This document shows positions 1-64,000 of a DNA stretch of 64,000 bases, piece by piece; position 1 is the stretch's first letter, and each line of letters opens with the position of its first letter. Source of the DNA: Octopus vulgaris (taxonomy: Eukaryota). The position numbers and the translations under genes are program-made. The notes under the pieces are model-generated. The model was not told the origin of the DNA and did no database searches. It was given only the letters and a program-made list of their open reading frames with translations. The stretch lies in the NCBI GenBank assembly GCA_951406725.2, contig OX597829.1, positions 52,762,001-52,826,000 of the forward strand. Reading direction: 5' to 3'.

Positions 1-394
1 ATATGGTGACATGTCTATAGAATTTACAACCTCTTTGCACTGTCAGAAACTTATCTGTAGCTTTCTTGAGTTCTTTTACACTCATCAACATCCTTCTTTA
101 ATCCACCTTTTGACTGTTATTCCCCTATTTTATGATTAATATGAAAAAAGCAAAAAAACATTTTTTTTTTATTGGATTCTACTACATTGATACCAGATGA
201 CTTGCCTTCATGTAAAGCCAAATATTTGACTGATGTACAGGTACAAAACTACTGGTGGATCATATTTATTTACATAACATTTACATGATAATATATGGAA
301 AACTTAGCAGCTAACAACTGCTACAAATGCTCAGAAACTGTTGTGATTGAAGCCTGTTCATTCCGTCATCTTGTCTTATAAATGTGTGTGTACA

Positions 395-680
395 TGTAAT
401 CTCACTGTATCAACAGGGCTATTGAATGTTATATATCGCTGGTCACAATGCACTTCCAATTCTTTCTTGATTGCACCATTGTTTTCCCATCTTGACCTGA
501 ATCGTTTAACTAAATTGTCTTCCCATCATTGTTGAAACCTTTCAAGTGGCCGTTTCCAATCTTTTGTCAACTTTTGTCTGTGAACCTTGCAAAATGTCCA
601 GTCCATCCAAACTTGTGTTTTTGGTATTCTGTGGTCATGTCATTCACTCTACACCATTCTGGAATTATCGCCTGTATTAT
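395..680 (-). mobile_element. RTE-clade LINE 3' end, degenerate
   Basis: Minus strand encodes ...VNDMTTEYQKHKFGWTGHFARFTDKS, matching the RTE C-terminal K.K..WAGH.AR..D motif; stops present. Confidence 0.7.
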
Positions 681-989
681 AAATAACTCGGTGAATGTTT
701 GGCAAGAACTTTGCCCAGAAATAAAGAGTGAATATTGGAATGTTGTGTTTGAGCCAATGTTATTCTTTTCATATAAACACACATAATACACAAGCATATT
801 GTATGCACACAAAGGGAGTGAGAGAGAGAGGGCATGGAAGTATTACTATGAAAGGCTGCAGGATGTGGAAACTTTAGCAAAAAGAGTGTCCACTTCAAAT
901 ATACATCTAAGATGGCCATGCTAACCATTACACCATGAATTGAGGGTTTGGTGCACGAGCCAGATGTAGCTGTAGGTACAAGTATGATA

Positions 990-1405
990 TAGATGCAGGA
1001 CAGCTGTATTGTTAAGAAGTTTGATTCCCAACCATTTTGAACTCAGTTTCAATCCCACTGTGTGGCACCTTGGGCAAGTGTCTTCTACTAAAGACCCAGG
1101 CCAACCAACCACCTTGTGAGTCAGTTTGATAGGCAGAAACTGAAAGAAGCCCTTCATGCGTGTGCGTATGTGTGTGTGTGTGTGTGTGTGTGCTGTTATC
1201 TTGACATAACATGGTGGTTGCAGATGAGTAGCATTGTCATACTGGTGATGGTGTTTGTTTCCAGTCTCCTATGGGAGAAATATTACTTTGCTTGGAAACA
1301 GGTGAGGGTTGACCTCAGGAAGGGCATCTGGACATAAAGAACCTGCTTCAGTGAATTCCATTTGATTTGTGCAGGCATAGAAAAGTGGACAGTAGATGAT
1401 GATTA
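990..1405 (+). mobile_element. tRNA-derived CORE-type SINE with Meta-like tail
   Basis: B-box-like agtttcaatccc, CORE-like ggcaccttgggcaagtgtcttctact, internal (GT)n, aggaagggcatc, (GAT)n tail. Confidence 0.8.
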
Positions 1406-1611
1406 TAGGAGAAAGGCTTTATTATTATTATTTTTTTATATATATATACATGTTTGTATGTGTGCTTAATTAGGGGCTACAGTGTTTCTAAATACATTAA
1501 GATAACTAGGTGACCATGAAAAGTGGGCATAAAAATGTTGATGACAAAACAAAAGGTGTGTGGGAGAGAGAAAATATGGAGGGAGAGAAAATACTGTGTC
1601 GTCCAATAAGT

Positions 1612-1985
1612 ATCGTTGTAGCACTCCGTCAGTTATGACGATGAGGGTTCCAGTTGATCCGATCAATGGAACAGCCTGCTCGTGAAATTAACATGCAAGT
1701 GGCCGAACACTCCACAGACACATGTACCCTTAACATAGTCCTCAGGGATATTCAGCATAAGTGTGACAAGGCTGGCCCTTTGAAATTCAGATACAACAGG
1801 AAGAAAGAGTGAGAGAAAATTGTGGTGAAAGAGTACAGCAGGGTTCGCCACTACCCCCTGCTGGTGCCTTGTGGAGCTTTAGGTGTTTTTGCTCAATAAA
1901 GTCACAATGCCCGGTCTGGGAATTGAAACTGCGATCCTATGACTGTGAGTCTGCTGCCCTAACCACCGGGCCATTGTGCCTCCAC
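1612..1985 (-). mobile_element. tRNA-derived SINE; head and body shared with 22488-22780
   Basis: Minus strand tggaggcacaatggcccggtggttaggg...gtttcaattccc (A/B boxes); body aligns to 22600-22780. Confidence 0.8.
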
Positions 1986-2220
1986 CAATAAGCATAGTGG
2001 ACAAGACAAAAGCGTGTGAACTAGTAGTGTGTAAGACCAGTGTAATGAAAACAGTGTAACAGAATGCAACAAGTTTTACGAAAAGCTAAACAGATTAGAA
2101 AGATTTTAACAAAATTTTTATACATCTCAGATTACAAAAGCTTTTTGTGTCTCTTGTAATTAAAATTATTTTAACAAATCCAAGAAATGTGAATGTGTAT
2201 TAGGTAGGTTAGGATTAAAA

Positions 2221-2493
2221 TATTTATTGCAAAAGATGTTAAACTAGGAAAAAGAAGCAATTATGCACTGAGGGGCAAAAACAATTGTTAGTTAATGTTA
2301 TCTGAGCAAGTGTATGGGAGACAACTCTGAATGTTTTGTTCTTCTTATGACCTCATCAGCTGAGAATAGGCTTCACTCTACTTGAGAAAATCATTAAATA
2401 TATTATATGACTGGTGTTGAGAACAATTGTTATTTAAACTTTCATGTATATCATGGTACTGCCTATTATTTAACAGTGCTTTTGCATTGAATA
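2221..2493 (-). mobile_element. Fold-back mini-element with a decayed hammerhead motif (probably Penelope-derived)
   Basis: Imperfect inverted ends (2221-2248 / 2462-2493); minus strand ctcag-CTGATGA-ggtc..gaac-AAAA-cat-TC-agag at 2324-2365. Confidence 0.55.
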
Positions 2494-2669
2494 GTAGCTG
2501 GTATCATAAAGGTACAAGAACATTCAGGTGAATAACAATCACTAAGCAATTGTACAATTTTGTACACAGGTCTTGTTTTATAGAATTGTTTAGGGAGGAA
2601 ATAACTCGGATACAATCTGCATGAATGACAATAATTTAATTAGAATTAACTTTCAACTACTTCTTGCTA

Positions 2670-2860
2670 CACTGTCAAATCCAATGCTTAATTATCCATA
2701 TTATTTTGAATCAATCGTGCATTATCTCATAGCTCTGGAATTTTAAATACTGCTTATTGTTAAAATGACATTGTAGGGTAAGTGTAAGAGGCCAGATCTG
2801 GTTGGTTTGAACATAAACCAGTTAATTTTTGGGTAACTTATGGCTAATTTAAATGCTAAA
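2670..2860 (-). mobile_element. piggyBac-like MITE, degenerate copy
   Basis: Internal sequence shared with 4213, 17576, 34225 and 37426. Confidence 0.6.
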
Positions 2861-3305
2861 AAATTTGATTATTGTTAACTTGAAATAATTAGGCAAATAT
2901 TGGGGCAAACTGACAGGAGAGACTGCATAGAAGTGGACTGAGCAGTAGACAAGGACTGAAGTCTCTGAAATAGAATGAAAAATTCTATGATTGCCTGGTG
3001 AAGAAATATAAAGAGAATTAACAAAGCACATTTCTGTAAATGTATGCGAGTTCACTTGAATAACCAAAGCTACTTCTCTTACTTAGATTATTTTGGAAGC
3101 AAAGCTAGAGAGAAAAGAGTTCAGGGTAACGGTTCCAATGTATAAAGTTGGTAAAGGCCAGTGGTGGTTATGGATAAGCTGCTAAATTTAATAACCTAGA
3201 GGTGGTTGGTTCAACCTCTACTACTGTTATTATTCTAAATCCAAGACTACTTTTTGTCTTGAACAAAAATAAAAAAAAAAGTTATAGAATAATGAACTAT
3301 ATATT

Positions 3306-3353
<48 letters not shown>

Positions 3354-4212
3354 TATTTTTATTTTTTTTCTTTCTTATATATGTGATGGATACTGAATGA
3401 CAAGAAAAGGCAAAGATAAAGATAGATTTCAGAAACCATATTTCACTACCTTGTCAGGGATAAGGAGAATTTATCAAATTATCTTTATCAATTTTTGCGA
3501 GAAATGAAGCAGAATAACAAAAAATGTTTTATATTTTGCAGGGTGACTGTGTTTATTGCTCTTGTATATTTTCTTATATTAGTATTCAGTTTTGATTTTT
3601 TTTTCATCACAACCATTCCATGATTTTGGAATATCTTCCTTCATTTGCAACGTACCGTCTAGCTCAGTTAACATTGTCAAATATCACATCAAACAAACTG
3701 TTATTCTGAGATTTCAAAACTCCTCGTGTCTCGGAATCAATCTTCTCAATTATCATTCTTTGATATTTATATATACTAAATTCTGATTCATTCTCACTTC
3801 ATCATACTACCATCAAACCATTCCTTAAGCGATTCTAGCATCCCATCAGTATCATTCTATCATATACTTTATTTATTTATTTATTTATTTATTCATTCAT
3901 TCATAAAATCATTTTCCTGCCAGATAAAATGGCTGAATTCATTATTTCCAGAAGCAAGCATTAAATTTTCCTACTTCAAAATAAATTAAGAAAGAAAATA
4001 CAAAAAAGAAAAAAAGAGCAAAAGCAACAAGGATTCTTTGAATAAATGAAATGCAAATTTTCGATAATTCCAACTGTCAGTGGAATCTGAATTTTCAATC
4101 ACAATATAATGATTGGTAACGACTTTACTTAAAGTTCTATTCAAATAGAATGTTACTTATTGAGACTTCTGCTAAATTAGTCATTAATACTTTCATGGTT
4201 ATATAATTCAAT

Positions 4213-4383
4213 TTAACCCTTTATCATTTAAACTGGCCAGATCCAACATCTCACACCTACCCTACAATGTCCATTTAAAAACAAACAATCACATCTTCAA
4301 ACTCTCAAAACTATAAGATAATGCATGATTAATTAAAAACAATATGAATAGATAAGCATTAGATTTGACTGCTAAAGCGTTAA
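4213..4383 (+). mobile_element. piggyBac-like MITE
   Basis: TTAA-ccctttatcattt ... gctaaagcg-TTAA ends; several copies in the window. Confidence 0.75.
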
Positions 4384-5129
4384 GGGTATGTTTCTAATTT
4401 AAGTAAAGAAATCCGTGTAATTACTTGAAATCCTTCTCTCCTTCTCAGCTACATTTGTTTTTAGTAATCTGTTTAGTGTCAGAAATTATATTTAAGAAAT
4501 AAATCTCTCGGAGCTCACCATATCATTTAATCCCTTGAGTGGTACGACTGTTTTGATTTAAAACTGGAGAACAGGTATACTCCATTCCCTGCTGTCACTG
4601 GGTGGTACTTAAATCTACTTGTTTCACTGTACCTATCTGGAATCGAGAATAATTGTTGCTGAGATCTGCTGGGGAAATTATCAGTCATTAACTTACAAAC
4701 ATACACAGGTATCATATCAGACCCTTGAGTTTTAGGTTAAGAGATACATACTGTGAATAGTTTAACATTGACTGTAGGGAAATAATTGCATAGGTCTCTG
4801 AGGAAAGTTGGTTGTGATTGACTTATAATCCTATCCAACAGGAGATTTAGCTATCATCTGCTTAATGTTTTAGAAACCAGACACATTCCTTTACCCTAAG
4901 GACCCTGCTCCTACCATATGCATCCTATTCCCAACTAATTTTTAAGTTTGATCAATTTTAATCTAATTTTGATTAATTTTAATCCAATAAATTCTTTGTT
5001 TTGAAAGATATTTTGCTCAATGGTGTTTACAAGAGGTCCTGGAAATAATTTCTACTTTGTTTCTAATTATTTTTGAAACACTGTTTAGAATATGGAGTTT
5101 ATTATTACACATATTAGATATTATATTAT

Positions 5130-7200
5130 TGAGAAGGGATGTTGTCTTGAGGTTTGGTGACAACAAGTCTTCTCAAATTTCAAGAATCTTTCTTAGGATT
5201 CATGCAGAATACAAGAGGGCAATATTTCGGTAGGTTAGCAATGCACATCTTGTTTCCAGTTTCTCTCAGTCTCTTAGGTAGCAGTTTGGGTGTTGTTCCA
5301 AAAGTGTCAGTTGCCACAGAACTGTCATCTTAGTCTACCACAGTTTCCTCAACTCTCTGGCTAACTTTTAATATTTCTCAATTTTTGCAATTTCTTTGGT
5401 ATCCACTCTATTCTCACATGGTATTGCAAAGCCTATGAGCTTACACTATTTGTTTCCTTTATCCTCTATATGTTTTTCTTGTTTCAGTAGTAGGGGCAGT
5501 CTTTCTGGGGAAGTCACATGAAATTTTGTAATTTTTATTCTTTATCACAGCCTTTGGTTCATGTTCATACCACTTTTCTGCTATTTTGAAGCCACACATT
5601 TGGTTAACATCCCAATACTGTCTTTTACCTATGCAGTCATGCTTATGCTTATACTCTTTTTGTGCTAGCTTACTGCATTCACTCAAGAGATAATTAATAC
5701 TTTTGTCTCCTTTCTCACAGATTCTGCATTTTCTCTCTTACTGAATTTAATCAATCTTTGCCTTTGTCAAATTCATCCTAATGGCTTGTTCCTGAGCAAC
5801 TATAAATAGCAATTCAATTTTTTGTTTCAGGTTTCTGTCCATCAGCCACAACCAGGGTTCTTTACTTTCAGTATCCTCAATTTGTTGCATGAATTGGCCA
5901 TAAAATTCCTTCTCTTTCCAGCTACTTGATCTTGAATTCTCCTACTGTTTCAGTAACTTTTTGAACATTTCTAGCCACTGATAGTATTCTTTCTCCATTA
6001 TGCACAACAGTTTTTCAAATCCAGTATTGCAGTAATAACAATCCTCAGCCTTCTTTTTTTGGTAGAGAGAGTTCAGTCGGCATTACTTATAGGGTGGCCT
6101 ATGTTGTGCATTGTGTGCATCTTCCTAGTTCTATCTGATTCCTGTAGTTATGTCTTGGGCCATTAAAAAAAAAAAAAAAAAAAAGACTAGATTATCCTAA
6201 TATGGTTATGGTTTGTGTATTCATTTCTTTGATAATATTCCATTTAATCTTATTTCAAGCACCTTCCTGATTTTTCTCTTGTAATTTTTGGAAGTTTTTC
6301 TCTTTCATTTTCCTATCATCTTGCAGCACCCCTAGGCACCCCTCATTATTTCTTAACAATCTAACATCTTGTGATAATTTTATGTCAGCAGAGTTTGGCT
6401 TCTCTTCATAATTTAACACTACATGTTTTTACCCCAAACTGTATCTCAACATCCTTGCTAAATACTCTGTTTGGATTGGGGAATATAGTCTTTTTCATTT
6501 TTTGTGTATGGGCTTGAGGCCGCGCCGCCTTGACTGGCTTCCGTGCCAGTGGCACATAAAATGCACCAATCCGATCGTGGCCGTTGCCAGCCTCGCCTGG
6601 CACCTGTGCAGGTGGCAGTAAAAAGCACCCACTACACTCACGGAGTGGTTGGCGTTAGGCAGGGCATCCAGCTGTAGAAACACTGCCAGATCAGACTGGA
6701 GCCTGGTGCAGCCTTCTGGCTTCCCAGATTCCCGGGTGAACCGTCCAACCCATGCTAGCATGGAGAACGGACGTTAAACGATGATGATGATGATTATATG
6801 GATAACTCACAAGTAATCCTGGATTGTTTCAGAATACTTGTTGGAGGGATTGGCACAATGAGGGAAAAGTAAAGGGGAGAAAGAGTCTCCCTGGAATATC
6901 CTGCTGCGTATTATCACATTTCCTCATGAGCCATTTGCTTATGTTACCTCTACTTCTCACTCTCATTGATTTTTCCAAAAGCTGTTTATCCTCTCATCGA
7001 TTCCAAGCATCCCTCAAGCACTCCAAGAACCCATTGTAGAACATTGTCGTAAGCCATCTTGTAATCTATCCAGCCAATGGCTAAATTCTTCCTTCTTACT
7101 TGTGCCTCATTTAGTATCATGGTATTAATAACACAGAAGACTAGCAGTTCCCCTTTCTTTTTGCTTCTGGAGAAGGGATTTACACTCACAAAGAAGACCA
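5130..7200 (-). mobile_element. R4/Dong-type LINE (restriction-like endonuclease), degenerate RT to C-terminus, interrupted by a SINE
   Basis: RT motifs RRKNLAIGWIDYKMAYDNV and IFQGDS.SP; VFSKDVEIQFGVKTC; zinc-knuckle region SECSKLAQKEYKHKHD; many stops and frameshifts. Confidence 0.85.
6520..6793 (+). mobile_element. Meta-domain SINE 3' part nested in the LINE
   Basis: gagtggttggcgttaggcagggcatccagctgtagaaa, (GAT)n tail; CpGs retained; related copies at 9858, 27115, 34690. Confidence 0.8.
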
Positions 7201-9049
7201 TGCTGACAAGATGTCATAACCACCAGTGTTTTTATTGAGACACCATATCTAGGAGGCTGTTACTTGGCAGAAACATTACCATATCTTTTTTTTCCCCCCA
7301 AATACTACCGAGGCCAGCTTTCCCTTTCATCCTTTGGGTTGTAATCAACTTTACCCCCCCCCACACACACACACGCACACAAATTTTGAGCCTTTTGCCC
7401 TTATTAGAAACTATTTATTATTGTTGCTGATGGCAACAATAGCAACAGTGATGATGAGTTATAATCGTCATCACTGCTGTTGAGAGTGGAGCAGTGAAGC
7501 GCGATAAGTGGTAGAGTGCCAGACCAGATGTTACAATATTTACTTTTGTCTCTCAATGTTCATACTTCAAATCTCACTGGAGAAGGTTTTTATTTTCCCC
7601 CTGGTCCCTCCAGGGGCAATAATATAAATATCTGTAATACGCACTATCATTGATGCATTTGACTACATCTAGCTTAAGAAAAACATACGTGGCATTGTGT
7701 TTGTGGCAGAAATTTTTGATTTTGATGATCAGTATCTCTGGTTTCGTTTATTGATTCAAGAATATTTATAGAATAAAAACACTGCATCACAATATGGTGT
7801 ATATGTGTGAAAAATCTCACTCAGCATTTTAAAATATAACAAACCTAAAAGCTAATATGCGAAAGATAGTTTAGGAAATATTGATTTCTTTTGACAAGTT
7901 ACCCAGGAATATTATTGTGTGTTCTTCAGTGTTAGTCTGTCTGATCTAGTATTGGTTGGATGGGTCTGCAGTACAGTATATTGTCACAAATTTCTAATCG
8001 GTGGGCAATATACTGTGCCATTTTGCCTGCCAGGCCTAATATTTTGATCTAACCTTACCACCACCACCCTATCTTTTTGGTGTGCGCGCACACACACTAA
8101 TTAATTGAATGACTTTTTTCCCCTGGTAAAACTTTGGTTTAACTGTATGGATCAAGTACAGAATAACTTAAGGTCATACAGGAATTGAATCCTGAGTTCA
8201 AAATATAGTGATGGCTTAACCCCCACCAGGGACATTTTCAATTTCTTTTCCTTTATTTTCTCCCTTGGAGAGTCTTCACATATTTATTGCAGTTGCCTCA
8301 CAATAAAGATGTGAAGTTTAGAACATTGATTAAATATCAAAGTACAAGTGTATGCATATGCTTTATGAGATATGTAGACCACAAAATCAGTTAATTACAT
8401 AAAGAGGAGTCAGGGGTGCCAATAGTAGAGGAGTCAGTCGAAGTTTTTTTTTCAACTCCACAGCCCTGAATAAAAATGAATATTTTGGTTTAAGCTTAGC
8501 TAACTATAATTATTATTATTATTATGTTGAGGTTGACTTAGCCTTTTGTGCTTTCTTAGTCAATGAAATAAGTACCAGTTACACACTGGAGTCAATTTAA
8601 TCAACATGCACCCTGTCTCAATGAAAATTTCGGGCCTTTTACTTATACTAGAAAAGAATATTTATTCTGTGTATGATTGCCTTATCACCATGATTGTTGA
8701 TTATCCAGCTAATCCATTAATAATCATTAATTGGTATTGATGATTGAAGGTGCTCTGAATAAAGACAACCCTTTTTTCCAGGTTTTGATATTTTTTCTGT
8801 TTGCACATGTGGTACTGGATATGATTGAATATGTGAACATGTATTTTCACATGTGGCACCAAATAAAATTGAATTTGTAAATGTACACTTTCTTGTGATA
8901 TCGAACATAACTGAACATATGAATGTAGGTTTGCACATGTGGTACTGAATATAACAAACTATTTTAATGTATGTTTTTACATGTTGGGCTGAATATAACA
9001 GCGTAAACATATCCATTTACCTTTTTTTTTTTCTCTCTCTCTTTTTACC

Positions 9050-9430
9050 TAGTTAACCTTTGGTCACACTAGGAAACAGCTTTGAATGGTTTAAGTTGAA
9101 CCAATCAACCCCAGTACTTATTCCTAAAGTCTGGTGCTTATTCTGTCATTTGCTTTTGCAGAACTGCTAAGTTATGGGGATGTAAGCAAACCAACACCGG
9201 TTCTCAAATGGTTGGGAAGGGACACACATACTCACTTGCACAAATGCATGCATGCACACACAAACAAATAGCAGGCTTCCACACAATTTCCATCCAACAA
9301 ATTCACTCAAAAAGCATTGGTCAGCCTAGGGCAATAGTAAGATACTTGCCCATGCTGTGCTGTGGGACTGAACTCAAAACCACATGGTTGCTAAGTGAGC
9401 TTCTTAACCATGCAGCCAAGCCTGCACTTT
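9050..9430 (-). mobile_element. CORE-type SINE, old copy
   Basis: Aligns to 33812-34226 with CpG decay. Confidence 0.75.
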
Positions 9431-9857
9431 TGTATGAATAAAAGAGAAATGTGAGATGTTTTTTCATTTGAACTTTTGTCTTTTATGAATCTTTGTCTGC
9501 ATATGCACCACGGAATATGATGTGTGCAGGTGTGATAAACATTTGTTTTTCATAATTAATATAAAACCAACATTTTTGAGTTCCATTTAATTGAAAATAG
9601 ATTTAATAATTGAAATACTTTGTTTCATACAGGTTACCAAATTTACATCTGTTAATTTTTCATTTACTTTATTTTCTCTCTTTATAATTTTACATTTGAA
9701 CTATCAATGAAAAGTTATAATTTTTCTTTTTTTTTTTTTTTAAATGTATCTCTAAATTGTTACCATAAACTCTAACACCAGCAAACAGACCTGTCACAGG
9801 AAATTAAAAAATATAGAGAAATAGTTCAAATTTTCTTGTAGAATATTTTTATTCACA

Positions 9858-10112
9858 ATGGCTCCTGTGCCAGTAGCACATAAAAAGCACCATCCAAATG
9901 TGGCTGATACCAGGCCCGCCTGACTGGCTCTTGTGGCGGTGGCATGTAAAAAGCACCCACTACACTGTCGGAATGGTTGGTGTTAGGAAGGGCATCCAGC
10001 TGTAAAATCATTGCCAGATCAGATTGGAGCCTGGTTCAGCAGTCCTCAGTCAAACTGTCCAACTCATGTCAACATGGAAAGCAGACATTAAAAGACGATG
10101 ATGATGATGATG
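9858..10112 (+). mobile_element. Meta-domain SINE 3' part
   Basis: ggttggtgttaggaagggcatccagctgtaaa, (GAT)n tail. Confidence 0.75.
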
Positions 10113-10214
10113 AGTTTATAAAACCTGACCAAGTATATGGCTTTATATTTTGTCACTGGATGTATAGATTATTTTACTATTTAAATTCTTTGTAAATTTA
10201 TTTAAAGGTCAGCA

Positions 10215-10385
10215 GTTAAGGAGGGGGTGGTCAAATGCATCAACCCTAGTACTTAACTGGTGCCATATTTTATTGATCTCCAAAAGGACGAAAGGCAAAG
10301 TTGACCCCGAAACATAAAAGAGCCATCAGAAATGTTGCTTCGCATGCTGTTCAATGCGTTTATGATGCTGCCAGCTTGCCACCTT
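10215..10385 (-). mobile_element. Nin/Deu-domain SINE
   Basis: Reverse complement of the gcctttcatccttt...gataaaataagtaccag domain. Confidence 0.65.
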
Positions 10386-11610
10386 TTTGCTATTTTACAA
10401 ATCAAATAAAAAATGAAGTTGATATAAATCATTCTGTTTCAAACACCCATATTTTTTATTTAATGATCAAGTGGGGCAAGGACAATAAACCTATCCAGTG
10501 ACATTAAAAAAAAATACTTAAAAGTCTAGCAATAAAATTTCTTGGGGTAAGTAGGATATAACAATATGTATTTTCAAACTTCTATAAAATGTCAATAACA
10601 CCAACCCAATTTCTTTGTTCCCAAATATAATTAAACCTATATGAAGCCTTTGTTTTAATATACTTGAATGTAATTTAAATATTGTCATTATAAATATGTC
10701 ATAAATTTGTGGTACCTGATACAAAAACGAAGTCTATTAAATGTGCTGCAGTTATTTGTATGTGTGTGTTTGTATACATGTATATGTTTGTATACATGCG
10801 TATAAATGTGTATATGTATGTGTGTATGTTTACATGTACACATTTGTATATATTTATATACAATAATGAACTTACTACATACAGTGTTCAGGTGCACTCA
10901 TCAGAAAAGGTAGTCAAAAGTGCATGAACAGGACACAAAATAATGCATAGGAAATGAACTATGACTGAGGTGGGGGGTTTTTTTTAAAAAAAAAAAAGGG
11001 GTGTATGTATAATGTGATATGAAAAAAATCAGATTTTAGATAGTTATGTTTTAAAATTAAATGACTTCTCAACAAACAGAACTCAGATCATTATTCTTAA
11101 TTTTTTACTCTTAAAATCCAAATACAATTTAAACTTCTCCCAGACTTGCTATTCAACTTGAACTTTTATTGGATCCCTGAAGGAAGAAGATATAAAGAGT
11201 AGGGAAGGATTTTAAGAGAACTGCAATTTCGTTGGGGGTGGGGAAACAGCATGTTTCTTCTTACTTTTACATTCTTTTTTTTTTTAAACTTTTTTATATT
11301 TTATTTTAATCTAAAAAAAGTAGAATTCCACCAATACACGATTTTCATGGTTTAGTTGTGTTCTTTATTTTGTTTTGGCTATGCTGGAGCAAATACCATA
11401 AAACATTTTGTCAATTTGTCCCTTTTTTTTTCTTTATTTTTTTGTTATCTCCCTCTTTGTTTTTGAATTTTCTTACTTTTTAGTAATTTTTTGCATTTAT
11501 TCCATGTGTCTTGCCTTTTATGATCATGTCTTTTGTGTTAAGCAGCATCCTTTTCTTCCATTGCTCTCTGTTTGTGGTAACAACATCTCTGATGTCTTGG
11601 ACTGTTTCAG

Positions 11611-11703
11611 GAAACTCTACCGTTGGTCATTGCACTCTCACCAGTGCATTTATATAAACTCTTAGGTTCACAGCTTTCCACGGATATGAGCCTGAATGAA
11701 AGG
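11611..11703 (+). CDS. Internal coding exon (phase 0/0) of an unidentified gene: ETLPLVIALSPVHLYKLLGSQLSTDMSLNER
   Basis: Acceptor tgtttcag, donor AGG|gtctgt, 93 nt open; joins 15960 in frame. Confidence 0.65.
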
Positions 11704-11734
11704 GTCTGTTACGATATTTCTCTTAATGTGTGTC

Positions 11735-11825
11735 CCTGCTATCTATCTATCTATTTTTTATTTTTTATTTACCTCCATGTCTGTCTATCTATCAGTCTAT
11801 CTATCTACCTACCTACCTATCAATC

Positions 11826-11862
<37 letters not shown>

Positions 11863-12056
11863 TTAGCTACCTTTCTACCTACCTATCTACCTACCACCTC
11901 TCTCTTGCCCTCTCCTTTTTTCTTATTCTCTCCCACTTTTCTCTTTCTTTCTCTCTCTCTCTCCCCCTCTCTCTCCATTTTATTGCTTTCTCTCTCTCTC
12001 TCTCTTCCTTCTCTCTTTCTCCATTATATTGCTTTCTTCCTCTCTCTCTCTCTCAG
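11735..12056. repeat. (ATCT)n/(CT)n microsatellite complex
   Basis: Directly visible. Confidence 0.9.
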
Positions 12057-14065
12057 ACATCCAATTCCTTAGTTCTTTTACCATTCACACCATTTCTTCT
12101 AGTATGCCCTCTTTAGTTGGCTATTTATTATTCACCATTTTGTTTCGTTTTTAGTTTTTCCTTCACTTACACTTTTACCTTGTAATCTACTTATAGTTGA
12201 TATGCACACTTTAGTTGAATAATCTCAGGAAACAAAATGCTATTCCCATGAGAACAAAAGAAGGTTATCAAGGTCTTCAATCTCCTTTTTGAACAAGAAT
12301 GTAACCAAATTATCTTTCATTTATTCTTCTTAACTATTTAAATTGCTAAACAAGCCATTGTGACTTGAACAACCTTCATTCATCAGAGAATGAACTACTT
12401 TCGATTGTTATTTAAAAGACAAGAAAAAAAAGAAAGAAAAACCGATTTAAATTTTTCTTTCATAAATATCATCATCACCCACCCACCCTTAATGTTTGTG
12501 AATTTTCATTCATACAGAGGTTAAACAAAATAAATTTCAAAATTTTGTTTATGCTTGCTGTATCAATGACTAAAGACCTTTGCACCCAATAAAGAAGTTC
12601 TGGTAAAATTCCAAGAAGATTATTTCTTTTTCAGTGTAGTTTGTCCTAAATAAATTGTAAATAATATAATCAACCACAAACCCTTCGTGATAATGTAATC
12701 AAAACGATTGATTAAACTTGATGCAAGAAGGTTGATTGGATTCATTCATTGATTGAAATTTCCTGTTAGTAATTGATGAGTTGAAGCCTTCAGCAGATGG
12801 GTGTTATATTTTAAGTGACAGACTACTAGATTCTACATTGCTTTAGTTCAACTATTCATCAAGAATATATATATATACATCAAATCAATTTGGCAATGTT
12901 TTCACTGATAAATTTGTGCCCTTTGCAGCTTTAGGGGAAGGATGGACATTAATTTGCTTCACATTTTGAAACTGGACCTAAGAATAGATCTTTAAAAAGA
13001 AACTCTTTTTGAAGACTATTACACAAGTGATAAAGCACTGAAAATTTATACACACACACACACAGTAGGTGGGAGCTAGATATACTCAGTATAAAAAAAC
13101 ATGCTGTAATGCTCAAATGAACGAGAAAATATATATATATATATATATATAATGATATGTATGCGCACACATACAAAATAATTTAGAGATTCCATTTGTT
13201 TATTTGTTAAAAGCAAAATTGTTAGTCTGCATTTGCTCTACATAGACATATTATACCTTTTTGGAATCAGGATGATCCTGGGAGCTAAAATTTGGCCTTC
13301 ATTTTGGTTCTTGAACATCCAGCATTGGGATCTGATTAAAAAGCATTTGGGTTGCTATTTCTAGCAGGTAAAGCTTGGCATGTCAGATGATGTCAAAGAT
13401 CAAAGAGAAGATAAATGATGTTTGCTTCGTTAATTTTACATCAACATAGGAACTTTGGGACAAATTGGTCAACAGTTTGAATTCAACTTGGGATTGGAAC
13501 AATAGAATGATTTGCATTACAGAATTAGTTCTCATTTGTCCTTAACCTCTGACCAAACACTACCGGGGCATATAGTCATTATAGATGCATTGTAGCCATG
13601 CTATTCAGCTCCCTTTAGTTTGGGGCCATAGGCCCAATTAGCCCTCCACAGGAGCTGGGTTAGTTTAGCTTTCAGCTCCCTCATTTAGTCATATATATAT
13701 ATATATATCAGTCATTAGACAGTGGCCATGCTGGGGCACCACCTTGTAAAATTTTAACTGAATTGACCCCAGTACTTTTTTTTTTTTTTTTTCAAGCTTG
13801 GTACTTATTCTATCGGTCTCTGTTGCCTAACTGCTAAGTTATGAGGTCGTAAACACACCAACACCAATCGGTCTTGGTGTGTTTACATTGGTGGGACATG
13901 AACACACACACACACACTCAGGAGGCTTCTGATTTTGGTAAGGCATTGTAATACAAATAACCAGTTCTTGGAGCTGAATGTACATATGCATTAGAATAAA
14001 ATGTTATGATTACAGAACATTAATTATTGACTAACAAAGGGACAGGAATTACATAATCAACTTCA

Positions 14066-14150
14066 TTAGCTTACAGCTGTTTCTGCTATAAGAAGAAAGT
14101 ACTGAAACCTGAGGGCTTGTGCAATGTCTTATAGCTTTATCTTCTAAGAC
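14066..14150 (-). other. Decayed hammerhead-like motif
   Basis: Minus strand stem gctataaga..tcttatagc followed by GAAA-CAGCTG-TA; the CUGANGA box is corrupted. Confidence 0.4.
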
Positions 14151-14980
14151 ACTTTTTTTTCAAAAGAAGAATGTACATGCTGTGTGTCAGGTGAATTGAT
14201 TTCAAAGTAACCAAGAGAGTGGGTTGCTTTGTAAAATAAATAATTCTCATATATCTGTTAGTGGTTATTATCACTTCAAATCCAGATCAGTTATAGATCT
14301 AACTTAAGGTAGGCTGGGAGTTAAAGATTTGGCTAAGAGTTGTAAGTAGTAGGTAAAGACCAACTTCAGCAATTGTACAGAAACACTATAAAATTTTTTT
14401 TTAAAAAGTGGTGTTTCTTATCTAACAATTTTATTTTCTGAAGCCTTGCATTTTCATGTTGGATTGAACTGGATTACCTATGTTCAGTCCACTGCAGGAT
14501 GGGTGCCTCAACATGTTTCCTCCATCAACCATTGCCTGATGTGAAGGTCATGAATTTGAGCTTGAAATCATACTGGTTTGATGAGCTTACTCTGTCACAC
14601 TGGCCTGGCATGTAATGAGATTAAAGTAAAAATTTCATTCTAAATATGAACAGATTTCAAATGAATAATCTCCACAGATTTTCTTAATGCGACAGGGGCC
14701 AGATGTGATTGATACCAAAAGTTAAACTTGTTTATAGGAAAAGCAAAAAAAATTATCCTTTTGTCTAAAAATAGGTTTAGACTAATAATTAAATTTTATG
14801 TCAGCATTTTGGAATGTACTTTCTCAAAACTTCAAGAATTACTTTAAAACATTTTTGCATAGCAATTATCATTTATCTTGAAGTACGTTCCAGTCAACTT
14901 TAAGTCAATACAAAGAAATATACATGAAATCTAATCAAGATTGCTATTAATTACTGTCTACATGTATTGTATGTGTGTGT

Positions 14981-15210
14981 GTATTCTGTTGTGTCTGGGG
15001 AGAGTCATTTTCTTTTTGTGCCTTATAATTTAACACACTCACCGGTAAAATTTCCACTTATTTCTTTTTCATTTTTCTAAAAACTATTGAAAAGGTTGCA
15101 AGACGCAACGAAAATTTAAGGAAAATAAAAAAAGTTGGAATTTTACTGGTGAATGTGTTAAATTATAAGGCACAAAAAGAAAATTACTCTCCCCAGACAC
15201 AACAGAATAT
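14981..15210. mobile_element. Fold-back element (~100 bp arms) with a hammerhead-like motif at its centre
   Basis: Arms 14981-15082 / 15112-15210; centre cta-TTGAAAA-g-gttgc-aagac-gcaac-GAAA-attt. Confidence 0.7.
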
Positions 15211-15339
15211 GCTTCAGCACACGAACCCATATAAAGAATCTTGCAAACCAAATCCAAAAACGAAATAAATAAATTTATATCCTGGCTGCATTATTATTAT
15301 TCTTGTGACTAAGAAAGAAAGGATTATTGTTACTATTAT

Positions 15340-15745
15340 TGAGGCCAATGACTAGCTAAACATCCTGAGTGTCAGACGAAATGCCTTGTAGTATTAAATT
15401 ATATCCCTAATATACTCTTGGGTTAAAATCCTGCATGGATGGACTTCACTTTGTCTCTTTCTGGGTGTTGACAAAATAAAGTACCAGTAAAGTACTGGGG
15501 TCAATGTAATCAACTGCCCCTTATCCACAAACTTGTGGCTTTGTGCCTATGTAAGAAACCGTTATTAATTATTATTATTGTTATTATTATTATTAGCACA
15601 TCAGACAAAATGCCTAACTGCATTTCTTTCAGGATTACATCCTAAGTTCAGATTCTGCTGAGGTCGAATTTTGCCTTTCGTCCTTTTGGGGTTGAAAGAT
15701 TAGTTACCAGTTTAATGTGAGGTTGAATTTTCAAATGAAAGCAAA
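15340..15745 (+). mobile_element. Two tandem Nin/Deu-domain SINEs
   Basis: gcctttcgtccttttggggttga, aaataaagtaccag, (ATT)n spacers. Confidence 0.7.
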
Positions 15746-15959
15746 CCGCTTCTTCAGAAAAAGTTAATGTTATCTAAGCTCCTACGTCTGCAACCTACAT
15801 TTTTTTTTTTTCATTTTATTATTAGTTCCTTCATTGTAAAAATGGTTCAGAATTATCTGATCTTTACAAAAGGAATCACAATTTCCCCTGATTTCTGAAA
15901 GATAAATTTTAGATTTTTAATTGTAAACAGCCCTTTTTTTTTTTCATACTTTGTTATAG

Positions 15960-15991
15960 AATCGGTTGGGGAAGATTTTTAGTTTATTGCA
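15960..15991 (+). CDS. 32-nt coding micro-exon (phase 0/2): NRLGKIFSLL(Q)
   Basis: Long polypyrimidine tract + ttgttatag acceptor, consensus CA|gtaagt donor; supplies exactly the phase needed between 11703 and 23168. Confidence 0.75.
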
Positions 15992-16016
15992 GTAAGTTAC
16001 TTGTATTCATACACAG

Positions 16017-16172
16017 GGCAACATTCACCCAGGGCAGGTTGAGCCAGTTCCGGTCAACAAGCTCCCCATGTCCCTCATGAATCCTGACCTCATACTATGG
16101 TTAGCCAACATCAAGGTCACAGTAACAGGGACCACACGTGAACTTGTATTTCCACTGAAAATCTCAACATGA
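16017..16172 (+). CDS. Possible alternative terminal exon: GNIHPGQVEPVPVNKLPMSLMNPDLILWLANIKVTVTGTTRELVFPLKIST*
   Basis: acacag acceptor, 51 open codons in the frame of the micro-exon, AATAAA at 16206; acceptor is weak. Confidence 0.3.
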   Translation, partial: GNIHPGQVEPVPVNKLPMSLMNPDLILWLANIKVTVTGTTRELVFPLKIST

Positions 16173-16549
16173 ACTCTACATTTCATTACAATAAGTTAGA
16201 GGCCCAATAAAAAAAAAAACCCCAACAAACAAACAAACAATTCTGTTCAAGTTATTCTTATACATTATGAACCAATTATAATCTTCAGTGTTACATTAAT
16301 TAACTCCTGCACATAAACACATGAGTATTCTTCCTGCGATTATCCTGGAAAATTTTTCATGCTAGAGGGAGGACCCTGCTCTCCAAGAATTAAGCCATTA
16401 TATCCTCCCTCCTCTCTCACTCTGCCAAATATTTTGTTGTTTCTGTCAAGAGCAAATTTTGTCAAACTGTTTTCTTTTTTGTTGTGGTTTTTTTTTCTCT
16501 ATTGCTGGATAATTCTTTTGTGTGTTCAAGCAAATGTGTGTGTATGTGC

Positions 16550-16586
<37 letters not shown>

Positions 16587-17575
16587 GTGTGTGTAATTTA
16601 TTGGCTTTTTGTGACGTTTCCACTTGAGTATCCTTTGGAATCTCTTGCTTTACGTTTTCAGCAGTTTATCAAAATCAATCACTGCACTGATCTATTTTTA
16701 GATGTTTCAATGTGCTGATTATGTAAAGCTTTCCTTGTTGTTGTTGTTGTTGTAGCTAATGTTATTCCTAAATGATTTTTCTTTTTTCATCATCAATTAT
16801 CATCATGTTGATTAACGTTTCATGTTACTTTTTCTGTCTGTTTCGAGGCTATGCTTACTTTTATCTTCATTCAAATTTTCCTTTTTTTTTTTTCATTTTT
16901 ATGGATTTTACCGTTAGTTGCTTTTGCTTAAAGCAGCCAGTCTGTTTTAAAAACTGGTTTATTATTGTTGCAGTTGTTATTATTATTACTATATTTATTT
17001 ATTTATTATTTAGTAGTAATAGTTCTATTCATTTTGAATATCTATATGTATGTATATATGCACACACATACTCGTAATTAATCAAAAAGAGAATTTAAAA
17101 TTCATTATTAGCAATAGAAGCAGTAATGGTTTAGAATAGCATCCTGTATATCTTGCTTAACATGGATACACTATTGAAAGCTTATCATGTAGATGCATAA
17201 AATGCACTATACATCTATATGAGAAGCTTTCTCAAGAACAGCAGTTTTGTTGTTTTTATGCAGTATATCTGTTAAGAAGATATACCAGGAGCTAATTAAA
17301 AATTCCTAGATAAATACTGGTGATAACAGCCATTCTAATCTGTTTCTCAGTTGAGAAACAGATATTCCTTTGCATTCCTTTCAATTGATTGTTCTTGCAA
17401 GAAACAGTCAGAATACTCTGTAGGATATAAATCAGATAAGCGCCTGAGAAAACTTAATAAAATGAAGAAATGTGTTTAAATTCTTTTTACTATACAGCTT
17501 TTGAATGTTTTGTTTTGGGATAACATGTTAAAGAAACAAAACTGGTTACAGTCTAGAATATTTAGGACTAATTAT

Positions 17576-17790
17576 TTAACCCTTCAGCATCCATATTACT
17601 CAGTCAAATGTAATAATTATTTACATTGTTTTGAATTAATCATACATTATCTCATATCTTTGAGATTTCAATGATGTAGCTGTTTATTTTATAGAATGAT
17701 ATTGTAGCTATAAGAGGCCAGATCTGGTCAGTTTGAACATAAACAGATAGAATATTTGGCTGGAAATGACCAGTTTAAATAAGGGGTTAA
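17576..17790 (-). mobile_element. piggyBac-like MITE
   Basis: TTAA-cccttcagcat ... aagggg-TTAA. Confidence 0.75.
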
Positions 17791-18604
17791 AGTAACTTCA
17801 TGATTGATATAAAAATTTTAAATATATATACTTTATTATGATTTTCCATATATTTATTATATTGTCTGATGTATTTTGTCATGTATATACTATAATATAT
17901 ATACATAGTTTTGCATCCTTTGCATGTGTTTATCTTACACCACAATCCCAGATATTTTGCGGGGATTTTTCCTTGCACTTTTTTCTTTAGAAAAACATAA
18001 GTCTTTTGCAACAATTTAATTATATATGTCCAATTGTGTATAAAATGAATTTGACTTTGTTGTTTTTCCTTTTTTTTTTTGTCCGTCTTCATTATGAAAG
18101 TGTAGTTTCCTTGTTAATTATCACGCCATCTAATACTGGGATGTTTTTTTTTTTTTTTGTTTTTTTTGTGAACTAACGACTTTCTTATCAAGTGAAATAA
18201 TAGGGATGTCTAAATATCTTCTTTCAAAACTCATACACTCACAAACACATACACACACTCTCTCTCTTTCTCTGTCTCTCTCTCACGCTCACTCACACAC
18301 ACACACACACACAAAACTGTTGCTCTCGTTTAATACAAAGGGGTCCTATGAAATACTTATAGAAAAAAAAAAAAAGAAACTATTTTTCAAGGGGTTTTAA
18401 TTTAATTAATTTAATCAGTTATTTTGTAAACTATATCATTTCTAAGAAGTGTCAAGACTCTGAATCTTTCAATATCATCATCATCATCATCATCATCACC
18501 ATCAGTACTGCCACCACCGTCATCATCATCACCACCACCTCCACCACAAAATAATTAACAATACTTTCCTTCAGTAACACAATGTCTTTGCAATATTTTT
18601 ATGT

Positions 18605-19020
18605 CATGAGGCAATAAATTGGCAATGTTGTTAGTATATCAGTCAAAATAGCTTATGTGCGTATATTTCTAGGTTCAAATCTTGCTAAAAATGTTTTCTT
18701 CTTGGGTTTAATGAAATAATGTCAAATACTAAAGTCAATTTAGCTAGCTGTTTCTTTCCCTGAAATTTATGGTCTGTGCCTCACTTAGAAGAAACTGATA
18801 TTTCTGTTTTAAGCCAGTGGAGTAATATTGTTTGCACATTGGACAAAGGTGCCTTGCAGTATTTGATCCTGCACCTTACATACCTGGCTTAACCTCTGCC
18901 AAGGTGAACTTTGCCTTTTGTCCTTCAGAGACTGAGAAAATGTGGTAGCAATCTAGTACTGAGGTTGATTAAATTGATTAACTATTTCCCTGAAATTTGC
19001 ATATTAGAAATGATTATTGT
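18605..19020 (+). mobile_element. Two tandem old Nin/Deu SINEs
   Basis: aggtgaactttgccttttgtccttc; degenerate heads. Confidence 0.55.
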
Positions 19021-19139
19021 TATATGGTTTCCTTTTTTTCCCCTTCTATCTAAATGGAGGGCTTTTATACTTGATCCAAAACATAAACAAAAAAGAAGCA
19101 TTATTGTCTTTATACAATATTATCTACCATTATAGTTTC

Positions 19140-19790
19140 TTTAATGTCAGATTTGCAGATGTCTTTTCTGTGACACTTCCTAGAGGGCTCTCACTCTTAA
19201 GAAATTTAGTGAAAGTGCTGTTGTTACCCTTGACATCTGCAAAGCTCTTGATCATGACCACCATGCAGATCTCCTTAGCATTTCTGGACTTCATTCATTC
19301 ATTCATTATGTCAAGGAGTGATGACTTTCTATCTTGTGGGCTAGGACCACGTTTCAAACACTAGCACTTCTCTTCAAGGCCAGGAGGTACTTCAGCTGCC
19401 CCAACAGTTCTTGGTACTTCACAAAGCTCAGGTAAAGCATACAATCGAGTGTTGCTCTCACATCTGAGACAGGACACTACTACATGCTCAGACATCCTAA
19501 ACCGCATCTAGATTTTCTGACCCTCCAACTGATTGGTATCAAGTCACTCAGTGGCACACTTCAGCCTCTGCCCCACAGACGTGCTGTCTCGTCTGTCTTT
19601 TCTATTGGCCTTTGTCCGTTGGAGCTGGCTTGTGATTCACTTGTCTCTTCTAGCTACATCCATGTTGTGTCTAGCACATTAAACCCTGCACCAACCACCA
19701 CACCCAATACTTCCTTCCCACACTGGTGGATCTCTGGAATTCTCTCCCTGCTTTTATCTTTACTGCAGATTTCAACTTGAAACATTAAGT
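19140..19790 (+). mobile_element. CR1/Jockey-group LINE remnant
   Basis: LDICKALD-like RT motif and LQPLPHRRAVSS C-terminal motif; highly degenerate. Confidence 0.5.
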
Positions 19791-21311
19791 CTTGGGAGAC
19801 TTGTAGAGACTATGGATACCATCCCTTTCTCCTGGTTTGGTAAATTAAAAAAAAAGTTAAATATTTACTTACATATCAAGTATTAATTTTAGATGTTAAT
19901 TAGAAGTGAAATTATATACACAACAGATAAGTGCAAGGAATCTGTTGCATATTTAAGCCAAGGTGGTTGTAGTTTATTAGAACATATTAACAGTCTTGTA
20001 CAATCGCATGTAATTCTACAAAATAATAGTGATCCGTTTTGGGTCAGCATAACAATCACCATTTCTACTACTCTTACAAAAACCTAACAAATCTTTGAAA
20101 TAACACTGCCAGCCTCTGATATTAAGGAACTTTCTTGAACCATGTAACACTGAAAATTTTCCTCAAATTCACTCCACATATCTATGTGATTTATCAGGTC
20201 TTATCAACATCAATTCTTAGTAAATACCTTTTGTCAGGTTTTATGTAAGATGCCATTGTTTGTTTTGTTTTGTTTTTTGTTTTGTTTTTTTTAAAAGAAA
20301 GAAACCTTGATGTATGTGTGCGTGTGTGTGTGCATATGAGTATGTGTGTTTATTTAGAACGAACACTTTACTATTGCAAGTGCTGCTGTAATCTGTGTCT
20401 GAATGTAGGAATCAATGTCTCATGTAGCAATAGAAGCAGCAGCTCTGTAGGTGTTTCAACCTCTTTTACTGTAACACCAGTGCTTCCTGGGGCCACCACG
20501 AATGCAGTTGATGAAATTCCTGCATGAACTTTGTCGAGTCAGATGTAACAACTCAGGGGCCAAATCTTGTTCCTGTTACCCACCATGCTTCTTTTTGCTG
20601 CACTGTACGTCCTCTCTTTCTTGAGCCACATGGAATGGCTTGTTTACTCAGCAGCTTCCAATAATTTTCAAGTGATTTTCTTTTCTCTCCTTGACAGCTA
20701 ATCCATGACCCCTGAGCATTGAGTGACCACTGGTTCCAACAAACCCTCAAACACCTTTACTTCAGTTGAAATTGTTAAAGTAGGGTTTGTACCCCAACCT
20801 TGTAAAACACTCACCAGCAATGACTACCCAAACAGACCCCTGGGTTTGGAGGGTTGATGCCTGAGTGGTGTTGAGGTGTTATCTGCCAGGAGTAGAAGGG
20901 TGGATGCAGTGACAAGGTTTTTACAGTGCATGGCCCCATACTACTACAAAGGGGTACCAGCTTCAGTAATCACTAATCAATGTTGCTAGTGCCATTACTG
21001 TTGTACGTCAGGGAGCCCATGTTTGGTCTTTGAATGATCAATAAGTTCAAACTTTAAAATAATTATTGCAAATGTCATTTTTTTTCTTTTTCCTTTTTTT
21101 CTTTTGGAGGGTGGGGTGATGGCAGTGATGTGTGGGAGAATAAGAGGAGAAAGATGAAACATTTGAGTTTTAGAGGGTTGATGTGACTACAATATAGAGA
21201 AGATATGAACATAAAATTTTAGAAACTTGTTGAGAGATATGAAATAAATCTTAACAGTTGGAATTGAAGTAGAATACACTATATATATAAAATGTATATA
21301 TGTGTATATAC

Positions 21312-21453
21312 TTTAAGTTGTAAAAAGACATCACAAAAAAATGAGTTTCACATTCCCATTCATCAGGCAGTTTTGGATGAGAATAAAAACTGTCCAATGA
21401 ATGGGAACATGAAACTCTGAGTAACAGTTTTTTGTAATGTTTTTGCAGCTTTA
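21312..21453. mobile_element. Fold-back element with two back-to-back hammerhead motifs
   Basis: + arm actgt-CCAATGA-atgggaacat-GAAA-ctctgag-TA-acagt; - arm actgc-CTGATGA-atgggaatgt-GAAA-ctc; flanks also inverted. Confidence 0.7.
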
Positions 21454-22487
21454 ATAATAATAAAGCATATTACTCTACCTCCTGTATTTGAGCACTATTT
21501 TTTCCCACTTTGTTTCACATGTGCTTACTCTCATATATATATATATATGTATATATATGAATAAAACATAGGTAGGTGTTAGGGAAATAAAATGTCAGTA
21601 TTTTCCCCCCTAAATATTGATAAACCTTACAAAATTTTTTGCATTATTTCTTTGTTTTTTTTTGTCATATTCATATTCTTTATGAAAAATTAATAGGAAG
21701 GAAGAGTTAAGCTCCTGCAATCATTTTGTTGTATTTTAAAGCAAATTGTTTTTGTGATTTTTTTTTGTTTTTCCTAATAAAGGAATTGTAATGTTTCTAC
21801 ACCATGGACTATTATTATTATACTGCCTTCTCTCTGTTTTTACAGTCATATGACAATATTATTATTTCCTCTATTTATCAACTGTCGTTGAAACTGAAAA
21901 CTGCTACAGATAGGACTATTCAAAAATTGAGGTTTGTTGTTTTTGTTAATGTATTTTTTCTCAACTTCTTAATTCAATTTAAATAATGAGAGAAAATTGC
22001 CATCAGATTTCAAAGTGTGATTGAGTGACACTCAAACACATATCCATTTAATGGTTTTGTTGTATATTTGTTACTTGTGAAACCGTCCCACCCATGCCAG
22101 CATGGATGGCGGGCATTTGATGATGATGAAGGCCACAAGAAGGTATTACCTTGTTTGGAAATATATTCCTCATGATTGGATCCCCTTTCTGTTGCCGTCC
22201 TTCACTTACCTCAATGAATACTGTATGACCCATTCAGGCATGGGAAAATAAATGTTAAAATAGTGGATGATGATTGCAATAATTAATCATTAGAGAATTT
22301 AGACAAAATGTCTTGTGGCAATTCTTCCTGCCTTTTTTTTTTCCCCCTCCCAATTTTTTCTGGGACCACCCTTTTCGTCTATCCTTCCAGAATTATTAAA
22401 GTTAACATTATAAGCTGTCCCACTTTCTCATGATTTATGGCCTTGTAACTTTATTAGAAATCAGTACTGTTAATATGGCTAATATAT

Positions 22488-22780
22488 CACGTGTCACGTG
22501 ACCGACCAGACCATCAGATGTTGTTACACATCGCTGGTCACAATGCGTTCGCATTGTTTTAGCCTTCAAATGACGCCACCCCGCTGGCTAAGCGAGCAGG
22601 CCAACAGAAGAAAGAGTGGTGAAAGAGTACAGCAGGGATCACCACCCCCTGCCGGAGCCTCGTGGAGCTTTTAGGTGTTTTCGCTCAATAAACACACACA
22701 ACGCCCGGTCTGGGAATCGAAACTGCGATCCTGCGACCACGAGTCCGCTGCCCTAACCACTAGGCCATTGTGCCTCCACA
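22488..22780 (-). mobile_element. Young tRNA-derived SINE with an RTE-derived tail
   Basis: A/B boxes on minus strand, CpG-rich; tail shares atcgctggtcacaatgc with the RTE fragment at 435-451. Confidence 0.85.
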
Positions 22781-22783
22781 TGG

Positions 22784-22819
<36 letters not shown>

Positions 22820-22843
22820 TATATATGCATGCATGCATGCAAA

Positions 22844-23000
22844 AAAATTTAGGACTGACTACTAAAAAAAATGGACAGCCACTTTGGTTTTTTGCTGAGT
22901 TTTTCTTGAGAACACATTCTTCATGGAAAATGGCGATTTTGACGTCTATATCTAGCATATAGGCTGTCCATTTTTTTTAGTGGTCAGTCCTCTAAATTTT
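22844..23000. mobile_element. MITE-like fold-back element with ~37 bp inverted ends
   Basis: aaaatttaggactgactactaaaaaaaatggacagcc / ggctgtccattttttttagtggtcagtcctctaaatttt. Confidence 0.7.
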
Positions 23001-23167
23001 GTATGTAAAAAAAATTGTCTAATCTTCGGATTTTTAAAAATATGCTAGGCCACTGGTTTTAATTGATTAATATCAATTTCTACCCTTATTTAATTATATA
23101 TATTCATATTCTTTTAATTATGTCCAGTTATTCTTAATTATTTCTTAATTATGTATGCATCAAACAG

Positions 23168-23316
23168 AGAAAGTAATAAAGTCAGTCAGACACCATCTCC
23201 CGTGGATGATTATTTAACTGATCCATCGTCTAGTGAAATGCCAGCTTGGAAAAGTGCTAACCAAGAACTTGCAGCGATTCTTTGTATATTAAGGAAAATA
23301 GAACATCGGATTCATG
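23168..23316 (+). CDS. Coding exon (phase 2/1): ESNKVSQTPSPVDDYLTDPSSSEMPAWKSANQELAAILCILRKIEHRIH
   Basis: caaacag acceptor, CATG|gtaagt donor, open non-repetitive frame. Confidence 0.85.
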
Positions 23317-23454
23317 GTAAGTTCTATTTTATTGCATTGTTACAGAAACCATTTTACAATGGTTATCTTAAAATATTCTTCCTTGTATTATTCCGATAAG
23401 AATTTATTTTTTATTAGTGTCCAGTGAAGGAAATATTCTGGTTTTATTCTGTAC

Positions 23455-23815
23455 ATATGGGCCATGCTGGGGCACCACCTTCAAAGGTTTGGTCAAACAA
23501 ATTGACCCCAGTGTCTTTTTTTTTTTAAAGTTTGGTACTTATTGTGCCAGTTTTTTTTTTGTTTTTTTTTGCCAAACTGCTAAGTTACAGGGACATAAGC
23601 AAATCAGCAATAGTTGTCAAGGACAAATGGGACGGACACACACACACACAACAGGCTTCTTTCAGTTTGTGTCTATCAAATCCACTCACAAGGCTTTAGT
23701 TGGCCCAAAGTTATATTAGAAGACTCTTGCCCAAGATGCCACACAGTGGGACTGAACCCAGAACCATGTGGTTGGGAAACGAACTTCTTACCGTGTACCC
23801 ACACCTGCACCTATA
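23455..23815 (-). mobile_element. CORE-type SINE
   Basis: Aligns to 33812-34226. Confidence 0.8.
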
Positions 23816-24324
23816 TAGCTATAAGTTTTTATAACAAGTGATGTGCATTCCTGCAGGCCACAAGACAGAGAATGTGTGAGTGGAAATAATATAAGATCTG
23901 ATATCTCCCTGGGGTAGAAACCACAATAGTAGTTGTAGATAAAACAAAAAGAAGAGGCAGCAGCACGTCTCTGGAATGGAGACTGCACTGTTTGCTAGTG
24001 ATGACTTTATGATAACATGTCACATGACCATCCTTTGGATGAGGTTGAGGATGTCTGTGTGTGTGTGTGTGTAACTGCTTCAGTGTCACATAGTGACACA
24101 CACACATGTTCATCTCTCTCTCTCCCTCTTTTCACACAATCATTGATTCCCCCCCCTCCCAATAAAAACATCAAAATACATTGATGATATATCAGGAATT
24201 TAACAACATGCACTGACAAGGGAAATCTAGGAGGTTCGACATGCTAGAAATAACAGCCAGATCTCCTTCAAATTATTGTTTACCATCTTAAAAATTCATT
24301 ATGTTCATTATGATTATTATTATT

Positions 24325-25035
24325 TAAGATGGCGAGCTGACAGAATCGTTGCTCTGCTGGTAAAAATGCTTAGCGGGATTCCTTCTGACTTTTGTAATTA
24401 CTAAGGCAAACGAGCTGGTAGAATCGTTAGCGCATTGAACAAAAAGCATTTCTCCGAGTTCTTTACATTCTGAGTTGAAATCCCAGAATGAGGTCGATTT
24501 TGCCTTTCATTCCATTCAGTTTTGATGAATAATAATAATAATGAAATTATTGTATACAGTGCTCAGGTGCACCACAACTTGTCAGAAAGTGCATATAAAG
24601 TACATGCAGTAATGTACAAATGTCTGGAAAGCGAACAATGTATGAGTCAGATACATGCCTGTGTGTGTATGGAGGGGAGAAAATCAGGTGTAGTGTTGGC
24701 GAATCTCAGGAAGCATGGAAGTTTTGAAGGATGCAGTGCTCCGACAACTAACAACCGATGCCGGCAGTTTGTTCCATGCTTCAGCAACTCTCAGCGTGAA
24801 AAAATGTTTCCTGAAGTCATGGGAGCTGTGCTGTTTTCTGACTTTGTAAATATGTCCACGGGTGTTTGATGGGTGGAGTTTGAAGAGGTGCTCAGAGTTA
24901 TTGTTTGTACGATGGTTGATAATTTTAAGTATCCATTGGGTACTGGGGTCGATGTAGTTGACTAGCACCTTCTCTCAACAAATTTTAGGGCCTGTGTCTA
25001 GTGCAGAAAGGATTATTATTATTATTATTATTATT
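24325..25035 (+). mobile_element. Nin/Deu SINE(s) split by a CR1 insertion
   Basis: Head ggtagaatcgttagc..gagttgaaatccc and Nin domain up to ~24520; resumes at ~24930 (tactggggtcgatgtag). Confidence 0.7.
24524..24930 (-). mobile_element. CR1-clade LINE 3' end
   Basis: SNTRGHIYKVRKQHSSHDFRKHFFTLRVAEAWNKLPASVV...FK is a typical CR1 ORF2 C-terminus; (ATT)n tail. Confidence 0.9.
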
Positions 25036-25120
25036 ATGTTAAATACTGAAGTGGCAGCATGTCACCTTCATTTAAATTCATTTTCTCTCTCTTTTTTTTT
25101 TTTTAATTTTTAATTCTTAG

Positions 25121-25353
25121 TTATTGACCGGGTGCTCTTCCCAGACAAAGATAATGGAATTGATTCTGATGGCCTTACCCAACGTGAAAAACAGCTTTAT
25201 CTGCAGGAAATAGAAAGGATACGAACAGAGATTGCAGGCTTCCAACCAATCGACAATCCAGAAGATAAAATGTGGAAAAAAAAGCAAAGGCACCCACAAG
25301 GAAACAGTTCAACATGCCATGCTATTGGCTTAACAGAAGAAGAGCTATTCTAG
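25121..25353 (+). CDS. Terminal coding exon: (V)IDRVLFPDKDNGIDSDGLTQREKQLYLQEIERIRTEIAGFQPIDNPEDKMWKKKQRHPQGNSSTCHAIGLTEEELF*
   Basis: Very strong polypyrimidine tract + ttcttag; phase 1 joins 23316; TAG at 25351-25353; protein not recognised. Confidence 0.9.
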
Positions 25354-26151
25354 AGAGACTTTCTCTTAGTTAAGATACCCAGGCTATATATATATATATA
25401 TGTATATGTATATATGTATGTATGGTGTGTGCATGTAAAATTTAATGTTTCAGATTTGTGATCCGTTCATTTTTACATTCACTGCCTTTAATTTGCATTA
25501 ACGTCATCAATTAATGTATTTCTGTTAATAATTTATTTAAAATGGATTTTATTTTATATTTTCATTTGCAAACTACAGCCAACGTTATTAATAGTAATTT
25601 ATTTTATTTGTTTTATGTCTTTTTTTTTTAACTGTTTCATTTTTTTTCTTCTTCTTCCTTCATTCTCTCTTGTCTGTGTTAGATATTTATTTATACATTC
25701 AGATAGTATTTCAAGAGGTTTTTTTTTTTTTTTTTTTTAAATTGTTGTATTTCAGGTATTTCATATTTTGAGTAGACTGCAGATTTTATAGATATTCTTG
25801 CTTTTGGTACAGTTGAAACAGAATCAGACCAGTGTGTGTGTGTGTGTGTGTTAGATGTGAGATGTGAGCCACAATACGCCATAGTCCATTTAACAATATG
25901 AAGTTTTTCCTCTAGTTTAATCAGAAACAAAAACCGGTTATGCTACCGTCCCAAGTCAACAGTTTTTTTGTTTTTTTTTTAGTTTATTCCGAATACTTTA
26001 AGAAATATTAATAGTTTAAATTTGTTATAACTGTTACTGTTTGAATGATAATTATATATATTAGGTAGGTTTGTGGGTTAATTCTAAATGGATTGCAAGG
26101 TTTATCCACTATCAGGGAAACTCACAGCAAAGCAAAATATGCACCTAATTC

Positions 26152-26157
26152 AATAAA
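26152..26157 (+). terminator. Candidate proximal poly(A) signal
   Basis: AATAAA after a U-rich tract downstream of the stop; weak evidence in AT-rich DNA. Confidence 0.3.
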
Positions 26158-26469
26158 ATTATGAAGGTTACTCTGATTCCTATGTATAAAATGCAAAATA
26201 TTTTGGGGTTTTTTGCAGGTTAGGTAGACATAATTTGCCTGCCTTTCAATCTCAGTATTTAAACCTATGCATGGTTCTGCTCTAGTACACGTGCCGCGTA
26301 CATTCCTACCACAACATTTTCTTTAAGCGCTTTAAAGGCTGAAGGAAATCTGCCTTTGACTCAGTTGTGTGCCTGAGTTTTGCTTTTTTTGTGTTTTACT
26401 GCATAATCGTCACCAACTGCCTACCCTGGGTAATTACTGATGATACCATACCTGATATATATATATATA

Positions 26470-26885
26470 TATGACAGGCTTATTTCAATTTCCATCTGAC
26501 AAATCCACTCAGGTTTTGGTTGGCCCGTGGCTATAGTAGAAGACACTTGGCCCAGGTGCCATGCAGTGGAACTGCTCCCTGAACCATGTGGTTGGAAACC
26601 AAAGCTTTTTACCACACAGCCACTCCTGCGCCTATATTATTATTATTATTATTATTAAAGACAGCAGGCAGGCAGAATTGTTAGCACAGAAGGCAGAATG
26701 CTTAACAGCATTTCATCTTTCTTCACATTCTGAGTTCAAATTCCACTGAGGTTGGTTTTGCCTTTCATCCTTTCAGGGTTGATGAAATAAGTACCAGTCA
26801 TTCACTGGGGTTAATTTGATTGACCCCGCCCCCTCCCTCGAAATTGTTGGCTTTGTGCCAAAATATGAAGCTATTATTATTATTT
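26470..26885. mobile_element. CORE SINE head (-) next to a Nin/Deu SINE (+)
   Basis: gaagacacttggcccaggtgcc; ggcagaattgttagc..gagttcaaattcc..gcctttcatcctttcagggttgat. Confidence 0.75.
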
Positions 26886-27765
26886 GTAGGTTTAATTCTT
26901 AAGAGAAAATGATGATGTCCATATGTATATAATACAATGGCAGCAATGGCAGATTGATAATTCCTAATGTAATTATTGCTAATTGATTGCCTGATAAATA
27001 AGCTGGCGGCTGTTTAAATTTTGAGTAAGTTTTGCTATTCTCAACTTGTGTTTTTTTAGTAATGATGCATTGGCATTTAATGTGTTTGGTGTTTGTGTTT
27101 CATTGGCACCACATTTGTCGATGCATAGGGCTTCAACTTTGGTAGAACTAAAAGTGGTTGTCTTCAGAAAGAGCATCAAGCTGGAGAAACCATGCCAAAA
27201 CAGACCATGAAACCTTGTGGCTTCTGGCTTTTCTGACTCCTGTCAAACTGTCCAACCCATGCCAACATAAGAAAGAAAATGTTAAATGATGGTGATGATG
27301 ATGATGATCTCTGATGTGCTCATGCTTTGGTAAAAGGCCATTTGGCAGAATGTATAAGCTGCTAAATTTAATAACCTAGGAAGAAACCTGCATGAATAAT
27401 GTTGAGTAAAGTTGTGATGATGTTGACATTCTTTTCTGCTATTATGATTGGACACTATGCTTTTGAGACCCAGAGAGTGGTGGGGAGAAGAAATATTGTT
27501 TGAAAATAAGTATTAGTTGGTGACAGGAAGAGCATCCAGCTTGTAAGATCCTGCCTTAAATTCCTCTCCATCCAAATCTATGCTAGCATAGAAACATTGG
27601 AAGTTAAACTAATGAATGACAGCCTCCACACAGCCACATCTGCCGCACCTCATCTATTACATATGACATATCTATGTGTGTGTTTGTGTATAATACAATT
27701 CATGACAAGCAAACAAAAGTATAGTCACTGTAAAGATACAATACATTTGCTTTCTCTCTCTCTCT

Positions 27766-27808
<43 letters not shown>

Positions 27809-28649
27809 ATAGAAATATTAAAATTACTAAGTCTCTCTAAAAGTGATTGCGGCAGCGTTACTGGAAATTAATATGGCGATAACAATATATATATTTATTT
27901 ATTTATTTGCAATGTACAAATCAATGCAGGGAGTCATTTCAGGGTCCAACAGTTTGATGACTTATTTCTAATCTGTGGAGATAAGTCATATTTCGTTTCG
28001 GTTGGAAGAACTAATAAATACCGTGAAGTTAAATCACTCGTTTTGTTTAACTTCAGGGGTAGATATCACCGTATGGTGGTGGTGGTGGGGGGTGGGGGAA
28101 AGACACCTCAAATTTTCAATGGAGTTATTATGGATGGCAGACAAACCTTCCTGAGTTAACAATCTAACAGTTGGCATTTCCCTTGGAAAGAAATTGAAGT
28201 TAGGCCACAGCAGTCGCTGTACAACAGAGAACCATAGTATATACTAGGCTCCGTCTGTTTTTGTAGCATTAAGAACATAAATGACTCTTGCCTTTTCACT
28301 CCAGCCAGAGTAACAATTTTTGTATTTTATATGCAAGTAAAGCAGTAAAATATTGGAGTCAGTAGCCATGGGGAAATTATACATTTCTCCATGACTACTA
28401 AAACCCACAAATTTCAGCTAATTACCATATAAAATGTAACATTTAATTCTAGAAATCTGTTACATTTCATATCCTAGATCTTGTATGCTGAAAAAAGTAA
28501 AATTGCTTTGTTTTCCCTTTAAGAAAATAATTCAAGCTTTTGATGTATTGTACACCTTTTACTTTGATGTATTGTACACCTTCTATTTTGGCAGAACAAC
28601 CAGAACATCAAACTGTAATTTATTATTGCAGCAATTAATTTCAACTCTT

Positions 28650-29375
28650 TAGGTTTTGAGTTCAAATCTCATGATGTTGTTTAGTTGCTTCTTGATGCTC
28701 AAGCTGTATGTCACAAGTAATACGAGAGTGTTTAAATCTGTTGGCCATGTTCAGTTCACTTTTTTGCTTCCATACATAATCTCCTGTAGTGCTCCCTTTG
28801 GGTCTCTTCTTACATAACTGCATTTTGTATGTTGCCGCCTTCGTATACTTGTATATAGCCTTGCACATGGCTCCTTACTTTATGTAGCTCCTTGAGCACA
28901 GTGTCATCGAAGTTTGCAATCTTAGTCAGCCTCCCCCCCTCTTTTTTTAAAGGTATTTTAAGCATCCTTCTTGATTCCCCAGATCTGTTTTGATATCATT
29001 ACTGAAGATCTAAACGGTAGCAGCAAGACCTGTCAGCTGGTTATCTCCCTTGACATCTTAAGGTCGTCACTGTATGAGCAGATGGTTCACTTTGCCATTC
29101 TGTGAGTTGTATCCACAGAATTGTTGTTTAGTAGACTGCAGAGAGGTGCTCGCACAAGGCAGAACATGAGTAGTGATAACGAGTGGTCTTTGGGGGGGGT
29201 ATATCGCTTCTTATGTTGATTGGTTTTGATGTTACCAGCCCATCAGTTTAGTAGGGATTCAGTGCCCTTCTTCTGAGTCTTCATGCTCTTTGTGTTGCAT
29301 ATGATAATTCTAGGCAGACTTTGTAGATCTTCAGCCTCTTTTTTTATCCAGGTGTGTAGATCCTTGTTGCTGAGA
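28650..29375 (-). mobile_element. Probable R4-type LINE fragment
   Basis: Degenerate coding-like minus strand (NKDLHTWIKKEAEDLQSLP...); many stops. Confidence 0.4.
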
Positions 29376-29394
29376 ATTATTATTATTATTACTT

Positions 29395-30835
29395 TTAGTG
29401 GTGAGCTGCTAGAATAATTTGAACATTGGGCAAAATGCCTTGCAGTTCTTCACATTTTGAGTTCAAAACACACTAAGGTCAACTTTGCCTTTTGTCCTTT
29501 CAGGGTCAATGAAATAAAGTACCAGTCAAGTACTGGGGTCAGTTTAAGTCCTCTATCCCCCTGTCCTAAATTTTCTGGCCTTGTGCCTTTATTTTGAGGC
29601 AGTTATTAAAGGTGGTAGATTGGCAGAATTGTTAAAGGGTCAGACAAAATGTCCATGGTGTGTGTCTTTTAGCTCTTTGAGTTCAAATCCCATCAAGGTC
29701 TATTTTGCCTTTTATCCCAAGGGGTGGTGATCAGTGTAATCAGATAACATCTCACCCCACTAACTTGTTGTCCTTAAGCTTAAATTATAAAATATCATTG
29801 CCAATGCATTTACTTTCAGTGTAAATGGTTTACAATAAAGGTAGATCGAAAAATAACATTTTTTAATATAAATACTAAGGTGACCTAAAACCACCTTGTA
29901 AAGATATGAAGCAAGATATTTTCAGAAACATTTGCGGATCACATGTTAAATGTTAATGTCCCATGAGAATGACCCGATGGACACCACATGTTTTTGTTTG
30001 TCCTCTTCCCAGTTTTCATATCCATGTTAGAAGTGAATATTACTGTAATTATTGGTGGATTGGCAGAATTGTTAAAACATCCAGTCAAATACCTTGCAGT
30101 GTCTGTTTGAGTTCTTTACATTCTGAGTTCAAATCCTGCCAAGGCTAACTTTACCCTTTATGCTTTAATAAAGGACCAGTCAAGCACTGGGGATCAATTT
30201 GATTAATTTGTGATTTTGGGCCTATATTATAGAAACCATCATCATCATAAAAACAGCAAGCTGGCAGAATTGTTAGCATGCCAGGCAAAATGCTAAGTGA
30301 CATTTTGCCTGTTTTTACATTCTGAGTTAAAATTTCACTGAGGTCGACTTGGCCTTTCATCCATTTGGAGGTCAATAAAATAGGTATCAGCTGACCACCG
30401 GGGTTGGTGTAATTGACTTACCCCCTCCCTTGAAATTGATGGTCTTGTGCCAAAATTTGAAACTATTTATTATTATTGTTCATATACACACAACATATTA
30501 AACTGTGGGGAAAAGAAAAATTCCTAACAGTGGGTTACAACAAATAACCTTAGATTTCAAGAACCCTCCTAAATATCCTAGCTGTCCTAATAACACGGTT
30601 TTCTGGAGCTGTACTAAACTGGGTTTTATTATTATTATTATTATATAAGAGGTAGCAGATTGGCAGAATCATTAGAGTGTATAAGACAACATGCTTTGTG
30701 GTATTTGTTCCTGCTTTCTACATTCTAAATTCACATCCTACCATGGTCAGTTTTATATTTTCTCTTTTCTGTATTGATAAAATGAAATATCAATCAAGTT
30801 CAGGGTTGCCCCCTGTACTTTTGTTTAGAAGTTAT
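29395..30835 (+). mobile_element. Head-to-tail cluster of ~5-6 Nin/Deu SINEs
   Basis: Repeated ggcagaattgtta..gagttcaaat..gcctttcatcc units separated by (ATT)n/(ATC)n. Confidence 0.8.
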
Positions 30836-31339
30836 TATTAATTGCCAAATGATATATCTGTGATTTAAATGGAATTATTAATTTTTTTTTTTTTTTTTTT
30901 TTCACGTGTATGTTTCAATCCTAAAGTTGGGTTTTGATTAAATATGCAGGTAAAAATATTTGGGAAAACTTCTATAATTCTGTTTTTGTGCCAAGCTTCA
31001 TTCTGGTGCACGTTTATAAACACACACACACACACACATATCTGTCGGTCTGTCTGTTTGTCTGTATGTTGTCTCAAGTACCACAAACGAGAGACAAAGA
31101 TTTAATTTTTTCCCAAATATTGTTTTAACCAAAAAGCAAAGGAAGATAAAATGGATAGATTCAGAACTCTTTTTTTTTTTCTCAAGTAATTGATATTTAT
31201 TAATCTAAATAATTTAGACATTAAACAAATGTAGGGTTAAACAATTATTTCTTTTTTTTCTTTTTTTTTTTTTAAGAAAAAAAAAAACACCTACAAAAAA
31301 TGCATCTGTTTTGAATTATTTCTTTGATTATCTTTGTTA

Positions 31340-31375
<36 letters not shown>

Positions 31376-31577
31376 AATTTACTGAAGTTTAATAAAATCT
31401 TAATCTGCAGTTCTCCTTATTTATAAAATTCCAAACAAGCAATTATTTTTGTTTAAGTTTTGCTTTTTTTTTTTTTTCACTTTATATTTTTTTGTCAAAC
31501 CTCATCTTTCTTCTTGTGGTAAAATCCCATCATCATGTACTATTTTGTATACAGTTGGCTGTTTCATTTTATATATG

Positions 31578-31622
<45 letters not shown>

Positions 31623-32360
31623 ATATATGTGTATGTATATATGTGTATATATATGTGTATGTATATGTGTATATATATGTGTGTATATATATATGTATAT
31701 GTGTATATATATGTGTATATACACACAGACAAAGCTTAGGAAGTAGTGTATCATAGATACTCTCAAAGGAAATGGGAGAATTGTCAATACTCCTTGTTTG
31801 CTGACATTTTTTTTTTAAACAATATACTGTTAATCCCGAATTCATTTCACTGAATTGTGAAATGCACTTGACTGTAATTTGCACCAGGTGTTTTGGTGTA
31901 ATGTATACAAGTGTGTGTATGTATGTGCGTATATATATATAGAGAGATATAGATATATATACATATACATACACACTTGAGGACATATATGATGAAAGTG
32001 GTTTCCAGTTTTCGCATTGCATGTATATACATAAGGCGAAAATGGTGATCCAGTTTGGAAGAGTGTGCTTATTAATTGTATATTCCTGCTTAGAGTATAC
32101 ATTTAAACAAGTGGTTAAATATAATACAAATTTGTATACATATGGTATTTAACTTTGCTCCAAATGGAAATATTTATAAAAAGAAAAACAAAAAAAAAAA
32201 AACTAAGTCTGATCTAAAGAATATGTCCAGTAAATAATTTTAAGATTCCTTGGATGTTATTTCTGATCTTTATTAAGCAGTTATAAAGAATTGGTAAATC
32301 TAAATCCTTCTGTGGTATACAATGTTTTGTTTTGGTTTTTTTTTTTTTTTTTTCATGTTG

Positions 32361-32411
<51 letters not shown>

Positions 32412-32805
32412 ATCTTACAAAACCAGAAATTATTAAAATGTTCCACCATACAATGTACTGTATCCTGTGTACATGTCTGTAGATATCATCTACACATTTT
32501 GTCACTGTCCGCTGATTTTTTGCTCTTTGTTACCGACAAATTGTGTTTTTTGCTCTTTAGCAAAGAAATCAGTACCTGTTCTTGTAGAAGTATGTCAGCT
32601 AATATGAATATTTTAAGACAAACGTCTACTACTAGCAGCATTATAGAAGCAGCTCTAGTGATAGTGATAAAGAGAATGGTGCCTCTAAGAACTTATACGC
32701 CATTATCTGTAATGAAAAAAACAGAAAAATCAATATACTTTTGTGGGGAATGTAATGAGCAATATTTAAAATAATGTAACAAAACAACAACAAAAAAAAG
32801 CACAA

Positions 32806-32811
32806 AATAAA
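32806..32811 (+). terminator. Candidate distal poly(A) signal
   Basis: AATAAA ending a SINE-free, U/TGTA-rich 2 kb tract. Confidence 0.35.
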
Positions 32812-33811
32812 CATGAAAATTATATTTAGTTATTTTCATTATTACTACTACTGCTTCTAATACTGCAATTAAAATACTTGCTTTGACTTCATGAATTATT
32901 AAATAATTTTAAAAACAGAACTAAAATTCTTTGTTGTATATATTGTGTTTTGTCTCTCTATTTTCAAAGTTTAATTTGATGCAAGATTCAACTTTGCCCT
33001 ATTTCAGTTTCTGGGACGATGTATCCAACCAAATTTAGGTGAACTCATCAATAAACCTGTCGGTCGTTAACAGCCTCCGGTTTATGGTTTTCCAGTTTCT
33101 TTTAGATATTTGAAATGTTGGTATTTCATTTATACGTTGACCACACTTACTGTTGCATTCAAATCTTGAGATCAAAGCCTGCCACGGTCAACTTTGCTTT
33201 CATCTTTCTATGGTCAGTAGCATACCAGCCAAAAGGAATGGATTGACACAATTCACAAATACAAGATCCTTAGGCACGATGCCTTGCAGCATTTATTTTG
33301 GTTCTTTGCATTTTGTGTTCAAATCCCACTCTGACTTAATTGGCTGGCAGTCTTAATGGTATCTGCCTTTCATCCTTTCGGGGTTGATAAATTAAGTACC
33401 AGTTATGCACTGGGGTCAATGTAATTGACTTAATACTTATGTCTGTCCTTGTTTGTCCCCTCTGTTTAGCCCCTTGTGAGTAATAAAGAAATAGGATATC
33501 TTTAGCAAGTCCACTCTGTTACAAGCATTTGGGCCAGGTTTCTGGTTTGAGGATATATTTTTACCTCCCACTCATCAGTCTATGAGGCCTTTATAAAAAG
33601 GATGTATATACTGTCCTTCCCTCCTAAATAATTTAAAATTTAGCTGGAAAAAAAACCCCTTCTGCAACTTTATTACAAGTCAATCATGAGAGTCCATATG
33701 TGTTACACTCGTTAATTTCACACTCTAGATAATGTGTTCTGCATAGTGACAAAAGATACTGCACTAAATACTATTGGGCTTTAAAAATCTTGACTATTGT
33801 GTCAAATGTAA

Positions 33812-34226
33812 TACTCTTTACTCTTTACTTGTTTCAGTCATTTGACTGCGGCCATGCTGGAGCACCGCCTTTAATCGAGCAATGCGACCCCGGGACTTAT
33901 TCTTTTGTAAGCCTAGTACTCATTCTATCGGTCTCTTTTGCCGAACCGCTAAGTAACGGGGACATAAACACACCAGCATCGGTTGTCAAGCAATGCTAGG
34001 GGGGACAGACACACAAACACACACATGCATATATATATATATATATGTATACATATACATATATACGACGGGCTTCTTTCAGTTTCCGTCTACCAAATCC
34101 ACTCACAAGGCTTTGGTTGGCCTGAGGCTACAGAAGACACTTGCCCAAGATGCCACGCAGTGGGACTGAACCCGGAACCATGTGGTTGGTAAACAAGCTA
34201 CTTACCACACAGCCACTCCTGCACCT
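33812..34226 (-). mobile_element. Young full-length CORE-type SINE
   Basis: aggtgcaggagtggctgtgtggtaag..gggttcagtcccactgcgtggc head; (AAAGAGT)n tail; CpGs retained. Confidence 0.9.
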
Positions 34227-34689
34227 AATACTTATTTATTCACACTGATTTTAATTAATCATACATTTGTTGATGTGATTGTTTATTTTTAGAATGATAT
34301 TGTAGGATAGGCATGAAAAGCTGGATCTGGCCTTTTTAAATGCAAAACAGGTAGGATATTTGGGCTGAATATGGCATTGTTTAAATGCTAAATGTTTAAA
34401 CATAAAGCAACATTTTGGTAGTCTTGTTAACGGAAGACTCTGCTCAAAATTCTAAAGGAATTTCCCTCATCTTATGTGGGATGATGTTAGTGATTATGAT
34501 GGGCTATATTTAGCAAGACAAAGCCTGTAAGATGGAAATGTTATAAAATTATTTCTTGTAAACATCCTACATTAACATCTCAAGATACATGGCAACACTT
34601 TTGGTGGACGCTTGAGTTACTTCAGAAAGGGACTTGTGGGAAGTAATGTGAATAAAGCTTGCAATAAAGTGTTAAATAAAACTTCTTTT

Positions 34690-35045
34690 GCAAATGTTGG
34701 GCCTCATGGAGGCAAAGTGGCTGAGTTCCTTTCGAGTGTTGGGCCTAATGGAAGCAATGACCGAGACCTTTGGCATTATGTCATGCTTGAGAAGAAGACC
34801 CATCAAGCAGAGCAAAATCGCAGTTATGGCAGATACCAGTGTCATGCAAATTGGCATGAAAACACACCCTGGTGTCAAGTAAATGGCATATAAAAGCACC
34901 CATTAAACTCTCAGAGTGGTTGGCATTAGGAAGGGCATCCCGCCATAGAAAACCATGCCAAGTCAGACTGGAGTCTAGTGCAGCCTTCTACTCAAACCGT
35001 CCAACCCATGCTAGCATGGACGACAGACATTAAAATGATGATGAT
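34690..35045 (+). mobile_element. Meta-domain SINE or LINE 3' tail
   Basis: ggttggcattaggaagggcatcccgcc, (GAT)n tail. Confidence 0.7.
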
Positions 35046-36744
35046 ATGATATACATGTTCTGCGAAGGTCTGTTAGTGGAACTTATTGGTGACGCCACAT
35101 ATTTCCAGTCACACTGCAAACTGTTTAATTACAAGGAAATGTAATTTTTTGGCATTTTTACAATATTTCATAATTAAACTTTAATATCTAGCACTCGTGT
35201 TGTTCAAATATCCTCAAAACCATGTGAAAGATTTAGAATAAAATATTTTCTCCAATTATGAAAATGTACCACCAGTGGTGCATATGGCAGTTGTGTGAAA
35301 GTTATGATGAACCACCAGAGGTCCATGTGGAAGTTAAAGTGGGGAATAGGACAAAAATGGTTGAAAAACACTGGAGTAAACAACTATGAAAGAGCATTTA
35401 TTTAGTTTTCTCTTTGCCCACCATACTATCATGTTTTGACTTCTGTTACTTTCAGTACAATATAGAATTATTTCTGGTTTGTTCTCTTCTTTCCCTAGGC
35501 TAATGTTTCATCCAGTTTTCCCCCCACTAGGTACATGGTGGTACAATTCCTAACTTTGACCCATCTAACATAACAAAATTGATAGTTTTTATCCTTGAAC
35601 CTATACTCACTCTATTGTTTTTCCTTTTATTTTAATGTTGTTTTTTTTTTGGGGTTTTTTTGCACTTGTCGTTTTTTTACCTGTCAGAGAATCATGTGGT
35701 GCAAGTTACCTGTATAAAATGCCTAATATGCAGTTTGCAGCTTCTCTTTATTCCTGAAAATCATGAAGCTTTATCAGTTCTCGTGTCCTTAATTATTTTG
35801 CTCTCCATAAAAACAGCATTATAGTTGGCTCCTTATTTCAGCCATGAATTTTGAGATCTTATTTCCTTTTCTTCACTATCCTTTCACAAGGATATCTCTT
35901 GCTTTTAACTTTTCATTATGACCCAAATCGCTTAGTCTGAAGCCAATTTATTTCACGTTAAATTAAACTTATGTTGAAAGTCAATGAACAAAGTTTGCTT
36001 TAGAAGCATTGAGATGAATTAAAAGATACAGGTAAAGAAAGCACTTGATGTATAATCACAGGGATGTGAGTTCAAGTCTCATGGTTGGCCACCAACAAAT
36101 TTTTCTGCAAAATCTGGATAGTTTATCCTGTTCATGCTATATTATTAGTATTATCCTGTGTTTGAGAATAGAATTATTTCCTTATTTGTATCTTTCAATA
36201 CATTTTAGTTTCTCCTCCCCCAACATTATTTTATATTTGAAGCTCTTCACCTCTTTCTTTTTCAACTTCTTCTAAACCAGGGGTGGGGAAACTTTTCTCT
36301 GCGGTAGGCAAAAATTTCCAAAGAAAAAGATCTGCGGGTGAATCACAAATTCTAACTCTTAGATCTGTGTAGATCTTGTATCTCTCCACTGTAAACAGAA
36401 TTTTATTAGTCGCTTAACTTTCAAAAATGGTAAAAACTGTTTACATCCAAGATAAGTTCCATTACATCTTTTTCACTGCTGGCATGAGTTCTATGAAACT
36501 TACTGAAAAAAGCAGAGTTGCCAACAGAAAGGATATCCTGCCATAGAATAACTAGGGCCCTTGATGCTATCAGCCCTTTTTCTACTTTATTGCAATAGTT
36601 ACAGGACATTTAATTTACTGGAAACACAAACCCACTCTTACTCAAATCATGTGAAAAACATAGTTGCACATGCACTTGAATCCACACACACACACACACA
36701 CACGAGCTTCCATACAGTTTCTACCTGTCTAATTCACAACATGG

Positions 36745-37370
36745 TAAACTGGCAGAATCACTAAACATTTTGGTCAAAATGCTTAACAGCATTTCTTCCA
36801 GCTCTTTACATTCTGGATTCAAATTCAGACTGACTTTGCCCTTCATCCTTTTCGGGGATCAATAAAATAAATACCAGTCAAGTACTGAGGTCAATGTAAT
36901 CAACTTACCATCTCCCCCTAAAAATTTTCAGGCCTTGTGACTATTACTCAAAGAATTATTATTATAATTATTCAAGATGGCGAGCAGGCCAGGCGAAATG
37001 CTTAGAGGTATTTCGTCCATTGCTACATTCTGAGTTCAAATTCCACCAAGGTTGACTTTACCTTTCTTTCTTTTGGAGTTGATAAATTTAAGTACCATTT
37101 GAGTTCTGGGGTTGATGTAATCATCTATTTCCCCCACCCCACCAGATTTCAGGATTATTATTAGCAAGGTAGGCAGAATCCTTAGCACACTGAACAGAAT
37201 GTTCAGCAGCATTCTGAGTTCAAATCCCACTGGAGTCATCTTTGCCTTTTCATCCTTTTGGGGTCAATAAAATAAAATACTAATCAAGTTCTGAGGTCAC
37301 TGTGTCCAACTTGTTTCTTCCCTAAAATAAATTTCATGACCTTGTGCCTGCATTAAAACAATTATTATTT
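36745..37370 (+). mobile_element. Three tandem Nin/Deu SINEs
   Basis: Three repeats of head + gcccttcatccttttcgggg domain with (ATT)n spacers. Confidence 0.8.
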
Positions 37371-37425
37371 ATTAATTGTGATATCAATTTCATATTAAGA
37401 CCTTATTAAAGTACTCTGCAACCCC

Positions 37426-37594
37426 TTAACCCTCTAGTATTCAGATTACTATTTCAAACATAATGCTTATGTATTCACATCATTTTTAGAATGACATTAT
37501 AGGGTAGGTGTGAAAGGCCAAATATGACCAGTTTAAACTTAAAACAGGTAGAATATTTTGGCCAGATAAGGCCTGTTTAAATGCTAAAGGGTTG
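37426..37594 (-). mobile_element. piggyBac-like MITE
   Basis: TTAA-ccctctagtatt ... atgctaaaggg-ttga. Confidence 0.7.
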
Positions 37595-37789
37595 AAATAA
37601 GAGGTATTTATAGTCATGCAGTTTCTTTTAGATGTTTGATGGTATTGGGTAAATCATTACATTGCATGACAACAAAGAACAAGATGCTTTTCTGGTTTTT
37701 CTTCAGGAGTTGCTACGTTTCTGGTGTTCAACTGAATCTACTTGAATTATAAAAGCGAAAAAACATCCAAACAACCGGCAAGTTTAATT

Positions 37790-38130
37790 GTAAGTGTGGT
37801 TGTATGTTAAGAAATTTGTTTCTCACCTACATGGTTCTGAGTTTAGTCCCACTGCATGGTACCTTCTGCAAGTGTCTTCTACCGTAGCTCCAAGCCAGCC
37901 AAATCCTTGTAAATGATTTGGTAGATGAAAACTGAAAGAAGCCCATCATTTATGTATGTTTGTGTGTGTATAACAGATGCTCGACAACTAATGCTGGTTT
38001 GTTTACAGTCAAGAAGATAATTAGAATAAGTACCAGGCTTTAAAATAAACATTGGCTCTTTTCGTTCGACTAGCTCTTTCAATGTGATGCTACAGCATGG
38101 CCGCAGGGCAATAACTGAAATAAAGAAAGA
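37790..38130 (+). mobile_element. CORE-type SINE
   Basis: cccactgcatggtaccttctgcaagtgtcttctacc; cagcatggccgcag. Confidence 0.75.
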
Positions 38131-38545
38131 CGTCATATAGAGAAACAAATGTAAGGAGATCACAGCAGATAATGAGCTGAAAATGACTTGTTATTTGTTT
38201 AGTAAAGAAGAAGGACCAAAATATTACAAGCACTAGACTACGAAAGGTTGGGGTTGAAAAAAAGAAATAATTAAATAGAATGATGGAATGATCTCAATAA
38301 AAAACCATCTTTATTTTTAAAAAAACTGCTTATTTCAGTTTATTGGTTTACTGAATTATCGCCCCTATTTTTAATTTTCGTTGGTATCATTAAACATAAA
38401 TATGATAAAGCGAGTTAAGATGAAAACTAAGAGTAAATCTTTATTCGATTAAATAAAAGGCATTTTTATCTACAGAAATTACACATCGTTTTCTGGAGAA
38501 ATAGAATAAATTCAAGTGTTTCATCACACAGGAGTTACTGTAAAG

Positions 38546-38746
38546 CAGTGGTTTTCAACCAGGGTTCCGCCAGTACAGTGCAGGGGTTCCGCAAGAAGTT
38601 ACAAAAATGCTAAAATCGACAGTAATTTTTAATTCTCCTGTGCAGATATGTGTGCATAAGACAATTAAATTATTGCACAGGGGTTCCTCGAGCCAGTGGA
38701 ATGTTTCCTTGGGGTTCCGCTTCAGCACAAAGTTTGAAAAGCACTG
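38546..38746. mobile_element. hAT (Charlie-like) MITE
   Basis: TIRs cagtggttttcaacc / gtttgaaaagcactg; internal ggggttcc repeats; TSD not preserved. Confidence 0.75.
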
Positions 38747-39617
38747 ACTTAGACAATGTTAATTTGACAACAAGGGAGGTAATTATGGTAATTTACTTAA
38801 TAATTATCTAACTTGCATTATTTTCTCCTAAATAAAAGCAGCGAACTGGCAAAATCGTGAAGCCCACTGGGCACAATGTTTAGAGGCATTTCGTCCGTCC
38901 TCACGTTCTAGGTTCAAATCCTGCCTTTCATTCTTTCGGGGTCGATAAAATAAATACTAGTCAATGAAATTGATTCCTCCCAACGCCAAGTTCAGGCTTT
39001 GTGCCAATAGTAAAATAATTATTATTTTCTCCTAAATAAACCAACAAAACTTCTCTTATCGATCTACTTCTTCACGCAGTTGATTTGTATGCGTGCAAAT
39101 CAACGACATCATTTGGCTTGCTAGAAACAACAGCCAAATCTCCCTCTAATGTCTTTAAAAAAGAAGGTTACATTAGATAGAGAAGTCTGGAAGTACTGCT
39201 CGAGAGAACTTATATGTTTGGCTACACCTGTGGAAATTTTAAAGTTTAGCGAAAATTTAAAAATTTGGTGTATTGACGTAATTTTTCATGCTGAACCTCA
39301 TAGGATAGCTCACTTTTTCCAGAAACGTTAAAAAAAAGTTACAGAGGTTTAAAGTTTGGTCACTTTTACCCAGTCAGAAAATAGGATTTGGAAGGTGTTT
39401 ATTTTGTGCATGACTGCACGTGTTGTCAGCATTCCGAAAATAGCGCCTGTTTTATCATGAAGTAAACGAATGGGATATTGGCGAAGTTCTGCCTTACGCA
39501 CGCCATATAACCCCTCGTAACTATTTATTTTTTTTAATTTTCAGAAATTTTTTGTATTCTACCCACAGGAATTCATACGATTATACAAACCCTTCCAAAA
39601 CAAACTTTTGATGCGTG

Positions 39618-39843
39618 CCCTTTCGTTACCAACCCGGCTGAAACCGGCTCTGGCTCTGTAGTACAAATGTCTTGTTTTCATAAGTTTTTAATTAAAATCT
39701 TCCACCAAACCTTAGTCACAATTTATGTTCCTAACACTAGCTTAATGATAACTAAGTTATTTCACTAAATTCTTTGTTATATTTAAAATTAACTGAATGA
39801 AACACAGAGCATCTCAAAATAAATACGGTAACGAAAGGGTTAA
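39618..39843. mobile_element. piggyBac-like MITE, second family
   Basis: Perfect 13-bp TIR ccctttcgttacc / ggtaacgaaaggg followed by TTAA. Confidence 0.8.
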
Positions 39844-40434
39844 GGACTATTTAGATGTTGTTTTTTCACATCGCACGACCACCTGAATCGTCATGTATTT
39901 TAAGCATTTAATAAGCGAAAAATTACAAAAAAAAAACCCAGTAAACAACACATGTTTTGTAGTTTTGAGCATTTAATATGCATTTAAACAGCACATTACA
40001 AATGAAATAGTTATCAAAATATCAAACTTCAAAAATTTATCAACACAACGTAAAATATTCACAAACTGCAACAGATGGACACAAGCAGCTGAACACAGAG
40101 TAAATGCACAGGTTTCAAGTGGCTAAAGTTACCCAAAATTTGCAATCTTTAAAAGCTATTAACTCTTTATTTTTTAATTTTTTTATGGAGAAAATTAATT
40201 TCATGTCAAGGGTTAGCATACAAAATTACACCGACACACCAAATACGAAATCAATTGAAACAAAAACTGAAGAAATTGAAAAGTGGCAGCCAAATAGAAA
40301 ATATCCCCGTCCAAAAGGACAATGAAAGGTTATTACAATTCCGGACATCAGTCATCTTCTCTGGATGGTCATTAATGGAATGTTGCATATCGCAGTCTAC
40401 ATCATATATGCAAGTTCCAATAGCAAAGTTTGTC

Positions 40435-41145
40435 TCATAAAACTATACGTACGTGTGTTACATGTCCCAGGACCCCAATAATTACAGGTATAAACCTGAA
40501 CTTGTAATCTGGATAGAGAAGCTGTAGATTCCTCAATGATTCAGCAGAGGTATTTTCTTTTTCGCTGATCTTTAGCTTTGTGTTAACATCCTCTGGGCAG
40601 CTAATTTCCACAACTGTGCACAGTTTCTCTTCTCTATCCCAAATCATTATATCAGGTCTGTTGCGTTTACATTTTATTGAGGTTTTCTCTGGAACATTCC
40701 ACCAGTACGCCTTTTTATTATGAGTGGCTATGGCTTCCACCATGCTGTGAGTCCTTATTACTTTGGCCAACAGATCTCATTATAGAGTGTCCTATCTACA
40801 ACATCATGTTTCATCGGTAGATAATACCATAATATTTTCAGACAACTGCTTATGATGCAAATGATATCTCCAGTGTTAAGTCTGCATCTCTATCTCTTTT
40901 GTGCATCAGGTATTTGATCGATATTTCCTGTTCCTGGATTGTAAACGCATACTCTTCAAAGTGGGAGGTAGTAATCCGGATATTCGTCCATGATAAACTG
41001 CTTTGATGGTCAATGTTACTATCATCTCGGAGCTTTCTACTAACATATCCATGCATAGTCTTCTGCTCATATACACTAATCCTTTCATCTGATGATACGT
41101 TGCGGTAGAGTCATGCGACTTCTTTGGACATGTATTCCAGGTTAT
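40435..41145 (-). mobile_element. R4-type LINE 3' coding region (PD-D/ExK restriction-like endonuclease)
   Basis: NRPDIMIWDREEKLCTVVEISCP..N..KISEKEN..LQLLYPDYKFRFIPVIIGVLG; TSHFEEYAFTIQEQEI. Confidence 0.85.
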
Positions 41146-41149
41146 CAGA

Positions 41150-41535
41150 TAAGGAATGCTGCTCAAGGAGCTGCTTTCCAAGTCTCGTGATGTTATCTGC
41201 CTCATGTATGTATTAATGCAGGAAACTGACTGGGAGAACAATGCCTGTCATCGCCACAGATGGAAGAAGCAGGTTAATGAGGGTGGGGTCAACACTTTTG
41301 GGAGAGCACGTATTCAGCATGAAGAATTGAACCGTGCTGCTCGAAAGCACACTGTTGGTGTAGTGAATGGGGAAAGCTTGGTCTGCAATGTTTGCAGTCG
41401 TGTATACTTGTCAAGAGCAGGGCTTATTAACCACCAACTAAGCTGCAAATGCAAAATATAAGTTAGTCCTAGAGTGCACAATGTTCCTGAAGGTCAGCAT
41501 TGGTCTTCCTCGGTCACGAGTGGACGGCCATCATG
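41150..41535 (+). mobile_element. RTE LINE 3' end with C-terminal zinc finger
   Basis: WE.NAC.RHRWKKQV...LVCNVCSRVYLSRAGLINHQ; second fragment at 43075-43180. Confidence 0.8.
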
Positions 41536-41889
41536 TATGGATGGATGCATGCATGCATGCTTGTGTGGATGATGCACATATGTGTGTAAGTATGTGGGCG
41601 TAGACATGACAATATGGTAAAATTCACTTTGCAGCCATGCGGTCTCAGGCCCGATCCCACTGTGGAGCACCATGGACAAATATATTTTTACCATAATCTT
41701 GGGTTGACCCATAACTTGGGAGTGAAATTGGATAGAGTAAAACTGTGTACACACTCGTCGAGTAGGTTATACCCGTAATTCAAAGGTAGGCTTTTGCCAC
41801 GTGTTGTCACTTGCGCATGAACGTTAAGGGTACGCATGTTTATGGAATGATGTTTGCCTCGTTTCGTCAGATGGTAGCCATCTCACATT

Positions 41890-42185
41890 CGGTCACTTTT
41901 GCCGAACCGCTAAGTTACGGGGACGTAAGCACACCAGCATCGGTTATCAAACGATGTTGGGAGGACAAACACAGATACACAAACATACACACACATACAT
42001 ATATTTATATATACATATATACGACGGGCTTCTTTCAGTTTCCGTCTACCAAATCCACTCACAAGGCTTTGGTCGGCCCGAGGCTATAGTAGAAGACACT
42101 TGCCCAAGGTGCCACACAGTGGGACTGAACCCGGAACCATGTGATTCGTAAGCAAGCTAGTTACCACACAGCCACTCCTACGCCT
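41890..42185 (-). mobile_element. Young CORE-type SINE
   Basis: Very similar to 33940-34226. Confidence 0.85.
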
Positions 42186-45100
42186 TTATTAATTTATGAT
42201 AAAGAATGAATTTCATTTTCTTAATTAGCATACAAAACTAAATTTGAAGAGACTTGGAACAAAATTGAAGAAAATACGAAATCTGTGACAGCAACTGAAA
42301 AGATCTGATGATGGTGTATGTTGTATGACCAAACTCGAGGCACCCAGTGACTTCAAAATTCGACGTTGATGATGTGTCCAAACATTGCATATGTAGATGT
42401 GTGTATATTGAACTACAGATTGTAAGAATAAAAAGTTAATATCGTAAACCGATATTTCATTTACTTGTGGTAGATTAATTCCACGAAGGCCGACATACAA
42501 CTAGATACTGTTAACTTGGCATAATAATTTAATTCGCTATGATGCTCCATTAGTTTTTGTCACCCAATTGTAGAAATTTGAGAAAGGTGTTGAGTTGAGA
42601 GTAAGTGGGTCACAACAGCTGCAGCAAAGTTAGGAGATACCGGCTCGGAGAATGGGTCGAATCTGTCGTATAGTTTGCTAATGATATTAAGGATCTAAGA
42701 TGTTAATATTATTGAACAACAGCTTCAGTTGTATAAAATAATGTTCTCAGGGGATCGTCATACACAAAGAATTAGACTCCTTGGGTTATGTTTTCGTGAT
42801 ACATTTGTCACACACACGCATGTACCAAAAACGAAACTTTTATTTTCTGTGATCAAAATTTTACGACCGGTTGATAAGTTATCTTCCGAAGTGTTTCATT
42901 TTTACATTCCAAATACTAATCCTTGTGCTCCATCTAAAAAAACACTGAATTTAAATTGTGAACTTTTTTATTTTCGTATTTGTGAAGGATATTTTGAAAT
43001 TTCTTGTTGAAAATGCTTGATTTGATCCTCGATATTTTAATACAACACCACGCCGTGAAATTTAAGGATCGTAGGGAAAATGCTTTGCAGTACTTTTGAA
43101 AGAGCACGTATCCAGCATGAAGAACGTAAGCGTGCTGCTCGAAAGCACACTGCTGGTGTAGTGAATTGGGAAAGTTCTTTACGTTATGAATACTGTTCAT
43201 TGGACAAAACTGACCTAACATCCCCATTAAAACATGACTCGTTTTCTTGTTAGCTATATTGCGCACCGCCCACCTCTAGGCAGTGCCATCTTTAGGCATG
43301 AGGCACAAAGGACAGTTACAAAGAATAAGTCCTGGGGTCGATTTACTCGACTAAAGGCGGTGCTCCAGCATGGCCACGGTCAAATGACTGAAATAAGTAA
43401 AAGAGTAAACAAAAAGTTAATAGTTTTTAAAGTTTTCAAATTTCGGATAATTTTAGCCAATCGAAAGTTCCCATTATACAATATGACTGTAGGTCTCACA
43501 TTAGTGTCTGTTTCCATAGAAACAAACGAAGCTGTAGTCTGTTCCGTTTTCATTGCAACAAGGACGCTGTATAGCTCGACTATGACACTTTTACCATCCC
43601 ACCACCACAAATTTTGATGACAATCATTTTGTGGCAGACACTATTCACGCAGGAAATGTCGGCTTCCGATTCTGGTTTTCGATTAGCTAAAAATGATCAA
43701 ACTTTGAGTCTCTGTAACATTTTTCAAAATTTTTTTTTCTGGAAAAAAATGAATCCCAAATTCGGATTCAGCGTGAAAAATGACATCAATAAACCAAATT
43801 TGAAAATTTTCACATAATTAAAAACTTTCCAAATCTGTCGTAGCAGATAACATTCAACTGATCCCAGCATCCACCTCTTTTCAGTCAGAGCCATCCAGAG
43901 GCCATCTTGGCAGCCTTTACATTATTTTTTATGGCTTTTCTTCTGCAAGCTCCTGAAATGCCCAGAATCCCATAGGCCTTACGATTTTCAAACCCTTGAC
44001 TGTTAACCTCTACCTGAAAAAGTCGTGTTCTCCTCTTATTCTTGTGACAGACCTTCAACAACTCCTACTACTAAGTTCTCTTTCTTTTTCGCGCCTCTTC
44101 TAACTTCTCCCATCTCACACCTAACTCCAGGACTAGCTACTTTGTTGCCCTGGAAACCAAAACAAGATGTGGTATCAGCAAAGTGTGAATGATATGTACT
44201 GAAAACTTTAATTGTTTCTCCAGATCAACCTCCATCTCAAGTCCTATGTTATAAAAAGTAATCTCTCAGAGCTTCCCTTGGGTCTTTTCATTGGGGTCTC
44301 TCCCTCCTTGATTAAGAAAGACTGTACATTTGGCTTAGTCAGATGTATACTGGCGTTTTCGCTGTCACTGATCCTCTCGCTGACTGCCTCAGCAATGGTC
44401 TTTGAGACCTGATCGTGTCTCCACGATAGCTTCCTTCACTCAGTGCCCTGGAGTAGATGCTTAAGATGTATTCAAGGGTACTTGCCTCAGAATGCAGAGG
44501 GCAAGCTGGAACATTCACTGAGCTGAATGTAATTAAGTTAGACGGGTTGGAAAGGACATTACAAAATCTCACCCCTGGATCAAGAACTTTATTTTTTGCG
44601 GGTCCCACTTCCAGATATCTTTCAAGGTGAAATTCTGCTCCATCGTCCGCTTCCATCGCCACTGCTTTGCTTGTCCACTGCCCGCTCACTGATTCTCTCA
44701 CCTCTTCCTGCATCAACTTCCTCATTTTCTTATTATTAGTTACCCCATATTGTGTTGTCGAGCCTCCAAATCGACTTCTGTCCCGCCTCCAAGAAGGGGT
44801 TTGTGTTTCAGATGCTCCACTACTTGCTGGACTGCTTTAGCTGTCTTCCACCTACTCCCTGTTCTTACTGCAATCCATGCCCCTCACATTTTGGTGTTCC
44901 TGGAACTCATCCACATGTTCTCGTACATGTAACGTCTTGAATTCTTCCCAAATGGAAGTGTACGGAAACCTGAGCTTGCTTTTGTCTGTCCCTTCTCTTC
45001 TGTTATATCCTTGAGTTTGGATATAGGCTACACTGTAACAGTGTTATAACACTACAAAAACAAAATCAGTAACAAACACGTAACAGACTTATATCTCTTC

Positions 45101-45299
45101 TCAACGACTGCACTCAGCACACCTTGCTATCTCTTTTATTTGGCACCCAGGCCATGACACAGAATGAAGGATGAACAATAATTAAAGAAGATGAAAAGGC
45201 TGCATACGCCCCACTCGCGAGCAGAATCATTTAAATATTTTAATTTAACGTTTTTATATCATTTCTTTTTCCTTCTATTTTTCCTCTTCTTTTTCTTTT

Positions 45300-46650
45300 A
45301 GCATCTTGTGTTACAGAGTCGAAATTTTAAACATTTTCTTACTTTTTACCATTTTATATATGGCAATAAGTTCTGATAGTCTATTACTGGCGGCAAGTCA
45401 TCAAACTCCACGCGTACTCCCATTGGGTCTATCCTGTTTCCGAACAAATCTCTGTCTTTCGTGCCTTTGCTTGTCTATCACAATTGCCTTTGTACTCTCT
45501 CGGTAATATTCTGTTGATTGTTTTACTCTTATTACCGACTTCAATTTGATTATTTTCCTCTCGATCTCCGTGCTTTTTGCATGTGTCAGCATATGCCACT
45601 TTTTGGGTTACTCGTTCCTGCAGTAAAACTTGGTTTTCCAAGCTGATTTCCTTTGTTGTTGACGTTGTAGGAATATTACGCAGTGTATAATCTGCACATT
45701 CCGTTCTACTTTCTTTCCTTTTCTTTAACGGACACTTTGGCGGTGAGCCCGCACCTTCTTGTCTTTTTTTCCTAGTTACCACCGTATATGCCTCCTCCAT
45801 CTCCACCGAACACTTCTCGCTTACTGGGGTTGTCACTTCGGCACTCTGTTCCTGTTAGGCACACTGCTGCTGTTGTTCCTCTTCACCTTTGTTGTCTTTC
45901 TGGGGGCACCTTGCTTTCATGTGTCCCTTCTCTCCACATTGATAACAGGTTGGTGGTCTTCCCTCCACCACTACTCTCAATCTCACGGCAATATCACTTA
46001 TTCCGTTATTTCCTACAAGTCTTTCAGACTGACATGTATGGCCATTTCAAGGCCATATCCTCACTAGTTTACTTTTTCGTCCTCGTTACTTTTAAAATTT
46101 TCGCGTCTTCCTCTATATTATGTATAATGGCTGCCACCATCCACGCCTCTTTAATCTCCGGGGATACTCTACCTATCCTTACTCTAGCCACTCGTTTGCC
46201 AAAGTAAGTTGGCAGAAGTACCCACTCTTGCGTCCTTAGCGCTACAGTGGAGTGATTTATCGCTTCCTGTTCGTTAGCGAACCTCACCTCCACTGTGCCG
46301 TATTTTCTTCCTCTCATGTAGAATGTTGTGAAGCTTTTTTATTTCCTTCAAACACTCTTCTATGGCTTCCACAGTAGCTTTTTTTTTTTTTTTGGCGTAG
46401 ACAGCGTTCTGTAGACCACTGTTCGCTTTGTTATGCTGGCTGTTAAATTTTTCGGCGGGATCAGCCTTAAACTGGTTCCTTCCTTCTCAATTAACCTGTT
46501 GTATTCTTTCAGTTTCTTTGGCTCAATCTTCACTTCTCGAACCTCTAACGCATCAGTAGTTAAACCTTTTCCAGTTGCTAACGCATAACTGCTGGCATGT
46601 GCCTGAACTGGTTCGTACTCAATCCTTCCTTTTCTTCTCCACTTCACCCA
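45300..46650 (-). mobile_element. L1/Tx1-type ORF1 (gag-like; RRM-like region + CCHC knuckle), disrupted
   Basis: ORFs 46360-46647, 46069-46317 and 45429-45836 are co-linear; GRPPTCYQCGEKGHMKARCP zinc knuckle near 45900-45963. Confidence 0.75.
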
Positions 46651-47644
46651 TAAATGGAGAAGTAAACAAATACAAAATCACACACCCGTAGGCAAAATGC
46701 AGCAACAGTAATTCAACAATTCAACAAATTAAATCATAGGTTCACCCTTACGGGAGACCTTCAACAAATAATTAACAATGCGACTTACGTCTAACAGGGA
46801 TCAAAAATGATTTAACCGAACAGAAAAACATCACACTGTACCCCGCACTGTCAGTACGGATGCGCCTTTATAAGGTTTAGAACAGTTCACTTGCTACCTC
46901 ACAGGGGTGTCAGGATTTCATCACATCTTCAGAGTCAGAAGATAATAGGATTCCCAACAATTGTTGACACTCTACAAAGTTCAGGTGAGGCCACTGTGGA
47001 ATATTTGTTTTATATCTAAGGCAAGGCTACAGTTCCACACACAAACATCCTAGACCACATCTGGAAAAAGTCCACTCGACTGATTGACATAAAGTCTCCC
47101 TCACACAAACATCCTCCAACTTCTGGCCCACGGATGCATTATTTCATCACACTGCCTTTTAATTTTTTTTACAGCTATTATAATGGTGTCTGCCCTTTGG
47201 AGCATAATCCATCCTTTACTCAGGAATTCCTGCCATACTCACCTCTCCTCCTCGTGTGTTCTGTATCCCTCATCAGCCTCGTATTAATTCCTGCGTCCAA
47301 TCGTCCATTCTTAGAACCTCAGCCCTCAGAAACCCCGCCTCCCTATATACACCTTTCCCACCGATTTTGACATTTAAATGTTCAAGACGAATGATAATGG
47401 CACCAATGCCATCGGTCAAGGAGAGCCCGTAAAGGCCATGGTGCACTGCTCATTCTTCCAGGTTCAACAAATGCTAATTCAAAAAGAAAAATGTTATGTG
47501 TTTTATTATAGTCATATTATGTTCTTTCTCTAATTTAGTTACTTTTTTGTTGTCTTCAACGTACAATGTATCTATTTCCAGTATCATACATAGTAATACT
47601 GGAGCTGTGACCTCTCAACACGGAAAATCCTGTATTACAGACTT

Positions 47645-47955
47645 GTGATCACAATCATAAGGTAGTGAGTTCGATTCCTGGGCCAGGCTGTGTGCTGTGT
47701 TCTTGAGCAAGACACTTTATTTCACATTGCTCCAGTTCACTGAGTTGTAGAAACGAGTTACGACATCACTTGGTGCCAAGCTGTATCGGCCCCTTTTGCT
47801 TTTCCCTCGGGTAACATCGGTGGCGTAGAGAGTGAGATGCTTGTGTGCATGGGTGACTGATGGTCTTCTATAAACAACCATGCTCAGCCTTGTGCCTCGG
47901 GGCGGGGAACTTTCTAGGTGCAATCTCATGGTAATTCATGATCGAAGAGGGTCCT
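47645..47955 (+). mobile_element. tRNA-derived CORE-type SINE, distinct family
   Basis: gagttcgattcc B box; gtgttcttgagcaagacactttatttcac CORE-like segment. Confidence 0.75.
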
Positions 47956-47974
47956 CGTTTTGATTAGAATATTA

Positions 47975-48243
47975 CTGGAAAGAATTGCAAGACGGATTCT
48001 TTAAGCCGAGCCGTCCTGCAGGAGACCTAGCGATAGACCAAGAATGAGATGGTCGGATAATATCCATAGACTCAATTTGTCATGCTTGGGAATCCAACCG
48101 GAAAATTTGATGACGGCAGCTTTTTAATAGGTTCTCATGGAGGAGATGCCTGAGGACTCTACCCCAACGGGAGAAGACAGACGGCTGGATGGATGAGTGG
48201 ATGGATGGATGGATGGATGGATGGATGGATGAATGGATGGATG
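47975..48243 (+). mobile_element. RTE LINE 3' end with (GGAT)n tail
   Basis: RRPSDRPRMRWSDNI...SWRRCL, then (GGAT)n; related copy at 62255-62520. Confidence 0.75.
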
Positions 48244-49072
48244 TTTCTAAGAAAAGACACGTAGAGATCTAGCTGTTTGCATGATCTAAAAAAAATTAGG
48301 CATAGAAAGAATTATGCTAATTACACAAACGAACGGGATTTCCTCGAATATAAAAATTAAAAATTCTATTTCAAAATCGAGCGGTTATTCGTCAGTGAAA
48401 TTTGCTGAAACATTTTCTTGAGAAATTTCAGTCAAATTACGCCATGTTTTTTCTGTTTTAGTCGCCATTTGCTTTCTATACCTCACAATAAAATTCTGCA
48501 AATCATTTCTCTGGTATATATGTAGACATTGTCATCAAATGTACCAGGTAACCAACAGCCATCGCAATCAATATAATAATAAAAATGATAACAATAGAAA
48601 TAAAGTCTGATTTTGTCAGGTAATAAAAATAAGAATAAAGATTTATTGATTATTTCAACGTGAAGTGAGTTTGGCTGCTAGACATAAAAACAATAATGCA
48701 ATTTGTAATTCAGGGGACTGAATGACCGATTCAGTCAACTAGTTCTTATAACCATTATATACTTCCAATTAGGCCCAAAACTTCGGAAAGTATTGGTATT
48801 CGCGATCTTCAAAGGTTACAAAACTCAAACCATTCAATTAAAGACAATCCAAGAGTTTTAACATATGGTTCTTTAGTATTTCTCTAAACCTCTAGCTAAG
48901 TTAGAGATAATCAATTTACATAATTTTATATATATATATATATTTAGTTTAAACGAAATTTTATTGATGAAATAAATACTTCCAGCGAATGACAAAATAT
49001 TTTCTCCTTGGAATGAAATAGTTATATTATTTGATGTATATCAATCGTATCCAAACACAACCAACGGTTCTT

Positions 49073-49074
<2 letters not shown>

Positions 49075-49141
<67 letters not shown>

Positions 49142-49373
49142 AAGAAGAAGAAGAAGAAGAAGAAGAAGAAGGAGGAGGAGGAGGAGGAGGAGGAGGAGGA
49201 GGAGAAGAAGAAGAAGAAGAAGAAGAAGAAGAAGGAGGAGGAGGAGGAGGAGGAGGAGAAGGAGAAGGAGGAGGAGGAGGAGAAGGAGGAGGAGAAGAAG
49301 AAGAAGAAGAAGAAGAAGAAGAAGAAGAAGAAGAAGGAGGAGGAGGAGGAGGAGAAGAAGAAGAAGAAGAAGA
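49075..49373. repeat. (AAT)/(AAG)/(GAG) compound microsatellite at a LINE tail
   Basis: Directly visible. Confidence 0.95.
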
Positions 49374-52295
<2,922 letters not shown>

Positions 52296-52300
<5 letters not shown>

Positions 52301-53538
52301 TTTCTTTTATTTGCCACCAGGACGGAGGGGGACAATACAAAGACAGACATAAAATGTGGGAATGGTAAAAATAGCAAGATATAGGATCGGTGGACGTTCC
52401 ACTTTAGCTATATCGAGAAGATTAGTAGCGAGGAAGTGCGGCGGCGTCCTCATGGAGATCCTGGGCGCCAACGAAAACTAGTCTGTTCCGGAGGACTTTC
52501 CGGTTGGGGACTACTATGGTTAATTTCCAGATGTCTTTGACCTGGCAGCACTATCGATTCGAGATAAAACTCTACGGATACGGATATCCTGTCAGACGAG
52601 CTTGTCCGAGGTTGCGCGCAGAGCGATGAAACCGTTCTGCATGCAACTCGTTCAGTGTCTGAGTTTTGCTAACTTGTGGAGTTATGTCGTCGATCAGCTG
52701 CTATTGCGTGTAGGAGAGATCCATCTGTCGATCGAGTCCGTAGAGTCGATTGCCCCTCTGGCCTCCTTTAGTCGGGCAGGCAAGGCAGTTTTCCTTTGCC
52801 TGGTGGCTGTGGCGAAAGAGGTTGTCTGATGGACAAGTCTGAAAGGAACGGGGACTGAGACAGTCCTCTTTAGAATATCCTTCACCGACTTTTGCAAGTT
52901 TCACTTGAAATGGAAAGTGAAGGTGGAGAGGGAGAAGCTGCCCTCGGGTGAATTTATAAAAAAAGGTGGGTGAAAGTTGTGAAAATGGCAAGAGTGGGTG
53001 GTACCGCTCTATGTGTAGACCGGTGAATCGGAGGAAAGGAGTTGGAGAGGGACTTGTCCTTGGTATTCAAGGAAATCTTGGATGGTGGGGTTCTTCGATT
53101 AACCCTAGAGGTCCTCCTGGATCAGAAGGACCACCCCTCAATATCATATTTCCCCCCTTACTGTCATATAATATGTATACCTATTTCTTTACTACCCACA
53201 AGGGGCTAAACACTGACGGGACAAACAAGGACAGACAACCGGATTAAGTCTATTACATCGACCCCAGTGCGTAACTGGTACTTAATTTATCGACCCAGAA
53301 AGGATGAAAGGCAAAGTCGACCTCGGCGGAATTTGAACTCAGAACGTAACGGCAGACGAAATACGGCTAAGCATTTCGCCCGGCGTGCTAACGATTCTGT
53401 CAGCTACCGTGTATACTTTTCTCTTTTTTTCTTTTAATCATTTCATTATTATATGTAAACCCCTATATTTTATGTCTGTCTTTCTATTGTCCCCTCATCC
53501 TTCGCTCTGCTGACAAATAAAAGAAATCATTATTATTA
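52296..53538 (+). mobile_element. Tx1/L1-like LINE 3' region (+) preceded by an inverted 3' terminus (52296-52370, -)
   Basis: Homologous to 49374-50727 in opposite orientation; both ends read ..caaataaaagaaat into (ATT)n. Confidence 0.75.
53181..53409 (-). mobile_element. Young Nin/Deu SINE inserted in the LINE 3' UTR
   Basis: CpG-rich and intact; flanked by a tgtatac direct repeat (53174-53180 / 53410-53416). Confidence 0.9.
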
Positions 53539-53539
53539 C

Positions 53540-53708
53540 CTGGCAGAGTCGTTAGAGCGCCGGGCAAAATGCATTAGCAGTATCTCGTCTGTCTTCGTGT
53601 TCTGAGTTCAAATTCCGCCGAGGTCGACTTTATCTTTCATCCTTTCGGGGTCGGTGAATTAAGTACAAGTCAAATACTGGAGTCAATGTGATCGACTATA
53701 CTCCTCGG

Positions 53709-53710
<2 letters not shown>
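53540..53710 (+). mobile_element. Nin/Deu SINE
   Basis: tggcagagtcgttag..gagttcaaattccgccgaggtcgac..ctttcatcctttcgggg. Confidence 0.85.
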
Positions 53711-53746
<36 letters not shown>

Positions 53747-53766
53747 CCATCACCACCACCACCACC

Positions 53767-53800
<34 letters not shown>

Positions 53801-53821
53801 TCATCATCATTATTATTATTA

Positions 53822-54535
53822 GTGAGTGAGAGAGCAGACCATGCCATCAAAGTGATACTGGGGTAAAATATTCGAAGCCGAGCATACCCACCATTGTTAT
53901 ATAATCCGAATAAAGTATCTCGTATCGTTAACACGTTGTTTCAGTCTCTCTCATTTTCTTAATCTTTCATACTAAGTACTCACTACTTCCTTTAATACTC
54001 AATACTATATATATAACAACAACAACCATGACTACCTGTCTGATTAGGGTACATTAGGTACATGCATCACAACCATATGTGTGCGACATGGTGATCTCAC
54101 ATCAAGATAAACAGTGCATGACCTTGCAAGTAGGGCCCAGTTAGAATTTCCTTCTGGTCGAGTAGACCGTCCCGCTCAAAAGGTCCCTGAATAAAGGTTG
54201 TTTAAGGATGTTGAAAGAACCACCCATGTTTCCAAAGGTGAATTATTCCAACCCCAAAGAATCCCTCTCAACACACGACCATGATGCTCCCCCACTACTT
54301 CTGCTTGTGGTCTGAGATGCACATGTCGTCAGCCACTAAGGGACATGGTCAACTGGTCAGTTGTTTAACCTGGTTAAGGTCAAACAACTGACAAGCAAAT
54401 CTGTGGTATTGAGCAGAATATTTGCTGTTAACCCATCTTTTATACAAAGATAAAACAATGTACATGATAACACTTCCAATCAGTTAAGATCAGAAGCCAC
54501 GAGAGCTACTGCCTTGTACTGCATCAGGGCATTTA
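53822..54535 (+). mobile_element. Non-coding retroposon-like repeat between (ATC/ACC/ATT)n arrays
   Basis: Ends gcatcagggcatttattatc; internal palindrome at 54356-54392; no ORF. Confidence 0.45.
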
Positions 54536-54629
54536 TTATCATCATCATCATCATCATCATCACCACCACCACCACCACACATCCACCACCACCACCACCA
54601 CCACCACCACCACCACCACCACCACCACC

Positions 54630-54765
<136 letters not shown>

Positions 54766-55032
54766 GGTGCTGAACATTACTCATGCGTTTCCCAATGCCA
54801 AATAACTAATATAGGAATTATCTTGTTTACGTTTACTGTTTTTCGTTCAATTGAATATCATCAGGAATTAGCGATATTTTTTTTTTTCGCTCTTTGTGTC
54901 TGATATACATATAAACGATGCGTGTGACCGTGTCTGCATGTCATTTTCACTTGCTTCTCACTTTCTTCCATTTACATTACAATGTCGTTGATTGAATAAA
55001 TAAGTAACTAAATGTGTAAATAAATAAATGAA

Positions 55033-55063
<31 letters not shown>

Positions 55064-55161
55064 ATATGTAAATAAGTAAATACGTAAATAAATAAACTAG
55101 TTATTCAATGTTAATCTCTGCTGGCATCACGCGTCCTGAGCAGCCACCGATAACATACGCT

Positions 55162-55560
<399 letters not shown>

Positions 55561-56097
55561 ACAAGTGATAGCTGCAAGACTCGTTTAAATGTAGGAACGA
55601 AATATTTGACACTTCCATTAAGAATGAAATATTCATTGAAAGAAGAAGTTGTGAGGTTAATGAGTTTCCCAGATAGAATAGAGAGAAATAAAACAAAGCT
55701 CTTAGAATTGGAAGTGAAACTGAGTTACGGACGCGATCAGTTAATGCATCTTACGGCAACATCACAGGCTCTTTTCTCAAATGCATTTGTGATATGAGTT
55801 TTCTTGACTGGCTTAACATGGAATTGATCTTTGTTAGATATACCCGGGATGGCCAATTCGTTGCTGTTGTTACTTTTTTAAAAATTCAGTTTGGTAAGTC
55901 TGGGACCTATAAACCTCATAATCAATTTGTTAGGTTCCTATTTGGTTAAACATAAGTAGTTTGTAATTTGATGAGATGTACCGTGGTTGAATGACCAAGA
56001 TGTCTTAAAATAATATAAATGCGGGATCTTTTCATTTTGAAGGCCAGATTTTCCTAGTTAACTAAAAAATTTGAAACTTCGTATACTGGTAGAATGC

Positions 56098-56343
56098 GCC
56101 CTTTTAAAGCCTAGCTAGGCTCATGAGCCCTGTTTCCCGGTTTCTATGGCTTATGTGCTCCCCAGCTGGACGGGATGCCAGAGCATCGCAGCGTTACTCA
56201 TTTTTGCCAGCTGAGTGGACTGGAGCAACGTGAAATGAAGTGTTTTACTCAAGAACACAACGCGTCTCCCGGTCCAGGAATCGAAACCACAATCTTACGA
56301 TCATGATGTTGACATCCTAACCACTAAGCCACGCGCCTCCACA
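56098..56343 (-). mobile_element. tRNA-derived SINE with CORE-like and V-like domains
   Basis: gtggaggcgcgtggcttagtggttagg..gtttcgattcc; gtgttcttgagtaaaacactt; ctgcgatgctctggcatcccgtccag. Confidence 0.8.
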
Positions 56344-56700
56344 CTAAGATGCCTTGCTCGGATCATTTTATTTTCTGCACTCCACAATGCATAATTGCAG
56401 CTGCCTTCCTCTCCGTTGAGCCTTAAAAGGTTTCTTCTGCAGAATCCACCAGACCAAGTCTCCTCATGCATAGATAAACAAGCGCCAATATGCTAATTAA
56501 CCCGTAACTGGGACCCTGACAAATGTTTACGACTCTGGGTCAGAAAAGACATAGGAACAATGATTACGAATTGGTTAGACTCTCCTCAAAACACTGGAAC
56601 TCACTAACAGATGCAGTCTAAAGTCATACACAGAACGTAGAGTGAGAGAGAGAGACAGACAGACAGACAGACGGACAGACAGAGAGAGAGAGACAGAGAA

Positions 56701-56731
<31 letters not shown>

Positions 56732-56823
56732 GAGGGGGAAAGAAAGATAGATAGATAGATACATACATACATACATACATACATACATGCGTACGTACGT
56801 ACATACACACACACAAACATACA

Positions 56824-56933
<110 letters not shown>

Positions 56934-56968
56934 CATACAAATATATATATATATATATATATACATAC

Positions 56969-57006
<38 letters not shown>

Positions 57007-57008
<2 letters not shown>

Positions 57009-57445
57009 CGCAGGAGAGGCTGTGTAGTAATAAGCTTGCTTCCCAACCACATGGTTCTGGGTTCAGTTCCACTGAGTGGCACCTTGGGTGTCTTCTACTA
57101 TAGCCTTGGGCCAACCTCAACCTTGTGAGTGGATTTGGTCGACGGAATCTGAAAGAAGCCTGTTGTGTGTGTGTGGGTGTGTGTGTGTGTGTATGTTTGT
57201 GTGTGTGTGTGTGCGCGCGCGCGCGCGTGTTTGTTTGTGTGTCTGTGTTTGTCCCCCATCATCACTAGACAACCAATGTTGGTGTGTTTACATCACCGTA
57301 AGCTAGAGGTTCGGCAAAAGACTCTGATAGAATAAGTACTGGGCTTACAAAAAGAATAAGTCCCGGGGTCGAGTTGCTCGACTAAAGGCGGTGTTCCAGC
57401 ATGGCCGCAGTCAAATGACTGAAACAAATAAAAGAATAAAAGAAA
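57007..57445 (+). mobile_element. Full-length CORE-type SINE
   Basis: Head ggcgcaggagaggctgtgtagtaa..gggttcagttcc; A-rich tail. Confidence 0.9.
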
Positions 57446-57455
57446 AAATATATAT

Positions 57456-57726
57456 ACTCTTTTACTCTTTTACTCTTTTACTTGTTTCAGTCCTTTGACT
57501 GCGGCCATGCTGGAGCACCGCCTTTTGTCGAGCAACTCGACCCCGGGACTTATTCTTTTTGTAAGCTCAGTACTTATTCTATCGGTCTCTTTTTTGCCGA
57601 ACCGCTAAGTGACGGGGACGTAAACACACCAGCATCGGTTGTCAAACAATGCTAGGGGAACAAACACAGACACACAAACACACACACATACATATATACA
57701 TATACATATATACGACGGGCTTCTTT
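57456..57726 (-). mobile_element. CORE-type SINE 3' half, tail-to-tail with the previous copy
   Basis: Reverse complement of 57150-57445. Confidence 0.9.
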
Positions 57727-57896
57727 ATATAAATTTTTTTCGTAATGAGATAAAAAAAACCAAGGCCGGAGACGTCTCCGATGAAGGGATATAATAAATA
57801 TCCTGGAAACAGCTGTAAGCCCTTCTATCTATAAATGTTCTAAAATCTACACAGCCTTGGTTTTTTTTATCTCTTTACGAAAAAACTTTTTATATA
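57726..57896 (+). mobile_element. Fold-back mini-element with a hammerhead motif in its loop
   Basis: ~40 bp inverted ends; gtct-CCGATGA-a-gggatat-aataa-atatcct-g-GAAA-cagctg-TA-agcc at 57774-57821. Confidence 0.7.
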
Positions 57897-58014
57897 CACA
57901 CACTGACATATGACCAACGCTGAACCCTTTATTCGCTTAATCACCGCACCTGGAACTTAGCTACAGTCTATCTATAGCACTTATTCAGCAATGACACCTT
58001 TACCTCTCATAACC

Positions 58015-58052
<38 letters not shown>

Positions 58053-58060
58053 CACACACA

Positions 58061-58105
<45 letters not shown>

Positions 58106-58530
58106 TCACACACACACACAGACACAAACACACACACAAACACACACACAAACACACACACACATATATGTTTATATATATCATGTTGAACCGTTAACCC
58201 CCTCACATCTTTCTCTTTCCGTTTCTTTTGTTTTTCCTTTCACCACCACCACCACCACCGCCACCGCAACCGCCGTCGCCACCACCACCGCCGCCGTCTC
58301 CACCACAGCTGCCACCATCCTGTTTCTCCAAATTCTAACCGGAAATTCTAGATCCTTAAACTCTAAATTATGAACTTATATATTTATAGATTTAATGATG
58401 AAAGCTAGGACACTTTTGATCAAAGTCGGGCGTTTACTCCAGTAAACAGATACACACGTGCACACACACACATACACACACACACAGATATACGTGTATA
58501 TATATATGTACATATACATGTATATATATA

Positions 58531-58600
<70 letters not shown>

Positions 58601-58694
58601 ATCCAAACGTGAAAACACAAAGAGAAAACACAACAACGCGAGGACGTGTAAAAAATATAGTATTATTGGATGCTCAGGAAGGAAGGGAAGGAGG

Positions 58695-58729
58695 GTTTAA
58701 CGTTTCGAGCGGAGCTCTTCGTCAGAAAC
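58695..58729 (-). ncRNA. Minimal type-I hammerhead ribozyme motif
   Basis: gttt-CTGACGA-a-gagc-tcc-gctc-GAAA-cg-TT-aaac: full core, paired helices I and II, palindromic helix III. Confidence 0.8.
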
Positions 58730-58840
58730 ATAGGAAAAGGAAAGATCCAGAGAAGGGAAGACAGAGGGAAAAAAATCGCCATATATATGGGGGAAAAAGT
58801 CAAGGTAAAAAATGCTAAAATAATTTTATAAAAAACATTT

Positions 58841-58876
58841 CAGTACCGGTTTCAGTCATTGAGACTTTTTCAACTG
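58841..58876 (-). ncRNA. Minimal hammerhead, U3-A8 variant (left arm)
   Basis: Exact reverse complement of 59963-59998. Confidence 0.75.
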
Positions 58877-59669
58877 TAAGTATGGAAAACAATTAAATTT
58901 TGGAAAAATTAAAAGAAAAGTTGTTTTTAAAGAATATTTACATAGTGTTCAAATACAAGGGGCTTTTTCCTTGTTTCTGCCTGTTTCTGTCTCTCTTGTT
59001 TACTCTTGTGGGTTCGAGGTCGTTGTGAATTCTTGGTAGGGAAGAAAAGAGAGAAAAGAAGGAATGCAGGTAGTATGATAGTAGTAAGGTGTTAAATGGT
59101 CAGGTGACCTAAAAGTGACTCGTTATGGATTATAGCAGTGATTGGGACTGTTTTTAAATGAATTCTTGGGAATCTCTTGAGAGTATAATTTTTAATATTT
59201 GTGTGTGTGTTTGTGTTATTCTAAGACCGTGGTGGATACAGATCCCAGATCAAAATTCCTCAAAACAGATAAATAGCATTCAGCCAACACATAGACATTT
59301 GCGCCAATAACAAAGATTCAAGCTTCAGAATTTTCCCCCTCTACCAATTCATGGACGATACAACCTGTAGCCAACAAATTAGTAAGGAGACTCTCTTTAT
59401 TACAAAATACAGACCCCATTTGAACGCGTCTACAACAAACGACATATCCACCACGGCCTTAGAATAACACAAATACACACACAAATATTTAAAATGATAC
59501 ACTCAAGAGATTCCCAAGAATTCATTAAAAGACAGACCCAATCACTGTGATAATCCATAACGAGTCACTTTTAGGTCACTTGACCATTTAACATCTTACT
59601 ACCTACATTCCTTCTTTTCTCCCTTCTCTTTTTTTCTTCTCCCTTCTTCTTTTTCTTCTTCTTCTTCTT

Positions 59670-59737
<68 letters not shown>

Positions 59738-59962
59738 CCTCCTCCTCCTCCTCCTCCTCCTCCTCCTCCTCCTCCTTCTTCTTCTTCTTCTTCTTCTTCT
59801 TCTTCTTCTCCTTCTTCTTCCCTACCTCGAACCTACAAGAGTAAACAAGAGACAGAAACAGGCAGGAACAAGGAAAATGCCACTTGTATTTGAACACTAT
59901 GCAATATTCTTTTAAAAAACTTTTCTCTTAATTTTCCCAAATTTAATTGTTTTCCATACTTA

Positions 59963-59998
59963 CAGTTGAAAAAGTCTCAATGACTGAAACCGGTACTG
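59963..59998 (+). ncRNA. Minimal hammerhead, U3-A8 variant (right arm)
   Basis: cag-TTGAAAA-agtc-tcaat-gact-GAAA-ccgg-TA-ctg. Confidence 0.75.
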
Positions 59999-60349
59999 AA
60001 ATGTTTTTTAAAAAATTATTTTAGCATTTTGACCTTTTTCCATATATATCAACTCGTGTGTTCGTTTTCAACCTTCTACACACACACACACATATGTATA
60101 TATGCTTTTATCCTTCGAAACGTAGAGTAGATGAAAGCTTTAGCGACTGAAGAAGGGGTTTTTCCTTGTGTTAATTGTCCTGTATTCTATTTTTTTGCTG
60201 TTTTTAAATAAATGTCCAGTTCCTTTGGTTTGTGTCTATGTTTTCGTTTCTCATTGTGTTCGACGTCCTTTTTGGTGTCCTGTACTTATATATGCGCGTA
60301 TATGTACATGTAGAGATAGGTACGTACATATATGTTTATCTATCTATCT

Positions 60350-60520
60350 ATATACGACGGGCTTCTTTTAGTTTCCGCCTACCAAATCCTCTCGCAAGGT
60401 TTCGGTCGGCCCGAGGCTATAGTAGAAGACACTTGCCCAAGGTGCTACGCAGCGAGACTGAACCTGGAAACATGTGGTTGAGAAGCAAGCTTCTTACCAT
60501 TCAGCCATGCCTGCGCCTGT
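60350..60520 (-). mobile_element. CORE-type SINE head
   Basis: gaagacacttgcccaaggtgc; aggcgcaggcatggctg head on minus strand. Confidence 0.8.
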
Positions 60521-60539
60521 ATAAATCAAACTACGAATT

Positions 60540-61560
60540 AAATGTAGCTCTAGTAATGCAAACATTATCGGTCACAAATACAAAGTGTGTTTTGTTTATC
60601 CGCCAATTTTGGTGCGGGATAGCGCACCGGGAAAACTCCCTACACGACGCCGATTGTTAAGGAACCTTTGAATGTCACAGACAAGTCAAAACAATTCACC
60701 TCGGAATCACCCAGAATGCTAGATACTGATATTTCGCCTGATCCGAATAGACGGTATTGATAATCCATAATAATGGTGAAATATCGATAACTACTATTCT
60801 CGTTGGTTCCGAATTGTCTCGCCTCGTCTGTGACAGTCAGTTGTTCTTTGACACTCGTTGTTGTGTAGATAGCTTTCCCAGGAAAGCTCTCTCTCGCAGC
60901 AAATTTGGTGAATAAGCAAAACACATTCACTACGTATGTACGACCGATAATGCCTACAAAATGCAATTATTGTAGATAATTTTCAAAACCGATCTATTGT
61001 TATTCGTATTCTGTCTTCAAATTTCTCCAGTAAAAGTGAAATATAATTTATGATCCCTGTATGCTGGGTTAGCGATTCTTGAGATGGAACTATTCTTTAA
61101 GTGTACATTCTAGGGGTGATTATTGTTTAGGTAATACCAAAATTCAACTAAATTATCACAGAACCATGATTCTCCAAACATTGACTGTGATATCATTTCT
61201 ACAACGGTCGCGCATTTCAGTTCAGATCACAATTATCAAATACCGAAGTCCAACATTTACATCGAAAGGTTTCGCCACCATTTATCCTAACGCAAATATC
61301 TTAGCATTCGTATAGACTTTAAGGCAAACGCAAGTTGTTCATAACTCTCAAACTCCTGCAAAACCCTCTGCAACACGTGGTCATACGTTTATTCGCGGTC
61401 TAAAGCAAGCGTACAGCTCTTCACTCTATTTCAAAGATTTCTCGAAAACCTGCCGTAGAGTGAACGTCTGGTCGGTCGTGATGCATCCAGGACAGAAGCC
61501 ACACTGTTCCTTAGCTAACTTGGGCAAGACAATTCCTCTCCATCTTTTTCCAGACACCAG
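60540..61560 (-). mobile_element. Very degenerate LTR-retrotransposon (Ty3/gypsy-like) pol remnant
   Basis: Integrase-like HFVG..TYVVNV..FTKF..TT.SVKEQLTVTD..RQF; upstream RNase H-like fragments; many stops. Confidence 0.4.
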
Positions 61561-61644
61561 GAAAATCATCAAGGAGATTTTTTATAATTAGAACACTCGC
61601 TCTTGTCTCCCTTTTTAAAATTAGGATTATCACTTCAGATTACC

Positions 61645-61880
61645 ATTTCTTATTTCTTTATTGCTCACAAGGGGCTAAACACAGAAGGAACAAACAAGGA
61701 CAGATAAACGGATTAAGTCGATTACATTGACCCCAGTGCATAACTGGTGCTTAATTTATCGATCCCGAAAGGATGACAGGCAAAGTCGACCTCGGCAGAA
61801 TTTGAACTCAGAACGTAACAGCAGACGAAATACCGCTAAGCATTTCCCCCGACATGCTAACGTTTCTGCCAGCTCGCCGC
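61645..61880 (-). mobile_element. Young Nin/Deu SINE
   Basis: Very similar to 53181-53409. Confidence 0.9.
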
Positions 61881-61984
61881 CTTCTTTGGAGTTTTTCCAC
61901 TTCTTTGGAGTCTTTCCAGAGGTCCGAGCCATCTGACATAGATGTATCAACCAGAGAATATCTTCTAAGGCTTTTAACATCTCA

Positions 61985-62520
61985 GGCCAAATTTAGGAAT
62001 GATGGGAAACAGGAGACCGAATTAGATGCTAGAATTGCTGGTACTGGCAAAGTAACGCCCCAGCTGCAGCATTTGATCTTCAAATCGAGCGGAGAGGTTA
62101 GTAAAAAAAAGCCGAACTCGCTACTTTCAGTTCGGTTTTCCTGCCCTTTCTCATCTACGGTCCTGAATGTTGGGTAAGGGCCGAAAGAGTACAATCATGA
62201 ATACAAGCGACTGAAATGGAATTCCTCTGAAGGATCCCTGGAGTGATGTTAATCGAACATGTGATTAGAATGTTGTAGAAAAGAATTGGAAAGTGGATTC
62301 TTCAAGCCAAGCCAGCCAGCCAGAGATTTAGGGGTATACCACAAATGAGATGGCTGAATAATTTTCATAGATTTCAGTTGGTTACGCTTTCGGAAATCCA
62401 GTCGGAAAGTGTAATGATTATTGCTACTGCTAGGGCCCTATGGAAGAAGATTCTATTCCCACGACCCTTCCGGAAATTGTGGATGGAGAACATGAACGGG
62501 TGGAATGATGGATAGTGCTG
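61985..62520 (+). mobile_element. RTE LINE 3' region
   Basis: NDGKQETELDARIA...IYGPECWV...IQATEMEFL; degenerate (GGAT) tail. Confidence 0.8.
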
Positions 62521-63023
62521 ACGATATTCTGCAAATGAAATTTATTTCAAAATTTCGATTTATTCATTTATTTTCCATTTTACCCTTTCTTCGTTCGGGA
62601 GCACCTCACCAGCTGTAGCATTTTCATTTTTGAATATTTCTCTTAAAATATTTTTTCGTTGTTCTGAATTTAGCATTAAAGATTATGACTTTAAAAAAAG
62701 ACTTTAAAAGAGAGTAGGTGTTATTCATGGTCAGGAATTAGGTGTTTATATTCTAGGATTAGGTTTTAATGTTCAGATTTAGAGTTTAAGGATCTGGAAT
62801 TTCTGGTTCGAGTTGGGAGAAACAAGATTCAAAGCATTCAATTTCCGCGTTTCCTCCTCTTTTTTCTTTTTTCTCAGAATCGCAATTTGTTATTTAAAAC
62901 GGAAATCCAAAAACAAACAGAGAAAAATGTTTGTGAGTTACCAACTCTACCTGTTGTTTGTCAACAAGCTTTACCAGTATATATATATATATATATATAT
63001 ATACTCACACACATATAGACGTA

Positions 63024-63469
63024 CTAGCAGCTAAGTCCGGTTTGACCCGGTCGGTTTGGATGATGTGGCTGTAAAACCTGCTCTGTGTAAACATTTGACT
63101 CGTTTGGACACGCTTATATTAAAAATTTATTTTAGAATGACATTTTTCTGTCAAAACGCTAAAAATAACTGACCAACAGCAAAAAAAACAAAACAAGATT
63201 CAACGTAATCAAAAAATAAACCCAAATACTAAGCGAACAAAGATGAACCATCCCACTTCCATTGCACACGCACACGCTCACACACATTCACTTGCCCCAC
63301 TTTTACATACACGTATATTCACACAGAGTTGAAATGCTGTTTGATTTATTTTTTCAGCGTACAATTTTCATCATCCCACTACCAAGTATGACATCACCCC
63401 TTCCTTCCTTTTCCATCTATCGCCCCCTTCCTTTCTCATTCATAAACACAAGACTATTATTATAGTAGA
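63024..63469 (-). mobile_element. Non-autonomous Helitron
   Basis: Minus strand A|TCTACTATAATAA ... ccgggtcaaaccgg hairpin ... CTAG|T. Confidence 0.75.
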
Positions 63470-64000
63470 TTACCTCGGTAACAATGGAGGCTATGAAAAA
63501 ATACAAAGCCCAGCTTTACCACCGGATCATTCTACACATCTGAGTAAATTTTTCGCGCATTTCCACCCAGCCGTTAGATCGTGAATCCCAAGACAAGAAA
63601 GAATCGCCCATGTCAAATTTATATGTACAGATTATGTTGCAATATTAATATGAATTCTTCCTGCTCACCAGATCCTCCAGCTGGTGGACAACAAAAACCA
63701 GATCTGCTAATACATTGGAGAAGAAGGTTATACTCTATAGAAATGAAGTAAAACTTTCTGTCCTGGAATCTCGATTGGTCGAATGAAATGGAAAAGAACC
63801 ATAAATATCCAAACTTTCGATGCTGACGTCAATAACTGCATGATCGATTTTGAGTTGCAATGCTGCAGTGTAGAGAAATTCGATTGGTCAGTAAGTTGAT
63901 ACGTCATCAAAACAGCTGTCGAATTACAAGTGAGAAGAGAGTGGGAAGAGGAAATCAATAATAACCACGTGTTTATTATCATTTCATGGTTATGTTTACT

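Follow-up and report, generated by a model that had tools for sequence, protein, structure and literature searches.

Penelope-like elements (PLEs) carry minimal type-I hammerhead ribozymes in their pseudo-LTRs, and the peculiarities of these motifs (U3-A8 cores, an extra base after A9, a palindromic helix III and pairs on opposite strands) were described by Cervera and de la Pena in 2014 (PMC4209133; here and below, published work is cited from those parts of each source that were available). The targeting of microsatellites by PLEs is likewise on record (PMC8557442). One clade, the Naiads, was reported to be without a canonical hammerhead, some of its elements being flagged as 'HHR_core' or 'HHR_half_core' (Craig et al. 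2021, PMC8557442), and cephalopod Naiads were called long inactive remnants in the same paper. Among permuted hammerheads, the strand order SGC was validated by Eckert et al. (2023), who reported from genomes of known organisms one weak GCS candidate and otherwise none, and who assume that the CUGANGA block is not interruptible (PMC10085705).

The window analysed here is a stretch of 64,000 nucleotides of Octopus vulgaris DNA, in which a preliminary description had placed five hammerhead motifs from four unrelated families within 2.6 kb (57726-60290). All five were found: motif 1 at 57778-57817 (+), with the core CCGATGA and the palindrome ACAGCTGT; motif 2 at 58699-58725 (-), with the core CTGACGA; motifs 3 and 4 at 58844-58873 (-) and 59966-59995 (+), both with TTGAAAA, i.e. 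U3-A8; and motif 5, with GAAA at 60117 and a separate CTGAAGA at 60147. A relaxed type-I scan of 57726-60290 gave 4 matches, compared with a mean of 0.03 and a maximum of 2 in 1000 dinucleotide shuffles, although this null is lenient, since the scan also gave 6 further loose, chance-like matches in the rest of the window. Nothing in the window reached the gathering score of an Rfam family. Motifs 3 and 4 sit in opposite arms of a single inverted repeat (58809-59238 and 59445-60030, 87-93% identical), and the cluster therefore consists of four independent insertions. The four carriers are mutually unrelated (similarity never better than E=0.03), and all of them touch TA or CA tracts, as had been claimed. 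Pattern searches of the genome (2.8 Gb, 227 contigs) revealed that each family is highly repeated: exact patterns, whose counts are lower bounds, gave 1,017 matches for family A (motif 1), 13,342 for B (motif 2), 803 for C (motifs 3 and 4) and 3,727 for D (motif 5).

The hammerheads of families A, B and C are ordinary, textbook minimal type-I motifs, with type-I strand order and a palindromic helix III. The window copy of family A (57773-58004, +), delimited by the scan and by family copies, is a 5'-truncated 3' end with its core at 57778-57784, GAAA at 57806, a predicted cut after 57817 and a tail of ~110 bp 3' of the TA tract. Its helix I is mutated, with 2 pairs left; full GTCT/AGAC is present in 15 of the 27 parsed family copies. 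An inverted 41-bp copy of the family A 3' end lies at 57726-57766 (-; 93% inverted match to 57854-57894). We rejected the reading of 57726-57894 as a MITE: its left repeat is this inverted copy, and other A copies continue 5' with family sequence instead. Across family A the 3' end is fixed and the 5' ends vary; the family also has inverted pairs and a tail. Family B is represented by a ~185-bp piece (58597-58780, -; scan and family copies) with a canonical minimal type-I hammerhead at 58695-58729; its genomic copies are mostly about 215 bp long and some extend further 5'. No ORF was reached from A (0/30 loci) or from B. Both families are probably 5'-truncated ends of longer elements. Other type-I families, with C4 cores and a true helix III, were observed at L020:8-69, L069:319-382, L112 and L156:8525-8573, besides about ten more minimal type-I families; the hammerhead diversity of this genome is large.

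Motifs 3 and 4 belong to one inverted, 5'-truncated Neptune-type Penelope element, not to a non-autonomous mini-element. As judged from the inverted repeat and related copies, the window contains its left inverted arm (58790-59238, -; U3-A8 hammerhead at 58841-58876), a piece of the C-terminal GIY-YIG endonuclease (59237-59440, +; 82% to residues 715-782 in an open frame of 814 aa) and its right arm, the 3' UTR or pseudo-LTR (59445-60079, +), which is split by microsatellites at 59611-59820, carries the second U3-A8 hammerhead at 59963-59998 and ends in a 35-bp tail (60045-60079). The 52-aa fragment in the window had no Pfam match. Relatives elsewhere in the genome have open frames of up to 814 aa that combine RT, a cysteine linker and, at the C-terminal end, a GIY-YIG domain (RVT_1 above the cut-off; GIY-YIG 22.3 vs 22.6 bits), flanked by direct or inverted pseudo-LTRs with the same U3-A8 hammerhead inside (L151, L154, L156). 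One base pair of helix II changes from A-U to G-C between subfamilies. The clade name is taken from the linker as described in PMC8557442 and not from a tree. The earlier proposal that non-autonomous, ribozyme-bearing retroelements accumulate at TA microsatellites is consequently correct as to their Penelope-type nature, TA targeting and high copy number, but not for family C, which represents the terminus of an autonomous element with RT and GIY-YIG. Upstream of the RT frame, full-length Neptune copies (whose unit measures about 4.3-4.4 kb) contain another open frame, of 373-437 aa, at L154:4074-5384 (-) and L156:4141-5259 (-); it has no Pfam match and could represent a separate ORF1 or an N-terminus that is frameshifted or spliced.

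Motif 5 had been regarded as broken, which holds for the window copy only. This copy (60104-60342, +), delimited by comparison with complete copies of family D, is 5'-truncated and retains the 3' half of a split-core hammerhead: GAAA at 60117, a helix I strand at 60142-60146, CTGAAGA at 60147-60153 and a helix IV strand at 60154-60158. It starts 2 nt past the predicted cut, i.e. past the GTC carried by complete copies. Complete copies hold the entire hammerhead core in a rearranged order, and on this sequence evidence the family carries a putative new hammerhead variant that the earlier reading overlooked. The copies of the family, at least 3,727 in number, derive from a non-coding unit of ~830-880 bp, vary at their 5' ends, share one fixed 3' end that lies 278 nt beyond the cut, and are mutually 97-99% identical. 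They are mostly dispersed and 5'-truncated; some form tandems, partial or full, with as many as four units. ORFs found upstream of D in L113 and L202 were rejected as its own, since TA tracts intervene and these ORFs belong to other PLEs. Comparison of a complete D locus (L160) with Rfam gave no ribozyme at E<=10, only microsatellite-driven miRNA noise. Words of D were found in sequencing runs labelled with five organism codes; four contig sets from sequencing runs contained D subfamily variants and no ends or joints, and none of the 17 matches of a metagenome pattern search contained the core.

The strands of complete D copies follow the order II-III-cut-I-II'-GAAA-III'-I'-CUGANGA. The 5' part comprises a helix IV strand, hairpin V, the helix II strand GAAGG, a strand of an interaction stem and a helix III strand; then come GUC or GUA, a helix I strand, 2-6 nt, the helix II partner CCUUC and GAAA; and the 3' part consists of the helix III, interaction-stem and helix I partners, CUGAAGA and the helix IV partner AGGGG. 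All core elements (CUGANGA, GAAA and the NUH triplet, with helices I, II and III) are thus present, and every core position is in hammerhead register, including G10.1-C11.1 and A15.1-U16.1. The order is S-G-C, not one of the circular orders CGS, GSC or SCG of types I to III, and the type-II reading of motif 5 was rejected because its helix I fails. The short I-II linker and the interaction stem, formed by the strand after helix II with the strand before helix I, are equivalent to those of type SGC. Hairpin V ends at G10.1 and is stacked on helix IV, whose other strand begins after A9; this predicted stack is continuous in family D, in the related family E and in most copies of F and G, whereas in H, L and one F copy it is weak or hard to make out. 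A pyrimidine tract with CAG before G10.1 was also considered as a splice site; this reading was rejected, since the tract forms the 3' strand of hairpin V, with which it covaries. The D unit also contains two sequences that strongly resemble 5' splice sites (L160:3199-3210 and 3617-3627).

Because the helix II partner lies upstream and because of the layout of helices IV and V, we read the fold as an SGC/CSG-class hammerhead opened between A9 and G10.1; as far as sequence can tell, D is such a non-circular hammerhead. Helices IV and V are predicted to splint the break: they would stack as a nicked helix and, substituting for the missing bond, hold A9 next to G10.1. Complete D copies are likewise predicted to self-cleave their RNA. 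The minimum-energy structure (-37.7 kcal/mol) pairs other strands, compared with -18 to -23 kcal/mol for the nested parts of the proposed fold, as computed by a program blind to pseudoknots; nested-only folding of complete D motifs is unremarkable (z -0.6 and -2.0).

The same ribozyme might be active solely as a domain-swapped dimer, in which the interaction stem and helix III form a monomer rod and the arms complete helices I and II in the neighbouring tandem unit. The linkers from the interaction stem to helix III (3-11 nt on both strands) leave a short reach within one molecule, a geometric puzzle similar to that raised by Eckert et al. for SGC (PMC10085705); moreover, minimal PLE hammerheads act as dimers (PMC4209133), and D occurs in tandem arrays. 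However, helices IV and V close each unit on itself, the majority of D copies are shorter than two units, and short single SGC constructs cleave co-transcriptionally (PMC10085705). We therefore consider an obligate dimer a serious but rather doubtful alternative to the splinted monomer.

The distribution of genomic 5' ends is consistent with cleavage of D RNA. Of the D copies reaching the site, 15/56 have their 5' ends at cut+0 to +19, as compared with 38/887 per 20-nt bin elsewhere (~4%; P about 1e-8), and in the 20 nt before the cut the count was 2/41. TA is not in excess in the cut+0 to +19 bin, and TA content thus fails to explain the peak. The copies of this sample were identified by a 22-mer lying 205 nt past the cut and followed the order of the chromosome (80 of the first 85 passes listed, with 3 segmental duplicates removed); in a separate best-score sample, 8 of 28 ends fell in that region, one of them exactly at the cut. 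According to the mechanism we propose, D RNA would cut itself after the NUH triplet, and a Penelope-type RT/endonuclease supplied in trans would prime it at a fixed AT-rich site; priming at a fixed internal site has been demonstrated in vitro for another PLE (PMC11167929). About one quarter of D cDNAs would then run off at the cut end, as may have happened with the window copy, and the remaining ones would read through uncut or re-joined RNA, which would yield copies one unit long and arrays with as many as four.

The fold might instead be real and no longer catalytic, serving as a signal for RT binding or folding, with the 5'-end peak reflecting a transcription start or an RT stop. Many D copies do read through the site, and minimal PLE hammerheads cleave poorly in vitro (PMC4209133). 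Nevertheless, the core bases and the NUH rule are all kept across families whose helices have diverged, the ends pile up immediately 3' of the cut (15), with few of them immediately 5' (2/41), and an RT stalled by structure would presumably halt at the 3' side of the fold. Loss of catalysis therefore appears unlikely to us.

Covariation of the helices, whose absence the preliminary description had named as a refutation, was found both within D and across related split-core families. The core-order pattern of D gave 850 genome matches, compared with 1 for the reversed control, and helix I varies among subfamilies as T-A, T.G and C-G. A flank-only pattern gave 640 matches with GTC or GTA as the cut triplet; helix III showed A->G in 10 of 100 listed rows (by eye), and among the matches listed the partner changed T->C in 9 of these 10 rows and one keeps a G.U pair. 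In 15 aligned D copies, picked to span the subfamilies, the six helices were paired in 95.9% of cells (40-53% in slid controls), with double changes at 5 pairs (18 cells), a number of pairs reached by 17 of 500 shuffles. The compensations within D are a handful of events. D shows no variation in helix II, whose covariation is therefore drawn from other families. A generic pattern, excluding D, gave 7,700 matches vs 3,210 for the control and includes several further families. Fourteen representatives of related families, located by a descriptor that favours pairing and counted with the positions fixed by the search left out, were paired in helix I at 69/70, in helix II at 56/56 and in helix III at 37/42 cells; most helix positions showed 2-4 Watson-Crick types, and partner swaps reached the observed pairing in 0/10,000 trials. 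In family F, a C-G pair of helix II is replaced by T-A (T with A in 23/24 rows, C with G in 17/24; by eye). A split-core descriptor found 75 distinct motifs in 994 kb of loci and 0 when these were read backwards. It is worth adding that the generic pattern lies about 4,500 matches above its control, and that at least six further split-core repeat families (E, F, G, H, J, K, L) were seen at L273-L302 and L343-L362.

The position of the helix II partner also bears on whether D is a plain type-SGC hammerhead, with helix II formed by the AGGGG after CUGAAGA. Such a reading is in keeping with a six-order descriptor, 25 of whose 26 SGC matches were D, and with a helix I-II linker of about 3 nt, like that of published SGC (PMC10085705). 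However, the AGGGG helix has 3-4 Watson-Crick pairs (-2.8 vs -4.6 kcal/mol for the upstream strand), and AGGGG has a perfect partner in helix IV. Among 55 distinct motifs (from 30 loci in genome order, 20 hand-picked rows of repeated families and 8 D copies, with duplicates removed), 29 had helices I and III; in 21 of these the helix II partner was found upstream, 22-30 nt from the cut, in the remaining 8 (truncated or decayed) it was absent there, and directly after CUGANGA, where a published SGC helix II strand would lie, a good partner occurred in 0/29 (1 in the control window). The upstream strand covaries, and in families other than D the strand before GAAA does not pair with the sequence after CUGANGA. 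An uninterrupted SGC core is thus very improbable, and the opened core remains our preferred reading.

The layout of the window cluster is nested. Family B lies within the TA tract at which the left Neptune arm ends, and D begins in the tract 3' of the Neptune tail; each new insertion end would offer a TA tract to the next insertion. Among 265 other 3-kb loci, which were centred on search matches and were not random draws, none of the other three families was present in 243, one in 21, two in 1 and all three in 0, so that the window cluster is a real outlier. This four-family pile-up is rare, and nested insertion into TA tracts is likely behind it. Although no comparison locus unites the four families, as this one does within 2.6 kb, it is extremely unlikely that the cluster itself is a functional ribozyme hotspot: its motifs lie on both strands, helix I of A is damaged, D is without its cut site, B and D occupy the TA tracts at the two Neptune insertion ends, and a second D copy adjoining a family C tail is known (L206). 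The hotspot as such is ordinary. We consider it likely that the cluster consists of four nested Penelope-type insertions in TA tracts, in which motif 5 derives by reverse transcription from the 3' half of a split-core hammerhead predicted to self-cleave, a fold that ends several elements of the Naiad clade. Other features of the window include a 1.6-kb (AAT)n array (50728-52301) in the microsatellite-rich stretch of 48-60 kb that also hosts the cluster, and two long palindromes, namely a common SINE-like repeat paired tail to tail (57227-57685, 86%) and an older 390-bp inverted repeat (60563-60952, 68%).

The link to Naiads comes from the published consensi (PMC8557442 supplement). By eye, the split-core fold was recognised in at least 8 of the 54 Naiad consensi, helices IV and V being present in most: the one that opens the file (by its order a ctenophore; helix I of 2 pairs), three from Acropora, two from Octopus, one near part 12 and one near part 19. 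At least five more, nematode by file order, showed a contiguous type-CSG hammerhead, again by eye. The passages listed covered 60/62 for CTGATGA, 30/30 for CCGAAAC and 30/43 for CTGAAGA; in the bivalve and spider passages the split-core fold was not clearly recognised by eye. Family H matches the published Octopus Naiad consensi at their 3' end (L285, L354-L356), with about 1 mismatch in 69 at L355 (by eye). We hold it fairly probable that the fold represents a seventh hammerhead topology, a triple pseudoknot whose strand is broken at A9/G10.1 and splinted by two stacked helices; that together with the contiguous CSG form it is an overlooked Naiad ribozyme, ranging from ctenophores, corals, nematodes and arthropods to octopus, so that non-circular permutations would be common in animal genomes; and that the 5' ends of D record cleavage in vivo. 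In algal Chlamys consensi (near parts 30 and 32 of the supplement), CUGAUGA and GAAA were seen as separate blocks, accompanied by complementary C/G runs, a hint that these elements might also have permuted hammerheads.

By analogy with this fold alone, the protein that mobilises D might be that of a Naiad. Like Naiad copies, those of D target TA, have a fixed 3' end, are 5'-truncated and include inversions as well as partial tandems. The D unit, however, is non-coding, with no N-terminal GIY-YIG/CxC/RT frame and no sequence link to a Naiad except the fold, and the Naiad-type RT motif was absent from every locus examined. The youth of D (97-99% identity), set against cephalopod Naiads described as remnants, also counts against Naiad mobilisation, and intact Neptune frames are present in the same genome as the young D.

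In the open literature, where searches for the fold led to Eckert et al. (2023) and to work citing that study, we found no account of the split-core fold or of permuted hammerheads in Naiads, and the available parts of the sources consulted, including PMC13725137, PMC6155905, PMC3088659, PMC10162972 and bioRxiv 10.64898/2026.07.22.740005, contain no description of an A9/G10.1 chain break. Non-circularly permuted hammerheads have so far come from metatranscriptomes and metagenomes with unknown hosts; here, an animal genome contains thousands of them, and they also occur in a named transposon clade. A core that tolerates the A9/G10.1 break, if true, would overturn an assumption of current search descriptors, and the break would be a natural site for the design of ligand- or strand-controlled ribozymes. 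Naiads have served as an argument that PLEs can thrive without hammerheads; if the fold is active, this argument weakens and cleavage would look general for PLEs. The 5'-end peak makes the in vivo role of PLE hammerheads, a long-open question, testable from genome data alone.

In comparison with known systems, families A, B and C do not differ from the minimal type-I hammerheads of PLE pseudo-LTRs (PMC4209133), with which they share the palindromic helix III, the extra base, U3-A8 and opposite-strand pairs. In TA targeting, 5' truncation, partial tandems and inversions this genome agrees with what was described for the Naiad clade (PMC8557442). Family D, in contrast to the minimal type-I motifs, has another topology and a real 5-bp helix III, and resembles types SGC and CSG (PMC10085705) in its cyclic block order, short I-II linker, extra I-II interaction stem and full core. 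Non-LTR retrozymes (bioRxiv 10.64898/2026.07.22.740005) are, like D, non-coding tandem units with one ribozyme per unit; they are defined in that source by type-I hammerheads, whereas D is mostly dispersed and 5'-truncated and is likely PLE-derived.

Follow-up and report, generated by a model that had tools for sequence, protein, structure and literature searches.

With a probability of about 85%, the palindrome at positions 58781-60049 of the window, i.e., the entire 64,000-nucleotide stretch of Octopus vulgaris DNA analyzed here, is an ordinary decaying relic, in which a 5′-truncated 3′ fragment of a high-copy Penelope-like element (PLE) lies head-to-head with a shorter inverted copy. Each arm carries a minimal hammerhead motif with a U3-A8 pair. 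A U3-A8 core, opposite-strand hammerhead pairs and head-to-head copies are all already known in PLEs.

Architecture of the palindrome and identity of the element

The window is AT-rich, microsatellite-rich eukaryotic DNA. Within it, the sense PLE fragment (59237-60041, plus strand) adjoins the inverted, shorter and likewise 5′-truncated copy of the element's 3′ end (58789-59238, minus strand), which according to its alignment to the right arm holds the last codons, the 3′ UTR, the hammerhead and the tail. The left arm as a whole spans 58781-59238 (458 nt) and the right arm 59445-60049 (605 nt, including a trinucleotide tract of ~189 nt). Aligned globally, the arms differ by 13 transitions and 10 transversions, together 23 mismatches over 415 columns, and by 10 gap events, corresponding to a divergence of 5.5% plus large indels and in agreement with the scattered substitutions and indels described in the first-pass annotation. 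The largest gap comprises ~189 nt of a GAA/GGA/TAA-type tract of the right arm that are missing from the left arm. On the plus strand the 3′ UTR carries this (CTT)n/(ATT)n/(CCT)n tract at ~59610-59820 (approximate limits), and it is short in the left arm. The 3′ ends of both copies point outward and lie at the same position, and each is followed by ATATATAT, an 8-mer without strand that occurs identically at the left (58781-58788) and at the right outer end (60042-60049). The two repeats are likely the (TA)n target in the form of an 8-bp target-site duplication; among the reads and contigs listed from the sequencing runs described below, none crosses the junctions of the locus, and no empty site was found.

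The arms had been described as enclosing a spacer with a C-terminal GIY-YIG fragment. Alignment and tblastn bore out the two arms and the fragment, but the latter is not a separate part of the locus. It represents that 5′ part of the sense copy which was not duplicated (59237-59444, plus strand), as indicated by the protein matches and by the joint between 59238 and 59444 in family copies, and is followed by the sense arm (59445-60041, plus strand) with the end of the ORF, the microsatellite-bearing 3′ UTR, the hammerhead and the tail. Neither a direct tandem copy nor a direct pLTR was found within the window. Classification as a non-LTR retrozyme was rejected, as there are only one sense and one antisense hammerhead and no head-to-tail tandem units, and a coding remnant is present.

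Positions 59237-59425 (plus strand) encode the C-terminal 63 codons of a GIY-YIG endonuclease, with one in-frame stop at 59270. A lack of relationship to the GIY-YIG domains of PLEs, named at the outset as a possible refutation, was not observed: in tblastn, protein P0003, which contains PF01541 above the cut-off, matched 59237-59461 in one frame with one stop (E 7e-19, 49% over 81 columns). The RT-bearing proteins P0023-P0026 matched the same segment at E 4e-16 to 4e-12, and 18 of the 23 longer PLE proteins matched 59237-59446. A phmmer search with the spacer peptide yielded 21 proteins, 18 of which aligned as GIY-YIG C-termini. The remaining three (P0004, P0018 and P0020) were omitted from the alignment (A2), and P0004 and P0018, which are repetitive HYR and cohesin proteins, were treated as chance matches. 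The 54-aa spacer peptide alone matched no Pfam family, and no relatives of the element were found in viral contigs. One of the protein relatives is labeled Argonauta hians.

All 23 longer relatives of P0003 contain the CX2-5CxxC linker (the zinc finger of Neptune and Nematis), and the closest full-length relatives have a telomerase-related RT in the same ORF. Within the window, the truncated element contains neither RT nor linker, and the protein search gave no other match there; the assignment to a clade therefore relies on the relatives. We conclude that the element is an EN+ PLE, and we infer from these relatives that it belongs to the Neptune (or Nematis) clade. It resembles members of these clades in the C-terminal GIY-YIG domain, the hammerhead near the 3′ end, the 5′ truncation with an adjoining inverted copy and the (TA)n insertion ends, the occurrence of ATATATAT at both ends and of (TA)n at the ends of family copies being consistent with a (TA)n target preference. 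It differs from them in that only the last 63 codons are present, interrupted by a stop, in that RT, linker and direct pLTR are missing, and in the long microsatellite within the 3′ UTR.

Hammerhead motifs and neighboring repeats

Descriptor scans identified a minimal type I hammerhead in each arm. Copy 1 is located at 58841-58876 on the minus strand (predicted cut after A17 at 58844) and copy 2 at 59963-59998 on the plus strand, which is also that of the GIY-YIG frame (predicted cut after A17 at 59995). The UUGAAAA core reported earlier was found to be identical in both, starting at 59966 (plus strand) and with U3 at 58873 (minus strand). In the plus-strand copy, stem I (CAG) is followed by the core, stem II (AGUC-UCAAU-GACU), GAAA, CCGG, UA and then CUG. 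With a U3-A8 Watson-Crick pair, GAAA and UA, both motifs fit the pattern N3-U-G-A-N-N8-A ... GAAA ... UH, and helix III of both is the palindrome ACCGGU. The first pair of stem II is A10.1-U11.1 and departs from G10.1-C11.1, which is the consensus and not obligatory. A strict descriptor gave three matches in the window, i.e., the two arm copies and one in a neighboring element, versus 0.017 per shuffled window (60 shuffles). The 31 Rfam matches of the window with E values up to 1 do not include a hammerhead; since the descriptor count is far above chance, we nevertheless regard the motif as real. Minimal motifs of this kind had to be sought with a descriptor. An exact degenerate hammerhead pattern gave no match in metagenome contigs.

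In structure predictions, the monomer formed stems I and II only (-6.1 kcal/mol), and two copies co-folded via helix III (-19.5 kcal/mol), as would be expected for dimer-type PLE hammerheads. The two motifs had been called twins. Two copies are indeed present, but a joint function does not follow, because they are located on opposite strands and helix III (ACCGGU) needs a second sense copy. They cannot dimerize in one transcript, and a dimer formed by the two with each other was ruled out.

The 36-nt hammerhead, counted from stem I to stem I, is identical between the arms and lies within an identical run of 69 nt (58829-58897), which is the longest one shared by them. If the 33 events are scattered at random, the 42 columns surrounding the hammerhead remain free of them with P = 0.028, and an identical run of 69 arises anywhere with P = 0.075. 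The reported identity of the motif and its flanks was therefore reproduced, but the special conservation implied by it is marginal and suggestive at most; the low number of changes gives a weak hint of conversion or constraint.

We compared the region downstream of the endonuclease in 12 related PLE loci. C3-G8 cores were present in four (L001, L006, L009, L011) and a U3-A8 core in one (L002, behind an open frame of 754 codons). In L012, the core is possibly A3-U8 and stem II is weak, the core of L003 carries an inserted base, and L004, L005, L007, L008 and L010, some of which are truncated, showed no clear motif. The palindrome ACCGGU also occurs in L001. Maintenance of a Watson-Crick 3-8 pair, C-G in 4/12 and U-A in 1/12 loci, supports the proposal that U3-A8 is compensatory. 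A private double mutation was rejected, as U3-A8 is present in both arms, is the probable family majority and recurs in L002.

Some of these loci deserve mention in their own right. L002 (912-3290) contains an apparently intact PLE ORF of 754 codons with the U3-A8 hammerhead ~70 nt past the stop codon, followed by (TA)n. L011, a PLE with a C3-G8 hammerhead and a (TA)n end, stems from a record bearing the title of a SUP05 bacterium assembly and is likely animal host DNA. In L012, an uncertain hammerhead-like motif with a 7-bp stem I and palindromic GCGC is located at 3259-3305 behind an open PLE frame of 782 codons; the title of the record names a bacterial MAG, and the sequence is likely host contamination.

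Minimal hammerheads with U3-A8 in PLEs were reported by Cervera and de la Pena in 2014, with ~1,300 in Schistosoma (PMC4209133). A natural U3-A8 is also described in PMC3088659, where in vitro activity of exchanged 3-8 pairs is cited, and for a PLE hammerhead rescue via the 3-8 pair as well as protein-assisted cleavage have been reported (PMC11167929). The motif described here shares with the U3-A8 hammerheads of Schistosoma Cercyon (PMC4209133) the type I topology, the palindromic helix III that requires a dimer and the U3-A8 pair. It differs from the PLE minimal hammerheads of that study in its stem II of 4 bp beginning with A-U instead of the highly conserved G10.1-C11.1, in having no extra base between positions 9 and 10.1, and in a stem I of only three perfect pairs (PMC4209133). 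Natural 10.1-11.1 states other than G-C have been reported (PMC3088659). Opposite-strand pairs of PLE hammerheads were found 100-700 bp apart (PMC4209133), whereas the distance here is ~1,090 bp. None of the papers listed in a literature search on octopus hammerhead ribozymes deals with such motifs according to title or abstract; the supplements of PLE papers may list the family.

Several other repeats are located in the vicinity of the palindrome. The left arm is adjoined by a 3′ fragment from another repeat family of very high abundance (58597-58780, minus strand). Its minimal hammerhead is of the C3-G8 type, with helix III ACGU and the core CUGACGA at 58725, and the fragment terminates at a long (TA)n tract; it is likely another PLE end, and in one RNA run its family RNA was ~10x deeper than that of the main element. 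At 60100-60275 (plus strand), scrambled hammerhead pieces, with the GAAACGUA half preceding a CUGAAGA half, are followed by a tail that is rich in T and has (TA)n at its end; this is probably a third PLE-type 3′ end. A small head-to-head relic at 57720-57900, 1 kb from the main palindrome, has the same architecture and belongs to another family. Its inverted ends measure 41 nt (57726-57766 and 57854-57894, 93%), the junction is a palindrome of 14 bp without mismatch (57767-57780), and the plus strand carries a hammerhead-like motif with the core CCGAUGA and the palindrome CAGCUG. Another palindrome (57227-57685, arms of ~230 nt, 86%) is formed by a dispersed SINE-like repeat, which is present twice here and also occurs at 13700, 23460, 33812, 41889 and 43320; the palindrome accounts for an Rfam match to MIR841 below the gathering score. 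Further inverted pairs or fold-backs of 74-83% identity were found at 49509-50261 with 52383-53180, which flank a very long (AAT)n tract, and at 14982-15209, 53247-53697 and 2674-4369.

Family copies and origin of the inverted arm

Three DNA sequencing runs and one RNA run were mapped to positions 58600-59450 at 82% likeness. The DNA runs yielded 22,655, 14,837 and 5,086 diverged contigs, respectively, numbers that include the neighboring element, and the family of the main element is dispersed and present in high copy number in three organisms. In all four runs, contigs or reads of the family joined 59444 to 59238 on opposite strands. These joints identify the spacer plus the right arm as the collinear element and the left arm as the inverted duplicate. 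Family copies end in (TA)n; in the three DNA runs, 57, 47 and 41 contigs, respectively, have a loose end at 58794. Loose ends with GAA/GGA repeats were found at 59046 (42 contigs of run X1 and 26 of run X11); the microsatellite also occurs in other family contigs and was therefore dismissed as a novelty of this locus. The majority of the family has an open codon at 59270, and the stop at this position is private to the window copy. In run X2, among the 15 of 81 joints listed, two (58862-59009 and 58879-59039) are formed by single contigs that switch strand within the arm, which suggests other inverted family copies with different breakpoints.

Of the 40 variants listed out of a total of 251, 19 concerned the left arm. 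The right arm carries the family letter at nine of these, the window letter is common to both arms at eight (one beside a gap), and two fall into gaps. Position 58985 is a case in which the two arms agree with each other against 93-95% of the family depth in the three DNA runs. Shared minority alleles together with nine letters private to the left arm indicate a single source lineage of the arms, followed by separate decay. Among the 40 of 251 variants listed, none is located at 58809-58922, which indirectly fits U3-A8 as the probable majority state of the family.

The palindrome likely arose in one insertion event, with a (TA)n tract as the target, and its subsequent decay was likely neutral. 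Two-strand priming is the mechanism that we consider most likely, though only slightly more probable than not. The element endonuclease would nick both strands of an AT target, and each 3′-OH would prime reverse transcription, which in both cases would start at one and the same position shortly past the hammerhead. The two cDNAs would end prematurely, after ~450 and ~800 nt, and their end-joining would place the 3′ ends outward and leave the 8-bp ATATATAT duplication. In experiments with a purified PLE protein, both strands of AT-rich target DNA were cut and extended, the RT start sites being the same (PMC11167929). Inverted 5′-truncated copies are typical of PLEs (PMC8557442), and the view that inverted pLTRs are a known arrangement agrees with reports that head-to-head copies are their most frequent inverted form (PMC3846280; also PMC8557442).

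The same dead element might alternatively have acquired its inverted arm by fold-back self-priming, with a truncated cDNA switching onto itself, leaving a loop of 206 nt and being extended back as far as the end of the element. We regard this as the main alternative, though the less likely route. Such a process was proposed for head-to-head PLE insertions on the basis of palindromes at inverted junctions (PMC3846280), and it would agree with the alleles common to both arms and with the 14-bp junction palindrome of the neighboring relic. The junction itself (59238/59239) shows a microhomology of at most 1 nt and a 4-bp hairpin (GGAT/ATCC, 59234-59245), which is compatible with fold-back as well as with two-strand priming, yet short enough to occur by chance. 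The low microhomology and the both-strand extension observed in vitro also speak against fold-back. In Adineta vaga, Penelope copies are likewise 5′-truncated with inverted ends head-to-head, some of them with target-site duplications of 8-10 bp, and have clear junction palindromes in contrast to the 4-bp hairpin seen here (PMC3846280).

Two independent back-to-back insertions of the same family appear improbable. PLEs tend to insert beside existing PLE copies (PMC6765202), the neighborhood is a PLE cluster, and the arms differ by 5.5% and large indels; however, neither target DNA nor (TA)n separates the arms, minority alleles such as that at 58985 are common to both, and the outer ends carry the same 8-mer.

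Predicted transcripts and significance of the family

If the locus were read through, the arms were predicted to pair throughout (MFE -605 kcal/mol), so that the long hairpin sequestering the sense hammerhead, as proposed in the first-pass annotation, is borne out at the level of folding. The proposal that transcription of either strand gives one sense ribozyme likewise holds, with one sense and one antisense copy per transcript; in either direction the antisense hammerhead would emerge before the single sense copy. As the lone sense copy follows its antisense partner and would be zipped into the long hairpin, the hammerhead at this locus is predicted to be inert. The U3-A8 hammerhead was probably inherited from the active family, in which it would likely act as a weak dimer ribozyme in tandem transcripts; PLE minimal hammerheads show low dimer activity (PMC4209133).

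An exapted locus is improbable. In such a model, a hairpin of 400 bp burying the U3-A8/A10.1-U11.1 hammerhead would be edited or diced as long dsRNA and help to silence the very abundant Neptune-type family, and the ribozyme block would be kept identical by selection or conversion. The 69-nt identical block (P 0.03-0.075), the very stable predicted hairpin and the presence of family RNA on both strands in one RNA run are in its favor, and palindromic repeats such as Xenopus Harbinger and lizard Penelope are known ADAR substrates (PMC5625713). Those repeats are alike in being self-folding and forming long dsRNA if transcribed, whereas editing was shown there and dsRNA is predicted here. The RNA run contained 1,100 family reads, distributed about equally over both strands. 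Only three reached 99% likeness and 89% continued into unlike sequence, which assigns these reads to paralogues rather than to the palindrome. Editing-type changes (A>G plus T>C) were not in excess in this paralogous RNA, with 60/192 variant positions versus 30/113 in DNA from a run labeled as the same species (Fisher test, p = 0.23), a weak test that is not locus-specific. Nor did read ends pile up at the predicted cut site, again a weak test based on ordinary RNA-seq of paralogues. A search of sequencing runs gave no RNA run containing the sequence among those listed (best share 0.49), a result that is uninformative on expression. No Pfam family reached the cut-off among the 100 candidate ORFs scanned out of 254 in the window, which speaks neither for nor against an intronic position of the locus. 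In addition, at least five more repeats of the fold-back or close inverted type occur in the window, and since such structures are common in it, a hairpin at this locus would not be special. Least probable is an assembly or library fold-back artefact: inverted PLE structures are known to trouble assemblies (PMC8557442), and none of the listed contigs spans the junction or the entire mapped stretch, but such an artefact would leave near-identical arms instead of arms with 23 differing sites, 10 gaps and nine left-arm letters private versus the family.

Since both headline features are already in print for PLEs, the palindrome as found matters little by itself. The family adds to the natural lineages with U3-A8, and stem II of its hammerhead unusually opens with an A-U pair. 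This hammerhead is suited to a simple dimer cleavage assay, with L002 being a better subject for studying U3-A8 activity than the relic in the window. Counts of head-to-head relics throughout the genome could separate two-strand priming from fold-back priming in PLE integration. If the locus were in fact a transcribed and conserved source of dsRNA, it would be a case in which the insertion geometry of a retroelement feeds its own silencing.
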